In this document: positions 1 through 64,000 of the stretch, one piece after another
Position numbering within the stretch: position 1 is the stretch's first letter
How the letters are laid out: every line of letters starts with the position of its first letter
Origin: Podarcis pityusensis
Taxonomy: Eukaryota
NCBI GenBank assembly: GCA_964106645.2
Contig: OZ067051.1
Strand: one strand, 5' to 3'
DNA length: 64,000 nucleotides
Position numbers and translations under genes: made by a program
The notes under the pieces: generated by a model
Seen by the model: the letters and a program-made list of their open reading frames with translations, nothing else
Databases searched by the model: none
Told to the model about the DNA's origin: nothing

Positions 1-54
1 GGTGTTCTTTTCTTTTTTTCCCTGCTGCAAAAAATAAAATTTGAAATACTTTTT

Positions 55-133
55 TAAAAGTAAAAGCAGACAAAGAGAAGGCCACAATGCTGATGGTTTG
101 TTTTTGTACTTTATTTGAGAAGAGGGGTCTACA
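55..133 (-). terminator. Candidate distal polyadenylation site
   Basis: Minus strand reads TGTA (130-133), then AATAAA (110-115), CA dinucleotides about 15-21 nt later, then the GU/U-rich element TTGTGGCCTTCTCTTTGTCTGCTTTTACTTTT. Confidence 0.65.
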
Positions 134-1961
134 TAAACTATGTCAGGAGGATACAGCTCTACACACAGGTTTTATCAATCAATAAATGGCGTCGTTAAAC
201 ATAACACTGAGGATATGATACTATGAGAAGACAGAAGACACATGACCGAGAATTATTTACAGCTCAAACATACAATATATTTATACTTGAGAGAGAGATG
301 TGCATTTGTGGATGTACACATAAACACGAGGGTCTAAGGATGTACATTTTTGACCGTGTACAAACACACGTATGTAAAAAAAGGCTTCTTTTAAATGAAA
401 GTCAAGGAATGAGCTTGCCATCTGATGGCAGCAGTTTCCAGGGAGACGTTTTCATTTGGTGGTAGCGGCAGTGACTTTGGGCTTCCGCCCTCCAAGGTCA
501 CGTCACCTACTGCTCATCCCCTCCGTTCTGTACAATGCATTTACTTAGCAGTGGGCTATGTGTGCGGTGGGTAAGGAGCGTGGATGGGATCACAAAGAAG
601 GAGCATGACATGCCGATGGGATAAGTGACCTTTGGTGATTCCATTAAGTCATCCTTTATATTAAACATAAATTATCAATACTTTAAAAAATAATTTTTCT
701 CTATCGTTCCAAGGTTTTTGTGGGGGAAGAGCCAGGGAACAGGGACAAAAGGGAGAAATATAATCCAGCTTTGAAAATATATTTTTTTATGAATTGGAAT
801 ATATGTTGTTTCCCACCCCCACCCCACCCCCCAAAAAGAGTCTTATCTGAGACAAGTTAATAATATAACTGACTTTTCTCCACTCATATTAACAAAGGCC
901 TCTGTCTAAATTGAGCATGAAGAAGCTAGCTACTCTCTTGGCTAGAATCCAGGTACTCATTCAGCCCAGGCAGTTGACTGTTTATGAAATGGTACATTCC
1001 CCACAGTGTGCATGTAACCACTTGGGAAATTGGTCACTGGGATTGTCACGACAACTGGCAAGAAAATTTAGGAACGTGGAAAGTTGACTTACATGAGTCC
1101 GACTATTGGTAAGCGTCATAACTCAGTGGCTAGAACATCTGCTTTACATACAGAAAATCCCAGGTTCAATCTTTGGCATCTCCAGGTAGGACTGGGAATG
1201 TCCCATGTCTGCAACCTTGCAGCATTGCTGACAGTCAATGTTGACAGTGCTGACCTAGATGCACCCATGGTCTGACTTGATGGTTTTTTCATGCTACCAT
1301 TGGTCCACCTAGCTCAGGGATGAGGAGTCTGTAATTCTCCAGATATTGTTGGACTACAGCTCTCACAATCCCTGATTACTGAATCTCCTGAGTGGGGCTG
1401 ATGGAGTTGGGAGTCCAATAATGTCTGGATGGCCACAAGTTCCCCAGACCTGAAGCAAATCATGATTGTTTATCCTAGCCAACAGCAACTCTGCAGGATT
1501 TCAGGCAGGGGTATGTCCCAGCTCTACCTAGTGATGCTAAGGAGTGAACCTAGGACCTTTGGCATGCAAAGCATGCACTCTACCACCTGGTTATAACCAT
1601 CTTACTATTCTTCTTTACTTGATATGAAAACTAGGAAAGGAGCCTGGAAGGGCAAATTTCTCCTTACCCCTTGGTAGGATGATGGGTTTACAAAGTGGTC
1701 ACACATGCACCGTGGTAAGTTAACCAGTTCATAAATAGATGAGGGCAGTCATCCACCCTCAAATAAATAGCAAGCCACAATGAGACAGAAAGAAAGGTGT
1801 GCTAGGGGTGTGGAAGCTAGGGGTAAGCTAGGGGTGTGGAAACTTGTGACCTTGCAGTTGTTGCTGGAGTTAGACTCCAATGTCCAACATTTCTGACCAC
1901 TTGCCATACAGCCTGGGGCTGGTAGGAGTTGTAGTCCAGCAACATCTTTCAGGCCACATGT

Positions 1962-2110
1962 TAGAATCATAGAATCATAGAGTTGGAAGAGACCACAAGG
2001 GCCATCGAGTCCAACCCCCTGCCAAGCAGGAAACACCATCAGAGCACTCCTGACATATGGTTGTCAAGCCTCTGCTTAAAGACCTCCAAAGAAGGAGACT
2101 CTACCACCAC
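1962..2110 (-). mobile_element. CR1 LINE 3' end
   Basis: AGAATCATAGAATCATAGAGTTGGAAGAGACC, the antisense CR1 terminal (ATTCTATG)n repeat. Confidence 0.85.
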
Positions 2111-5100
2111 ATGTTGGCTTCCACCAGCATACAGGAAATCCAGGAAGTCCAGGAAGAGCTACAGCAGATGTGGGTTTGAAAGAAAATCCAAATGAAGGGG
2201 ACTTGCACAGCTTAGTGCAAAATGATATGTGGTGCCCTCCAGATGTTGTTGAACTACAACACCTATCATCTCTGTCCATTGGTCATGCTTGCTGAGGCTG
2301 ATGGAGTTGTGGTTCAGCAATGACTGAAGGACACCACATTGGATATGTCTGATATAGATTAATTCAATGGTCTTTCTGGAATAGACATTTCTTCTTTGAT
2401 TATATACAGATACATGAACTTGTTACAGTTCCAGCCAATTGTTCCCTTTTGGGGGGTGGATGTGCTGCATTCTCCCCAAAGTATCTTGTGCAGCAGGTCT
2501 AGGGGTATAACATAAAGTGCAGTCGGCGAGGTCGCAAAGCCAGGTGCAACAATGGTCTGTGGTCTTTCACAACAAATGGACAGGATGCAAACCAGTCACG
2601 ATGGGAAGTTCTTACTCCTCATTTCATGCAATACAGAGAGTTATGTTCTTTCTTAACATCCCAGTTGAAATCAAGGGGATTTTAAAGTATTGAATGAGGC
2701 CAAATTGCATCCACTGATGCCCCAACCAAGAGGCATGCTACATAAGTAGGAACTCAGACTAGTTGTTGACATTGATGGGCCTATATGCAATGGATGTGTT
2801 TCAGTGGTATCAGTAGGCCTTCAGCACCATCTTTTTCTATACTGGGTGCACCACTGCATTTCTGGATAATTTGATATACTGGAGACATTCTATAGAATGG
2901 TCCAACTATCTGGGCCCATTACCATCTTTATAATATACATCCTATGACTAAAGCAATGGGTATATTTCTCTTCTCTCCTTCTGCCTTTCTCTGTATCCCT
3001 TCACACTGATATGACTGCCTATGAGAAGGGGAAAGGAGGGTTTCCCTTCTCTCCACCCACACAACACCCATTATATATTTATCTGATTGCTATGTATTTG
3101 GACACCTCTTAAGATATCATAACCAAGGTCAATGGCGTTTTTTTGGTCTAACCTCAGATATAACTGGATGCCATTTTGAATCAAGTTGGTGGACTGAATC
3201 TTTCAAAACTGTGCTGATTTAACCAAAGTTTGCATGATGGTTCCTAAGACCAAGGAACATGTTTTCATCTCTGTCTGGACACAGTTGAATATCACTTTGA
3301 ATCAGGATGGCAGACCAAACATTTCAAAATTGCTCTGATTTCAACTACTGATTTCAAAGTTGAACTATTTCTGTTTCTTAGAATTCCTGAGCAACACAGA
3401 GCATAAGGCTGATATTTTTTCTATAGAAGGCAGCTCAACTTTCCATTACATGCTAGTGACCCAGAAGCAGAACATAGGATGGGGCTTTACAAACAGAGAG
3501 GTGGAGTTTTGCAGATAGGAGAAGGCTCAGTCCTCAATGTCTACGTATCATCAGTTCAGGGGTATACTTTAACTCTTAATTCATTGATGCATCCTTCAAT
3601 AGCTCCCTCCCAATAAAAGTTGAACCAAGAAAAGGCTGAACCAAGAATGGCTACCAAATATCCTGCCCCATTAGAGGCTATTTTTGTTCTTTTTAGCCCA
3701 GGGGAGGAGTGTACCCTCCAACTTTTCGCCAATGAAAATAGGCTTGCAACATATATACAAACATAATAAAACATCAAACATTTAAGAACTTCCCTAGAAG
3801 GGAATGCCTTTAGATGGCTCAGGGGTCAATAACTCAACACCCGCCAACATTTCTCCAACGAAAATAGGGATGTACTGTACTAAGAAAAAGTGGGACATTC
3901 TGGGATTAAATCAGAAACTGGGATGGCTTCTGTAAATCCAGGACTGTCCCTGAAAAATAGGGACACTTGGAGGGTCTGGTGCTTTTGTGGCAGCAGCAGC
4001 ATATTCAAAACAACACCATCACTACATGCACACCCAAAAACCCTTTTAGATAGATGATTGCAACAGAAGCCTCCTGGGGTTCATCATCAGAGCACAGTTA
4101 GCCTACATACAAACACACACTGGGTGTCCCCTTTACTTTCTCCAGCATTAATGTGTAGTTGCCATTCACTTCTGCGGGGTAAAGTGAATCTTGCCCTGGC
4201 ACAGTGGATTCTGTGGAGACATACGCAAAGAGGTCCTTTGCACAGAATACATTAGGTGTCCTTGCAATGTCCAAGTCCCCCCTTTGGACACACAAAACCT
4301 ATCACCACAATGGGCATTTTGCTAGTGGTGCATAAAGCTTAATTCCATTTCCAACCATGCAGCTTTCTGGTGTAGCACCCCTACACCCACTCTTTAGCTT
4401 TACTTTGGGCCAGACCTCTGATATACGTGGTCTTTTCCCCCAATCAATGAGGAACTGAAGTGTAGATTGTTTCGTCTCTAGAGCTACTCTTCTACTTTCT
4501 AATATGGTAAAGAAGCAACCCAGAAACCCCAAGCATATTAAATAGATACATATATAGTACTAATGCTTCCCCCCACCCCACCCCACACAGAGTGCAATAA
4601 AATTGGAACATGTTTAATATAGAAATTCAAAGGGGAGGCACAGCTGTCATACCTAAGCATCATTTTCCCCAAATGCCCGGTCATCAACCAGGGAGATGGA
4701 CAGTCCTGCTGGCATGGAAACCTTCTGAGCACAGCAGGGAGAGCAATCAATGCCCAGTAGGAACTAAATCAATGTGTGTAATTTACACTGCTAGAAATCC
4801 TTCAACTTTTTTTTTTTTGCCTCCCCCTTCAGAAATAAGATATGTAAAATAGCACTTATACAAGGCCTGCTCATGCAAGAAATTACGTTCACTTTAACAG
4901 GAATTTTGAAAAGAGGCTTTTCTCCAGGGGAAAACAACATCACACTTTCATGATGTTATGATGTGAGTTTTTCCCCCTTTTTTTAAATGCAAAAGGAATC
5001 ACTCAAAGATGTGTCGGTGCTACCAGGGAACAAAAAACACAATGAGATGATGTTGGAATGGATAGCAGCCCATGAGTGGCCAAGCAACTTCACTTTGTTG

Positions 5101-7717
5101 GAAAATGTAGCAAGCTCTGGAGATGTTTCAAATATGCATCCAGAAATAGGAACACAGGAACCTGCCTGCTGAACCAGACCACTAGTCTAGGGGTGACCAA
5201 CTCTCAAGAGACTGCAATCTCCTTTCAGAATTAAAAACTGGCAGTAATCTATCCCAGTTTTTTTGGGGGGGGGGTTTCAGCTCAAAGTTGTTAAACTTTT
5301 TTAGGGAGGAGAACAGCCCCCTTTTTAGGGGTTTTAAAAAAAACTTTTTGGGGGGGAAATTTCTGTTTTGGAGGGGGTTAAAGGCAAGGGTCAAAGGGGT
5401 AAAGTCACTCACAAAAAGATCGCTATGGATGAAAACAGCAGCACAGAGAAAGCTCCATCTTCCCTTTCAGAGATCAAACAACAATGAAGAGCAGGACGAG
5501 GGGGCGGGGCAGGAATCAATTTTAGCGATGCTAAGGAAAGGGAGCCAGAGATCTACTGAAACCTCGCAGAGATCTACCAGTAGATTGTGATGACCTGTTG
5601 GACATCCCTGCACTAGCCCATTTGCCTCTGTACTGTCAACACTGACTGGCAATGGCTATTCAGGGGACATTCCCAGCCATACCTGGAGATGCTGGGGACT
5701 GAACTGATGGCCTTCTATGTGCAAAATTGATGCACTACCCACTGAGATGCAGCCTCTACCCAAAGGTTTCCCTTATCCCGCAAAGGAGAGGCAGGGCCCA
5801 TGATGAATCACAACATCCAGTCCTTCAAGGGGAGGGTCCACAGCTTTCACATCTTGGGGCTGTCGTTCAACAGATCAACACTGGAGCTCTCATCAAACAT
5901 TCATTCCCATTTGCCTCTTTCCAATAGCCCTTCATCTCTAACAAGTTTTCATGAGTTTCACAGATACTTGGTTCTTAAATGCACATGGCTTTAATGATGT
6001 GATTAGCAACTGCATTGTGGGTTTTTAACCATTAAATACTGAGCACCGAGGCTGAGGTTGTTTTCTGCATGCAGCATGCTGATACAGCAGGTATAACCCC
6101 GGCTGTGACCTTGATAAAAGTTCCCCTCCTTTTGCATGGCAGTCAGGGAAGACTCCTATTGGCACCAGGGAAATGTTCTTAACCACTGCTGATTCCCACA
6201 CTGGGTTGGGGGGGGATTTTTTTTATTTATCAAAATCATAGTGGAGGGGGAAAGAAAGGCTTAAATGTGTCCCTCCCTGCCATTCACAATCGGGGCAGCA
6301 CGCCTGATATTTAATTGTTGTTGTAACCCACAATGTAATTGCTAATCATTTCATTAACACAATGCGTAGTTATTAGGCTTTTGGCCAGCCAGAAGGCTCC
6401 TTCTAATTTCCCAGGCAATTCTTATCATAAATCCCTCTTCCTGCACCCTATACTCCACTGAAAATATAAGACCTCACCCTGCCAAGTCACTTCATTGTTT
6501 ATAGGAAATAATTGTGCTTTTGAAATCACAGCAACGTACAATAGTTCAATATTTAAATAAGCAAAAAGAACAAAAACAAAGGCCCTGATGCCAAGAGCTC
6601 ACAGCTTCGCCATCTCTTGATCACTAGCAAAACCAAAGCAATGCTCAAATGGCAGTTGGAGAGGCGGGTGATTAATCAATGGAACGGCATCCATCCACAC
6701 ACAGAGAGAGACTCTGCTTTCATGTCCCAAAGACCCTTTGCAATTTGGTGGTGGCAGCTTAATTTAATGAACTGATCAATTCTTGGCCTCTTCCTCCTTG
6801 TGGAGCATCTTCTCAGGGCTTGGCAAGTCCATTCTGGAGGGCTTGTGTGGGAATGAGACAGAGAGTCCTCCGTCTCATCCACTCATGAGACTGAGCATCT
6901 GGTGAGTGGATGGTGGGATGATCTTGATACTAAGATGTGCAAAGAGGTTGGAACTTTAGCATCATGTGTGTGAGAGTGCATTATAAAAATAACGAGTAAG
7001 GCCACTGGTCCATCTAACTCCAGATCATGCACTAGATCAATGGACCAGCAGCAACTCTCTGGGGTTCAGGCAGGGTTTTCTCCCAGCCCTACCTTGGGAT
7101 GCTGGGAATTGAACTCAGGACCTTCTGAATGCAAAACAGAAGCTCTATCACCAAGCTACAGCCCTTCTCTGGCTTTACTGGTTATTCAGTCCCAAGTGGT
7201 CAAATTTCAGGAAGACATACTAGGCATGGAGGTTGTTGCATTCTGTTTCCTTGCCTAGTTTCCTTGCCTAGTTCTACAAAGCAGATTCTAGCCATCTTCA
7301 GGTATTATCCATGAGGTGGCGCAGCTGGTACAAAAGTGCCACCTCCCCATAATCCCCATTGCCTTCCAATTCATGGAAGATGAACTTCAGCAGTAGGAAA
7401 CCCTTTTGGATCTGTGGAGTCACCCTCCACATTTTAGAACCCATCGCATTGTCTACACTGACTGGCACTGGCTGCCCATGGTTCCAGACAGTAGACCTTC
7501 CCAGTCCAAGTTGGAGAGTCTTGAGATTGAACCTGGGACCTTCTGGATTTGTGCCACTGAGCTGCCGCCCTTTTCCTTGAGCCAGAAGGCAGCAAGAAGG
7601 GTGTTTTGTGTGCATGCGTGAAAGATAGCTAATCTCTGCTGCCCCTCCCATGTTTTTAATTAAACAGAACGCATGAAAAGTGATGCTGTGGTCACTATTT
7701 ATGTTCAGGTGTAAGCT

Positions 7718-7760
7718 TATCCTATCCTATCCTATCCTATCCTATCCTATCCTATTCTAT
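7718..7760. repeat. (CCTAT)n microsatellite
   Basis: About 8 pentamer units read directly. Confidence 0.95.
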
Positions 7761-10623
7761 TCATTTTTAAAAACCTCAGTTTCTCCCAATAACAGGGTAT
7801 AGCTTCACATTTCCATACCTAAAATGAGAGGAAGGATTAGGGTATCCAGCCTTATGTAAATGCATCCTCTTCATTACTTCCCATGAGGACATGCAAGTAG
7901 CTTGCTTATCCCTCAGGGTGATGGACTCCAGTTCGAGACCGCAGGAGCCGTTTTTGACCACTGAAATAATAATTTCAGCAATGTCAGCCAGTCTTCATCA
8001 TTTTAACTAGCTAGTTCTTGCTTCATTTAACACTGAAACTATATTCCTAGGGATGCAAACACAAGGGAGCCTTGAAAATTGTATCCTACAAGAGGTTTAC
8101 CAGAGTTATAGAGTCTAAAATTGCAGGTTACATGGAAAAATAAAGCAGAGATATGTTTCAGAGGGAAACTCATGCTGGTTTAAAGGCATTCAGCTCACAG
8201 CATTGGGCTTGGGTAAGTCTCAAAACTGAGCCTTGGCAAGTGGTTGTTCCTCGGTTTAAGCTTCTGATATTTAAAGGTGTGGTTGATACCAATCTACCTT
8301 GTAGGAATAGTTGTATTTGGTGCACAAGCTAATGAAGGAAAACCACTTTGTGGATTAAAAGTTTGGAAGAGAGGACTGAGGCAAAGGGAAACACAAGTCC
8401 ACCCTCTCGTCAGCTTCTCTGACCCCTTCCTCACACTCAGCTTTCCCTTGGGGCAGAATAGGAAACATTTTCCAAGCTAAGAGCCACGTTTGATCATGGA
8501 CAACTTCCTATGGGCAGAGGGTAAAAGTGGGCAGAGCACTGGATGTGATCCTATTGACTGCATTCCAGCCACATGAAACTCAAAGGGCTCTACACATCCA
8601 TACAACTTTCCAGGCAAGCAAGGGGCATTGTCACAGTTCAAGCACACATTCCAGACAGAGAGAAGCACTTAAGGAGGACATAGGGCAGGGTTGATGAAGG
8701 TGTCCCCTGGAGACAGGGGTGTGTGTTGGCAAGTGAGAGTCCCAAGGGTCAGATAGAGAGGACCCTGGGACCTTTGCTTGCTTAATCACATCTCTGCCCC
8801 ATACATACATAAATAAATAGGAGGTATGAAGATCTCATTTTAATTTCATAATAGGATGGACACTTAACTATCCCATACCACCACATGACACCTTAATTTA
8901 CCCCCTCCAACCTAGTCCCAATACTGAAAGTGAGCACAATTAAGAACCAAGAGTCTGGGGCAATAGATTGAAGAATGTTAAAGCTAGGGAGAGGGCTTAA
9001 CACTGCTTCCCAGGGCATTTCCCATTTTTCATGGGTGGAGGGCAGACATGTGATTGGTGGCATATCTAATTTGGCCCTGAGCAGTCCACTATGTGAGAGC
9101 CTCAGTGCAACAAATTGGTCTGCAGTATCTTTAGCAATTGTTTTGCACCAGGGCTATCCAACCTGGTGCCTTCCACCTTCCATCAGCCCTACCCACCACG
9201 GTGAGTGGTTAGAGTTTATGGCAGTTGTATTCCAGCAGCATCTGGACAGCACCACGTTGCCTGCCTCTGATTTACATGCTTTCTCCTTGACTAGCTTGCA
9301 TTGAAAACTAGCTTGCTGCTGTCTCAGGCTTTTGTGAAAGTCTTTCATTGCTATTCCTTGAACTATGTAAATTTCAGTATCTATTTACCAGTCACCCTGG
9401 TGGAGCTGGGTCCCACCAGGGTCCTAATACCCAACAGTTCCCATCCTTGTTTTTCCCTCCACAAAAACAATATATAAAGTTACCACCAGAACAATAACAA
9501 CTATATTTATGCATGGTTTGAATTTTGTTTCCCATGAATCTTCTTTTTAGAGAGGCATGCAGTCAAAAGCTATAGAAATTGTTTTAGTACTGATTAGTCA
9601 GGAAATGCAAGCATATCTGTTTTAAATGCAAGCATCACTGTATTAAAACTTTCTAGCCAATTGTCCCTAGCATCCAGCTTTCAGTGTGAAATAATGAATA
9701 AGTAAGTCACTCCCAAAATATATGGAACACCCTGTTGAACTGGACCATTTGGATGATTTGGACTTTCTTGCTTTCAATTTTTGTGTGCAGAACAGATCTA
9801 GTGCACATAACCCTGGTTTTCAAAAGCAAGCAAAGGTTAAATAAGAGTGAAACAGTGTCACACAATGAACCACCTAAAGAAATCATACACATCTGGGCAG
9901 GCAACCACCAGTGCTTACAACAATTAAGAGCCTTTGGAAAGGAAATATGGAATGTGATTGTAGTTTCATTTAATCAAGCAGGGGACCACTGTCCGTGGTG
10001 CTGAACATGCCAGCACCCAATTAAATGGTCTCAGGAACATGCTGCCTTTGAAACCTGAGCTCAGAACAAACCTGTCTGACAGAGCGAAGGCTCAGCCATT
10101 ACCCACAGATGGTGCATGACAGCCTGCCTCTGATAATGTTTACTTCAATGGCCATTTTTAAGCAGAGCTGTCTGGAATTGATGTTTCCAGTGCTGGAGTC
10201 TTCCCAGCGATGAATACAGAATCACCCTGCAGCTGTGCTTGCCATGTTGCAAAAATCTAGGTGAAGGCAGGTCATTGAAACAATCTGGTTGCTTGGCTTC
10301 CCATGAACACCCTCCCCCCCTTAGTGGCCTTAGGCAGGCACTTGTTGGAGATGCAAGGACTCTGCAAGTTTTAGAAGCAGCAGCACTTTTAGTCGACTGT
10401 TTCCCCACCTCACTCACAGAGACATGGCCAGCTTGCTCCCACGGAAAATGTTGCTAAGCAACATGGACTTTGTGGAAGATCTAGCTTCAAGTCAACTGTC
10501 TGTAAAATGGTAACAAGCCACCATGTGTGGTTCTTGCAAAGGAATATCAGGAGGCTGTGAAGCATATTTTGAAAGGTGCCCCAGAACTTCTATCCTATAT
10601 AACAAGGACTGTTATATGGTACT

Positions 10624-11358
10624 GTTGTCTTTGTCCGTGGAGTTTTCTTGGCAGGGATACTGGAGTGGCTTGCCGGTTCCTGCTCCAGATGGATCACGTT
10701 TGATCAAAACTCTCCACTATGACCTGTCCATCTTGGGTGGCCCTGCACGGCATAGCTCATAGCTTCTCTGAGTTATTCAAGCCCCTTCGCCACGGCAAGG
10801 CAGTGATCCATGAAGGGAAATTAAAAGACGAAATTAAAAGACGCCTGCTCCTTGGGAGAAAGGCGATGGCAAACCTAGACCGCATCTTAAAAAGCAGAGA
10901 TATCACCTTGCCAACAAAGGTCCGTATAGTTAAAGCCATGGTTTTCCCAGTAGTGATGTATGGAAGTGAGAGCTGGACCATAAAGAAGGCTGATCACTGA
11001 AGAATTGATGCTTTTGAATTATGGTGCTGGAGGAGACTCTTGAGAGTCCCATGGACTGCAAGAAGATCAAACCTATCCATTCTTAAGGAAATCAGCCCTG
11101 AGTGCTCACTGGAAGGACAGATCGTGAAGCTGAGGCTCCAATACTTTGGCCACCTCATGAGAAGAGAAGACTCCCTGGAAAAGACCCTGATGTTGGGAAA
11201 GATGGAGGGCACAAGAAGAAGGGGATGACAGAGGACGAGATGGTTGGACAGTGTTCTCGAAGCTACAAACATGAGTCTGACCAAACTGCGGGAGGCAGTG
11301 GAAGACAGGAGTGTCTGGTGTGCTCTGGTCCATGAAGAGTCAGACACGACTAAATGAC

Positions 11359-11394
<36 letters not shown>
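10624..11394 (+). mobile_element. RTE-BovB LINE insertion: inverted 5' end plus 3' end, with TSD
   Basis: 10817-11394 encodes the BovB RT C-terminus (EIKRRLLLGRKAM...RLQYFGHLMRREDSLEKTLMLGK) and ends in an (AAC)n tail. 10624-10817 resembles the RTE 5' terminus in antisense. ATATGGTACT flanks both ends (10614-10623, 11395-11404). Confidence 0.92.
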
Positions 11395-11396
<2 letters not shown>

Positions 11397-12799
11397 ATGG
11401 TACTATATTATATAGCAACATGTCCAGATGTTGTTGGACTTTAAATCCCATCCATCCCAGGCAGCATACGGGTGGTGGAAATTGTAGTCCTACAACAGCT
11501 GGGGCAGGGGTACCATGTTGTTATATATTAATAACAAGCCCGTTCTCTCAGTGTGGATCCTTATGTAGATAAAGTAACGTCAGTGACACAGAACAGGGAG
11601 GTATCAGCTAAGGTTTGCAGAAGTACAAAACAATTGAAGGAGGGACATATGGGACACATTCAAAATATCACATTGAGGGCTGAGCATGTTCAGTGACTAA
11701 GGAATGCTGGTCGTCTGTTGGAGGAGAACTGGAAAACTGAAGTATGCTAGAAGGGGGGTGGCCAGCTGGATGGAACCCTGAACAGAAACACTACAAAAGG
11801 CAATCAGTTTTCCTGTTTTGGCTAAGATGCACTGATATGTGTGTGCTCTTTTGATTTGCATGGTATGGATGTCTATAATGTCTTGCAATTGTGATTTTGT
11901 AAACTGGTTTGGTGGGACATCAGCTTGCATGTGCAAAAATGGGTAAGGAAGAAGACTTCACTGATCCCCCGTACATATCACTTCAGTTTTAAGAAACCCT
12001 TTTTGAAATTAGAGCAACACTTGCAAGTCTAAAAGGTTTATGTAGTAGTTCTGTCCATTAGCACTAATTGACCTTTAACGTGTGAAAGTGCCAGTTTGGG
12101 CTCCTATAATGGGCTTTTTGCTCATTCATTGTCCATAACCAAGGGAGGCTCGCTGTGCTAATTAGGCACATCTTTCACACGGCATGGCTTGAGCATGACA
12201 TTCGTTCTTTACTTGGGCACTATGGGAGGCTTTGCATATTATGCATGGATGCTTTAGAAATGCTCACTGTATGCTCAGAATGTCTTGAGAGAGGAAGGGA
12301 AAGTATAAAGTACAGCATGTGCATATCATTTATTTAGACGTTGAAATGCCCTTCAGATAAAGACATCAAGGAAACCGAGCAACCACAAAGTGAGAGATAA
12401 CATCATAGCATGGAACAAAAAGAGACATAGGAAGATGGAAAGGATACAGAAGGAAGTGTGAGACTGTTCTTGGCAAGCAATGAAGCAAGGTGACCCTATG
12501 CATAAATACCTGAACTAGCATTAGTCAATATACCGTAATTTAAAATGACAAAGGAGGAAGAGTGACTGAGACGGCAACTGTGGTGGAGGAGGAGAGTGGT
12601 TTTGGTTGGAAGAAATGTGCAAGGCAGAAGAAAATCAGTTTACAGCCAACTGAAATGTGTGGTATCAGAAGAAGCAATAAAATGAAAGCTGGAAGGGGAA
12701 GCATAAAAGCTGAAAACACAGCTAAAGAGGACAAGCTGGGAAACTCTTGGAGATACACACACACCAGAATGAGAGCAACATGAAAGACTTGGGCTGCAT

Positions 12800-13020
12800 C
12801 TGGGTTAGTGTGATATAATAGTTAGAGGGTCAGACTAGGACCCAGGAGAGACCAGAGTTCAAACCCCCACTCAACCATGAAGCTCACAGGGTGACCTGTT
12901 TCTCAGTTCAAACCTCCTTCACAGGGATGTTGTGGTGGTTAAATTAGGAGTGGGAGACACTTGAGCTCCTTGGAGAAAAAGGTGGGATACAAATGCAATA
13001 AATATATGAATAAATATATC
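12800..13020 (+). mobile_element. MIR/CORE-like SINE
   Basis: B box GAGTTCAAACCCC, core-like centre and tail GAGCTCCTTGGAG...GGGATACAAATGCAATAAAT. A related copy lies at about 15040-15240. Confidence 0.6.
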
Positions 13021-13032
13021 CAAGTCTAGAGA

Positions 13033-13106
13033 GAAGAAGAAGAAGAAGAAGAAGGAGAAGAAGAAGAAGAAGAAGAAGAAGAAGAAGAAGAAGAAGAAGA
13101 AGAAGA
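13033..13106. repeat. (GAA)n microsatellite
   Basis: About 24 units with one interruption. Confidence 0.97.
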
Positions 13107-16100
13107 CAGTACAATACGGCCTTTCCCACCCATCTTCATTGGCAAGAAGCTAGAATGGATAAATATAGACTCAGGCATATCAAGGAAAGGCTCATAGGAA
13201 AAACAATAGGTCACCCAACAAATAACAACCACAGTGTGTGATACATAGTGGCCCTCCCACTTTTCTAGGAAGGCCCTTCTATAAGATGTAAGCATTGTAA
13301 GGGGTGGCTTCACAGAAAGAAAATAGCAACCACCAAAAGGGGAACTGCTGAGACTGTCAACACCAAACCCAACTGACAACAGCAGAGGAAGGCAAAAGGG
13401 ACAGACATCTCCATCATCCCCAATGGCAGCCAAAGGTTTGACCCTCCCTGCCATTAGAACCCCCTTTCATTATAATCAGGCAGGTGTCTATCTACTGTCT
13501 CGTTGGACCTATTGAATATTTTCCTTTATATAAATAATTTCATTTCATTTTGGGATGTTTTGCTTTAAAGGTGATTGGAAAAGGGAATGTATTAAATGGG
13601 TGTCCAAACGATTGCAAAGGTGGTATGTGTCAGATATGTAATGAGAGGAAGTTCCAAAAGGTATACCATGCTATCTATCTATCATCTATCTATATGTATC
13701 TATATCGATTATCCATCTTTATGCATTTTAAAATGATATTCCATGACTTTAGTCTGAAAGGTCACATTCCACCCTACCATTTCAGGGTTCTACCACTCCA
13801 TTATGTGCATATATAGTTCAGTCCATAGTCACTATATCCCACTTCAGAGTCACAAGAAACTCTCAAGGAGACTTATAAAAGATCCTGAAAATAAGATCAC
13901 ATTCCAGTTTGATGCAGCAACAAAAATTGCATGGTGTCTATATGGGACCTAGATCGTCCTGTCTCTCCCTGGTGTCATTCCAGGTAGCGCTATCTCTCTC
14001 TCTCCCTCCCTCCCTCCCTCCCTTCCTCTCCCCCTCCCTCTCTCAGATTTATCAATCCTACAAACTCACCCATTGCAAAGGCACTTTAGAGATGGCAAAA
14101 GATGCATAGCAAGGCTATTTGTACAACTAAATCTGAACCATCATATTTTTATCTCTTTGTAACGAGTCCTGAGATTTCTCAGATTAAATTTCCTGGAAAC
14201 ACTGCTGGATCTGAAAAGAGATTTCAAGCAGAAATACTTACAACTCAGTGGCAGATTTTTTATGGTCAAGCCACTTTGCGCTCACAAAGAATACAAAAGC
14301 CAGCCATGGACTTCAATGAATGGGATGGGGTGGGGGAATAATAACAGCTCCTCTACAATGACTCCAAAACCCATAGATTGGCTTCAGCAGGAGGAAACTT
14401 GTGTGCTATGACATTTTACAGCATCAATAATTCAAGGAGAGAGGAAATCTGATTTGCTGAACATTAGTGCACAGATGTCTCAGGAAAATGCAATGCCGAT
14501 TACCTTTTAAATGAGGCTGTTAGCTTGTGTTTGGTATTTTGTTCTTTGGTGACTGGCGAATCAACAGCTTTGCAAAACCCCAGGGTTGCAGCGTGTGAAG
14601 TCGGCTTATATGTGAAACCTTTTCTCCTCTATGGTTCAAGGTGATATGGCTTGCTGAAAACGCCAGGCATGGGCAGTGCTCCAGCTAGACAGGGAAAGTG
14701 GGACTCAACCTCTTACAATATCTGATGGCCCTCTTATTAGAATTTTAGGAGGCTACAGAAGGTACAATTTGGTTAAAACAGGAGGGAGCTGTGGGATGTG
14801 TGTGTGTGTTGGAAATTTCATTACAGACACCTCTACCTCCTACCACTCACCAAAGTTCAAAAAATGATCAAATCGAACATTGGGGTTCTTCTTAAATTGT
14901 CAGCAAAGTACTGAATACCAGTTACTGGAAATCACATCTGGGAAGAGTGCTGTTATGCTCCAGTCCAGCTTACAGGCTTCCCACAGGCATCTGGTTGGCC
15001 ACTGTCAGAAGAGGATGCTGGACTAGATGGGCCACAACTATTATGGTATAGTGGACAGAATACTCAATTAGGACTGCAGGGGGCACAGTTCAAATTCTTA
15101 CACAGCTATGAAGTTCACTGTCTGTTGTTAGGCCAGCCAGTCACTTTCAGACACCTCTCGGGGTTTGGGTGAAGATAAAATTATGGTGGTTGTGTGACCA
15201 TGTACACTGGTTCAAGCTCCTTGGAAGAAGGACAGTATTGGAAAAAATGGACTGCTACTAACAACACACTTTGCATGTGTACAGCTTAGTTGGTGAGCAA
15301 AGGCACCAGAAGCTCTGATTTCAAGTTCAATCTGGGGTTGCAATTAATATGTACCATTTCTGTATTCCCTTTGAAAGACACATTCAACACAGCTAAACAA
15401 ATAAAAGTGGGTAGGAAGTTTGGCTATTCATGCTTGTGAACAATGCTTCATGCAACCAAGGGCAAGAACCAGGGTGACTTGGGAAGTGGACATGGAAAGT
15501 GTTAAGTTGGAGGAAGACGTGGCTGACATACTGCGAATTCCCATTCCTGGGGCAAAAACCACAGATTGCGCATTGCAGGTAGGTGCCTTGAGCAAGCAGC
15601 AGTCATGAGAACATTAGCACTGAACCTATGGGGAAAAGTGGAGAACACAGACACAATAAGTTGCCCCATTCTGTTAATTATGGGTAATAATTAACAGAAT
15701 TATTCTTCCTTTTCTAAGAAGAAAAGGGAAATGGTGTGTTTCACAAATATTTTAATAAGCAGCAAAAGGCAAACCCCCCTTTTTGTCTATTTTTATAGGA
15801 ATGCTCAGGAAGGGACGAAAGTTCATATTTAGGGGTCATGCGAAAAAAGTTTGTTTCCTCTCTTCCATTGTTGCTTGGATATGTCACCCATGCAACCAGT
15901 AAAGGAAGCATTGCCCTTACTCTAAATCAGCCTAGTTTGCCTTCAGCAATACTAGCATGTAATAAAATCTGACCTAAAGTTATCATAGCACTATGTGATC
16001 CCTGATTAGCTGGAACCACCCTGTCAAGTTGAAGGCTGCTCCCAAAAGAGGGGAGGGGAATGGTATTGAAGGTGCAGAGAAGAGTTTTTTTCAACGGGGG

Positions 16101-17459
16101 GTGGGAAATGTTTCAGAGCAGCTCCTGAAAAGCATTAGTTCTAAATCAAAATGAGGGGCTACCTGTTGCAGTGTTAACAATAAAGCACTTGCACTGCTCA
16201 ATGATAATTTAGATCTAAATTATACTACTTACAAAAGGTCACAGTTGTAGCACTTTTCAATGGGGAAAATAATGTTCTATTAAGCCAATGTAACAGCATG
16301 CATGGAATGTGCAGGGAAAAAGTAAAATATTCATTGCAGAAACTGCATTCTAAAATATGCAATGCCAGTGGCAGTATGGCAGAGGGAGGCAGAAATAGAA
16401 ACAGAAATAAAGGAATAGGCATCACACAACTAGAGTAGGGCAGCTCATTCCATGTCAGTTTCACACATGCTCATTCGTAAATCTGTTCCATCATGTTTCT
16501 GTTATCTATTTGTGATTTATTTTTAAAAGCATGAAATTCACATTATTTAATTTTTCTCACAAAGCACTTATTTTGTATGCATTTTAATCTTAAAATGTGT
16601 ATTTTAGATGCATTTTGTTATGGGTTGTTGGGTTTTTTTGAGCTAAAAATCATATCACAGCATTCAGCAAACTGCAAGGAAATTACAGATAACTGTATGT
16701 CAGCCCAGGGATTTCAAGTCAGGTTGCTTCACTTTAAAAAGCTTGAGCCCTAGGTTGGAGTCATCAACTAGCTTTCAGAGATGAAGTCCTTCACCCTTAG
16801 AGAGATAAGCCAATTGTCACTCCCGTGGTTGCCCTGCTTCTTTCAGCAATGTTCGTCTGGGTTCTCTTTATATGCACAGTGAGAAGCACTTGTCAGCAGC
16901 AAAGAATATTTCACCATCTTGATTTACAACACCTTGAGGGGATTAAATGGGATGGAAGGGAAGGAACAAGCTAAACTGCCTGTAAGTTCAGCAGAGCAAA
17001 CAGTGTCAATTCAGCGAGACCTTACTTGGGTAGGGTCAGCTTTGCCCACTCCTGGGACAACTTCCCATGACCTTTAATTTCTGGGGGATTGGGAGAATGG
17101 AACTCCCAAGGCTCCAGGTAAGAGTTGCAAGAGACCGCCCCTCACACCCCATGCACCTTACCAAGGCATCACAATGAGCTCTGCTGTAAAATTCACTGCA
17201 CAGAGGTTAATCTAGATGTCAACACTGCCTGACAGCGGTGAAATTACTCCAGGGTAGTGCTCCTTCTGAAGTCTTAATATAACAGTCAATTCCATCCTGT
17301 CTGCAGGAAATGAAAGTTTTCTGCTTTGCGCGCCGATTCATTCAGCACCAATTTCCTCGCAGTTTGAAGTCCAAACTGTTTGTGGTCTTGGGATTCACCT
17401 CACATTAAGACTTTCGCTTGGTTTGAAATGTCTGATCATCAGGCAAGAAGGCGCCATGA

Positions 17460-17822
17460 GACGGGATGTTTGACAAGAAGAGAAGGGCATGGTTCACAAC
17501 AGCACATAGTTAAACTGCGGAACTCACTCCAACCCGGAGGCTGAGACGGTCACCAACTGGGATGGTTTCAAAAGTGGATTAAGCAAATTCACGGAGGAGA
17601 AGGCTATCACTGTTTACGAGCCACAATGCCTATGTTCTACCTCCACAAGTTGAAGGCAGTAATGCTTCTGAATACCTGTTGCAGGAAACTACAGGAGGGG
17701 AGAGTGTTTCTGTGCCCAGGTCCTGCTTGCAAGTTTCCCACAGAGATCTGTTTGGCCACTGTGAGAACCAGATACTAGATTAGATGGGTCAGTGGCTTGC
17801 TCTGGCAGGCTCTTATGTTCTT
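17460..17822 (+). mobile_element. CR1-like LINE 3' end (second family)
   Basis: Ends ...GGCCACTGTGAGAAC...CTAGATGGG...CTCTTATGTTCTTA. Related pieces at about 14905-15035, 40225-40622 (-), 41580-41730 (-), 54890-55040 and 62390-62500 (-). Confidence 0.7.
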
Positions 17823-19469
17823 AAGTGCAGGCCTATTGTGTGTGTGTGTGGGGGGGGGGGATGAGGGACAGCAGAACGAATGTTTCCACTAATAACAAAC
17901 TCATACTTTGTGTCAGTTTCCCCCTTGTTTTAATGGGATCGTTTCATTGAACATTCTGATTACTGGTGTTTAAATTTTAATGTACATAAAAAATGCAAAG
18001 AACACTGGGGTAAAACTCTTTAACTTCATGTACTAGTTTTGTATGTGCAGGGAGATTTCTTTTAATATGTATCCATGACTCCCACCCCCATTATAGTACA
18101 GTCCAGTGAAAGCTGTACCATGTGACTATTCTGATACTTTTTTTAAAGTGTCCCTTAAACTATCTAAACATCAGGCAGCAACTTCCCAGGGAGTAGAGAA
18201 CCTGAACAAGAGAGTGAGATTTGAGATTGTTCCACCCTCCTGCTGTTCTGATTTCTTTCAGAAGCATTGTAGTTGGCTCCCGCTAAGAAGCCAGTAGCTT
18301 CAGTGATGGAGGGAGGGAGGAACACCTCTTCAGAAGAACTGCTGCTGTTTAGGCCATAAGATCACTTGCTTTGTTGTCATTGGCAGATTAGACCCCACAG
18401 GGAAATCCTACATGCGGATGACAGGCAAAGATTGGGGTTGCCTGTGCTGGTGTCAGGCCTTATTTGCTTCACCTCCCCCCCAACCAAGAATGCTAAGGTC
18501 AGTTGTTTATAGAAAAGTGAGGGGGGCATGAAAAGGAGGTCATCTGATTGATCTGAAGATGGCGCTGAATTTGGGGCCAATGGGGCGTCAAAGGTGGCAG
18601 AAATGAAAATGACCTATCAGGTAACCCAGTCTGCCTCCCAGAGGGCAAAGTGAAATTGTTCTCTGTGGTATGTTTGCTATCCCTGTGTTGGCTTTACGTT
18701 ACCGACATAGCAAACAGCAATATTTTTGCAACTTGCATTGGGAAAACAGTCCCGTGTCAGATATAAGTATAGAAAGAAAGCAGGGGGGACTATAAAGAGC
18801 ATTTACTGAGTCAAGGACATCTGGAATAAATTGCTTCATCCTGCCAGAAGTGATGGATACAAAAGTGGTGCTGGACTCACAGGGCTTGAAGAAGAGACCC
18901 AGTGGGAGAGGTATAGATTTGGTAATTCAGCAAGGTGGACCTCTGGTCTCTCCAGGTTCTGTGGGACTCCAGTATTCATTGGCCCCAGCTAGGATGACTA
19001 ATTGTCAGGGATGAATGATGGAAGCTGCAGTCCAGTAACATCTGGAGGGTGAAAGGTTTCTCACTCCTGCCCTGTTCCATCGGCTGTAAGACAGAACCTC
19101 ACAAATGCTACAGACAGGAATCCTTCTGGTTATAGGAACCAGGTGACCCTAGAGAGTCAAGGCAAGAGAGCCTGTTATAGAGTTTTACCTCCAACACACA
19201 CTCAGCCTAGCCAACTCATCACTATTGGAAACATCTCCCACTGGTACCCCTACTTCTCTGACATCCAGATATTTGCTGTTTCTCCAGCTGTTGGCACCTG
19301 GGTTTGTAAGCACTAGGCTCTGGGTGTCCAAGAGCCTTTAAATCAGAGCTGTTTGCCGCCTAATATGCACCAGTTGTACCAGCCCCATGCGAAAGACCTT
19401 ACCAAGAGCATTCTAGGATACCTCACCCTTACATTACAAAGTGCAGATCTACCTGATTAGATGAGCAAA

Positions 19470-19935
19470 GTCTGCTTTGGTATGTCTTGTTGCCGGAGGA
19501 TCTGCATAACAAGGAAGTTGAATCTGGAGAAGGGGATCAAAGGCTTTACAAAAAACAATAAAACAATTGGAACTTTGTGTTTGCATGTTGCCAGGGGATG
19601 AGGTTCTTTTAAGGAACACTGTAATAATTTTAAACTAATGTCCATGTAGCTTGGCAATGTGAAGAGTAATTATATTGGATCTATCCATTGTAATAGTACA
19701 AGCAGTAACTGAAATATGAACAGCCGATGGAAAAGGATAAAGGAAACAAATAATTAATGATAAAATGTTAAACTATTTTAAGTAAAGGATTGGGAAGTAA
19801 TGTATGTAGTATGATGCAGCAAGAAGGGAAAGACCGCAAAACAGGGTAGGAAGTCCGTTTTGTATTAAATGGTATTAACCGGATGTAAAGCTGTTTAATT
19901 TTTTTGAAAACTAATAAAAATTCATTGGCAAAAAA
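19470..19935 (+). mobile_element. Probable L1 3' end
   Basis: A-rich segment ending ...GAAAACTAATAAAAATTCATTGGCAAAAAA, typical of squamate L1 3' UTRs. Confidence 0.45.
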
Positions 19936-21652
19936 GGAAAGACAAATAAAAGTGTGGCAGCCTGGAACCAATGGGAATTGCGAGAATTAAATGATGAGCC
20001 ATGTTTTAGTGCCTGGATTCAAAATGCAGTATAATCGGTGCAATACAAATCAATTATATTTGCCTAGAACTGACCGCACGCATGTGGCCATGGCCATGGC
20101 AAAAGGTTGCAGAATTTACATAGGAAGCTGCCTTAAACAGAGTCAGACCACTGGTCCATCTAGCTGAGTATCTTCTACACTGTCTGGCTTTGGCTCTCCT
20201 AAGATTCAGACTGGGAATATTCCCAGCCTTACCAGCAGATGCCAGAAATTAAATCTTTCCATATGCAAAATGGATGCGCTACCACTGAGCTATAGCCCTT
20301 TCCAATATTCACAGAAAACAAAGAGCCAAATTACACGTGATCTTAACTGCACAGCTCTGCCTAGAGAACAGATCCTCATACATTCTTTTTTTTGGGGGAG
20401 GGGTTATCTGGATTTGGGGTCCACGCCTGCAATGAACATTGAAAAATGAACAAAATATGTAAAAAGGTATTTAAATACTATATAAATAAACATTTTATCC
20501 TCATATATTTCAACTAGATTAGATTAATTCAATTTATCTAGCGCTTCACACAAAAGGAGCCCCAGAGCGATTTACAAGGACACCAACATTCAATATGCAA
20601 TAATAAAAAATCCATTAAAATGAAACAAATACACTAAAAGGGTTTATCCACAAAAGATGCACAGTATGTAGAAAAGCCAATCCAAGCCACAATGTCCTAT
20701 TTGCAATGGCAGGTGGATGCCGTCAACTTCTCTTCACATTTAAATGTCCGTACGCATCTACAAAATTCAGTTCACCTTGATGACTGGGCAGTTAGGATCT
20801 CCTATAAGTGAAAACATATTCAACTGATGTGGAAGATAATGGCTGTACACTAGGCAAAAAACTTACGGAGGTAGATCTGGAATACCTCAACTGGCTGATT
20901 GACAGGTGAGCTATCTCAAATGTAAGCTGTCAGAGTAATGACGTAAAAGCAGAGGTATGGAACTGTTTTCCACCTGGGGACCATATTCCCTTCTGGGGGC
21001 CACATGCAACTGACAGGCAGGGCCAGAGGCAAAAGTGTAAATAAAAGCAATTAATGTTACGTTTTATGTTTGACCAGAGGCTAGTTTCTACACTCCCCCC
21101 TCTGTCCTCCATCTATGGAAGTAGGAAATACCAGCCAAAAACATTTGGAGTGCAAAGTAGTGCCAGTGAGGGGTGTAGCCTGGAGAAAAGAGGTGTGGCT
21201 TGGGAAGAGGTGCAAGGCCCCAGAGGGGCACATTTGGCCCGCAGGCCTGGTGCAAAGTACTAGCAGGTGATATATGTTGAGTTACATGATAAGCAAAGTC
21301 ATGCAATTTATTTTTTACTTTACAGTTATGATCCTTCTTTTAATCCTTCTTTTAATCCCTATTATTGTTATTATTATTATTATTCACTCTTCTCTATAAG
21401 GTCCTAGGATAGTTTACAACAATTAAAAAATACAATATTAAAAACATCGTTAATATTACTGTTAACAGTAATTTTAACAGTATTAGCACTAGTCTACAAG
21501 TATATGCTGCCAGGTGGAATTTTTCTTGCTTCTTGCATAGAAAAGAACTCTTCCCTGCCCCGCCACTAGCAGTTTAAGGAGTTCAATCCTACCTTACTCT
21601 GTGACATAACAGTTTAAGTTTTTTTTCTTTTTTAAAAATAGAAATGGTAGTA

Positions 21653-21902
21653 CAGCTGTACCTTGGTTTTTGAACAGCTTAGATTTCGAACATTTTGGTT
21701 CCCGAACGCCACAAACCCAGAAGTGAGTGTTCCGGTTTATGAACTACCTTTGGAACCCGAACGTCCTTCGGGGCTTCCATGGCTTTTGATTGGCTGCAGG
21801 AGCTTCCTGCAGCCAATCAGGAGCCACACTTTGGTTTTTGAACGTTTTGGAAGTCGGCTGGACTTCCAAAATGGATTCCGTTCAACTTCCAAGGTACGAC
21901 TG
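21653..21902. mobile_element. Tc1/mariner (Tigger-like) MITE
   Basis: TIRs CAGCTGTACCTTGG / CCAAGGTACGACTG with TA on both sides and an internal palindrome. Confidence 0.88.
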
Positions 21903-22255
21903 TACATTCAGACATTGGGTGCTCGTTGGGACTGGTAGGGTAGAAAGGAAGGATCCCCAACAGTAGGCCGATTCAGAGCCATTGGCAGGCAGAGCCAACT
22001 AACTCTGGTTTTATCCCCATCCTCTTCCCTGCTGAGTTCTACGTAGGGCAGCACTGAGACTTAACTGACCAGATTTAACTGACCAGCAGTGCAGCCTCTG
22101 GGGCTGGTTGTAAGTAGGAAGGCAGGTGGGCAGGTAGGGCTGTCTGAGGACTGTCTGAGGTTACTGGGGCCATGCCCTATTTTCCCTGATATCCCAGTCT
22201 CCACTGTTTGATTGATCCCCCACAGTCAGAAGTGATACAGTTGAAAAAACAGCTA

Positions 22256-22516
22256 CCATATTTTTCACTCCATAAGACGCACCAGACCATAAGACGCACC
22301 TAGTTTTTGGAGGAGGAAAACAAGGAAAAAAAATATTCTGAATCTCAGAAGCCAGAACAGCAAGAGGGATCGCTGCGCAGTGAAAGCAGCAATCCCTCTT
22401 GCTGTTCTGGCTTTTGGGATAGCTGCGCAGCCTGCATTCACCCCATAAGACGCCACACACATTTCCCCTTACTTTTTAGGAGGGAAAAAGTGAGTGTTCT
22501 AGAGCAAAAAATATGG
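22256..22516. mobile_element. pogo/Tigger-like MITE
   Basis: TIRs CCATATTTTTCACTC / GAGCAAAAAATATGG flanked by TA, with repeated ATAAGACGC subterminal motifs. Confidence 0.85.
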
Positions 22517-25500
22517 TAATTATACAGGAGTCTACTGATTGTGCTTAAGCCACATGAGGTCTGCAACTGGGCAAGCTGCTGTCTTCACAGAATAGGTACC
22601 TAAAATGTTTGTGTGTGTGTGACTATTTGTCTGCAGAATGGCTCTGAGTTAGCACAAAAAACGGGGAGGGGGTATAAGGCTTCTTTATAAAAATATGTAG
22701 CCTTAATAAAGCTGCCCAGTAAATCCTTAATAGGCTATACCAAGTATAAAGGAATGACAAGTACATTACATTTGATTGACATCCGCATTTAAAAATTAAT
22801 ACTGCCTTCACTCTCTCCTGCCAAGACTGGAGTTGAGGGCTGCATGTTTCACCATTGGCAATATCACTAAAGCCCAACCACAAAGGCAATGTTTGGGTCA
22901 TAGCAGCCAGAAGCCTTTTTTAAGAAAAGGGAGGGAGGGAGAAAAGGTTGCTTTTTTTGCTGTGTATTTTTGTTGTCTGGGCCTTGTAGAGTCAACATCA
23001 CTCAGCCTTTACTGCTGCAGCTTGCATTTCATACCAGAAAAACTGGCATTTGAGCTCTGTCTTTCCTATTCTGTTTTCTCCCCCGGATAAAATCTCCTCT
23101 GCTTTGATTACAGCCTTGGCTTCTTGTTTTCCATCTCCTAAGTGTTTGCCCAAGATTATGGCCAGATTTCCCAGAAATTCCAGGACACACAACTATGTTA
23201 GGGGTGATTTATTGTTTGATTTTCTTCCTTTTTTTTGCTAACGGTGACACACAGGATTCAAATACTAAATGAATGGGCTCCTCAAAGCATTGTAGCATGA
23301 CTTAGGGTGCAAAGCAAATTTCTGAGCTCTGGGTGCAGTACTGCGTCTAAGATTTCAGATTAAAATTGCCACTGCTGGAAGGAAAGGAGGAACTTTTTCT
23401 GCCTCCCCACTTCCAGCTACTCTCTGAAGGCTGGAGAAGAGACCCTTTTAAGAAGATTGGGGGTGGGGGTGGGCAGGGGAAGGACTAGGCCATGTGAAAA
23501 ATGAACACAATGTTTTAGCTGCAGTTCATTCATTTTCGGCTTTGTATTCTTGTTATAAAAAAAGTGTGCCTAGACATTCCATTGTTGCGCTCATAACCTA
23601 GGTATAAGGTGCCATTTAGCTCCTAGCTTTCATATCTCAGTTTCTAACACTGTAAAGGACTTGATGGAAGCCCTGTGGCCAGCAGGACACCAGATATGTC
23701 GCTCCCACAGCACATGTACCAGCAGAACAGCTCAGATATGCCAAGAGTGAGGGACCAGCACAGATATGCTGATGGAATGGCTGAAACAGGATGGAGTCAT
23801 GTTGGGGGGTGTATAGGGCAAAGGGAAGAAGCACATCAATGCTGTAACCTATGCCTCAGGGGTCAGAAACTTTCCCCCCCAGCCTGAGACCCACATTTCC
23901 TTCTGTGAAACCTTCCAGAAACTACTTGCAAGTGGCAGAGGAAACTGTGGGTTTGAAAACAAATGGAAGTTACACTTCTGTACAGTAATCAGAGTTCAAG
24001 GGCACATTCCAACCAGTCAAAAGCATGGCAGGAGGATGGAGAGGAGAGCCAATGTGGGTTTAGGGTGGTGAAGGTAGGTGGCTTGGGGAGAGTCCTGAGG
24101 GCCAGTCAGAAAGCCTTGGAGGGCTGCATTCAGCTCACAAGCCAGAGATTCCTTGCTCCTCCTATACCTCTTCAGTCTACAGCCAGGTCCCAGTGCCAGA
24201 CCTGGTGTAATAAATTTTTCCCCCTTTGCATTGTGTCCGATGCTAGTCCTACTCAGAGCAGACTGACTTGCTGAAGTTAATAAACAAGTTCGTTCATTTC
24301 AGTGGGTTTATTCTGCATAGGACTAGGATTGAATACAATCTCTTGACTGCCAATGGGAAAGAGGGGTTCTTTATTTCAGATTTTAATTGGAGGAGAGAAT
24401 GGCTCTTGTTTGGAATATAGGTATGGATTGCATGTGTCAAATTCACTTTCAAAAACAGGCATTTAAGAAGCTTCCTTTAACCACATTGCTAATAAATTGT
24501 GACTGGACATGTGTTGTGTGTGAGCACACTTTTGCCGTGGACAACCTAAATTTGGAGAGAAGTAGGTGCTGAGTTTTGGACAAAGGAGGGGGCTCTAGAA
24601 ATAAGTGTTCTCTTCCCTGTCCCCACAAGCAAATAATTGACTTACCCAAATTGCAGTGGGTAAGTATTAGCTGGGAGCCACCTATTGGAAGCCAACAGTA
24701 CAGGTGACTGGAAGGGTAATGGTTGAGGGCCCACTGAGGAATTATATCCCAGGTAGGGGCAATTGCTGGCAAGTGCAGGACAAACTACTGAAACTAGGGT
24801 TGCCATATTTTAAACAGTGAAAATCTGGACAGAAACATTGTTGAGCTTTGGGGGGGGGGGGCTAAGTTGTTTTGTTGAGCTATTTTTATGGGAAATTGGC
24901 AAAAATGGCACTGCCGAAATTTTCCTGATTTCCAACTGGACAATGGTATTCTAGATATCTCCAGGAAATCCCAGGAGTATGAAAACCTACTGAAACCTAC
25001 CCCTAGTCCTGAACTGGGAGCTGTCCATGGTACATGACATGATTTACGCAGCTCCGAAAGGCCTCCTGACCTGCCAATTGGGCTGAGTAGCAATTGAAAC
25101 ACATTCAGCTGATAGAGTGAATGGCAGAGCTTCACCATACTGAATACTCATCTCATCATTAAAACCCTGAATTATAGGAAGCCATCCCTCTCTTCAGTAC
25201 TTAGGGAACCCTTAACCTTTCCAGACTCACATAAGCTTCACTTCCAACAAAAGCTTTCCAGTGGGTCAAACAGTGCTTAGACTTTCCAGTTGAAGCAAAA
25301 CTGCCCCAGAAAGATCCCAAGAAATGTACTGATGCTTCTGCAGCCCATCAAACCACAACAGACCTCCCTCCTGCTAACCAATACCCTACAAGTGGCTTTG
25401 AATGAGACAGGAGACATGCATTAATGGTGAATTACTTCACCTTGATCTTTACTAAATCTCTCGTTCAAAATAAACTATCAATTTGTGTTTGATAGTTCTT

Positions 25501-25887
25501 TTCATTATTTATCATCACAGTTGCTCTTGGTGGGGCTAATCATAGGACCAGGTGAGTGCATGAATCTCTGTCTCCAGGATGTCTCTCTGCAAATGGCAGC
25601 CTCCCGTTCTGCCTGGGTCATTCATTCTTACCCATGCTGCCATTCATCCCTAAACTACCGCCCTCAGTTCAGTTCCATGAACACCATACAAAAAGAGTAT
25701 ACTTCACATCCTATGGAATGTTTAAGGAGGGATAATTCCAGTTTGCAAAAATGCTGCAGAAAGGTGGTGAGTAATGAAGAATGCAGATGGTGGAGCTGAG
25801 ATTGAAAAATAACAGTCTGGATTATTATAGACCGTAAAGGAAAATGTGAGACTCGGGGGGGGGTGGGGGGGAATGACATCCTCTACA

Positions 25888-26030
25888 CCAGGGCTGAGGA
25901 ACTCATGGTCCTCCAGATGTTGCTGGACTACAAGTCCCATCATCTCTGCCCACTGGCCATGCTGGCTGGGGTTGATGGGAGCTGCAGTCCCTATGTTGTT
26001 ATCTGAAGGCCACAGGCTCCCCACTCCTGC
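25888..26030. mobile_element. Short palindromic hAT-like MITE (representative copy)
   Basis: Hairpin CCAGATGTTGCTGGACTACAAGTCCCATC...GATGGGAGCTGCAGTCC...ATCTG. Other copies at about 1315, 1830, 2225, 9150, 11420, 18935 and 60655. Confidence 0.75.
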
Positions 26031-26122
26031 TATAAACCTTAGATGGGCAACAAATTTTCCACATGTTAATTATATTTATTTATTGAATCCATAGCATCCC
26101 CTTCCTCCCGAAGGAGCCTGGG

Positions 26123-26125
26123 ATA

Positions 26126-26159
<34 letters not shown>
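26123..26159. repeat. (ATT)n microsatellite, likely an L2 tail
   Basis: Read directly. Adjacent GCCCACCCATCTGGCTGGG is an antisense L2 end. Confidence 0.9.
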
Positions 26160-28239
26160 GCCCACCCATCTGGCTGGGTAGCCAACACATCCATGTTTGT
26201 TTGTTTGTTTTTAAATTTGTCTTTTAAAGACATTTCTCATGAATGAACTGAATGTACTAGCTCATCTGAATCAGCTGGCAATAACTTTCAAATTTGTAAC
26301 AAAGCCAACATGAGGATAAGTTTCATCTGCTCTTTGTTGCCATTGCCATCTCCTTTCCTGTTCCTTCTGTGGTTTCCTGTACAGAGCCATGTACATTGAT
26401 GGTGTTGAATAAATAATAATGATTTAAAAACTAATGGTAATCATGGGTTCCCTCTTTCCGAACAACCCTGGAACCTTTTACAATTCCCATGCCACTTCAT
26501 GGACTCTGCAAATGACTTCATTTCTGGAAACTGATCTAAGCACACAGCTATCACAGTCAAAATAAGCCACAGGGTTCCCTCTTTCTGGACAATCCTGGAT
26601 TCCAAGACCTCCTCCCGGTTATGCACAGATCTCTTAGAGCTATAACTGTAAAATCCATAATAAAATGGGAAAGATAATCTAAAGCCCCTTTGGTCCAGCA
26701 ATAAGCATACAAACTCATCCTAGATTAAATGACACAACTGTGTTGATTTGGGAAAGAGGAAGGTGCTAAAGGGACCATGAAACACATTGAGAATATTAAA
26801 TCCATTACAAATCTGTATCATTTACACTCTTTTGTATCTGCTTTGAACATAAGCAGCCATCCTATACTGAGACAGACCTTTTGTCTATGAACCTCAATAC
26901 TGTCTACACTGATGGACAGTGGAACTCCAGGATTTCCTGCAAGAATGTCCCCGATTCTATCTGGAGATGCAAGTGATTGAATCTGGGACCTCCTGCATGC
27001 AAAACAAAAGCTCTACCACTGAAATTTGCTCAATGGTGGCTCAGAGACCTGCTGACATAGCATGCTTCCCTCCTCCTCTTGGCAAGGGCTTCTGCACAGC
27101 ATGCAATGTCCTCGTCATGATTAGATAGGAAAGATATCAACCAGAAAGGTTTGATGCCTCAAAGACTGTGTGGTTGGGATTTGAACATAGGAACATAAGG
27201 AACTGCTTGATTCTGAGTTTGCATAGCATCGATCTAGCAAAGTGTTGTCTGCTCTGACCAGAAGCAACTTTGCAGGATTTCAGACATGGGTCTCTCCCAG
27301 ATCTACCTGGAGATGTCCAGAACTGAATCAGGGACCTTCTGTATGCAAAACATGCTCTGCCACTGATCTATGGTCTTTCACCTTGACAGAATATGGGGTG
27401 TTCAGAGAGTGCCCTCTTGGCAATCCTTCACTGCCTAGCCCAGGGCTCACTGAGATGCAAGGCAAGCCACCATAGCTGTTCACTGAGCCTCCTCCTTCCC
27501 AAAGGACCTTCCTTCCTATCTCTCCCCAAACCTCCCAACAAACTGCCTGTGGAGCTACTCTTCAGCTCACAGCAGCTCAAAAGCAAATGCCTCTATCCTT
27601 TTCCAGGAACCTAGCAACATGAGAGGCATGTCAACTGGAAGGGAAAGCTGGAAAAGACAAGTGGCGCTGATGCATGTCCTACTGCCACACAGCCCCCAAA
27701 CCCACCCCTGCCACCCGCCCCAGCATGCAGAAATATAAGAGACAACAAACTGAAGCAATAGTTGGAAGGGAGAGGAGATAAGCAGGATGGGGTGGGAAGG
27801 AGAGGGGAGAGGTAGCAACCAACTGATCTAGGATAAGTATTCCCTTGGCTCCTCCAATCAGTATTTCAGCCAGATTCCAAAGAAGAAACTTATCCTTCAC
27901 TGCAGTTAAGACATAAAAGAGAGACATAAAAGAGTAACCCACAGTGGACCTCAACATTGGCTGGGGGAGAGCTGGATTCAACTTTGTGCTTCACCATGAA
28001 CTCACTGTGTGGTCTTCAGGCAAGTATCTCTCTGTCATCTTTGTTGGCCTTAGGTCTCCAACGTATCCAAAACAGGGATAGACATTATCTACCACAATAG
28101 GATCAAAGGGAGGATTGCGAAGTATTCTGTACACGGAAATGTGCAGTATAAATTAGCATGAAGGGCAATAAGGAAATGGACAGATTTGGGCCTGTGTGCG
28201 TGTGTGTACACATATATATAGGTCTATCTGAATGGCTGG

Positions 28240-29411
28240 GTTGCTCTTCCTTTTTCTCAGACTTCCTCCACTGAGATCATGGCTTCCAAGCCACCCTGTT
28301 TGGAACCGACGGCTACATTGAGGTTATGGTGGTGAATGCTGGATCTGTGTGGACACACAGAAGTGGTGGGATCCAGGGGGTTGTGCCAAGGCTGTCCTCT
28401 CCCCATATGCCTTTTCCCTGGATGGTTCTTGTAGACGACTGTTCGGGACCTTGGCAACATTCCTAGGACTCTGGTTCATTCACTATTATTTTTATATATG
28501 TATAAAAAACTGAAACAGGTAAATAAGGGGAGCAGGAATACTACATCCATTCTTGTTTCCTTGTGGTCTAGTGGCTATTTTCTGTTTCTGGTTTGTTTGT
28601 TTGTTTGTTTACCCGTAGGTGATGATCCTTTCGAACTGTATATGTTCCAATAACGAAAAACAAAACTGTATAAAGTCTACACATGTGAAAGAATCAGCAA
28701 ACTGGGGCTTTTTTGGAACAGCATCTGTCCCCAAATGCTGAAAGTAGAAGTCGGGTCTGGGTGGGGGGGCAATACGAAGGTGGTTGGGGGTCAGTAAAAG
28801 GAAGTTCTTCCAGGGGGCATCACCCTGGATCAGAGCCCAGTCTTTGCCAGTTCTGCACCAGGGGACGGAGCCCACAAAGTGCAGCTACAGATCAGGCACA
28901 GTCTCGCCAGTTTTTAATTTAATTTAATTTTTTTTTTTTTTGGCGGGATTATCTCTTAGCGTTCCCAAGTGGGTTGAGCTCCACCCAGCAACTGGAACCA
29001 AAAGAGCGCAGTAGGATTCACAGTTCCACACCTTGAGTTAAAAGATCCTGTTTTCCCTTTTTCTTTTTTTTGTTCCTTTTTAATACTGTAGGTTCTTTTT
29101 CCTCCCTCGCTCTCTCCTTTTTTCTTATAATGCCTTACATTTTCCTGTAATGGCAGCTTCTGGTGGGAGGTGAATATATCTTTCTCTCTATATATATTAT
29201 CTCTAGATATATATATATGTAAGCCAAGCTGCTTTACAGGTGGGTTGTCAGGACCTTTCTGTTTGAAGTTGTAATTGTCTTTTTATTTGTTCAGTGTTGT
29301 ACGTGTAGCAGGCACTTGAGTTTATATGAATATGTTGGCTTGAGGTCAAGGGAGAGGTAGGGAGGGGGAGAAGAAGGGCAGAGCAACGGTGTTGGAGGAA
29401 AGGGACCGCTG
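28240..29411 (-). other. NTRK3: NTRK3 proximal 3' UTR
   Basis: Directly follows the stop codon. Free of recognisable repeats, with A/U-rich and (TA)n stretches typical of 3' UTRs. Lower boundary is arbitrary. Confidence 0.7.
29282..29287 (-). terminator. Candidate proximal polyadenylation signal AATAAA
   Basis: tttatt on + at 29282-29287, about 125 nt after the stop codon. Downstream GU/U element is weak. Confidence 0.45.
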
Positions 29412-29597
29412 CTAGCCAAGGATGTCCAGGTAGATTGGTGTGGCTTTGCCCAGGGCATGAAGGATCTTGTAGATTTCCTTGATGTTCAGCCGCTGCTGAG
29501 GTTCCCTCTGCCAGCAGCCCAGCATGATGTCGTAAACCTCCTTGGGGCAGACTCGAGGACGCTCCAAGACTCGGCCTTGGGTGATGCACTCGATGAC
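29412..29597 (-). CDS. NTRK3: NTRK3/TrkC terminal coding exon (kinase C-lobe and C-terminal tail)
   Basis: Translates [61 protein letters not shown], the TrkC C-terminus with the PLC-gamma docking YLDILG motif. Acceptor ttgcag|GTC at 29598/29597, TAG at 29412-29414, 186 nt, phase 0. Confidence 0.98.
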
Positions 29598-31159
29598 CTG
29601 CAATGCATAACAGAAAAGTCACATACACCCTGAATCATCTTTTTAAAGTTTACCCACCTGAGATGAGCATGTGTGTGATTTAAGCATTTTACAATTATTA
29701 ACAACAATAAACAAAACTGCTCCGGGATTCTTATTTTTTTTTACTTTGAAACATAATATTCTGCAAAAAATGACAATGGTTCTTCTGAAATAAACTCAAA
29801 ACCTCAGTGTCTTAAGGTCAGGTCCACTTGCCCCTCCAGATGTGTTTCTGCTAACTTTAGGGAGAATTCTTTGAATGTGGGCTACTGCTGGATTTTAACC
29901 TTGGTTTGACTAGCTCATATTGTAATATCTGGCTTTCCCGTATGCTGGAAGGGTTGTAGGGTACAAGGAACACACTGGCATAGGGGATTTAACTATATGC
30001 ACAAGTTCTGTAAGTCCAGGCTTTAACAGGAATTAGCATTATTATTGGCAAACGTGTCATTTTGGACCCTAAGTTACATCTTTTATATGCTTTTGATGGT
30101 GCTAATGCCAAACCTATTTGCCAACAATTAATTTTATATCTGCTAGTTGTTGCTCATTACATAATAGCTCAAGGATGGAAGAGCACTTTTTGTTACTCTT
30201 TGGACTTCTCGTTTTAAAAAGTAAAGTTTATTGTCATCCCTGAAAAACTGACCCTTAAGATACATGCTGCCAGGGGCATTGTGGACTCCTCAGAATTTGA
30301 ATCTGCTTGGGGGCTATCTCATGGTTAGCACATTCCTACCAAACATAGTTATCTGGCATCGTTTATGAATATTTGCCATATCTTCTATAAATGTGAAACT
30401 TGTATCCCACCAGGTAATAAATGTTATGCTGTTCATTCTTTTTTTAGCTTCATTTTTTTATCGTGTATTTTTATTCTCCTTGCCTTTATGACTGTTTTTA
30501 TGAAGCATTTTAGTTTGCTGCTTTGTTTATTTAAAAAAAGAAAGGAAAACCTGCTCGAGTTAGCTTTTGTGGGAGGTAAGTATTCTCTTGACAATATTGT
30601 ACAGGGGCCACCTGTTTCTCCAGAATTTATTCCTATATTCTCTTGCCATTCTTACTCCTAGGTAAGATAACTGGGGTGGGGGTAGGATTTGTCAGGCAGC
30701 TGTTATTACTGGTTGCCCCCTCTCCCTTGTCTGAAGCTCAAAAGCAGCACTGCAGTGGCATCCCAATGACCTGACATGCACTGCCAATAGCAGCAGATCT
30801 CAAACAATGCACTGAAGGCAGCCAAACCCAGCGAGGGTGGTCCCCAGAGCTTATTGCTTCTGAATAGTAATGGGCACTGCCACACATTCAAACAGATAGT
30901 TATCATTCCGATGTTTGCATATAAATAGCAAAAAGGGTAGAGAGATTAAGAAACTCTGTGGAACACAAAGAGAAGAGAGAGGGGTGATAAAAACAAGACA
31001 GGCAAACGAAGCTATGTAGTCACAAAGCCAAGAGTGGTGGTGGCTACAGGGAGAGGTGTCTGTCAATGTGATGGCTCCAGCCCTGCTGTTGGATAGCAGG
31101 TACAAGGTTCCAGTGAAATTTCACCTTCCATGAAATGTGAAGTAACCACGCTTAGCTAC

Positions 31160-31725
31160 TTATACTGAATCAGGCCATTGGTCCATCTATCTCAGTATTA
31201 TCTACAGTAGTTGGCAGTGACTTGCCAGGGTTTCAAGCCAAAGTTTCTCCCCTCCACCCTACACACAGACTTACTTGGAGATGCTAGAGATTGAACCTGA
31301 TAGAGGCATGTGATTATGGAGGCCAATGCTTATTGCCCCAACACAGGAAGCTGCCTTATTCCAAGTCAGACCATTGGTCCACATAGTTTCATATTGTCCA
31401 CACTGACTGGCAGCAACAGATTTCCAAGGTTTCAGCCAGGAGACATTCCCTATCTGAGGATGCTGGGGACTGATCCTGGAACCTCCTACAAGCAAAACAG
31501 ATGCTGTACCATTGAGCTATGGTCCTTCCCCAAACACAAGAACATAGGAAACTGCCTTATATTGAGCCAGATTATTAGTCCATCTAACTCAGTACTGTGT
31601 ACACTGGCTGGCAGCAGCTCTCCAGGGTTCTGGGCATTGTTCTCTCCTAACCTCACCAGGAGATGTCAGGGACTGTGCCAGGGGACCTTCTGCATGTAAA
31701 GGAGATGCTTTTCCATGGAGCTACT
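31160..31725 (-). mobile_element. Three head-to-tail copies of a tRNA(Ala-like)-derived SINE
   Basis: Repeated unit GGAAGCTGCCTTA...CCATTGGTCCATCTA...GGAGATGCTGGGGA.TGAACCTGG.ACCT...GAGCTA. Further copies near 1113, 1453, 5590, 7000, 7440, 20118, 26845, 27190, 46570, 55670, 55945 and 63235. Confidence 0.82.
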
Positions 31726-32555
31726 GTTCTTCTAACATTCTAAGCTATGTCCCTACCCACAAGATCTGTAGGTCTTTCAAGAGCATCCCTCACAAACTTC
31801 AAAAGCAAACCTTGAGAATATTCTGAATTGTTTCCAAATGACAAAATTACATCATTTCTTCCCTCAGCTGCTCCTAAGACCAGCTTTTCTGGAAACAGGA
31901 TTGGATATTCCTCCTGCCAAACTCACACATCAAACCTAGGCCAAGTGTTTCCCACAAATGCATGGTGTGTGTGTGTTGTGCATGATATGTTAAATGACAG
32001 TAACAGGCAGCACTGAGAGCACAGAAGGACCTGCATTAGGCATAGAAATAAACACCTTCAATTATTCTCTGTCTACAAATGTTTATCTGGAGAGGAATGT
32101 TTATCTGGAAAGCAGAAAAATGCACACACACACACCCTTTTTTTTTTAAAGGCAGAGCTGAAAATCTAATAGGTACACAGAAGGACAAATCTGAGCAAGT
32201 TTTCATCCCTCACACCTCAGTCAATTTTGCATCTCACACCACATGAGTCGCATCTCCTGCTAAGCCTTACAAGATATTTCTGCAGATACCTCTAAATGTA
32301 GTCTAGCAGTTCTCTCTTAACAGGTTTTTCTCTTCTTCCATAATTCCCTACAAGGTTATTTTATTTTTCTGCGGTTCTAACTGGAAGGATGCTGAAACCC
32401 AGGACTATGGAGGGTGGAATTGGGAAACTTGCTTGCTTGCCACCTGCTCAACTGCTGCATAGATTTCCTACAATTTTCATTGGTCTCTGCCTATCCAAGC
32501 TTTTGGATAGTGGATTGCGGCCTTGTATCCCTTGGCTGTTTCAATGCCTCTGGAC

Positions 32556-32632
32556 CAGCTGGTAGAGCATGAGACTCTTAATCTCAGGATTGTGAGTTCA
32601 AGCCCTACACTGGGCAAAAGCTTCCTGCAATT
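32556..32632 (+). mobile_element. tRNA-Lys(CTT)-derived SINE head fragment
   Basis: CAGCTGGTAGAGCATGAGACTCTTAATCTCAGGATTGTGAGTTCAAGCCCTACACTGGGC matches tRNA-Lys-CTT but lacks the 5' acceptor strand and runs into a CR1-like tail. Confidence 0.75.
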
Positions 32633-32700
32633 GATATTAACTACCCTTGCAGTGCCAGGAGATTGTTTCTGCGTGTGTCCCCCACACCCACCCACTGCTA

Positions 32701-32907
<207 letters not shown>

Positions 32908-33162
32908 TTATTAGAACTGTAAGAGAACAGGCCATAGTCAAGTTCAGCTTTGGGATCATTGAATGCTATATACACACATACACAAATTGAACACTAGTAA
33001 CTCTGGGAGAATGTCTCAGCTACAGTCTTTCTTTCCAAGATGCTAGCTTATTACAGCAAGGGAGGTTTTGAAAATATCCTGGGTAGAGATGGGAGAGGTC
33101 TCCCCAAATTGTCTTGGATTAAACGTGGAAATATACTAGATAGAAAAGTGGATAATCTTGGA

Positions 33163-33485
33163 CAGGGATCAGCAACCTTTTTCAGCCGTGGGCCGGTCCA
33201 CCATCCCTCAGACTTTGTGGGGGGCCAGACTATATTTTGAAAAAATAATAATGAATGAATTCCTATGCCCCACAAATAACCCAGAGATGCATTTTAAATA
33301 AAAGCACACATTCTACTCATGTAAAAACACCAGGCAAGCCCCACAAATAACCCAGAGTTGCATTTTAAATAAAAGGACACATTCTACTCATCTAAAAACA
33401 CACTGATTCCCAGACTGTACAAGGGCCGGATTGAGAAGGAAATTGGGCCGGCCCTGGCCCCCGGGCCTTAGGTTGCCTACCCCTG
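33163..33485 (+). mobile_element. hAT-family MITE
   Basis: TIRs CAGGGATCAGCAACC / GGTTGCCTACCCCTG. Perfect 8-bp TSD ATCTTGGA (33155-33162, 33486-33493). Internal tandem duplication of about 70 bp. Confidence 0.92.
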
Positions 33486-33694
33486 ATCTTGGATCATTTT
33501 CCCCAAGCTAACACAGAAAACGACCCACTTCTATACCTTTTAAATCTCCACCTATTCAGTGTAAGGGAGGATCATTGTTCTATTATACTGAACAGGCGGA
33601 GAAATGAAAAGGCTACAGGGTCAAAATGTGAGAAGGAGGTATCTCTACTCTTGGCTTTTGCCCTTGCAGACTTGCAATTCTGAAGGCTTAGAAA

Positions 33695-34011
33695 TAAGGC
33701 CCGGGGGCTGGATCCGGCCCAATCACCTTTTAAATCTGGCCCACGGACAGTCCGGTAATCAGCGTGTATATACATGAGGAGAATGTGCCCTTTTATTTAA
33801 AATGCTCCTCTGGGTTATTTGTGGGGCCTGCCTGGTGTTTTTACATGAGCAGAATGTGTGCTTTTATTTAAAATGCATCTCTGGATTATTTGTGGGGTAT
33901 AGGAATTCGTTCATATTCCCCCCCCCCAAAAAAAAATATAGTCTGCCCCCCCCCCACAAGGTCTGAGGGACAGTGGACTGGCCCCCTGCTGAAAAAGTTT
34001 GCTGACACCTG
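33695..34011 (-). mobile_element. hAT-family MITE, same family, opposite orientation
   Basis: Reverse complement of the 33163 copy with one TIR lost. TSD GCTTAGAA / GCCTAGAA (7/8). Confidence 0.85.
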
Positions 34012-37000
34012 GCCTAGAAACTTGTGTGAACTCTTAACATATATTAATAACACTCAGATTCTGTGGAATCTTAACAACACGTTCTGCACCTTTCCCTTCT
34101 TGTGCTTCCACTGATTCTTGGCATGGATGCAGCTTGATGACGAGACATAGAAATCTGAAAAGGCATTTGGATTTCCTGCTTTAAATTACTTACTTTTTAA
34201 AGCATGAGCCGATTTTCCTATTATGCCTATTATGGCTATTTTTGTGCTAGGCTTTTCTCTTTTGGCTTGCTCACTCTTTATAAAGTCTATAAAATGGCAT
34301 CAATCCACTTGAAGTCATGGTATGCGCACACGAGTAACTTGCAGCTGCAGTCTTTGGAAGACGAGCCGGCCCTTACATATACTATGGTAATGGGAGCATA
34401 ACAAGGGAGATTAAAAGACTCGTTGTGCTTCTGAAGCAGTGATGTTTGCCCAGCTCTTGAAACATCTGTATCATGGCTCCAGCCCTCTTGGGGATGGCAG
34501 GAGGGAGGAGGAAAATAGTTCTGGGACCAGAGTTTCCTCCCTCCTTTTTAAAAGTTATTTCTGTGCACCAGGTGGATGCATAAAAGCAGAGGGGGAAACA
34601 GCCTGGATTTATGTGTACAAAATGAGCAAAGTCTAGGAAAGATTTTGAAGGCCTGCCCTTGGGATTCAAAGAGAGGTTGCAGAATAGCATGGGCTGAACT
34701 AACAAAGGCCCTGTCTCAAATTCCTTATTTGAAAATAGAGATGTAAAGAGGCATCATTTCCCTCCCAGCCCTTTATTCATGCCACACAGCACTGTTTCTA
34801 TTCCGCTACAGTTAGGTCTTTTGCCAAAAAAATGGCCTTATTCATCTTGTGATGAATTTACAAAACTTTCATAATTAATTAATTAGATTCCACCCGATTT
34901 ATTTACATAGAAAGGAAACACAATGCAGATGAGAGGGCTGGGACTTAATCAAGTCTGTATCATTTACAGCAGCAAATACCAGTTGGATTCGCTGGGTTAA
35001 TTTTCATTCGCAGCATCAAAAGTGAATATCAGCAATTTTTGCCCCCATTTCTCTTTCAGTCAAACTTTTCCAACATCCTTGTTAGAGAACAACATTTCCC
35101 CACCTGGCCAACAGGAAAAGAAGAATCTGATCAGTACTCTTTTTTTGGTCAAGGCTAAGCTATGTCCATAGAGCAGGACCTCTGAAGTTCTGAGTATTAA
35201 ACTGAGATTTACAGTTAATTGATGAATAGACTGCTTAAGACCCCTGGCTTATCAACTGCTATGGACTAAATGACAACTACTGAAGGAAACATCTGAGTAA
35301 ACAGAAAGAAGCTGAAACATTCACAGCTATGTATTGTACTCACTACTGGACTGCACTACAGAGTTTGGGCTCTGCTCCTAAGCTATACAATTAACAAGAG
35401 CTGGGAAGTGATTTATATAATGCGCTTCTTTTTTAAAAAGAGGAAAATAAGCACTGAATATTGGATGGGTTTAGCACTTTGGCTGATTAATTTCATAAGG
35501 GGACAGGAGCAATATTATGCAATCTAAATGTGCACCATGCAAGACTTCTCTTATAGTGCATCACATTCTGCATAGTCATGAGTTACCCTTAATGTTTTGG
35601 ATTATGTTTACAGATGAATCACAAGGACATCAAAATCATTTGAAATGGAATTTGTGCATTCTGCACTTTCTTTAATAGAACTCATAAGCCATGCAGAGGC
35701 AATATTAATTCTGGGGATAATCAAACACATGGAAAAGGAATCGTGTAAGCTAGCCCTGATCCCCAATGCCACACATCAGCCAGGTCATCTGCAGAGAATT
35801 GTGGAAGTGAAGACCTACAAGCTTACCATTTATTAGGGGTGGGCAATTCTGTCTGTTTCACTTTCTCTCCCTTTCTCATTTTCCCCAGGCTTAAATTTAG
35901 TTCTCCATCATTTCCACATCAGTGTACAATAATTTTCAATAATTTTCTTATTGGTTTTCATAACAAAATATAACTAGACAACTAAACATAATCACACACA
36001 CATATAGATTTTGCCAGCTGCCAGGTCTTTTATCCTATCCATGTCTTTATAATACCCATTGCTCTTTCAGTTTCTCTATCTCCTATGTTATTTCAGCAGG
36101 GCTGCATGGAACCATCCTTCCATTGCAATGTCATCTTCTCGAACTAGTGTACTTTTTTATATAAAAGTACTCATGACAATTCATCAGCATGTTCGTGTTT
36201 TTCTTCTTTTAATATACATGTTATTTTCATGGGTGCCTTGGCAGTATATAAAAGCAATAAATAAACAAAACAAATACATGCATTTCATGAATGCAAATCA
36301 CTTTCCCTTGACGGAATGCCTTCTTTTGTATATTTTTTTTCACTAATATATACATTTGCATGCACATCCAGCCTACTATATGCAGGTTTGTAGACATTAC
36401 TTGGCTGGAGAACTGCATTGCAGAAATGTAGGTAAGGGCAAATTTTGAAGGATGGTAGTGTTTCAAGCCACATATAATTTAGGAAAGTGTTGGCTTTTCC
36501 AGTGCAAACTGAATCAAATTTTTCCTGCATCCTTACTGCCTCCATTCAGGCGAATCCCAGTACTGAAAGTGGGATGGAATGATTCATAGAAAGTCATTCA
36601 TAAATAGAAATAAATGAATAAATACAAATGTAAAATGTTTGGGTTCCATTTTTCACTCACTCTGGAACCATCCTACATCTTTCAAGACTTCCCCAGTTCC
36701 TTTCTCTCCCCTTCTCCCACTTCAGTAAATGGAAGAACCAGACTGGAAGACTTGTGAAAGCCAGGAGTGAGGCCAACAGAACTGACCCCACTTCTTCCTC
36801 TGTATAGTTAATTAACAATTATCCTTGGCCTCAAGGGTATCTGCACAGGGCTTTCAAAGTAGGTTTATATCATACTTCTTTAAAGACATGGTTGTTTCCG
36901 ATTGGGAAATTAGTCACCGTTTTGAGAAAGGTAGAAGTGATTCATTGGGACACATGAAATTAATCAAGTTGCAGTGAGTTATGTGCAAGTAATGAATCAA

Positions 37001-37317
37001 GATCATTGCATTCCTACTGGAAGATAAACAGAATAGCATTGTGGGAACCAGCAATGGGAAATGACAGCAGCAAAGCAGGGATGAGAAACAGTTATCCAGC
37101 AGGAATTGTGACATCCACCGATGAGGCAAGTTTTGTTAACAGCGTACAGAATTACACCAGGGGAAAAAAAGAAACCAGAACACATGGGTCAGAGGGTGGT
37201 GTCTGAAACAAGGAGCCTCATATCTACTCATAAAGGCTCTCCATGAGATTTAGAACCCTTGCAAAACCAGAGTCCTGAGTAGAGAACCCTGATTCACCTT
37301 GTGATGCCTTGTTAATA

Positions 37318-37508
37318 CAGTGGTACCTCTGATTAAGAACTTAATTTGTTCTAGAGGTCCGTTCTTAACCTGAAACTGTTCTTAACCTGAAGCACCACTT
37401 TAGCTAATGGGGCCTCCCACTGCCGCCATGCCACTGCTGCACGATTTCTGTTCTCATCCTGAAGCAAAGTTCTTAACCCAAGGTATTATTTCTGGGTTAG
37501 TGGAGTCC
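37318..37508 (+). mobile_element. Truncated Tc1/mariner-type MITE
   Basis: Begins TA|CAGTGGTACCTC with repeated TTCTTAACC motifs. Right end missing. Confidence 0.7.
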
Positions 37509-37639
37509 AACTCAGGAATGTGAGAACCTTCCCTGAATCACCCTGATTCACCTAACAATTCAGGGTACACACAGACAACCCACATCCCAACAAATACCCA
37601 TGCCCGTATCACCTACAGATATTAAGAGGGGGGTGACAA

Positions 37640-38120
37640 ATTGGGGCATTTCTGCTGCATCTAGTATAACACAGACAAGGAGCAGCTATTTATTTAAAGA
37701 AGCTCAATTTATCGAGATTAGCAGTGCCTGTTTGAATACAGCTGATCGATATGTTGTAACAAAAGGAGAACATCAAGGGATGAAACTGAGAATGGGTTGG
37801 CTATATACTCAATACTGAGCAAAAGATTATTATTTTTGTTAGAGCCTTGCAAACATTGTAATAGATTTTGATGCAAGGGAAATTATTTTAGGAGGTGATA
37901 TGAATACGGTCATAGATAATGCACCAGACTGAACTGGAAGAAATAGAAAACCACGAAAATTATTGAACACATAATTTAAGAAAGGAATAAGATATTCGCA
38001 GCTTTGAGAGATATGGAGATGCCAGCGTTTAGAAGTGTGTGTGTAGGGGAAAGACTATCCATTTTCCTTCAGTGCAAGAAACAATAATTCTAAAGATAAG
38101 TATGTTTGAGTAACTGCATA
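37640..38120 (+). mobile_element. Degraded L1-type APE endonuclease relic
   Basis: Disrupted frames give DRYVVTKGEHQG...LY, IILGGDMN and a DIWR-like motif in the order expected for L1 endonuclease. Confidence 0.65.
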
Positions 38121-38419
38121 AATCAAGTCATTTGCATACTTACAAAAAACCTATGTGTGGTTAAGAAAGAACACTGGTAATATAGACCTTCATAAAGTCT
38201 ACATAAATGTGGTGTGCTGTAAGGAAACAATACATTGCTGTTTTAGGGCAATAAGGTTTACATTACAATCTTATACATGTCGGATAGAAGTAAATCCCAA
38301 TAGTAATGTGACAGAGGGAAAGGATCCTATTTCCTTTCATACAAAGTTATTGCCATCAGAGGGGGGTATTTGAATAGGGCCTTAGAGGTGCAGTTTTTAA
38401 TCCCAATGAATCATCAAAG

Positions 38420-38755
38420 GATCATAGAATTGTAGAGTTGGAAGAGACTCTGAGGGTCATCTAGTCCAACCCGCTGCAATGTAAGAATCACAACTATAGC
38501 ATCCATGACACGTGGTCATCCAACCTCTGCTTAAAACTTCCAAGGAGAGTGCACCACCTTCTGAGAGAATCTGTTCTACTGTTCAACAGCTCTCAGGAAC
38601 AGTTCTTCCTGATTTTCAGTCAGGATCTATTTTCTTGTAACTTGAATCCATTGGTTCGGGTCTTACCCTCCCAAGCAGAAAAAAACAAGCTTGCTCCAGC
38701 TTCCACATGGTAGCCCTTTAGATATTTGAAGATGGCTCTCCTATCTCCTCTAAAT
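38420..38755 (-). mobile_element. CR1 LINE 3' end
   Basis: ATCATAGAATTGTAGAGTTGGAAG...CATCTAGTCCAACC followed by antisense ORF2 C-terminal sequence. Confidence 0.85.
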
Positions 38756-41700
38756 CTGAGTAAGCCTCAGGAAGAACTGCATTATCGCTGTATGGAATGA
38801 CATTTTTGCACAACGGAACAACAAAAGTGGGACAATCCCCACTTCTCCCCCACCTGAAACATTTGTATAAAAAGTTACAGGATTTCAGTATTAATTTCTG
38901 GGGCATGCATCGGTTGGAAACTAAGCAGCATGTCTTCCCTGGAAACTTTTGCAGGTGCAAACAGTATTGATCGCATATAACTGCCCCAATACCATCACGT
39001 GCACAAATCATCCTGAATGCATAATGAGGAAGGAGTTTTGAGGGGACCCTAGTGAGTTCATAGCAGGTGTGAGATTTGGAGCAGGGAATTCCTGACCTCA
39101 GTCTCTTACCTGCTATGCCAAGCCAGCTCCAGAAAGTAAAGCTCAGAATTACAAAGAGGACCTTTCTTCTCCCCCCAAAACTGCTTGGCTAAGGCAGGCA
39201 ACCTGCTGGCAATCAATGTGAGCTGGATGTTATGGGAGCTGTGGCCAAGGAGGAAGATAAATCCGCTTGTCCTGGCTAAAATACATTTGGAGCACCGGAG
39301 GATTCTTTCAAGAACAGCATAATCCGCTGAGCACAAATTTCCATGCCTGCATGCAGCACCTGGAGTCACCAGGAGCAGCATGCATTGCCAAAGGCACTGG
39401 AATAAAACTGTGCAGAGCTTAACAAGCCTCAGTATGAAAACAGCCTTTGTTTCCCCCTCTTTTGTAGAGGAATTTACATTTCACGTCCTTGGCTCTAGAG
39501 AGAATCATTATGTATTTTCTGTACATGGGGAGCTGAGCATTCGCACTAGTCAATCAATCAATCTGGAGTATGTTGAGAGGGAGAAGCCGTAGGTTCTTGC
39601 GGTAACAGGGATGGGAGAGGATGAGGAGTGGGGACCTGAATACAAAATGACTGGGAAATGATATTTGTTCATTAAGGACGCCATGCCATGCTCAACTTAT
39701 CTTGCTGGTATTCAAATTAGCACCAGGGCCGTGTCAAAAAACCTGTCCTGCAATTTCTCAAAGGGTTTCCTCTTCTGCGAAAGAGGCTTCCATTTTTCTG
39801 CCTCGTTCTCAGGGCAGTCAAGGATTCCTTTAGAATTTCAGTGGGTGGGCGTTTAGACTAAGTTTCTCATTATATGGCTGCCAAGGGTGGTGTTAATCTG
39901 GTGATCCAACCAACATCAGTGTCAAATCTTTGCCAATACATTGACAATTAGGTAAATAATTCAAAGATTAGAAATTGGATATGAAGGGCATAGGTACTAA
40001 TAAGTAGCATAGACAAAACAGCCCAATCAAAGTAAATAACATAACTGCTAACTCCCTCCAGGCCACTGCTAATCCAGTGATCCAAACAATATTAGTGCAC
40101 ACCACGCCAAATCCTGGCCTTCTTACTACTGGATATCATTCATTGGCCTGATTCGGCTTCCTGTGTTTAAATACTTTATTTTTAATCATAAGCCCTCTTG
40201 AAGACTTCATGGTTGAATTTCAGTAAGAACATAATAAGAACTTGCTGGATCAGGTCACTGACCCATCCAGTCTCATAATGGCCAACCAGATGCTTCTGGG
40301 AAACCCGCAAGTAGGATTGGAGCACAAGATCACTCTTCCCTCCTGTGGTTTTCCAGCAGTTGGTGTTCAGAAGTTCTACAGCCTCTGATTGTGGAGGGAG
40401 AGCATAGCAATTCTAGCTAGTAGTCATCAATATCTCTAACCTCCATGAATTTGTCCTATCCTCTCTGAAAGCCATCCAAGTTGGTGGTCATCACTGCCTC
40501 CTGTGGGAGGTTGTTTGAAGAACTTTCTTTTCTCTGTCTTGAATCCTCTAATGATCAACTTCACTGGATGCCCATGAGTTCTAGTTTTATGAGAGAGAGA
40601 GGAAAAGATTTCCCCATCTACTTTCAAGGCTCACCAGGTTCTGGGAGAAGGGGGGAGTCTGAAATGCTTTCTAAAGACACTGTGTCCATCAGCTGTCACC
40701 CCCTGTTGCTTCCTCTTCCTCCTCTTCCTTTCCCATTATCTCCCAACTTTCCCCCTCATCTGCCTCTGAGCGGTGACCTCCCTCAAACCCCTGTTGTAAT
40801 TCTAAACTGCCTTCCTCTTCTCTGGAAGGGTCAGGCTGGGGAGGCAGTCTCCACCATTCCTCCTCTGCCCAGTCCCTGACAGTACATGAGTATTTTTATA
40901 CAGTTATATGCATTATTGCTTGTATCTGTTTACATGTGAGTTACTTTAGGAAACCGTATCCACATATAATATTATATGCAAAATAATCCACATGGTAATC
41001 CATATAGTATACCAGAATTCTTCATATTTTTCATGGAACCTGTAACATAATAGCTTGTTTCTCATTGAGCTTAAGAAGCAAGACAGCAATGTGTGTGGCG
41101 GCGAGAGAATCTGTGCAGATAAGCTCGGCATCACAAAATGCCATCCCCATTCCCCAAAGTGTGCCGGTGCCTCCATCATGCACATGGATGCTACTGTTTT
41201 GTATAGATGAGGACCAGCAGTGGGAGAACTGAGTTTGCTATTCATATCAAGGAATGTATCCATATTTGTTATTCCAGTGGGGGATAATTTTCTGTAAGCA
41301 CTATTTAATCATATTTGCCCTCCTTTCCCCAATTATATATTTGTGTGTGTGTGTGTGTGTGCATACACACACACACACACGGCATTTCTTGGATTTGTCA
41401 GACTTTCCTCAGATAGTCTCTCTGCTCCAGCACACTCTTTATCACCCACTGCTTAGCATACAGTTTTTGCAGCTGCTAACGTGACCATAATACATATTTC
41501 TTTGATAGTTACATCTTGAGTGAAATCAAGCAAAATTCCTTTAATGTATTTCCTTAGGCTATGAGCTGTAACTCCATAAATAAGAACAGAAGGAGAGTCC
41601 TGCTGGATCAGACCAATGGTCCATCTAGTACAGCCATTATTAATAAAAGAGTAGTAGCTGCTGATAGGTTTATTCTCTGTGAATTTATCTAATCCCTTTC

Positions 41701-42600
41701 TAAAGCTATCCAGGCTGCTGACCATGACTAGATCCAGTAGCAGGAGGAGGATGGTGATACGTGAAGGTACCATCAAATACTTGAGGGCTCTGAATCCCTC
41801 ATATCTCTCACACAAGGCAGCTGAGGAATGGAAGAGAAAGAAGTTTGAGTACACTGAAAATGGAGGAACACTGAAAGGCAAAAAGTGGCTGGTTTAAACA
41901 ATAGCAGAGGTTGGTGCTAAGTGGGTTTGGAGGGGAGAGTGGGAAGGACAAGGAAGTGGTGAGGTTGGCATCTTGCTAACGCACCAGCAGAAGCACCAGA
42001 TTGGCTCTTCCAGTGTGTCTATGGCATGCTGACACCTCGCTTGTCCGCATGCATCACCTTGCTTGTCCACCTCTCCCTCCCAGGAAGTAGCAGTGAGGTC
42101 AGGTGAGAGGGAGAACTAAATTTCCCTATCCAATTTCTCCACATAATTTTCTATGCTTTTCTATTAGATCAGTAACCACATCAGAATATCTTGAGACTTT
42201 AGAAAGCCCCCAGGATGGATGTTGATACAGCATTAACTACAGTGCTCTCAATCCTCATTCTAGATTTGCTTCTTGACTCACTTCAAGGCATCGAGGTTGA
42301 GCTCCTAGTTTGATGAAAACAGGCTTCACAAGCATGAAAGCAGCACAAATTCAAAATAATATTGATTTGCTTTTGAACAAGAATGTCAAGGTCTCCTGAG
42401 GACACATCTGGGTCCTGTAAACTAGGAGAGTTCTTAGCCTTTTAATTTGCTTGGCATTACTAATCCCGAAACTCCAAACCTGCCAAGTCCCAAGGCAAGT
42501 CTGAGGGAAGGACTCAAATGATTTCAACATGAGATGAACGTAGGGGAAGTACACAGTAAGAAAAGGAAGGTGTGAGGCAGATTTGCTCAAGGAAGACATA

Positions 42601-43224
42601 GGCCACATTCACACCATACATTTAAAGAAGTTTGATACCACTTTAAAAGGTCTTGGCATCCCCCAAAGAATTATGAAAGCTGTAGTTTGCTAAAGGTGTT
42701 GAAAATTGTTGTTGTTGTTTAGTCATTTAGTCGTGTCCGACTCTTCGTGACCCCATGGACCAGAGCACGCCAGGCACTCCTGTCTTCCACTGCCTCTCCC
42801 AGTTTGGTCAAATTCATGTTAGTAGCTTCAAGAACACTATCCAACCATCTCATCCTTTGTCGTCCCCTTCTCCTAGTGCCCTCCATCTTTCCCAGCATCA
42901 GGGTCTTTTCCAGGGAGTCTTCTCTTCTCATGAGGTGGCCAAAGTATTGTAGCCTCAGCTTCAGGATCTGTCCTTCCAGTGAGCACTCAGGGCTGATTTC
43001 CTTAAGAATGGATAGGTTTGATCTTCTTGCAGTCCATGGGACTCTCAAGAGTCTCCTCCAGCACATAATTCAAAAGTATCAATTCTTCGACGAATAGCCT
43101 TCTTTATGGTCCAAGAAGGATTGATTGCCAAACCAATCTGAGAATTGTAGTTCTGTGAAGGGAAGAGGGCTGTCCTTTGGGGGAAACAGCAATAGTGCTT
43201 TAAATGTATTGTATGGATGTGGCC
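42601..43224. mobile_element. Palindromic non-autonomous DNA element interrupted by BovB
   Basis: Inverted termini GGCCACATTCACACCATACATTTAAA and TTTAAATGTATTGTATGGATGTGGCC. Related copies at about 45820-46070, 53860-54030 and 58880-59127. Confidence 0.7.
42706..43115 (-). mobile_element. 5'-truncated RTE-BovB LINE 3' end
   Basis: ORF 42719-43066 (CWRRLLRVPWTARRSNLSILKEISPECSLEGQILKLRLQYFGH...) with an (AAC)n tail. Nearly identical to the copy at 10.8-11.4 kb. Confidence 0.93.
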
Positions 43225-45154
43225 ACAATGCAACTGAAAGATTTTGTTTGTCTTTCCTAGAGATGCACATTTTGAATTGCTCCAACTCTTGATGCCAAGG
43301 CCCAGAATTGTAATTGGGAGGGAACCCCCCCCCTTTTATTTTTTAAAATGTATGGTTCATTTAGCAATCTGCTTGGTTTATGACCCATAATTCTGAAATC
43401 AACTTGAATTTAGCAGTGCTAATTTGCAAGAGGGGACCCTGTCCTTCCCTCCACCTCCTTCCTCTCTGCTCTGTTAGGTTTGTTTTTATCCTATGGTTTT
43501 GAGCAATCCTAATGAGCCATTAAGAAGCTGCCAATTACCTATGCAAATGAAGAGATGCAGGGGTTGTTGCTCGAAGTGAAAGTCTGCTACCTCAAAAGAG
43601 CCTGAGATAAATCACTTCGGCTCAGCAAGACACCTACACCTAAGAGCCCTTTCTCACATGTGCTGTTTAGAAATGCTGACAATAACATAGAGGGTGGTTT
43701 ATATATTCTTAGTACAATTTTGCGGGGCGAGGAGAGGGAATGCGTGGGAAACTTCTGGCCCAATTTTCAGTGATGGCTGGTGCCCATTGTGAGTGGTAGA
43801 GCAGAAGGCAGGGAGCTGCAAAAGTAGCTGGAGCCAGCACCAATAACATGGGGAGACAAATTATTCTTGCTTTATCTCCATCCTCCTCCCTTATAGGTTC
43901 TGCAACACTAAGACTAAGGAAGAGGAGGAAGCTGACAGCCAAAGCCACACCCTTGACTGGGCATAAATAAGAAGGCAGGTAGGTGGGGTCTGGCTGAGAT
44001 CAGAGTGAGGTTGGTGAGGCAGAGGTCCTTTTGCCCAAACAGATTGGCGTCCATTGCTAACTTGAACACCTGCTGAGGTGGCTCAGTATAAACAGCCAAT
44101 GAGCTAATACCTAAGTGAAATGCTGACAATAGTTTCTCTTCCAAAGTGTCTGACCGCAACATTCACAGTTCAACAGATGTGCCTGAAACAAAGTCTGAAA
44201 GAAATAATAGAAGTTGTTCTACAGAGAACTAAATTTGTCATAACACAGCATCACCAGACTGCTGAGAGGAAAGACAATAGCAGTCTGGGACCCTGCAACA
44301 CTTGGAAGCCGTTCTCCTTGGAATGGCATAAAGCAATATCACTGTCTTCCCTTGCTCTAAGGAGCCACCAGTGCCTTTGTGACAACAACAGCCATTTCAC
44401 CATTTCCCTTCTTCATCTCATTCCCAATTCATATCTCAGACTTGAGGATGGGAGATGATGATTGCTGTGCTTAAGAGGCCTGCAAGTGTCAATAACAATA
44501 GTGAGCAGTATCTTTCTCTATAGAATAAAAATGTAAGAATGACATCGTACACACCCTGCTGGAAGATCAGTAGTGCCGCATCACAAACCTGGATTTACAA
44601 TTTAGTTGGGGCAGGGCAGAAAAATAGAAGGCAGGTTGCACAACAGCAGTGGCCGTGGCATAGGAGTGAGAAGGGAGAGACACTGAGAGGGGGAAAGTGG
44701 CAGAAGAATATATAGATATGTATGACATTTTGATAGTTTCTGTATAACATTTGCTGTTCTTTGGAATTCACAAAATGCAAATTCCAACATCTTTATACAG
44801 ATGGTGTTGTTCGTTCATCACAAGCCATGGCCTCCAAGATTGTCAATGGCCTTTCTCTCAGTTTGGCCGCTTCAAATATCCGACCAGATCTGCTTCTAAA
44901 TAAGAGTATACATGAATTAAACAACCCTCCTCCCTTTTTAAAAAGTCCTCTGGATGCCACATAATCAGTTCTGCTGCTGCCTTGGCATTAATCATAATAA
45001 TATTCAAAATTCATTAGACTTGATTGTTTTGAAATCTATTTTCTATTAATATCAGATTCACAAAGAATGGATTTGGCAGCTGAGTGAAAGACAAAAGCAA
45101 GCATTAGCCCTGAAACCCGCCTGGTCCCTTAATTGTTTTCTCTCCCCACGCCCC

Positions 45155-45155
<1 letters not shown>

Positions 45156-45195
<40 letters not shown>
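45156..45195. repeat. (CA)n microsatellite
   Basis: About 20 units. Confidence 0.97.
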
Positions 45196-45200
<5 letters not shown>

Positions 45201-48111
45201 CTGGTGATGAGTCCTGAGGGTTGCACCACACTGACATCTATTGGGCCGTATGATAGAACACTGAACTAGCAATTGGATGGTCACAAGACACAAGAAAAAC
45301 ATGAGAATAAGAGCATCTTTGCTGGATCTGATCATGGTTGATCTGATCAGGTATCCTTCTTCCAGCAGCAACCAGCCTAGATGTCTCTGGAAACTGAGAA
45401 GCAGACCATGAAGCTGATAGATGACCTTTGGGGTTTCCCCCTGCCTCTGGTCTTCAGGTCCATGGCTGTTCCATTCAGCTATTGGTCCATTTAAAGAAGT
45501 GACTTGTGACTCCAAGATCCAGGAAGATTCATTGCACCCATCTCCTGGATTGAAGAGGCAAGGCTCAAATCAATGGATTTCAATGAGGAACAATTTTATT
45601 GCAGGGCTATGCTCTGGATTCAGCTGAAGCCTAAATCCCAAATGAAATTAGGCCTATTTGGAGGGGTCTGGGCTTTGTTTGAGTCAGGCTGAGACAGCTC
45701 CAGATCATTACAGGATGGGTTGTGTGTTCCGGAGCAATCTGGGGGGTCAGGGCACAGGGCATCAGGCAGTATGGAGAGGGAGGTGTGGATGGAATTTGGG
45801 TATTTAGATTAAGATAATTATACCACTCCCCACCATCTGACTCTTAAAAGAGTCCAAGCGAGATTGCATTCCAGAGTGGCTTAACTGCAAATCCCTCTTC
45901 ACATAAAACTCTGAGAACTGTAGTTCTGTGAGGGAAATCGTAGCTCTGTGGATGTCCAAACAACTCTCAGCACCCATAACAATCTAAAACTCCCAGAATT
46001 ATTTGTGGAAAGTCATGGCTGTTTAAAGTGGGATCCTAAGTGCTTTAAATGTATGACATGAATGTGGCCTGTTGCACAATGGTCTGGGCACACAATAAAA
46101 TCTACTGTGAGCATTGTCAAGAACTTGCTGCATGCTGCTCTACAAACTTTGACAGTTCTCTCTCCTTCTCACTGTTCTGACAAGGTGAAAGTCCCTTTAT
46201 GATGGATAGATGGATGGTCCTCATTAAATCAATGCTGCCTCATCTAAACCTACCAGACTGGCATTTAGTCAATCTCTTGTGAACCAACATGGAATGGTTC
46301 CACAATTGTGCATTTCCAAGGGCTTTGTCCAGTCAACTTCAATATTCTGAGCAACAACACTTTTACCACTTCCCTTGAGATCAGGAGTCTTTCATTCCTG
46401 TGTAACACACGGCAAGCAGGTTATCACTGCGGAAATGTCAAAGAAACACTGAGCGAGTTGAAACCAAACTGGTTTCTGACTCTTAAGATGAGAGAACGAG
46501 CTATTGGAATGAATCCACCCGAGAAATGGGGGCAAGTAAAAAGCACTCACCTGGGCAGTGTTCTGTATGAAACATAGGGAGTTGCCTTATACTGAATCAG
46601 ATCATTAGTCCATCTGGCTTAGTATTGTCTACACTGATTGGCAGCAGCTCTCCAGGATTTCAGACATGTTTCTCCCAGCCCTGAATCAGGCCATTGACCA
46701 AACCACCTCAGTCTTGTCTATATTAGGGCCATGGGTGGTCTTCAGCCTATTTTGGCATGGATCTGGGAAGATGCCTCCCTTACAGCTTGCTGCTGATAGC
46801 TGGATTGGTATGTGCTGGCTGGTTGGCTGGTTGGTGTCGAAATCCCATTATAGCAATCTAGCAGTTTTCATGCAATGAGGTGCAACTTTCCTGTTTTGCC
46901 TTAGGACAGAACTCAACAATGAGCTAGTAGCCTGTATTAAAACACTGAGTGAGCTGTCTGCTAATGCTAATTGCCTGTAATGGGGGGTCACTTTGGAGAA
47001 ACCAAAGAAGATGTATAAGGGGGGGGGGAGAAAAGATAAATGTCAATAGATGTTTGAGTCATAAAGGGCCATTAGGGTGAGAAAGAGCCAAGAAAGCATT
47101 TGTGAGCTCACCCTCCGATGTCCCCTGCGCCACAACTTCCTTCTCTTCCTAAAAGCAAATTGGAAGTCCTAAGCTGTCCAGCCCCCAAAGGAAGCATTTT
47201 GCTCAAACCATCCACCAGGTGGGATGCAACTGAAAGCTTTTGCCGTAAGACTTCATTAGCCCCCAGTCAGCTGGATGACTTAACCAGCTAAACTTTCCCA
47301 GATGTCTTTCTGTGGGCACTTTCCCCCTCCATTAGGGGTTAGCCACAAATGGAGGCTGGAAGGAGACAGGGAGGAGAAGAGAGACACTCATTTCATCTGC
47401 GCCTGGCAGGATGAGTGGTGCCATGGCAGTTATGAGCAGGATGCCACATAAAAGGGGAGTAATTTCAAGCCAAACAACATCCTTGTAAAGTCATAGATTC
47501 TGCTAAATGACTTGAGGTCAGAACCCCGCAGCCACAGCCTTATCTCCTTCCATTCCATTTGCCGACTTGGGTGAAGTTACTCCAGTCTGCAAAAGCCAAC
47601 CAAGTTTCTTTCAATTCCTTATCTAAACCAAGAATGATGTCTGAGCTATATTAAATCAAGGCCACTTTAGGGGGCGTGTGAAAATTCTTCTTTTATTTTC
47701 GGAGGCTAGCTTCACTTTCCTGCAATGCCAAGTATGGGCTGCTTTATCTGCAAAAGCAGATATGCTGTTTTTTTGCAAGGCAAATCAAGAGGCGCTGTGT
47801 TATCACATTCACATTATTGACCCAACTACACATCCTGTTCTCTATTCTCTAAACAGCAACATGCAGATTTGAAGCACCATTGTGGATCACATGCCTGGTT
47901 AATTGCCCAGAACTTGAATGCAGATCTCCAGAGCTCTCTGACCCTTGGAACTCTCACCAAGGAACCATCTCCTACTGACCCTGCCTTGCACTCTCAAGTA
48001 TTTTTGCCTGGCTGGAATATGCCCTTGAACTTTGCTAATGCCTCTTGCTTATCTGGATGAAGGATACAGAGGGGCACAGGCGTGTGTAGAAACTCACCTA
48101 CAGTACAAAGG

Positions 48112-49044
48112 TGTCAGGGACTGGCTGGATGAGGAAGAGTGGTGGAAGCTGCCCAAGAACCCCCCCAGGGAAGGCATAGAAGAAGATGACTTAGATCCTG
48201 GTGGTGGTGGGATACTGGCCACACCTCAGAGGAGGAGACAAACAGGGAGGTACTAGAAGCAGGAAACTTGAGAAATCATGAAGGGGCAGAAGCAGGCAGG
48301 TAGTCCAGCACAGGGCAGAGAGATGATGTTTCTAGTTTGAATGCAGGCTCCAACAGAGACAACGGAAGGGAGTCAGACTCTGCATCTCTCCAGCAGCTCC
48401 AGCAGGACAGCCTCTCTGCCGAAGCTCTCCAGCCCCACTTACTCCGAGAATGCGAAAGATGTTACATGCAGGGGCATAGGTAGGGGAGTGGGGAGCAATC
48501 CGCCCCAGGTTCCATCACGTAGGGGGGTGACAAATTTTCAAGGAACAATTACTGCCCTACTAGGGTGGTTCATAAAAAAACTTTTTTTAAAAATGCCTGC
48601 TCCAAAGGTCTTATCTTACTACACTAGGGATTATATAGCTATATATGAAATTTCATGCATATCAGTTAATAGCTTGACCCTCCTCTACAAAAATAGCTGT
48701 TTACTTGGCCATTTTCCTATGTCGTGAAGGCTGAAATTTCAGTTCAGTGGAGCACTTACTGTTCCCAACCCTAACCCTGCGGAAAGCCATCTAATTAGAC
48801 TTTAATTTGATTTTGACATGTTTTTAGGAGGTAATTTAATTACTGTTTGATTTTATACCAATGTTATGTTTCTGATGTTAGCTGCCCTGAGCCCGACTTC
48901 GGCTGTGGAGGGTAGGAGGGAGTAAAAGTTTATTATTAAACTTCCTTGTATTTTTCCCTTTCCTTAATAAACTAACTGCATTTTAGCCTCACATCTCCTT
49001 CTCTGACCTGTGAATGTCCTGATCTTCCTGTCAGCCCCTTGACA
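48112..49044. mobile_element. Solo LTR (TGTCA...TGACA) with nested insertion
   Basis: TG...CA termini and perfect 5-bp TSD AAAGG (48107-48111, 49045-49049). A foreign segment at about 48470-48935 ends in an L2-like tail. Confidence 0.8.
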
Positions 49045-50405
49045 AAAGGTGACATTTGCTTCCAATGTTCCATTCCTTCCCTCTTGCCTCTGGCTCTGGC
49101 CACCTCCTGGAAGATTGCTCATAAGGGACTGTGGCCCTCAGCTTGAAAAGGGTTCCCCACCTCCGTGCCATGCTGCAATTTGTGGCTCTCACCATCTGAT
49201 CTTTACGTTATCTCTCACCTCTCTCTTTTTCTCTCCTCTCTCCTCACACTTTCACCCACATTTACTATGGGAAATGAAAGGCATTTTAAAACAAACAAAT
49301 ATATGTGCACGCTTCTGCCTCTCTACCAACATGGCACCAGGTAGTAATGCAAGATTTCAAAAGCCTGTCGGAGGTGAACGCGTTGCGGAACTCTAATTAT
49401 ATGGTAGCCTGTGACCTTGTAAGTAGAGGGTAATCTGGCATATACTTGCAAGGGAAATGATCTTGGTATTTCTGCCCGCACCACTGCAGCCTCCTCCAGA
49501 AACCGAAACACAAGCCATGAACATGGCAATTAATCTCTTAACCTGCTTGACACTTCCTGACTCTGGCATTTAATAACCTTTGAGGGGCACAGCGTATCTG
49601 CAGACAGGCTCCGCTGCAATCATGACTAAACCAAGAAACACAGATGATGGGCTGAAGCAGCCTTGTACAGGCTTGAGGGGAGAGGGGGTAGAAAAGAAAA
49701 CAACAAAAATGTCCCTTTCCTTAAGAGCTGGGGTGAGGAACCTCCCACCTGTGGGTTTAATCAGCCCAGTCAGTAGACCTCACTCGGTCCACAAGGCTTT
49801 ATCCCCATAAGCTATGCCCACCTGCCCCACACCTGATGTTCTGTGTGATGTCAGCTGTGGTGCAGTAAAGATGCAACTGAAAAGGAACAGGAGTGTAGAG
49901 TCAGCTCTTGGCTGTTTCTTGGCAAGATAGGCTTTGTGTCAACACTGATCAGCTGATTGACACTGATCATGAGTCCCTTTCAAGGTGCTACCTGACATCA
50001 TAATGATGGAATGGGACTTTTGCTTTTCAACATTTCTTCCATACAAATGCCAAAAGGTTCTATATGTCTCTTCATTCAAGCAGACAAGAAGCATTATCAC
50101 ATTATAGCTAGGTTAGATGGATAAATAGCAGCTTCTAGACAGCAGATTCCTGCGCTACCACCTGAACTGAACACATCCCTTATAGCTTGCCCTGGAATGT
50201 TCCTTGAAAGATTTGGAGGGAGCTAAAAAATTCCAGAACAGAGTGCTTCAGAGGCACATAGAGTCCAAAGTTACATGTGGAAAGAGTAGTTAAAGCCATG
50301 GTAGGTATCACTGCTCACCTGACTTCCAGTCGGCTCCATCACTGGTGCTTACTGGGAGATGGGAGGGGTCAAGACAATGAGGAAGTTGGAGTAGGGCAAA
50401 CACGT

Positions 50406-51425
50406 TGTCAGGGACTGGCTGGATGAGGAACAGTGGTGGAAGCCACCTGCCCAAGAACCACCCAGGGTGGACATAGAAGATGACGACTTAGATCTTGGAT
50501 CATGGTAGTGGGACATGGAAGAGCAGTCTGGAGAAGGGACGAGCTGGGAGATGCTAGAAGCAGAGGGGTTGAGCGATCAAGTGGGGTCAGGAGAAGGCGG
50601 GTCTTCCTGGACAGGGTTAGAGGCTGAGATTCACAGCGTGAGCACAGACTCAGATAGATAGGAGTCAGAGTTTGGCCCTGTTAAACAGCAGCAAGACAGT
50701 CCCAGTCCTGCAGGCTCGCCTCCCCATCTGACACCTTGCCCTAGGAGAGTCCTGCACAATGCTGAGCAATGGCCAGACAGGCCCAGAGGAGGAGCCTACC
50801 CTCTCGATGCAGCCTTCGTTTGCTTGGGAGGGCTCGGGAGCCCTAAATGGCCTCGGTCCTGTATACCTGAAGGAGTGTCTCCACTCCCATCGTTCAGCCC
50901 GGACACTGAGATCCAGCGCCGAGGGCCTTCTGGCAGTTTCCTCACTGCGAGAACTGAGGCTACAGGGAGCCAGACAGAGGGCCTTCTCGGTAGTGGCGCC
51001 CGTCCTGTGGAACGCCCTCCCATCAGATGTCAAAGAGATAAACAACTACCTGACATTCAGAAGACATCTTAAGGCAGCCCTGTTCAGGGAAGTTTTTAAT
51101 ATGTAACGCTGTATTGTTTTTAACACTTGATTGGGAGCAGCCCAGAGTGGCTGGGGAAACTCAGCCAGATGGGCAGGGTATAAATAAATTATTATTATTA
51201 TTATTATTATTATTGTTGTTGTTGTTGTTGTTGTTGTTATCCAGAGTGAGAGACTAGAGGGGGAAAGGTGGGGCTAGTGGTCCGTTTCAGCAACATCTCA
51301 GCTGGATTAAGACAAACCAGAGGACTCCACATTGTTGTTATTTTATGTTAACAAAAAGCTAATTGCATTCCATGCCTCCCATGTGCCCTGTGATCTACCT
51401 GGGCTCACTTGACAGCTTCTTGACA
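50406..51425. mobile_element. Second solo LTR of the same family, with nested L2 fragment
   Basis: Shares the start TGTCAGGGACTGGCTGGATGAGGAA with the 48112 copy and ends CTTGACA. TSD degraded (CACGT / CACCA). Confidence 0.7.
50838..51240 (+). mobile_element. L2-clade LINE 3' end
   Basis: Encodes GLGPVYLKECL...RAFSVVAPVLWNALP...FRRHLKAALFREVF (L2 ORF2 C-terminus), followed by a short 3' UTR and a (TTA)n/(TTG)n tail. Confidence 0.88.
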
Positions 51426-52763
51426 CACCAGGAGCACCAGATTAGCTTTGCTGGTGTGTTTGCACCATGCTGACCTCATCACTGCCTTGCTCTTCCCGCT
51501 CTACCTCCTGGTAAGCAGCAGTAATGCGAGCAACTGGAGATCAGATGAGAGGTGTCACCTCATCATGCAGTCTCACAGGCCTCTCTATCTGGCCCCTGGG
51601 AATTTTTCCAGGCCACACAACTACACACAGCACAGTACAAACAGGATGTGTGTTCCAGTAACTGCAGCTAAGGAAAGGGAAGAACTCTTTACTGTAGTTC
51701 CTGCTCCCAGATATTGATTAACCAGACACTTACAATCTGGCCCTGATCTTGATCCTTTCTAATATAGCCATATTTTTTGATTAAAAAAGCCAATTTATGA
51801 ATTCCTAATTACTACTCTAATCACCTCCACTAGCTTTTCTCCAAGGATCTCAGGGTGATGGGGAGAGATTCCAACCCCACCACCTTTTTCTCGTTACCAC
51901 AAACCTATGAAGATTATATGTCAACTTCATGGGTGAGCAAGAATTTGAACCCAGGTCCACCCCCCAACCCTACACTGGCTCTCATGCCAGCAATTGCCTC
52001 CTGCACGGGTCAAGCATTTCTACCCTTTCGTTATTTGGATGATCCGTATATTTTCATGCACATTAAGTCCACTCATGTTGCTCCCTCTGGAGCAGTTATA
52101 GCTTATAAAGCAATCACCGCAATGATTTTCAGATTATAGTCCAATAAAATCTGATAATTTGTTACAAAGCATTCAGGCGGGTATTATATGGCTCTTCTGA
52201 CATTTAAAAATAACGCTTCATAGTCCATTTTTCAAGGCTGGGTGCTGTCATAGGATGGCAGGATTCACTACTCCAGAATGCAAACAGGCACTTACTCGAG
52301 AACTGCATCTCATTTTTATATGTATGAGTGCCAAGTTAACAGGCCAAATGTCTACCATGTCTCATTTGAAAAATAAAATAAAAATCCAGTTTTTAACTCA
52401 GCTCAATGTACATTCACCACCACGACTATAACACCCCAGTTACCTCTATACCAGCTTGAGCCAAATTTATAATAATTTGCTTGCACCAGGGTCCATGGCT
52501 GCAAGGGGGCCTAGACTCTGATTTTTTTTCTCTTTTTTTAGTAAAAAGTCTCCTGTTACAAAAATTATAAACGAAACAGGCAGGCAGATGAGCCAGCCTT
52601 ATTGTCCCTGCCTTGCAGTGTTTGTGCTAAGCCACTGTGAGCAAAGTCAGGGCTATGACTGGCAGGTGAGCTGTTTCAACACCAGGGTCGAAATCCCAGA
52701 GTCCTAAAGAGCTTCTATTTTACTTGTAGTGCTTTTTCTATCACATGTTATTGTCTGTTGAAT

Positions 52764-53062
52764 CAGCGGCGAGCTTCATGCTCCGGCACCAGGGGGCGGA
52801 GAGCAGGTGGGGGCGGAGCTGGTGCACGTTCCAGGGGCATGGTGTGCCACCCACAGGGGTGTAGTGGGCATCCTGGAGGTGTGGTGCACCGCCCACAGGG
52901 GCGTGGCATGTTGTCTGGGGGCGTGGCATGTCTGGGGGCGTAGCACGCCACCTGCGGGGCTTGGTGCCCAGCGCAGGCGGGGGACAACCACGATGGCACC
53001 CCACCAGGATTGTGCTGCCAGGGGCAGTATGCTCCCCCCACAATCCTCTTCCTCCACCACTG
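52764..53062. mobile_element. GC/CpG-rich hAT-like MITE
   Basis: Termini CAGCGGCG / CACCACTG, TSD TGTTGAAT / TGTGGAAT (7/8), internal GGGGCGTGGCATG repeats. Confidence 0.75.
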
Positions 53063-53349
53063 TGTGGAATCTCTGTACATTTGCTCAGGTTAAAGGAACC
53101 AAAATTTGATATCTGTAACACAAGCACTATGGTAAGTCCCCTTTTGCAGCTATTTCTATACTATTTTCTATATCTTCACAAGAGCCATGGAAGGTATGTT
53201 AGACTGAGAGTTGGTAAGTGGTCAAAGGTGCAAAGTGAGCGAAAATAATGGTGGGTTAAGTGAGTTTAAAATATGAACATGCACATTCTCAGAGGTATTT
53301 TATTACTGTTTATCAAGGAAGGCATAATGCTTTTTGTCTGTGTATGATT

Positions 53350-53412
53350 TGGAGTCTACGAAACCCTATGCCATAATAAATTTGTTAGTCTTTAAGATAC
53401 CAGAAGACTTAT
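53350..53412 (+). mobile_element. Penelope-like terminal repeat fragment
   Basis: CGAAACCCTATGCCATAATAAATTTGTTAGTCTTTAAG resembles squamate Penelope pseudo-LTR ends. Confidence 0.5.
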
Positions 53413-54046
53413 TTTGTGCTGTGTTATTTCATGTGTTTCTTTGGGAGGGATGGGGGAATGTATTTGGGGAATGGCTTGAGAGACGCTGATGCCTTTATCG
53501 GGTATTGATAGAAACGTAGGATACCTGAGTTTTTCATGGGGCATATGTGTGTGGAATTGTCAATATCCACTAATAGAACTGTCAAGATGCTCTCCTGACT
53601 TTAAAATTACTGTCTTGTTGATGGTAGCGATTTACAGGACAGCTAAGTAATGGATGTTTGATAAAGCATAATTTTACAACTCATCTTAAAAAGAAGAATA
53701 AAAAAGTGGATATGATTACTTAATGACTGAATGATACAGCAACCCAGTTAGCCACACCATGAAAGCAAATGCTGAATAATCAGGTAATGAGAAGAATTGC
53801 CATTGATTAGCGGTTCAGTCAACCCTAACATGATAACATCAGGCATACTGATAAGGCTGTGTACACACAACATATTTAATGCATATTTAAAGCACGTTAT
53901 ATAGCCCAAAGAACACTGGGAACTGTCGCTTACCCTTCACAGAACTGCAGTTCATAGCACCCCTAAAAAAACTACAGTTCCCAGCATTCTTGGGGAAAAG
54001 TCATGTGCTTTAAAGGGACTTTACATGTAAAAAGCTAAAAAATAAA

Positions 54047-54475
54047 TGACCCCTGGATGGTTAAGTCCAGTCTATGGGGTTTGGCGCTCATCTCGCTTTT
54101 CAGGCTGAGGGAGCCAGCATTTGTCCACAGACAAGCAGGCAGCATGGTAGAGTGTGATGAGTGCCAGAGCACACGGAAACACTGTTTACCTCCCTGCCAC
54201 AGTGGTACCTATTAATCTACTCACGCTGGTATGCTTTTGAACTGCTAGGTTGGCAGGAGCAGGGACAGAGCAACGGCAGCTCACCTCATCAAACTGCCGA
54301 CCTTCCAATTGGCAAGATCAGTGGTGGCCAAACTTGGCCCTCCAGATGTTTTTGGCTTACAACTCCCATGATCCCTAGCTAGCAGGACCAGTGGTCAGGG
54401 ATGATGGGAATTGTAGTCTTAAAAACATCTGGAGGGCCGAGTTTGAGGATGCCTGGTTTAGACCATAGCGCCACC
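54047..54475 (-). mobile_element. Sauria-type SINE with nested palindromic MITE (about 54319-54455)
   Basis: Diagnostic stretch GTGGTACCTATTAATCTACTC...GAACTGCTAGGTTGGCAGGAGC. The MITE has CCAGATGTTTTTGG / AAAACATCTGGAGGGCC arms. Confidence 0.78.
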
Positions 54476-56645
54476 TAAGATACACCCACTTTGTGAAGCA
54501 TTTCTCTAATAACAACAGCAAATGTGTATCTTCCTACATTATTGAAAAGTGTCCACAGAAAATGTGTGCAATAAAGAATGTAACATATAAAAGCACTTGC
54601 AAAAATTGGACATGAAGAGGTATGTACACAAAAAGGTGGGCAAATTTTCATGCAGACTTCTTAAAGAAGCCTGCAGTTGCGTACCTTGTGCGGAAGTAAG
54701 CTGAATTCAGGATTGTGGAGTTGAATTGAATTTAGGTTTGGAACAAAAAATAAATTGACAAAAACTGAAAATTAAGAAAAACAAAAGTGTCCGCCCCAAG
54801 TACACATAAGGAGGAAATTCCAACAGAGCTTTGAGAAACAGTGGAGAGCAGAGTCATGATAGCTATGTACTATGTATATCCACTGTCAGAAGCATCCACT
54901 GCCAGTTGCTGATAATTTGAATGTGGTCAAAGTGCTCTTGTGCTTGGGTCCTGCTTGTGGGTTTCCCACAGCCCTCTGGCTGGCCACTGTGAGAGCAGGA
55001 AGTTGGTTTACATGGGCCATTGGCCTGATCCAGGCTCTTTTTATGATGCAGCAGGCTTGTTTTGTGTTCTGCGCTTTTATTTTTTTAAAAACTCTTTGCA
55101 TATGTGGGAGCAACTGAGAGGTACATTAAGCAAAGGACTCTCTCAAAGCCTCTGTTGTGTTCTGGGAAGGAGTGGTCTCTCATCAGGGATGAAGGAGAAT
55201 TTCAATTCAGTTCACCTTTAAAGGCAAGTTTGCCACACTTGCACTTTTCAAAACAATATGGAAACTGAAGCTCAGCCATCCTTTGAAATTTGCACCTCTC
55301 TGAACATTGCAATGCAGTTTTCCATCTACGTGAGGTGTACAAAAATACATATAACTAAAGGGTGTGCACCAATGCATACATTAGTGAAAATAAAACAAAA
55401 AATGCATTCTATCACAGAAAATTGCATTGCAAAAATGTGTACACGAGGAGAAATTTGCACAAGAATGTGGATTAATTTTCATTGGTCTAGTCTTTTTTTT
55501 CTTTTTTTTTTAAATGCAAACTGGTGTGGAAATGTAGAGAACTGAAGGCTGGAAAAACAAGAAACAGCGAAAAACTGAAATTGATATATTCACCCCTCTC
55601 TGGTTATGATCCATTGCTTGCACCTTACCTCATATGAGAGAAAGATGATGCTAGGGAAATCCCAGTGAGTACGGTACATGTTTTGCAAGCAAAAGGCCTC
55701 ATATTCAATCTCTGGTTGCAAGGGGGGAAAAGAGATCTTAGATAGCCGGACTAGGAAGCAGCCCTAGATACCTGGGGACTATCACACTGGACTAAATGGG
55801 CCAATTGCTTGATATAAGAAGGCAGCTTTCTAGGTTCGTATGTTAGGTGTGTGATGCACCTAGTGCAGTGCATATATATATATTTTAAGAGACATGTGGC
55901 AACTAGGAAGGCCAGAGATCCTGACCTTTAAAGAGTTATGCAGGGGCCATAGGTAGTACATCTGCTTTGGATGTAGGAAGTCTTAAGTTTAGAACCCCAG
56001 TATCTCCTGGTAGTGCCCTCTACCTGAGTCAATGGAAAGCTGCTGTCGGTCAATTTAGATAATACTGAGCCAGGTGGACCAGTGGTCTGACTCAGTGGAA
56101 GACCGCTTCCGAATGAAAGGAGGATTGTCCCTGGACTGGGTGTCTAAGCTGGGGGTAGATAAGAAGAGCTTGGAAGCTGCATTAAGACCGCCCTGTAGGG
56201 TGCCCTAGTTGATGATTCTTATGTACACTGTGTGTCTTACTCATATGTGAAGTGGCATTTGCTTCCAAGTAAGGGTGGGCTTTCGAAAGCTTGGGATGTC
56301 TGCTTTTGAGATCATGACTGCGTGGTTTCCGTGATTCACCCTCTAGATAAAGAAGCATGGAGAATTCTTTCTCATCCTCCCCCGTAGCAGCTTCACTCCT
56401 TTAATTGCTATCATCCCAGTGTGTTAACATTATTTAATTGCTATATTATTAAATGATACAAGATGTACTAAGGGAATTTTTTAATCAGCATATTTTATAG
56501 ACTGGGGGTGGGAAATCAGTTTTTTAATAAAAAAACGAAAGAAAGTGAAGAAGGAGAAGAAGGTTAACAGCTAGGAGGTGGCTGTTTGGTGAAAAAGGAC
56601 AGCTACTAGAATGACATTACAATGTAAGAGAGAGTGGGGAGATCA

Positions 56646-56648
<3 letters not shown>

Positions 56649-56688
<40 letters not shown>
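56649..56688. repeat. (TA)n microsatellite
   Basis: 20 units. Confidence 0.97.
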
Positions 56689-56689
<1 letters not shown>

Positions 56690-56981
56690 CATGGAGCATT
56701 AATAAATGAGCAGACCTTATACCAGGAGAAAGTTCACTGTGTTTTTGCAACAGGAGGTGGTACATTTGCTGGGTTGGAAAAGACAATGAATTGAATTGCA
56801 GGATCATGACTGATTTGGGTAGGAACAGCAGTGGCTGGTGCCCTTCAGGATTGGTAGGGAGACTAACGATAGATGGAGCCAGAGCCAATGGCAGCCAGAG
56901 CCAATCAGCTGTAGTTTTGTCCCCATCCTCCTCCCTGTTGAATTCTGAATTCTGAAAGGGCAACACTGAAGATGCATTCAT

Positions 56982-57388
56982 ATATCATATAATTGTAGAG
57001 TTGGAAGGGACCCTAAGGATCATCTAGTCCAGGGGTCAGCAACGTTTTTCAGCCGTGGGCCGGTCCATCGTCCCTCAGACCATGTGGTGGGCCAGACTAT
57101 ATTGGGGGGGGGGGGTGAACGAATTCCTATGCCCCACAACTAACCCAGAGATGCATTTAAAATAAAAGGACACATTCTACTCATCTAAAAACACATTGAT
57201 TCCTGGACCGTCCACGGGCCGGATTGAGAAGGCAATTGGGCTGCATGCAGCCCCCGGACCTTAGGTTGCCTACCCCTGATCTAGTCCAACTCCCTGCAGT
57301 GCAGGAATATGTAGCTGTTCCATATGGGAATTGAACCTGCAACCTTGGTGTTATCAGCACCATGCTCTAACTAACCAACTGAGCTAGG
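56982..57388 (-). mobile_element. tRNA-head / CR1-tail SINE (interrupted by the MITE)
   Basis: Minus strand has a tRNA-like head (TAGCTCAGTTGG...GGTTCAATTCCC, A and B boxes) followed by a CR1-type tail (GGAGTTGGACTAGATGATCCTTAGGGTCCCTTCCAACTCTAC once the MITE is removed). Confidence 0.8.
57030..57278 (+). mobile_element. hAT-family MITE nested in a SINE
   Basis: Same family as the 33163 copy. Perfect 8-bp TSD ATCTAGTC (57022-57029, 57279-57286). Confidence 0.92.
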
Positions 57389-57593
57389 CAGATTCACACG
57401 TGAGGAGTATTGCATTAGTTTTCCTGATTATAATGCTATTTCTGTCTCATCTTCTAATGCTCCTTTCATACTGCAGTAGCTGTTGTGATATGGAACTCTG
57501 GCTTTTTGGGCAACACAAGATATTGTATGGATATTTTTGGATGTATAGTTTTATGTTTATGTTTTGTTTTGAAGAGTTCTACAAGTAAAAGTT

Positions 57594-57620
57594 TGATGAT
57601 GATGATGATGATGATGATGA
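57594..57620. repeat. (TGA)n microsatellite
   Basis: About 9 units. Confidence 0.92.
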
Positions 57621-59328
57621 TACCACCCAATACCCAGAAGAAGTCTCAGGGAGTTTCACAGAATAAAATCAAAATATAAAACCACAAAATACAAGATCAA
57701 AAATAAAAACAACAACCCAATAACTCCGCCCCCCCAAAAAACCCCCACCACATTTTAAAAAAGAACATAGGATGTCAATCAAATCAACCAAAGGCTTGGT
57801 AAAAAAGGAACATTTTCATTGGTGTGGGCAATGATTCATTCCAAAAGTCAGTTCTCATTCATCCAGTTGCTTCAAACTGCGCAATAATAATATCGGCAAT
57901 AGGAGATGTTGAGGACTGGAGCTGGGGCTTACTGCATGCTAAGCATGTGATCAGCCACTGAGCTATGTGGTCCTTCATCCAAGAGATGAAACTCCCAGCA
58001 GCAATTAGAGGAGCTGAGTCAATGTGAGAGAAAGGTGGGCCATATAATAGGGTGACCAGGTGTGCTACGTTACAGAGAGAACACTCCTCTGCTTGAAAGA
58101 GTCCTCTGGGTGAAGGGCTGCTCAGTCCAAAGCCTGGCTTAAAGCTAAAGCATCTTAAGAAAGGAGAGCAGAGGAGGCCTTGAAGATGCCTGTCAACAGT
58201 GAGACAGCGGATGCAACAGGTCCCCTGATGACAGTCTTCTCATTATGCTGATATCTATGGCACTTCTATTTAAATTATAGTAATAGCTTCTAAATTTGCA
58301 TCTATACATAGGAATCGGAACATGCAAATTTTATGCAGATCTTTTGTCCTCTTTTGGGAGGGGGGATAATTCCCCACCCCAAGGCACAGAACGATTGAGC
58401 GGCTCTCATCTCAGAGAAAAGGCAGGTCAGGTTGATACACAGAGGAAGGAAGGAGCAGAAGCAGTGGGGTTGGGGGTTGGGGGAGCTGGATAACCAGGAG
58501 CTGGGGGTCTCGAGAAGGCAGCAGCCCAGCACAAAGAAGGGAGCATTGTAAAAGGATGGGGTTCCAAGGAATTAGGAAGGCGGCGGCAAAGGGGCACAGA
58601 GGGGAGTGGGGGGGGGAAATTGAATAAAATATTGGGGGGAAGGTAAGCCCTGCACTGCATAATTGATCACATGACACACCATTTGAATGGCAATGTTCAT
58701 CAAGGAGGAGGAGGCCTGCCCCCCTCAAATATTTTATGGGGGGCAAAGCCCCCTTGGCCCCTAGGAGTCGGCTCCTGTGGAGGGGAGCCACCAAGATGAG
58801 GAATAGCTTCGAAATATCAGCATCTAGATCACTGGCTGGAGCCCTTTAGTTTGAGTAACGAGACATAGGAGAGGAGATAGAGGCCATATTCATTCACACC
58901 ATACATTTAAAGCACCTAGATTTAACACACTATGATCCCCAGCTTTCTGTGAAATGAGGGATTGATTGTTGGACCACTCTGAGAACTGTAGCTGTAGAAG
59001 GGGAATAGGGGCTCTCCTATCAACTCTCAGCACTCTTAACAAACTACAGCTCCCAGAATTCTTTGGGGGAAGCCATGACTGCTTAACGTGGCATCACAGT
59101 GCTTTAAATGTATATTGTGAATGTTGCTGACATATACCGGTATTTCTTTTTTAATAGGAGCAAATTAGCAGATTGCAGAGGGACCTCTAGACAAGAGATT
59201 GCAGTCTACCCAAGCACCTAATCTACAGCATGGGTGATTTATAGCATGGTTATCCTGCCCAGCCCCAGTGACCAGGTTCTCAGTCAAGCAACTGCCCCCC
59301 CCCCCCACTGGAGTTGAGATCCACTCAC

Positions 59329-59403
59329 TGTTGTAGCTGCCATTGCTGCTAGTCTCTGCTGCTGCCACGTTGTCCTGAAATAGCCCTTCGGATGCGGCAC
59401 TTC
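59329..59403 (-). CDS. NTRK3: NTRK3 alternative 25-aa kinase-insert cassette exon (KI25)
   Basis: 75 nt, phase 0/0, acceptor ctgtcag|GAA, consensus donor ACA|gtgagt. Encodes EVPHPKGYFRTTWQQQRLAAMAATT, matching in length and in the WQQQRLAA core the 25-aa activation-loop insert I recall from rodent TrkC. Correct position upstream of the VGGHTML exon. Confidence 0.9.
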
Positions 59404-59814
59404 CTGACAGCGAATGGTTGGAGACAAAGGGAAAGGAGGGTTGGGGGAAAACAGAGAAGGAAAGCAGGGAGGGAGGACGGTGGGGGTGGGGGATATGTGA
59501 AGGAATGAAGTAGGGGACAAGAAGGGAAAGGGTGTGTCTTTAACTGCATCATACGTCTTTTCACCGGCTGCAACATTCCAACAGCTTAATGTATATTTCA
59601 GGCTTTTCGATAGGTTGTTGCCTATGGTGGTATCGGTTTCATAATTTTTGACCTGGCAATATATTGCGAATCATGGTGTGTGTGTATGTGTATGTGCTAT
59701 GCAAAAATCACAATATGGGAAAAGCCATGAAGCTACTGTTGGAAACAAAATCTGCCCTTTTCCCCTTATAGGGTACACAAGAGCCCTTATAGAGTCCTTT
59801 GTAGGTTCTCCATC

Positions 59815-60404
59815 TGTCGGAGAAAAATAACAGAGCCAACCAGAGAATATTGAGAAGCAAAGCAGCTAGTAAGCCTGATCTTTATTAAAGCTGTTGCAAC
59901 AGGGTGCTCACCCCACACGCAGGAGAAAGGAGGAGGACCCAGAACAAAGGTGTGCCCGCCCTTATATAGACTTTTTAAATTGCCCACCCTCAAACTCTAG
60001 ACCACCCCAATACATCATACATACATACATCACAGGGAACTGTCCAAAACAGAATACTGAGTGTGTTGTTTATCTCCTGTCTGGAAAGTTACCTGATTGC
60101 ATTATCTGGGTTTTGGCCACTCTTTTGTTATTATAACTACTTAATTCCTGAATCCAGGTCACAGGTCACAGGCTCACCCTATTCACACCTTAAATGTGCC
60201 CTTAAGGCAGGATTTGTGAGCACAGAGAGAATGGGGAGGTTTTTTTTTTCATTTCCTCTCTCCTTGCAGAGAAACATTTGGTCAGTTTGGGAGAGTCAAA
60301 ATGGTTTCAGGACTGTTTTCCTATACTGTTTCAGAGACGTATTTATGCACATGTTTGCCTTGTACATTTAATTTATATATTTGAGACATTAAATTCTTAT
60401 AACA
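59815..60404 (-). mobile_element. ERV-like solo LTR, sense to NTRK3
   Basis: TGT...ACA termini. On minus, TATATAAG at about 59961-59968 is followed about 75 nt later by AATAAA (59881-59886), the U3-R-U5 order. Flanks CCATC / CTACC are only a degraded TSD. Confidence 0.62.
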
Positions 60405-61469
60405 CTACCCAATGCCTCTCTCAATTCCTTCAGCCCCTGTTAACTCTGCAGGGGCCAGAAAAAAATCAGGATGCAGGAAAAACCATGAAGCTAGCCAATG
60501 CTTCTACATAGCTCCATCACAATGTTGAAACCCAGATACTGCCCAGCCCTAGTTGTGGGTCCCCAAGCAGCTGCCCAAGGATGCCAAGCACTGGTGCTAG
60601 GGGATGTTCACAAGCAGGGAATAGCAGCAGCTGCATCCGTATCTCGATACAATGCAGTCTTCACCAACCTGGAGTCTTCCATAAGTTTTGGACTACAATT
60701 CCCATCATTCACAGCAAGCATAGCATCCTGGCTGGGGATGATGGGAGTTGTCGCCCAAAGCTTCTGGAGGGCACCAAGTTAGCAAGGCTTATATGTAGAG
60801 ATCAGTGATGGTTGGAGGCTCTAGTTGAGAGGGAGGGAAATAATATTATTGCTGTATTTTTTAAAAACTCCCCTGGATTCAGAAGTTACAATTTGTCTGA
60901 TATGAGAATCCCACAGCCAACAATGGGACATTATGCACAAACAAACTCTAAGCAAAAAAAGCAATCAAGATTCAGAAGGGGGGGAACACAAATATAATAA
61001 AGAACAGTGCTAATCTCATCTAACGTGCTGGGATGAAAGACTGATGTCTCTCTCCCCCGTCCCTCCGCAAATAACTTAGAGAGACAGCACTCCATTGTTG
61101 ATTTACAACCCTCTTTGAGTAAAAATGAAGAAACTGCCATTGCTTCAGACTATACAAAACCCAATGATCTCATCCATTTCCCTTGTATGGTCAGGAGAAG
61201 AGAAAGAGGAGAAACATTTCTTTTCCTGGCTGCTGTGAGATTCTAGCAAAACGTTGCAAAGCTTAAGTTATTGCTGGGAAGAATTAGAAGGGATTTGGAG
61301 CAACCTGTTTTTGACGGAATAATTCCGTTAGGACCTAAGCTACTTATTGGATATGGTCCACTGCAAGGATGGCTTTAGTTCAGCTCTGTTGCTTCACAGG
61401 CCACCTTCCACCATGTCTCACATTGCTCCCAGCAACAAGTAGACCCTTTGTAGGCCTCCTCTCAGGATT

Positions 61470-61710
61470 GGACTTGAATCAAAGGCTTCAACGTGCCAGA
61501 AAGGCGATTCTGACTAAACATCAGGAAGAACTTTCTGACAGTAAGAGCTGCTTGACAGTGGAACAGACTCCCTTGAGAGGTTGCAATCTCTCCTTCACTC
61601 GAGGTTTTTAAGTAGAGGTTGGATGGCTATCTGTCATGGATGCTTTAGCTGAGATTCCTGCATTGCAGGGGGTTGGACTAGATGACATTCCAACTCTTAG
61701 GATTCTATTG
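61470..61710 (+). mobile_element. CR1 LINE 3' end
   Basis: ...CATCAGGAAGAACTTTCTGACAGTAAGAGC...TGCAGGGGGTTGGACTAGATGA...GGATTCTA. Confidence 0.82.
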
Positions 61711-62132
61711 CATCTCGTGTGAGGCCAAAATTTTCCCCCAAATTTGCAGGTAAGGAGACACTTGGCTTTGGGAAGGAGGCATGAGGCTCTGGCAGTGTCC
61801 TATATTCCACCCACATCCTCCCCAAAGCTGGGGAAGTGCTAACTAGGCTTTGGGAAGTTGAAGGGAAGACTCTGGGACCCCGTCAGAGCCTCACGCTTCC
61901 TTCCCAAAGCTGAGCACCTCACTTACTGGGCTTTGAGATGGCACCCCCTTAGGTCAGCGCCCAGTGTGAGTGCACTGCTTGCAAAGCCCTAAATCCCTAA
62001 AGGTGCTGGCAAAGGACTGACAAACTCCTGTGGCCCATCTCAGGAGGCTGAACATGAATGTTATTCTATCTCTTGATCAAGATCAGAGCAGCAACAGCAC
62101 ATTTCTAACTCCATCTAGATACAACTAAAGTC

Positions 62133-62150
62133 CAGCGCCCCCTAGGGACT
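62133..62150 (-). promoter_or_regulatory. CTCF-like motif
   Basis: Minus strand AGTCCCTAGGGGGCGCTG closely matches the CTCF core CCASYAGRKGGCRS. Confidence 0.5.
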
Positions 62151-64000
62151 AGGGATAATGACGCTATCCACATAAGGAGACTGCCATATCTGAATCTAAA
62201 CCTGGAGGGTCTTCAGCTCAGGGTGCCTCAGGCCAGTGGCTGAAAATATCTAGTATTGACCAAGAAATATTTATACCAGGCCTGGCCAATCCAGAGACTT
62301 CATGGCACTTTTCAACCGCAGGGGCCAAATCAACCCTGTTGACCTCTGTCCCTGGAATGTCCTCAGAGGCCTGAGCACACACCCTCCATATAAGAACATA
62401 AGAAGGGCCTGTTGGATTGCATCTATGGCCCTTCAAGGCCAGCATCCTGTTCTCACACTGGCCAATTGCATGCCAATAGGAAGTCTGCAAGCTGGACCTT
62501 AGTGTAATAGCATTCCAATATAGTTTACTAATCTAGGTTTCTGCTAAAGTCCAAACTGCTGACAGACACAGACAATGGTACGATGGTGGAGAAACATGCA
62601 CAAATGGGCCTCATTAGGACATCCCAGAGGTCTCATGGTGAATTTGTTTGCCCAGCTCATTGCAGACCATTCACATCTAGATGTTGTGCATTCAAAAGGG
62701 CTTCTTTTCATGTTCTTGAATTAGGAACAAAAACTCTTTTGTTGTTGTTGTTCCCTTAGACATCCAAGGAGCTGCCCTTCCAAAAACTCCTGTTCCGATG
62801 CATATGCAATTTTGTGCACCATTGCCCACCAATGTTAACATTCTCTGTGTGAGAGCCTAATCACAACAATTATTTGATTAAAGGCTACTGCCAGACATCC
62901 ACCATGCAAGACTCACGAAATGAATGGGAGTTTAAGAAGGAACAAGGTTATCATTATACCAGCATATCCATTGACACTTATCAGCACAATATGGGGTGTG
63001 GGCACATAAAGGACTGGTCTTTGAGCTTTAGATGATGCACATGAAAGGAACCAGGGTTATACTCTCTAGTCACCATTACTCCCTCTAATAGTGAACACAG
63101 CCCAAAGTATTGGAGTCTCAGAGAAACAAGAAGGAGATATTAGCAAATCCAAGGTTGGCAGTAGTTTTTTGTTTTTTTAAAATGACCCTAAAGGGGCAAA
63201 CCTCCCAACCAAGGAATCAGCTATAGACTGAGCATAGGAACATTGGGAGCTGCCTTATACTGAATCAGATCTTTGGTCCATGTAGCTCAGTGTTGCTTAC
63301 ACTGGCTGGCAGTTGCTCTCCAGGGTTTCAGACCAGGGCTCTATCCCAGTCTTACCTGGAGATGCTGGGGATTGAACTTGTGACTTCTGAATGCAAGACA
63401 GATGCTCTGCCAATGAGTTATGGCCCTGAGCATGGACTGTAGCCCTGGAACATTGTGTGATAGAACAGGAGAAAATGAGAAAGTTGGGGAGGGAGTTGAA
63501 TCAGTATCCTGAATCAGTGGCCGACTGGACCGTTGAACTGACTCGTCCCCTCCCTCTGTGAAACAGAAATAACGAGCTTCATTTTGCAAGCCAATCCAAA
63601 ACTCTAAAAAGCTTTTTTTCTTTTTTCTTTAGCAATGACTGCATGAAAACTGGTGGGTGGGAGGAAGGAATGCTCATGTGTGACCCTCTCTCCAAATGTC
63701 ATCTGTGAATGATGGGATTCTTGGCCCCTTCACTCGGTATCCAAAGCAAAGCCATGAAGAAACTTCTTCATGGCTTTTGTCAGGAACTGCTGACAACTAT
63801 CCCATGTGGCAAGCCCTGTCACCACAGTTTCTCACCAAAGAACCTTTGAGACCAACTCCATCCAGGCTGGCCATTGGCTCTTCCTGGATAGGGTAGAGAA
63901 CCTTCTGTCTTAGTGGCACTTTCCTCAAGTAACAAGGTCTATCCGAGTTTGGATGTGTATCTAGCCTGAATTATTGTCTTATTCACTGATCCTGAATATT

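Follow-up and report, generated by a model that had tools for sequence, protein, structure and literature searches.

Kinase-insert isoforms of TrkC were reportedly described by Valenzuela 1993, Tsoulfas 1993 and 1996, and Garner and Large 1994, in work covering the rat and the avian kinase insert, and the insert forms of rodent and chicken TrkC are said to show dampened signalling. The exon of the TrkC-14 form is reported to be repeat-derived, with a MIR origin (attributed to Krull 2007), and exons derived from LF-SINE reportedly go back to Bejerano 2006. The forms TrkC-14 and TrkC-25, together with TrkC-39, appear by name in the accessible part of PMC3760877.

We analyzed a stretch of 64,000 nucleotides from the lizard Podarcis pityusensis (the window, corresponding to G000:C14:35030001-35094000), which contains an insert exon of this kind. 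It resembles TrkC-25 and TrkC-39 of the rat and the avian kinase insert in its gene, in its junction past DYYR and in its length of 25 aa, but carries the squamate-specific residues Val2, Tyr8 and Met21. A further difference from TrkC-39 is that the lizard has no detectable 14-aa exon in the 43-kb interval; turtles have a different 38-aa segment. The TrkC-14 insert (PDB 6kzc) enters at the same kinase junction, but its sequence differs and it comes from a separate downstream exon, which was seen here only as an addition in mammals. LF-SINE exons, which stem from the exonization of one ancient element in a range of unrelated genes and are conserved throughout amniotes, offer a parallel to the exon family proposed below. 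Comparison of this family with the LF-SINE region of lizard PCBP2 (one copy compared) nevertheless gave no significant similarity in sequence, and seven of the eight family copies are exactly 75 nt long and keep the host frame, whereas 11 LF-SINE exons introduce an early stop according to the accessible part of PMC9148063. In Alu and MIR exonization, as in the proposed family, splice sites and pyrimidine tract are supplied by the repeat, but those families are of high copy number and their exons mostly lineage-restricted (both points from the accessible part of PMC7786948), whereas the present family is known only as exon-like copies.

Anatomy of the NTRK3 insert exon

The insert exon spans 75 nt (window positions 59403-59329, minus strand) in phase 0, with the arrangement AG/75 nt/GT. 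It is preceded by ...ctgtcag, followed by gtgagt, and translated into EVPHPKGYFRTTWQQQRLAAMAATT (25 aa). The features of the locus are as follows, in window coordinates:

59505..59586, minus strand: upstream intronic block, conserved in another species (contigs of X5, X11 and X13) and, by alignment, partly common to several family copies
59404..59530, minus strand: acceptor with a long pyrimidine tract, its final 9 bases common to other family copies
59329..59403, minus strand: 75-nt phase-0 cassette exon of NTRK3, TrkC-25 kinase insert; insert of model P0007 identical, downstream junction present in a contig of another species
59319..59328, minus strand: donor site and following bases, common to the family
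32713..32871, minus strand: next NTRK3 kinase exon (VGGHTM...NTE)
29412..29597, minus strand: last coding exon of NTRK3 (VIECITQG...YLDILG, stop)

The host gene is NTRK3; the remaining two Trk genes, NTRK2 and NTRK1, sit on contigs C11 and C16. The exon ending in DYYR lies 16.7 kb upstream of the insert exon, beyond the window (G000:C14:35106080), and terminates on a codon boundary, while the VGGHTM kinase exon begins downstream at 32871, so that inclusion of the insert exon preserves the frame. The exon is thus located between the DYYR and VGGHTM exons of NTRK3, as in the TrkC-25 class. Its description as an isolated, frame-preserving 75-nt exon was confirmed in anatomy, frame and peptide, and its assignment as the TrkC 25-aa kinase insert directly past the activation-loop YY was borne out by the junction and by homologous inserts. 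A paralogue of the insert in TrkB or TrkA was rejected, as the second copy found in the genome lies in neither NTRK2 nor NTRK1 and the corresponding introns of these genes gave no match.

The splice sites, called strong in the preliminary description, turned out to be weak on a rough custom weight matrix. The acceptor scored 1.8, the lowest of four exons, against 4.1-8.1 in three neighbouring exons, and the donor scored 2.4, second weakest of the four, against 0.2-7.9. At the donor, the match is perfect on the intron side and poor on the exon side (ACA). Weak scores are what a cassette exon would be expected to show. The predicted RNA fold of the exon region was not unusually stable (z +1.6). 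High-copy repeats flank the exon on either side (window 59006-59107 and 59618-60200) and drew most sequencing reads, and retroelement-like long reading frames occur in an upstream NTRK3 intron (G000:C14, ~35.125-35.127 Mb).

Orthologues of the insert in amniotes

In a protein search, RefSeq models from Elgaria and Gekko proved to carry the insert. Eighteen proteins were listed from these two clusters (15 of 52 and 3 of 3 members, respectively); among the 16 of them that span the kinase junction, the 25-aa insert is present in 9 and absent from 7. The insert of P0007, isoform X1 of a Podarcis (wall lizard) RefSeq model, is identical over 25 aa. The insert exon is already annotated and, as originally posed, is an ordinary orthologue: the suggestion that it is hidden from annotation mostly fails on these models, and holds for the X1 models of Rhineura, Candoia and Pseudonaja, which lack the insert.

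Inserts were taken from 120 listed matches and ten further clusters, and 33 were compared, using the first 25 residues of longer inserts and excluding two hedgehog isoforms that were duplicates and an owl model whose sequence diverges past residue 19. They comprise 10 squamate, 11 bird, 5 turtle and 7 mammal sequences, which bears out the prediction of an amniote-wide insert. Identity to the lizard insert, out of 25 residues, is 19-25 in squamates, 13-16 in birds, 15 in turtles and 10-16 in mammals. An alignment with the rat, mouse and chicken inserts had been proposed; the comparison drew on the 33 inserts of annotated amniote models, which aligned and were homologous. The exon accordingly shares with the TrkC-25 class a length of 25 aa, a preserved frame and homology to mammalian and avian inserts, as judged on annotated models, and we have hardly any doubt that it is the lizard orthologue of TrkC-25.

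Residues G7, W13 and Q14 are invariant in all 33 inserts, and E1, K6, R17 and A22 are kept in 32 of them. The expectation of a constrained core, WQQQRLAA, held in part: constraint extends into the N-terminal half, since E1, K6 and G7 are invariant or nearly so, and within the core Q15 is replaced by R in every bird and turtle sequence. The tyrosine noted in the N-terminal half is indeed there, and Tyr8 is confined to squamates (10/10 against 0/23 in the others).

RNA evidence for inclusion

Annotated models exist both with and without the insert. We examined eight sequencing runs, of which four cover the exon (X1, X2, X23 and X4 gave no coverage of it) and splicing was seen in one RNA-type contig. 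None of the runs listed as matches was recorded as RNA. In this 58-nt contig of X11 (depth 3.4), which comes from another species, the 3' end of the exon is joined directly to codons of the next kinase exon; compared by eye, 23 of 28 positions are identical to that exon, and all differences fall at third positions. The remaining covering contigs enter an intron or end at the exon edge: contigs of X5 (of genomic type), X11 and X13 extend into both introns, and that of X3 enters the downstream intron and ends at the 5' edge of the exon. Of the two junctions named in advance as a check, the downstream one was therefore recovered in one contig of another species, and the junction with the upstream exon was not seen in the eight runs; no junction came from P. 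pityusensis itself. Contigs of the covering runs show that another species conserves positions 59319-59427 and 59505-59586.

A family of homologous exons in the same genome

The first search of the lizard's own genome returned a second match, on C17, which is 74% identical and likewise has the structure AG/75 nt/GT. With this copy as the query, copies on C11 and C1 were found. Two sequence patterns gave 5 matches against 0 in the control and 20 against 10, and these 25 loci were filtered with an HMM of the first four copies; four more copies were recovered, with nhmmer E values of 2e-9 to 2e-17 although they were not part of the model. Additional copy searches of the genome yielded nothing new, and locus L185 had no HMM match. 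There are thus at least seven further homologous copies, or at least eight with that of NTRK3, on seven contigs. The seven further copies, given by contig coordinates, are:

C11:26469670-26469744, plus strand: MAST4 copy, phase 0 (gene name from orthologous models)
C1:115884686-115884760, minus strand: copy in an oxysterol-binding-protein gene (OSBPL6-like), phase 0; the gene is presumably OSBPL6
C13:23643994-23644068, plus strand: ATP6V0A1 (V-ATPase a1) copy, phase 0
C20:9230859-9230933, minus strand: CACNA1B copy, phase 1, frame 2, in what we take to be the I-II loop region
C14:28749354-28749428, plus strand: copy in a MEGF-type gene (MEGF11-like), phase 1; the gene is presumably MEGF11
C17:30737519-30737593, plus strand: NRG1 copy, phase 1, in the large intron between the 5' exon and the Ig exon
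C9:2271048-2271127, plus strand: NRG4-like copy, phase 2, past the transmembrane exon; the host is presumably NRG4

Pairwise identity among the seven copies of 75 nt is 38-57/75 (51-76%), and the eighth copy is 80 nt long. Against each other copy, that of NTRK3 scored z 9.5-20.4, a score reached by none of 200 shuffles. The whole exon aligns with the same 75-nt spacing, and we regard it as nearly certain that the copies form a homologous family. They lie at unlinked loci with unrelated flanks, as interspersed repeats do. The homologous stretch (~110-250 nt) has the exon with its splice signals at its centre, and most copies share an upstream block before a long pyrimidine tract. In NTRK3 this block (59505-59586) is likely the 5' part of the element, to judge from the alignment, and is a candidate distant branch point; its z-scores reach 8 but are inflated by low complexity.

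In all seven 75-nt copies a stop interrupts frame 1, and frames 0 and 2 have none. All eight copies lie in sense to their host, with matching acceptor and donor, and are open in the frame required by the host intron phase; this record is partly a matter of ascertainment, as the search seeds contain splice sites and favour intact copies, and for the same reason eight is a lower bound. The NRG4-like copy (L108:5048-5127) carries an insertion of 5 nt, and reading enters it in frame 1. The cytoplasmic tail of mammalian NRG4 starts with similar residues, and it may derive from the element. In the four copies compared, differences between paralogues are spread over all codon positions, so no protein-level constraint common to the paralogues is indicated. 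Neither of the two 25-aa peptides searched had a Pfam family, and the family profile had no PDB match.

A profile of four copies matched 37 proteins at E <=0.001, most of them unspliced read-throughs of genomic contigs and two unrelated. In five proteins of other species the insert is spliced to host exons: four are MAST4 proteins and one is an unnamed OSBPL6-like contig. The spliced MAST4 proteins are named records from alligator, colugo, and orangutan or chimpanzee, plus one with a penguin cluster-mate. Since orthologues or spliced proteins occur in both lineages, the insertions in NTRK3 and MAST4, at least, are older than the mammal-reptile split. Splice evidence from proteins for the copies covers MAST4 and the OSBPL6-like gene; those in NRG1, CACNA1B, ATP6V0A1, the MEGF11-like gene and the NRG4-like gene are known as genomic copies. 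The multi-gene exon family is well supported and apparently unreported. Family-like segments that resemble no lizard copy closely (13-15/25 identities) were also present in eight unnamed contigs (P0245, P0251, P0258, P0260, P0261, P0265, P0266 and P0270), possibly further family members in other species. Retroelement-like long reading frames were observed in the NRG1 intron as well (L012:8872-9153).

Proposed origin of the family and effect of the insert

Seven homologous intronic copies with the same splice sites and host-compatible frames, two of them spliced elsewhere, make TrkC-25 a likely product of the serial exonization of an ancient amniote repeat. An origin of the family from a transposon is, in our judgement, probable. 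The element would have come equipped with a pyrimidine tract, an acceptor, a donor and two frames free of stops, so that a sense insertion into a phase-0 or phase-1 intron could be spliced in and leave the host protein unbroken. Exonized copies would have been retained and the rest would have decayed past recognition.

In TrkC, the weak splice sites would entail partial, regulated inclusion. The insert would come between the YY motif and the substrate-binding segment beyond it, a separation that is predicted to lower the phosphorylation of effectors. By analogy with the rodent and chicken forms, the lizard insert probably dampens signalling; an AlphaFold model from a 35-sequence alignment was uninformative, with pLDDT <50 for the kinase. 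The reading as a whole, namely an optional TrkC exon with likely dampened signalling that stems, like at least seven other copies, from one mobile element predating the mammal-reptile split, seems to us quite likely. More tentatively, TrkC-25 and cassette exons of NRG1, NRG4, MAST4, OSBPL6, CACNA1B, ATP6V0A1 and MEGF11 may all go back to a single, hitherto undescribed element in the ancestor of amniotes, which served as a plug-in exon and brought along splice sites and two frames free of stops; they may form a possibly co-regulated 25-residue switch in several largely neural genes.

Alternative explanations

The element may be an ancient repeat that is already catalogued (LF-SINE, AmnSINE, UCON, Eulor or MER), in which case only its link to TrkC-25 and the other genes, or nothing, would be new. 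We consider this possible, if doubtful. The exon of PCBP2, which we take to be LF-SINE-derived, is intact in the lizard (L161/L162, G000:C2, ~15.876 Mb), and a local alignment with this region showed a few colinear blocks. The alignment was not significant: z was <=1.1 in the sense orientation, and one antisense case of 16 gave 2.3. The eight-copy HMM had no match at the PCBP2 exon at E<10. Serial exonization of LF-SINE is established (19 exons, in the accessible part of PMC9148063) and Repbase holds many unclassified ancient families (accessible part of PMC5753468), which leaves room for a catalogued source. Against it, no paper linked the host genes or these exons in the titles and abstracts covered by our literature search, a scope beyond which supplements, most subscription papers and Repbase/Dfam lie; NTRK3 is absent from the main text of PMC9148063, PMC9004415 and PMC7786948. 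As a side observation, several near-identical sets of KH-domain exons occur in both orientations at G000:C19 23.5-26.0 Mb, suggesting an amplified KH-protein gene cluster.

The insert isoform could also be a tolerated minor product in lizards, conserved for its RNA splicing signals more than for a function of the peptide. The weak splice scores and the single low-depth junction contig are compatible with this idea, as is the run around the RQRL codons, which persists even in copies whose reading frame is a different one. Yet length and frame are retained in 10/10 squamate inserts, and W13, Q14 and G7 are invariant in the 33 amniote sequences although W13 varies among paralogues, which makes this explanation unlikely.

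Quite unlikely, in our view, is exon shuffling, in which a founder exon with flanking intron was passively copied into several genes by DNA-level duplication or transduction, with no transposon involved. It would fit the restriction of the homology to the exon and its splice signals and the finding of only eight copies. It would also fit the negative searches for transposon hallmarks: ARAGORN found no tRNA gene at any of the eight loci, where a head this old may be unrecognisable, and Rfam, applied to 4 of the 8 loci, gave no match at the copies. But the copies are read in frames 0, 2 and 1 and in unrelated domains, so no protein module was moved, and it would be unusual for passive duplication into introns to have happened seven times independently. 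That the other copies are chance or convergent matches to splice-site motifs can practically be dismissed, for although the seeds contained such motifs and one pattern search gave 10 control against 20 real matches, similarity covers the whole exon at constant 75-nt spacing, and the nhmmer E values of the four copies outside the model and z-scores of at least 9.5 contradict it.

Implications of the family

If real, the family would account for the origin of a receptor isoform that has been known since 1993, and would join LF-SINE as a second example of an ancient element that was exonized repeatedly, in this case mostly as coding exons that preserve the frame. Candidate isoforms are predicted for NRG1, for the N-type calcium channel in its I-II loop, for the V-ATPase a1 subunit and for a MEGF receptor. 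The copies would amount to a natural experiment in which the same 75 bases are under selection in different frames and proteins, and it can be asked whether they are co-regulated through a splicing code inherited in common.

Other insertions at the kinase junction

The TrkC-25 insert was found in none of the 97 kinase-bearing amphibian, coelacanth or ray-finned-fish models among the matches listed. For the 14-aa exon, nothing stood out in the lizard's 43-kb interval: the mammalian query scored 24 against 24 on the opposite-strand control, and two other queries came out barely above that control, with no splice sites. A 39-aa form is therefore not expected in the lizard. The 14-aa insert of a condor model (P0149) was set aside as a probable model artefact, since it starts with the donor read-through residues VR.

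The kinase-junction intron of NTRK3 has gained exons several times. In turtle models P0030, P0031, P0182 and P0185 the 25-aa insert is followed by an extra segment of 38 aa that contains an internal repeat, so that the kinase insert totals 63 aa. At this junction, salamander models P0062, P0064, P0191, P0194 and P0197 show a 14-aa insert of their own that does not resemble the mammalian one, and teleost models P0128, P0134, P0125 and P0115 (flatfishes, stickleback and climbing perch) have unrelated inserts of 14-23 aa there. In P0224, an older coelacanth model, a 5-aa insert at this junction starts with EGP, the first residues of the family; this may be an artefact of the model or else point to a greater age.
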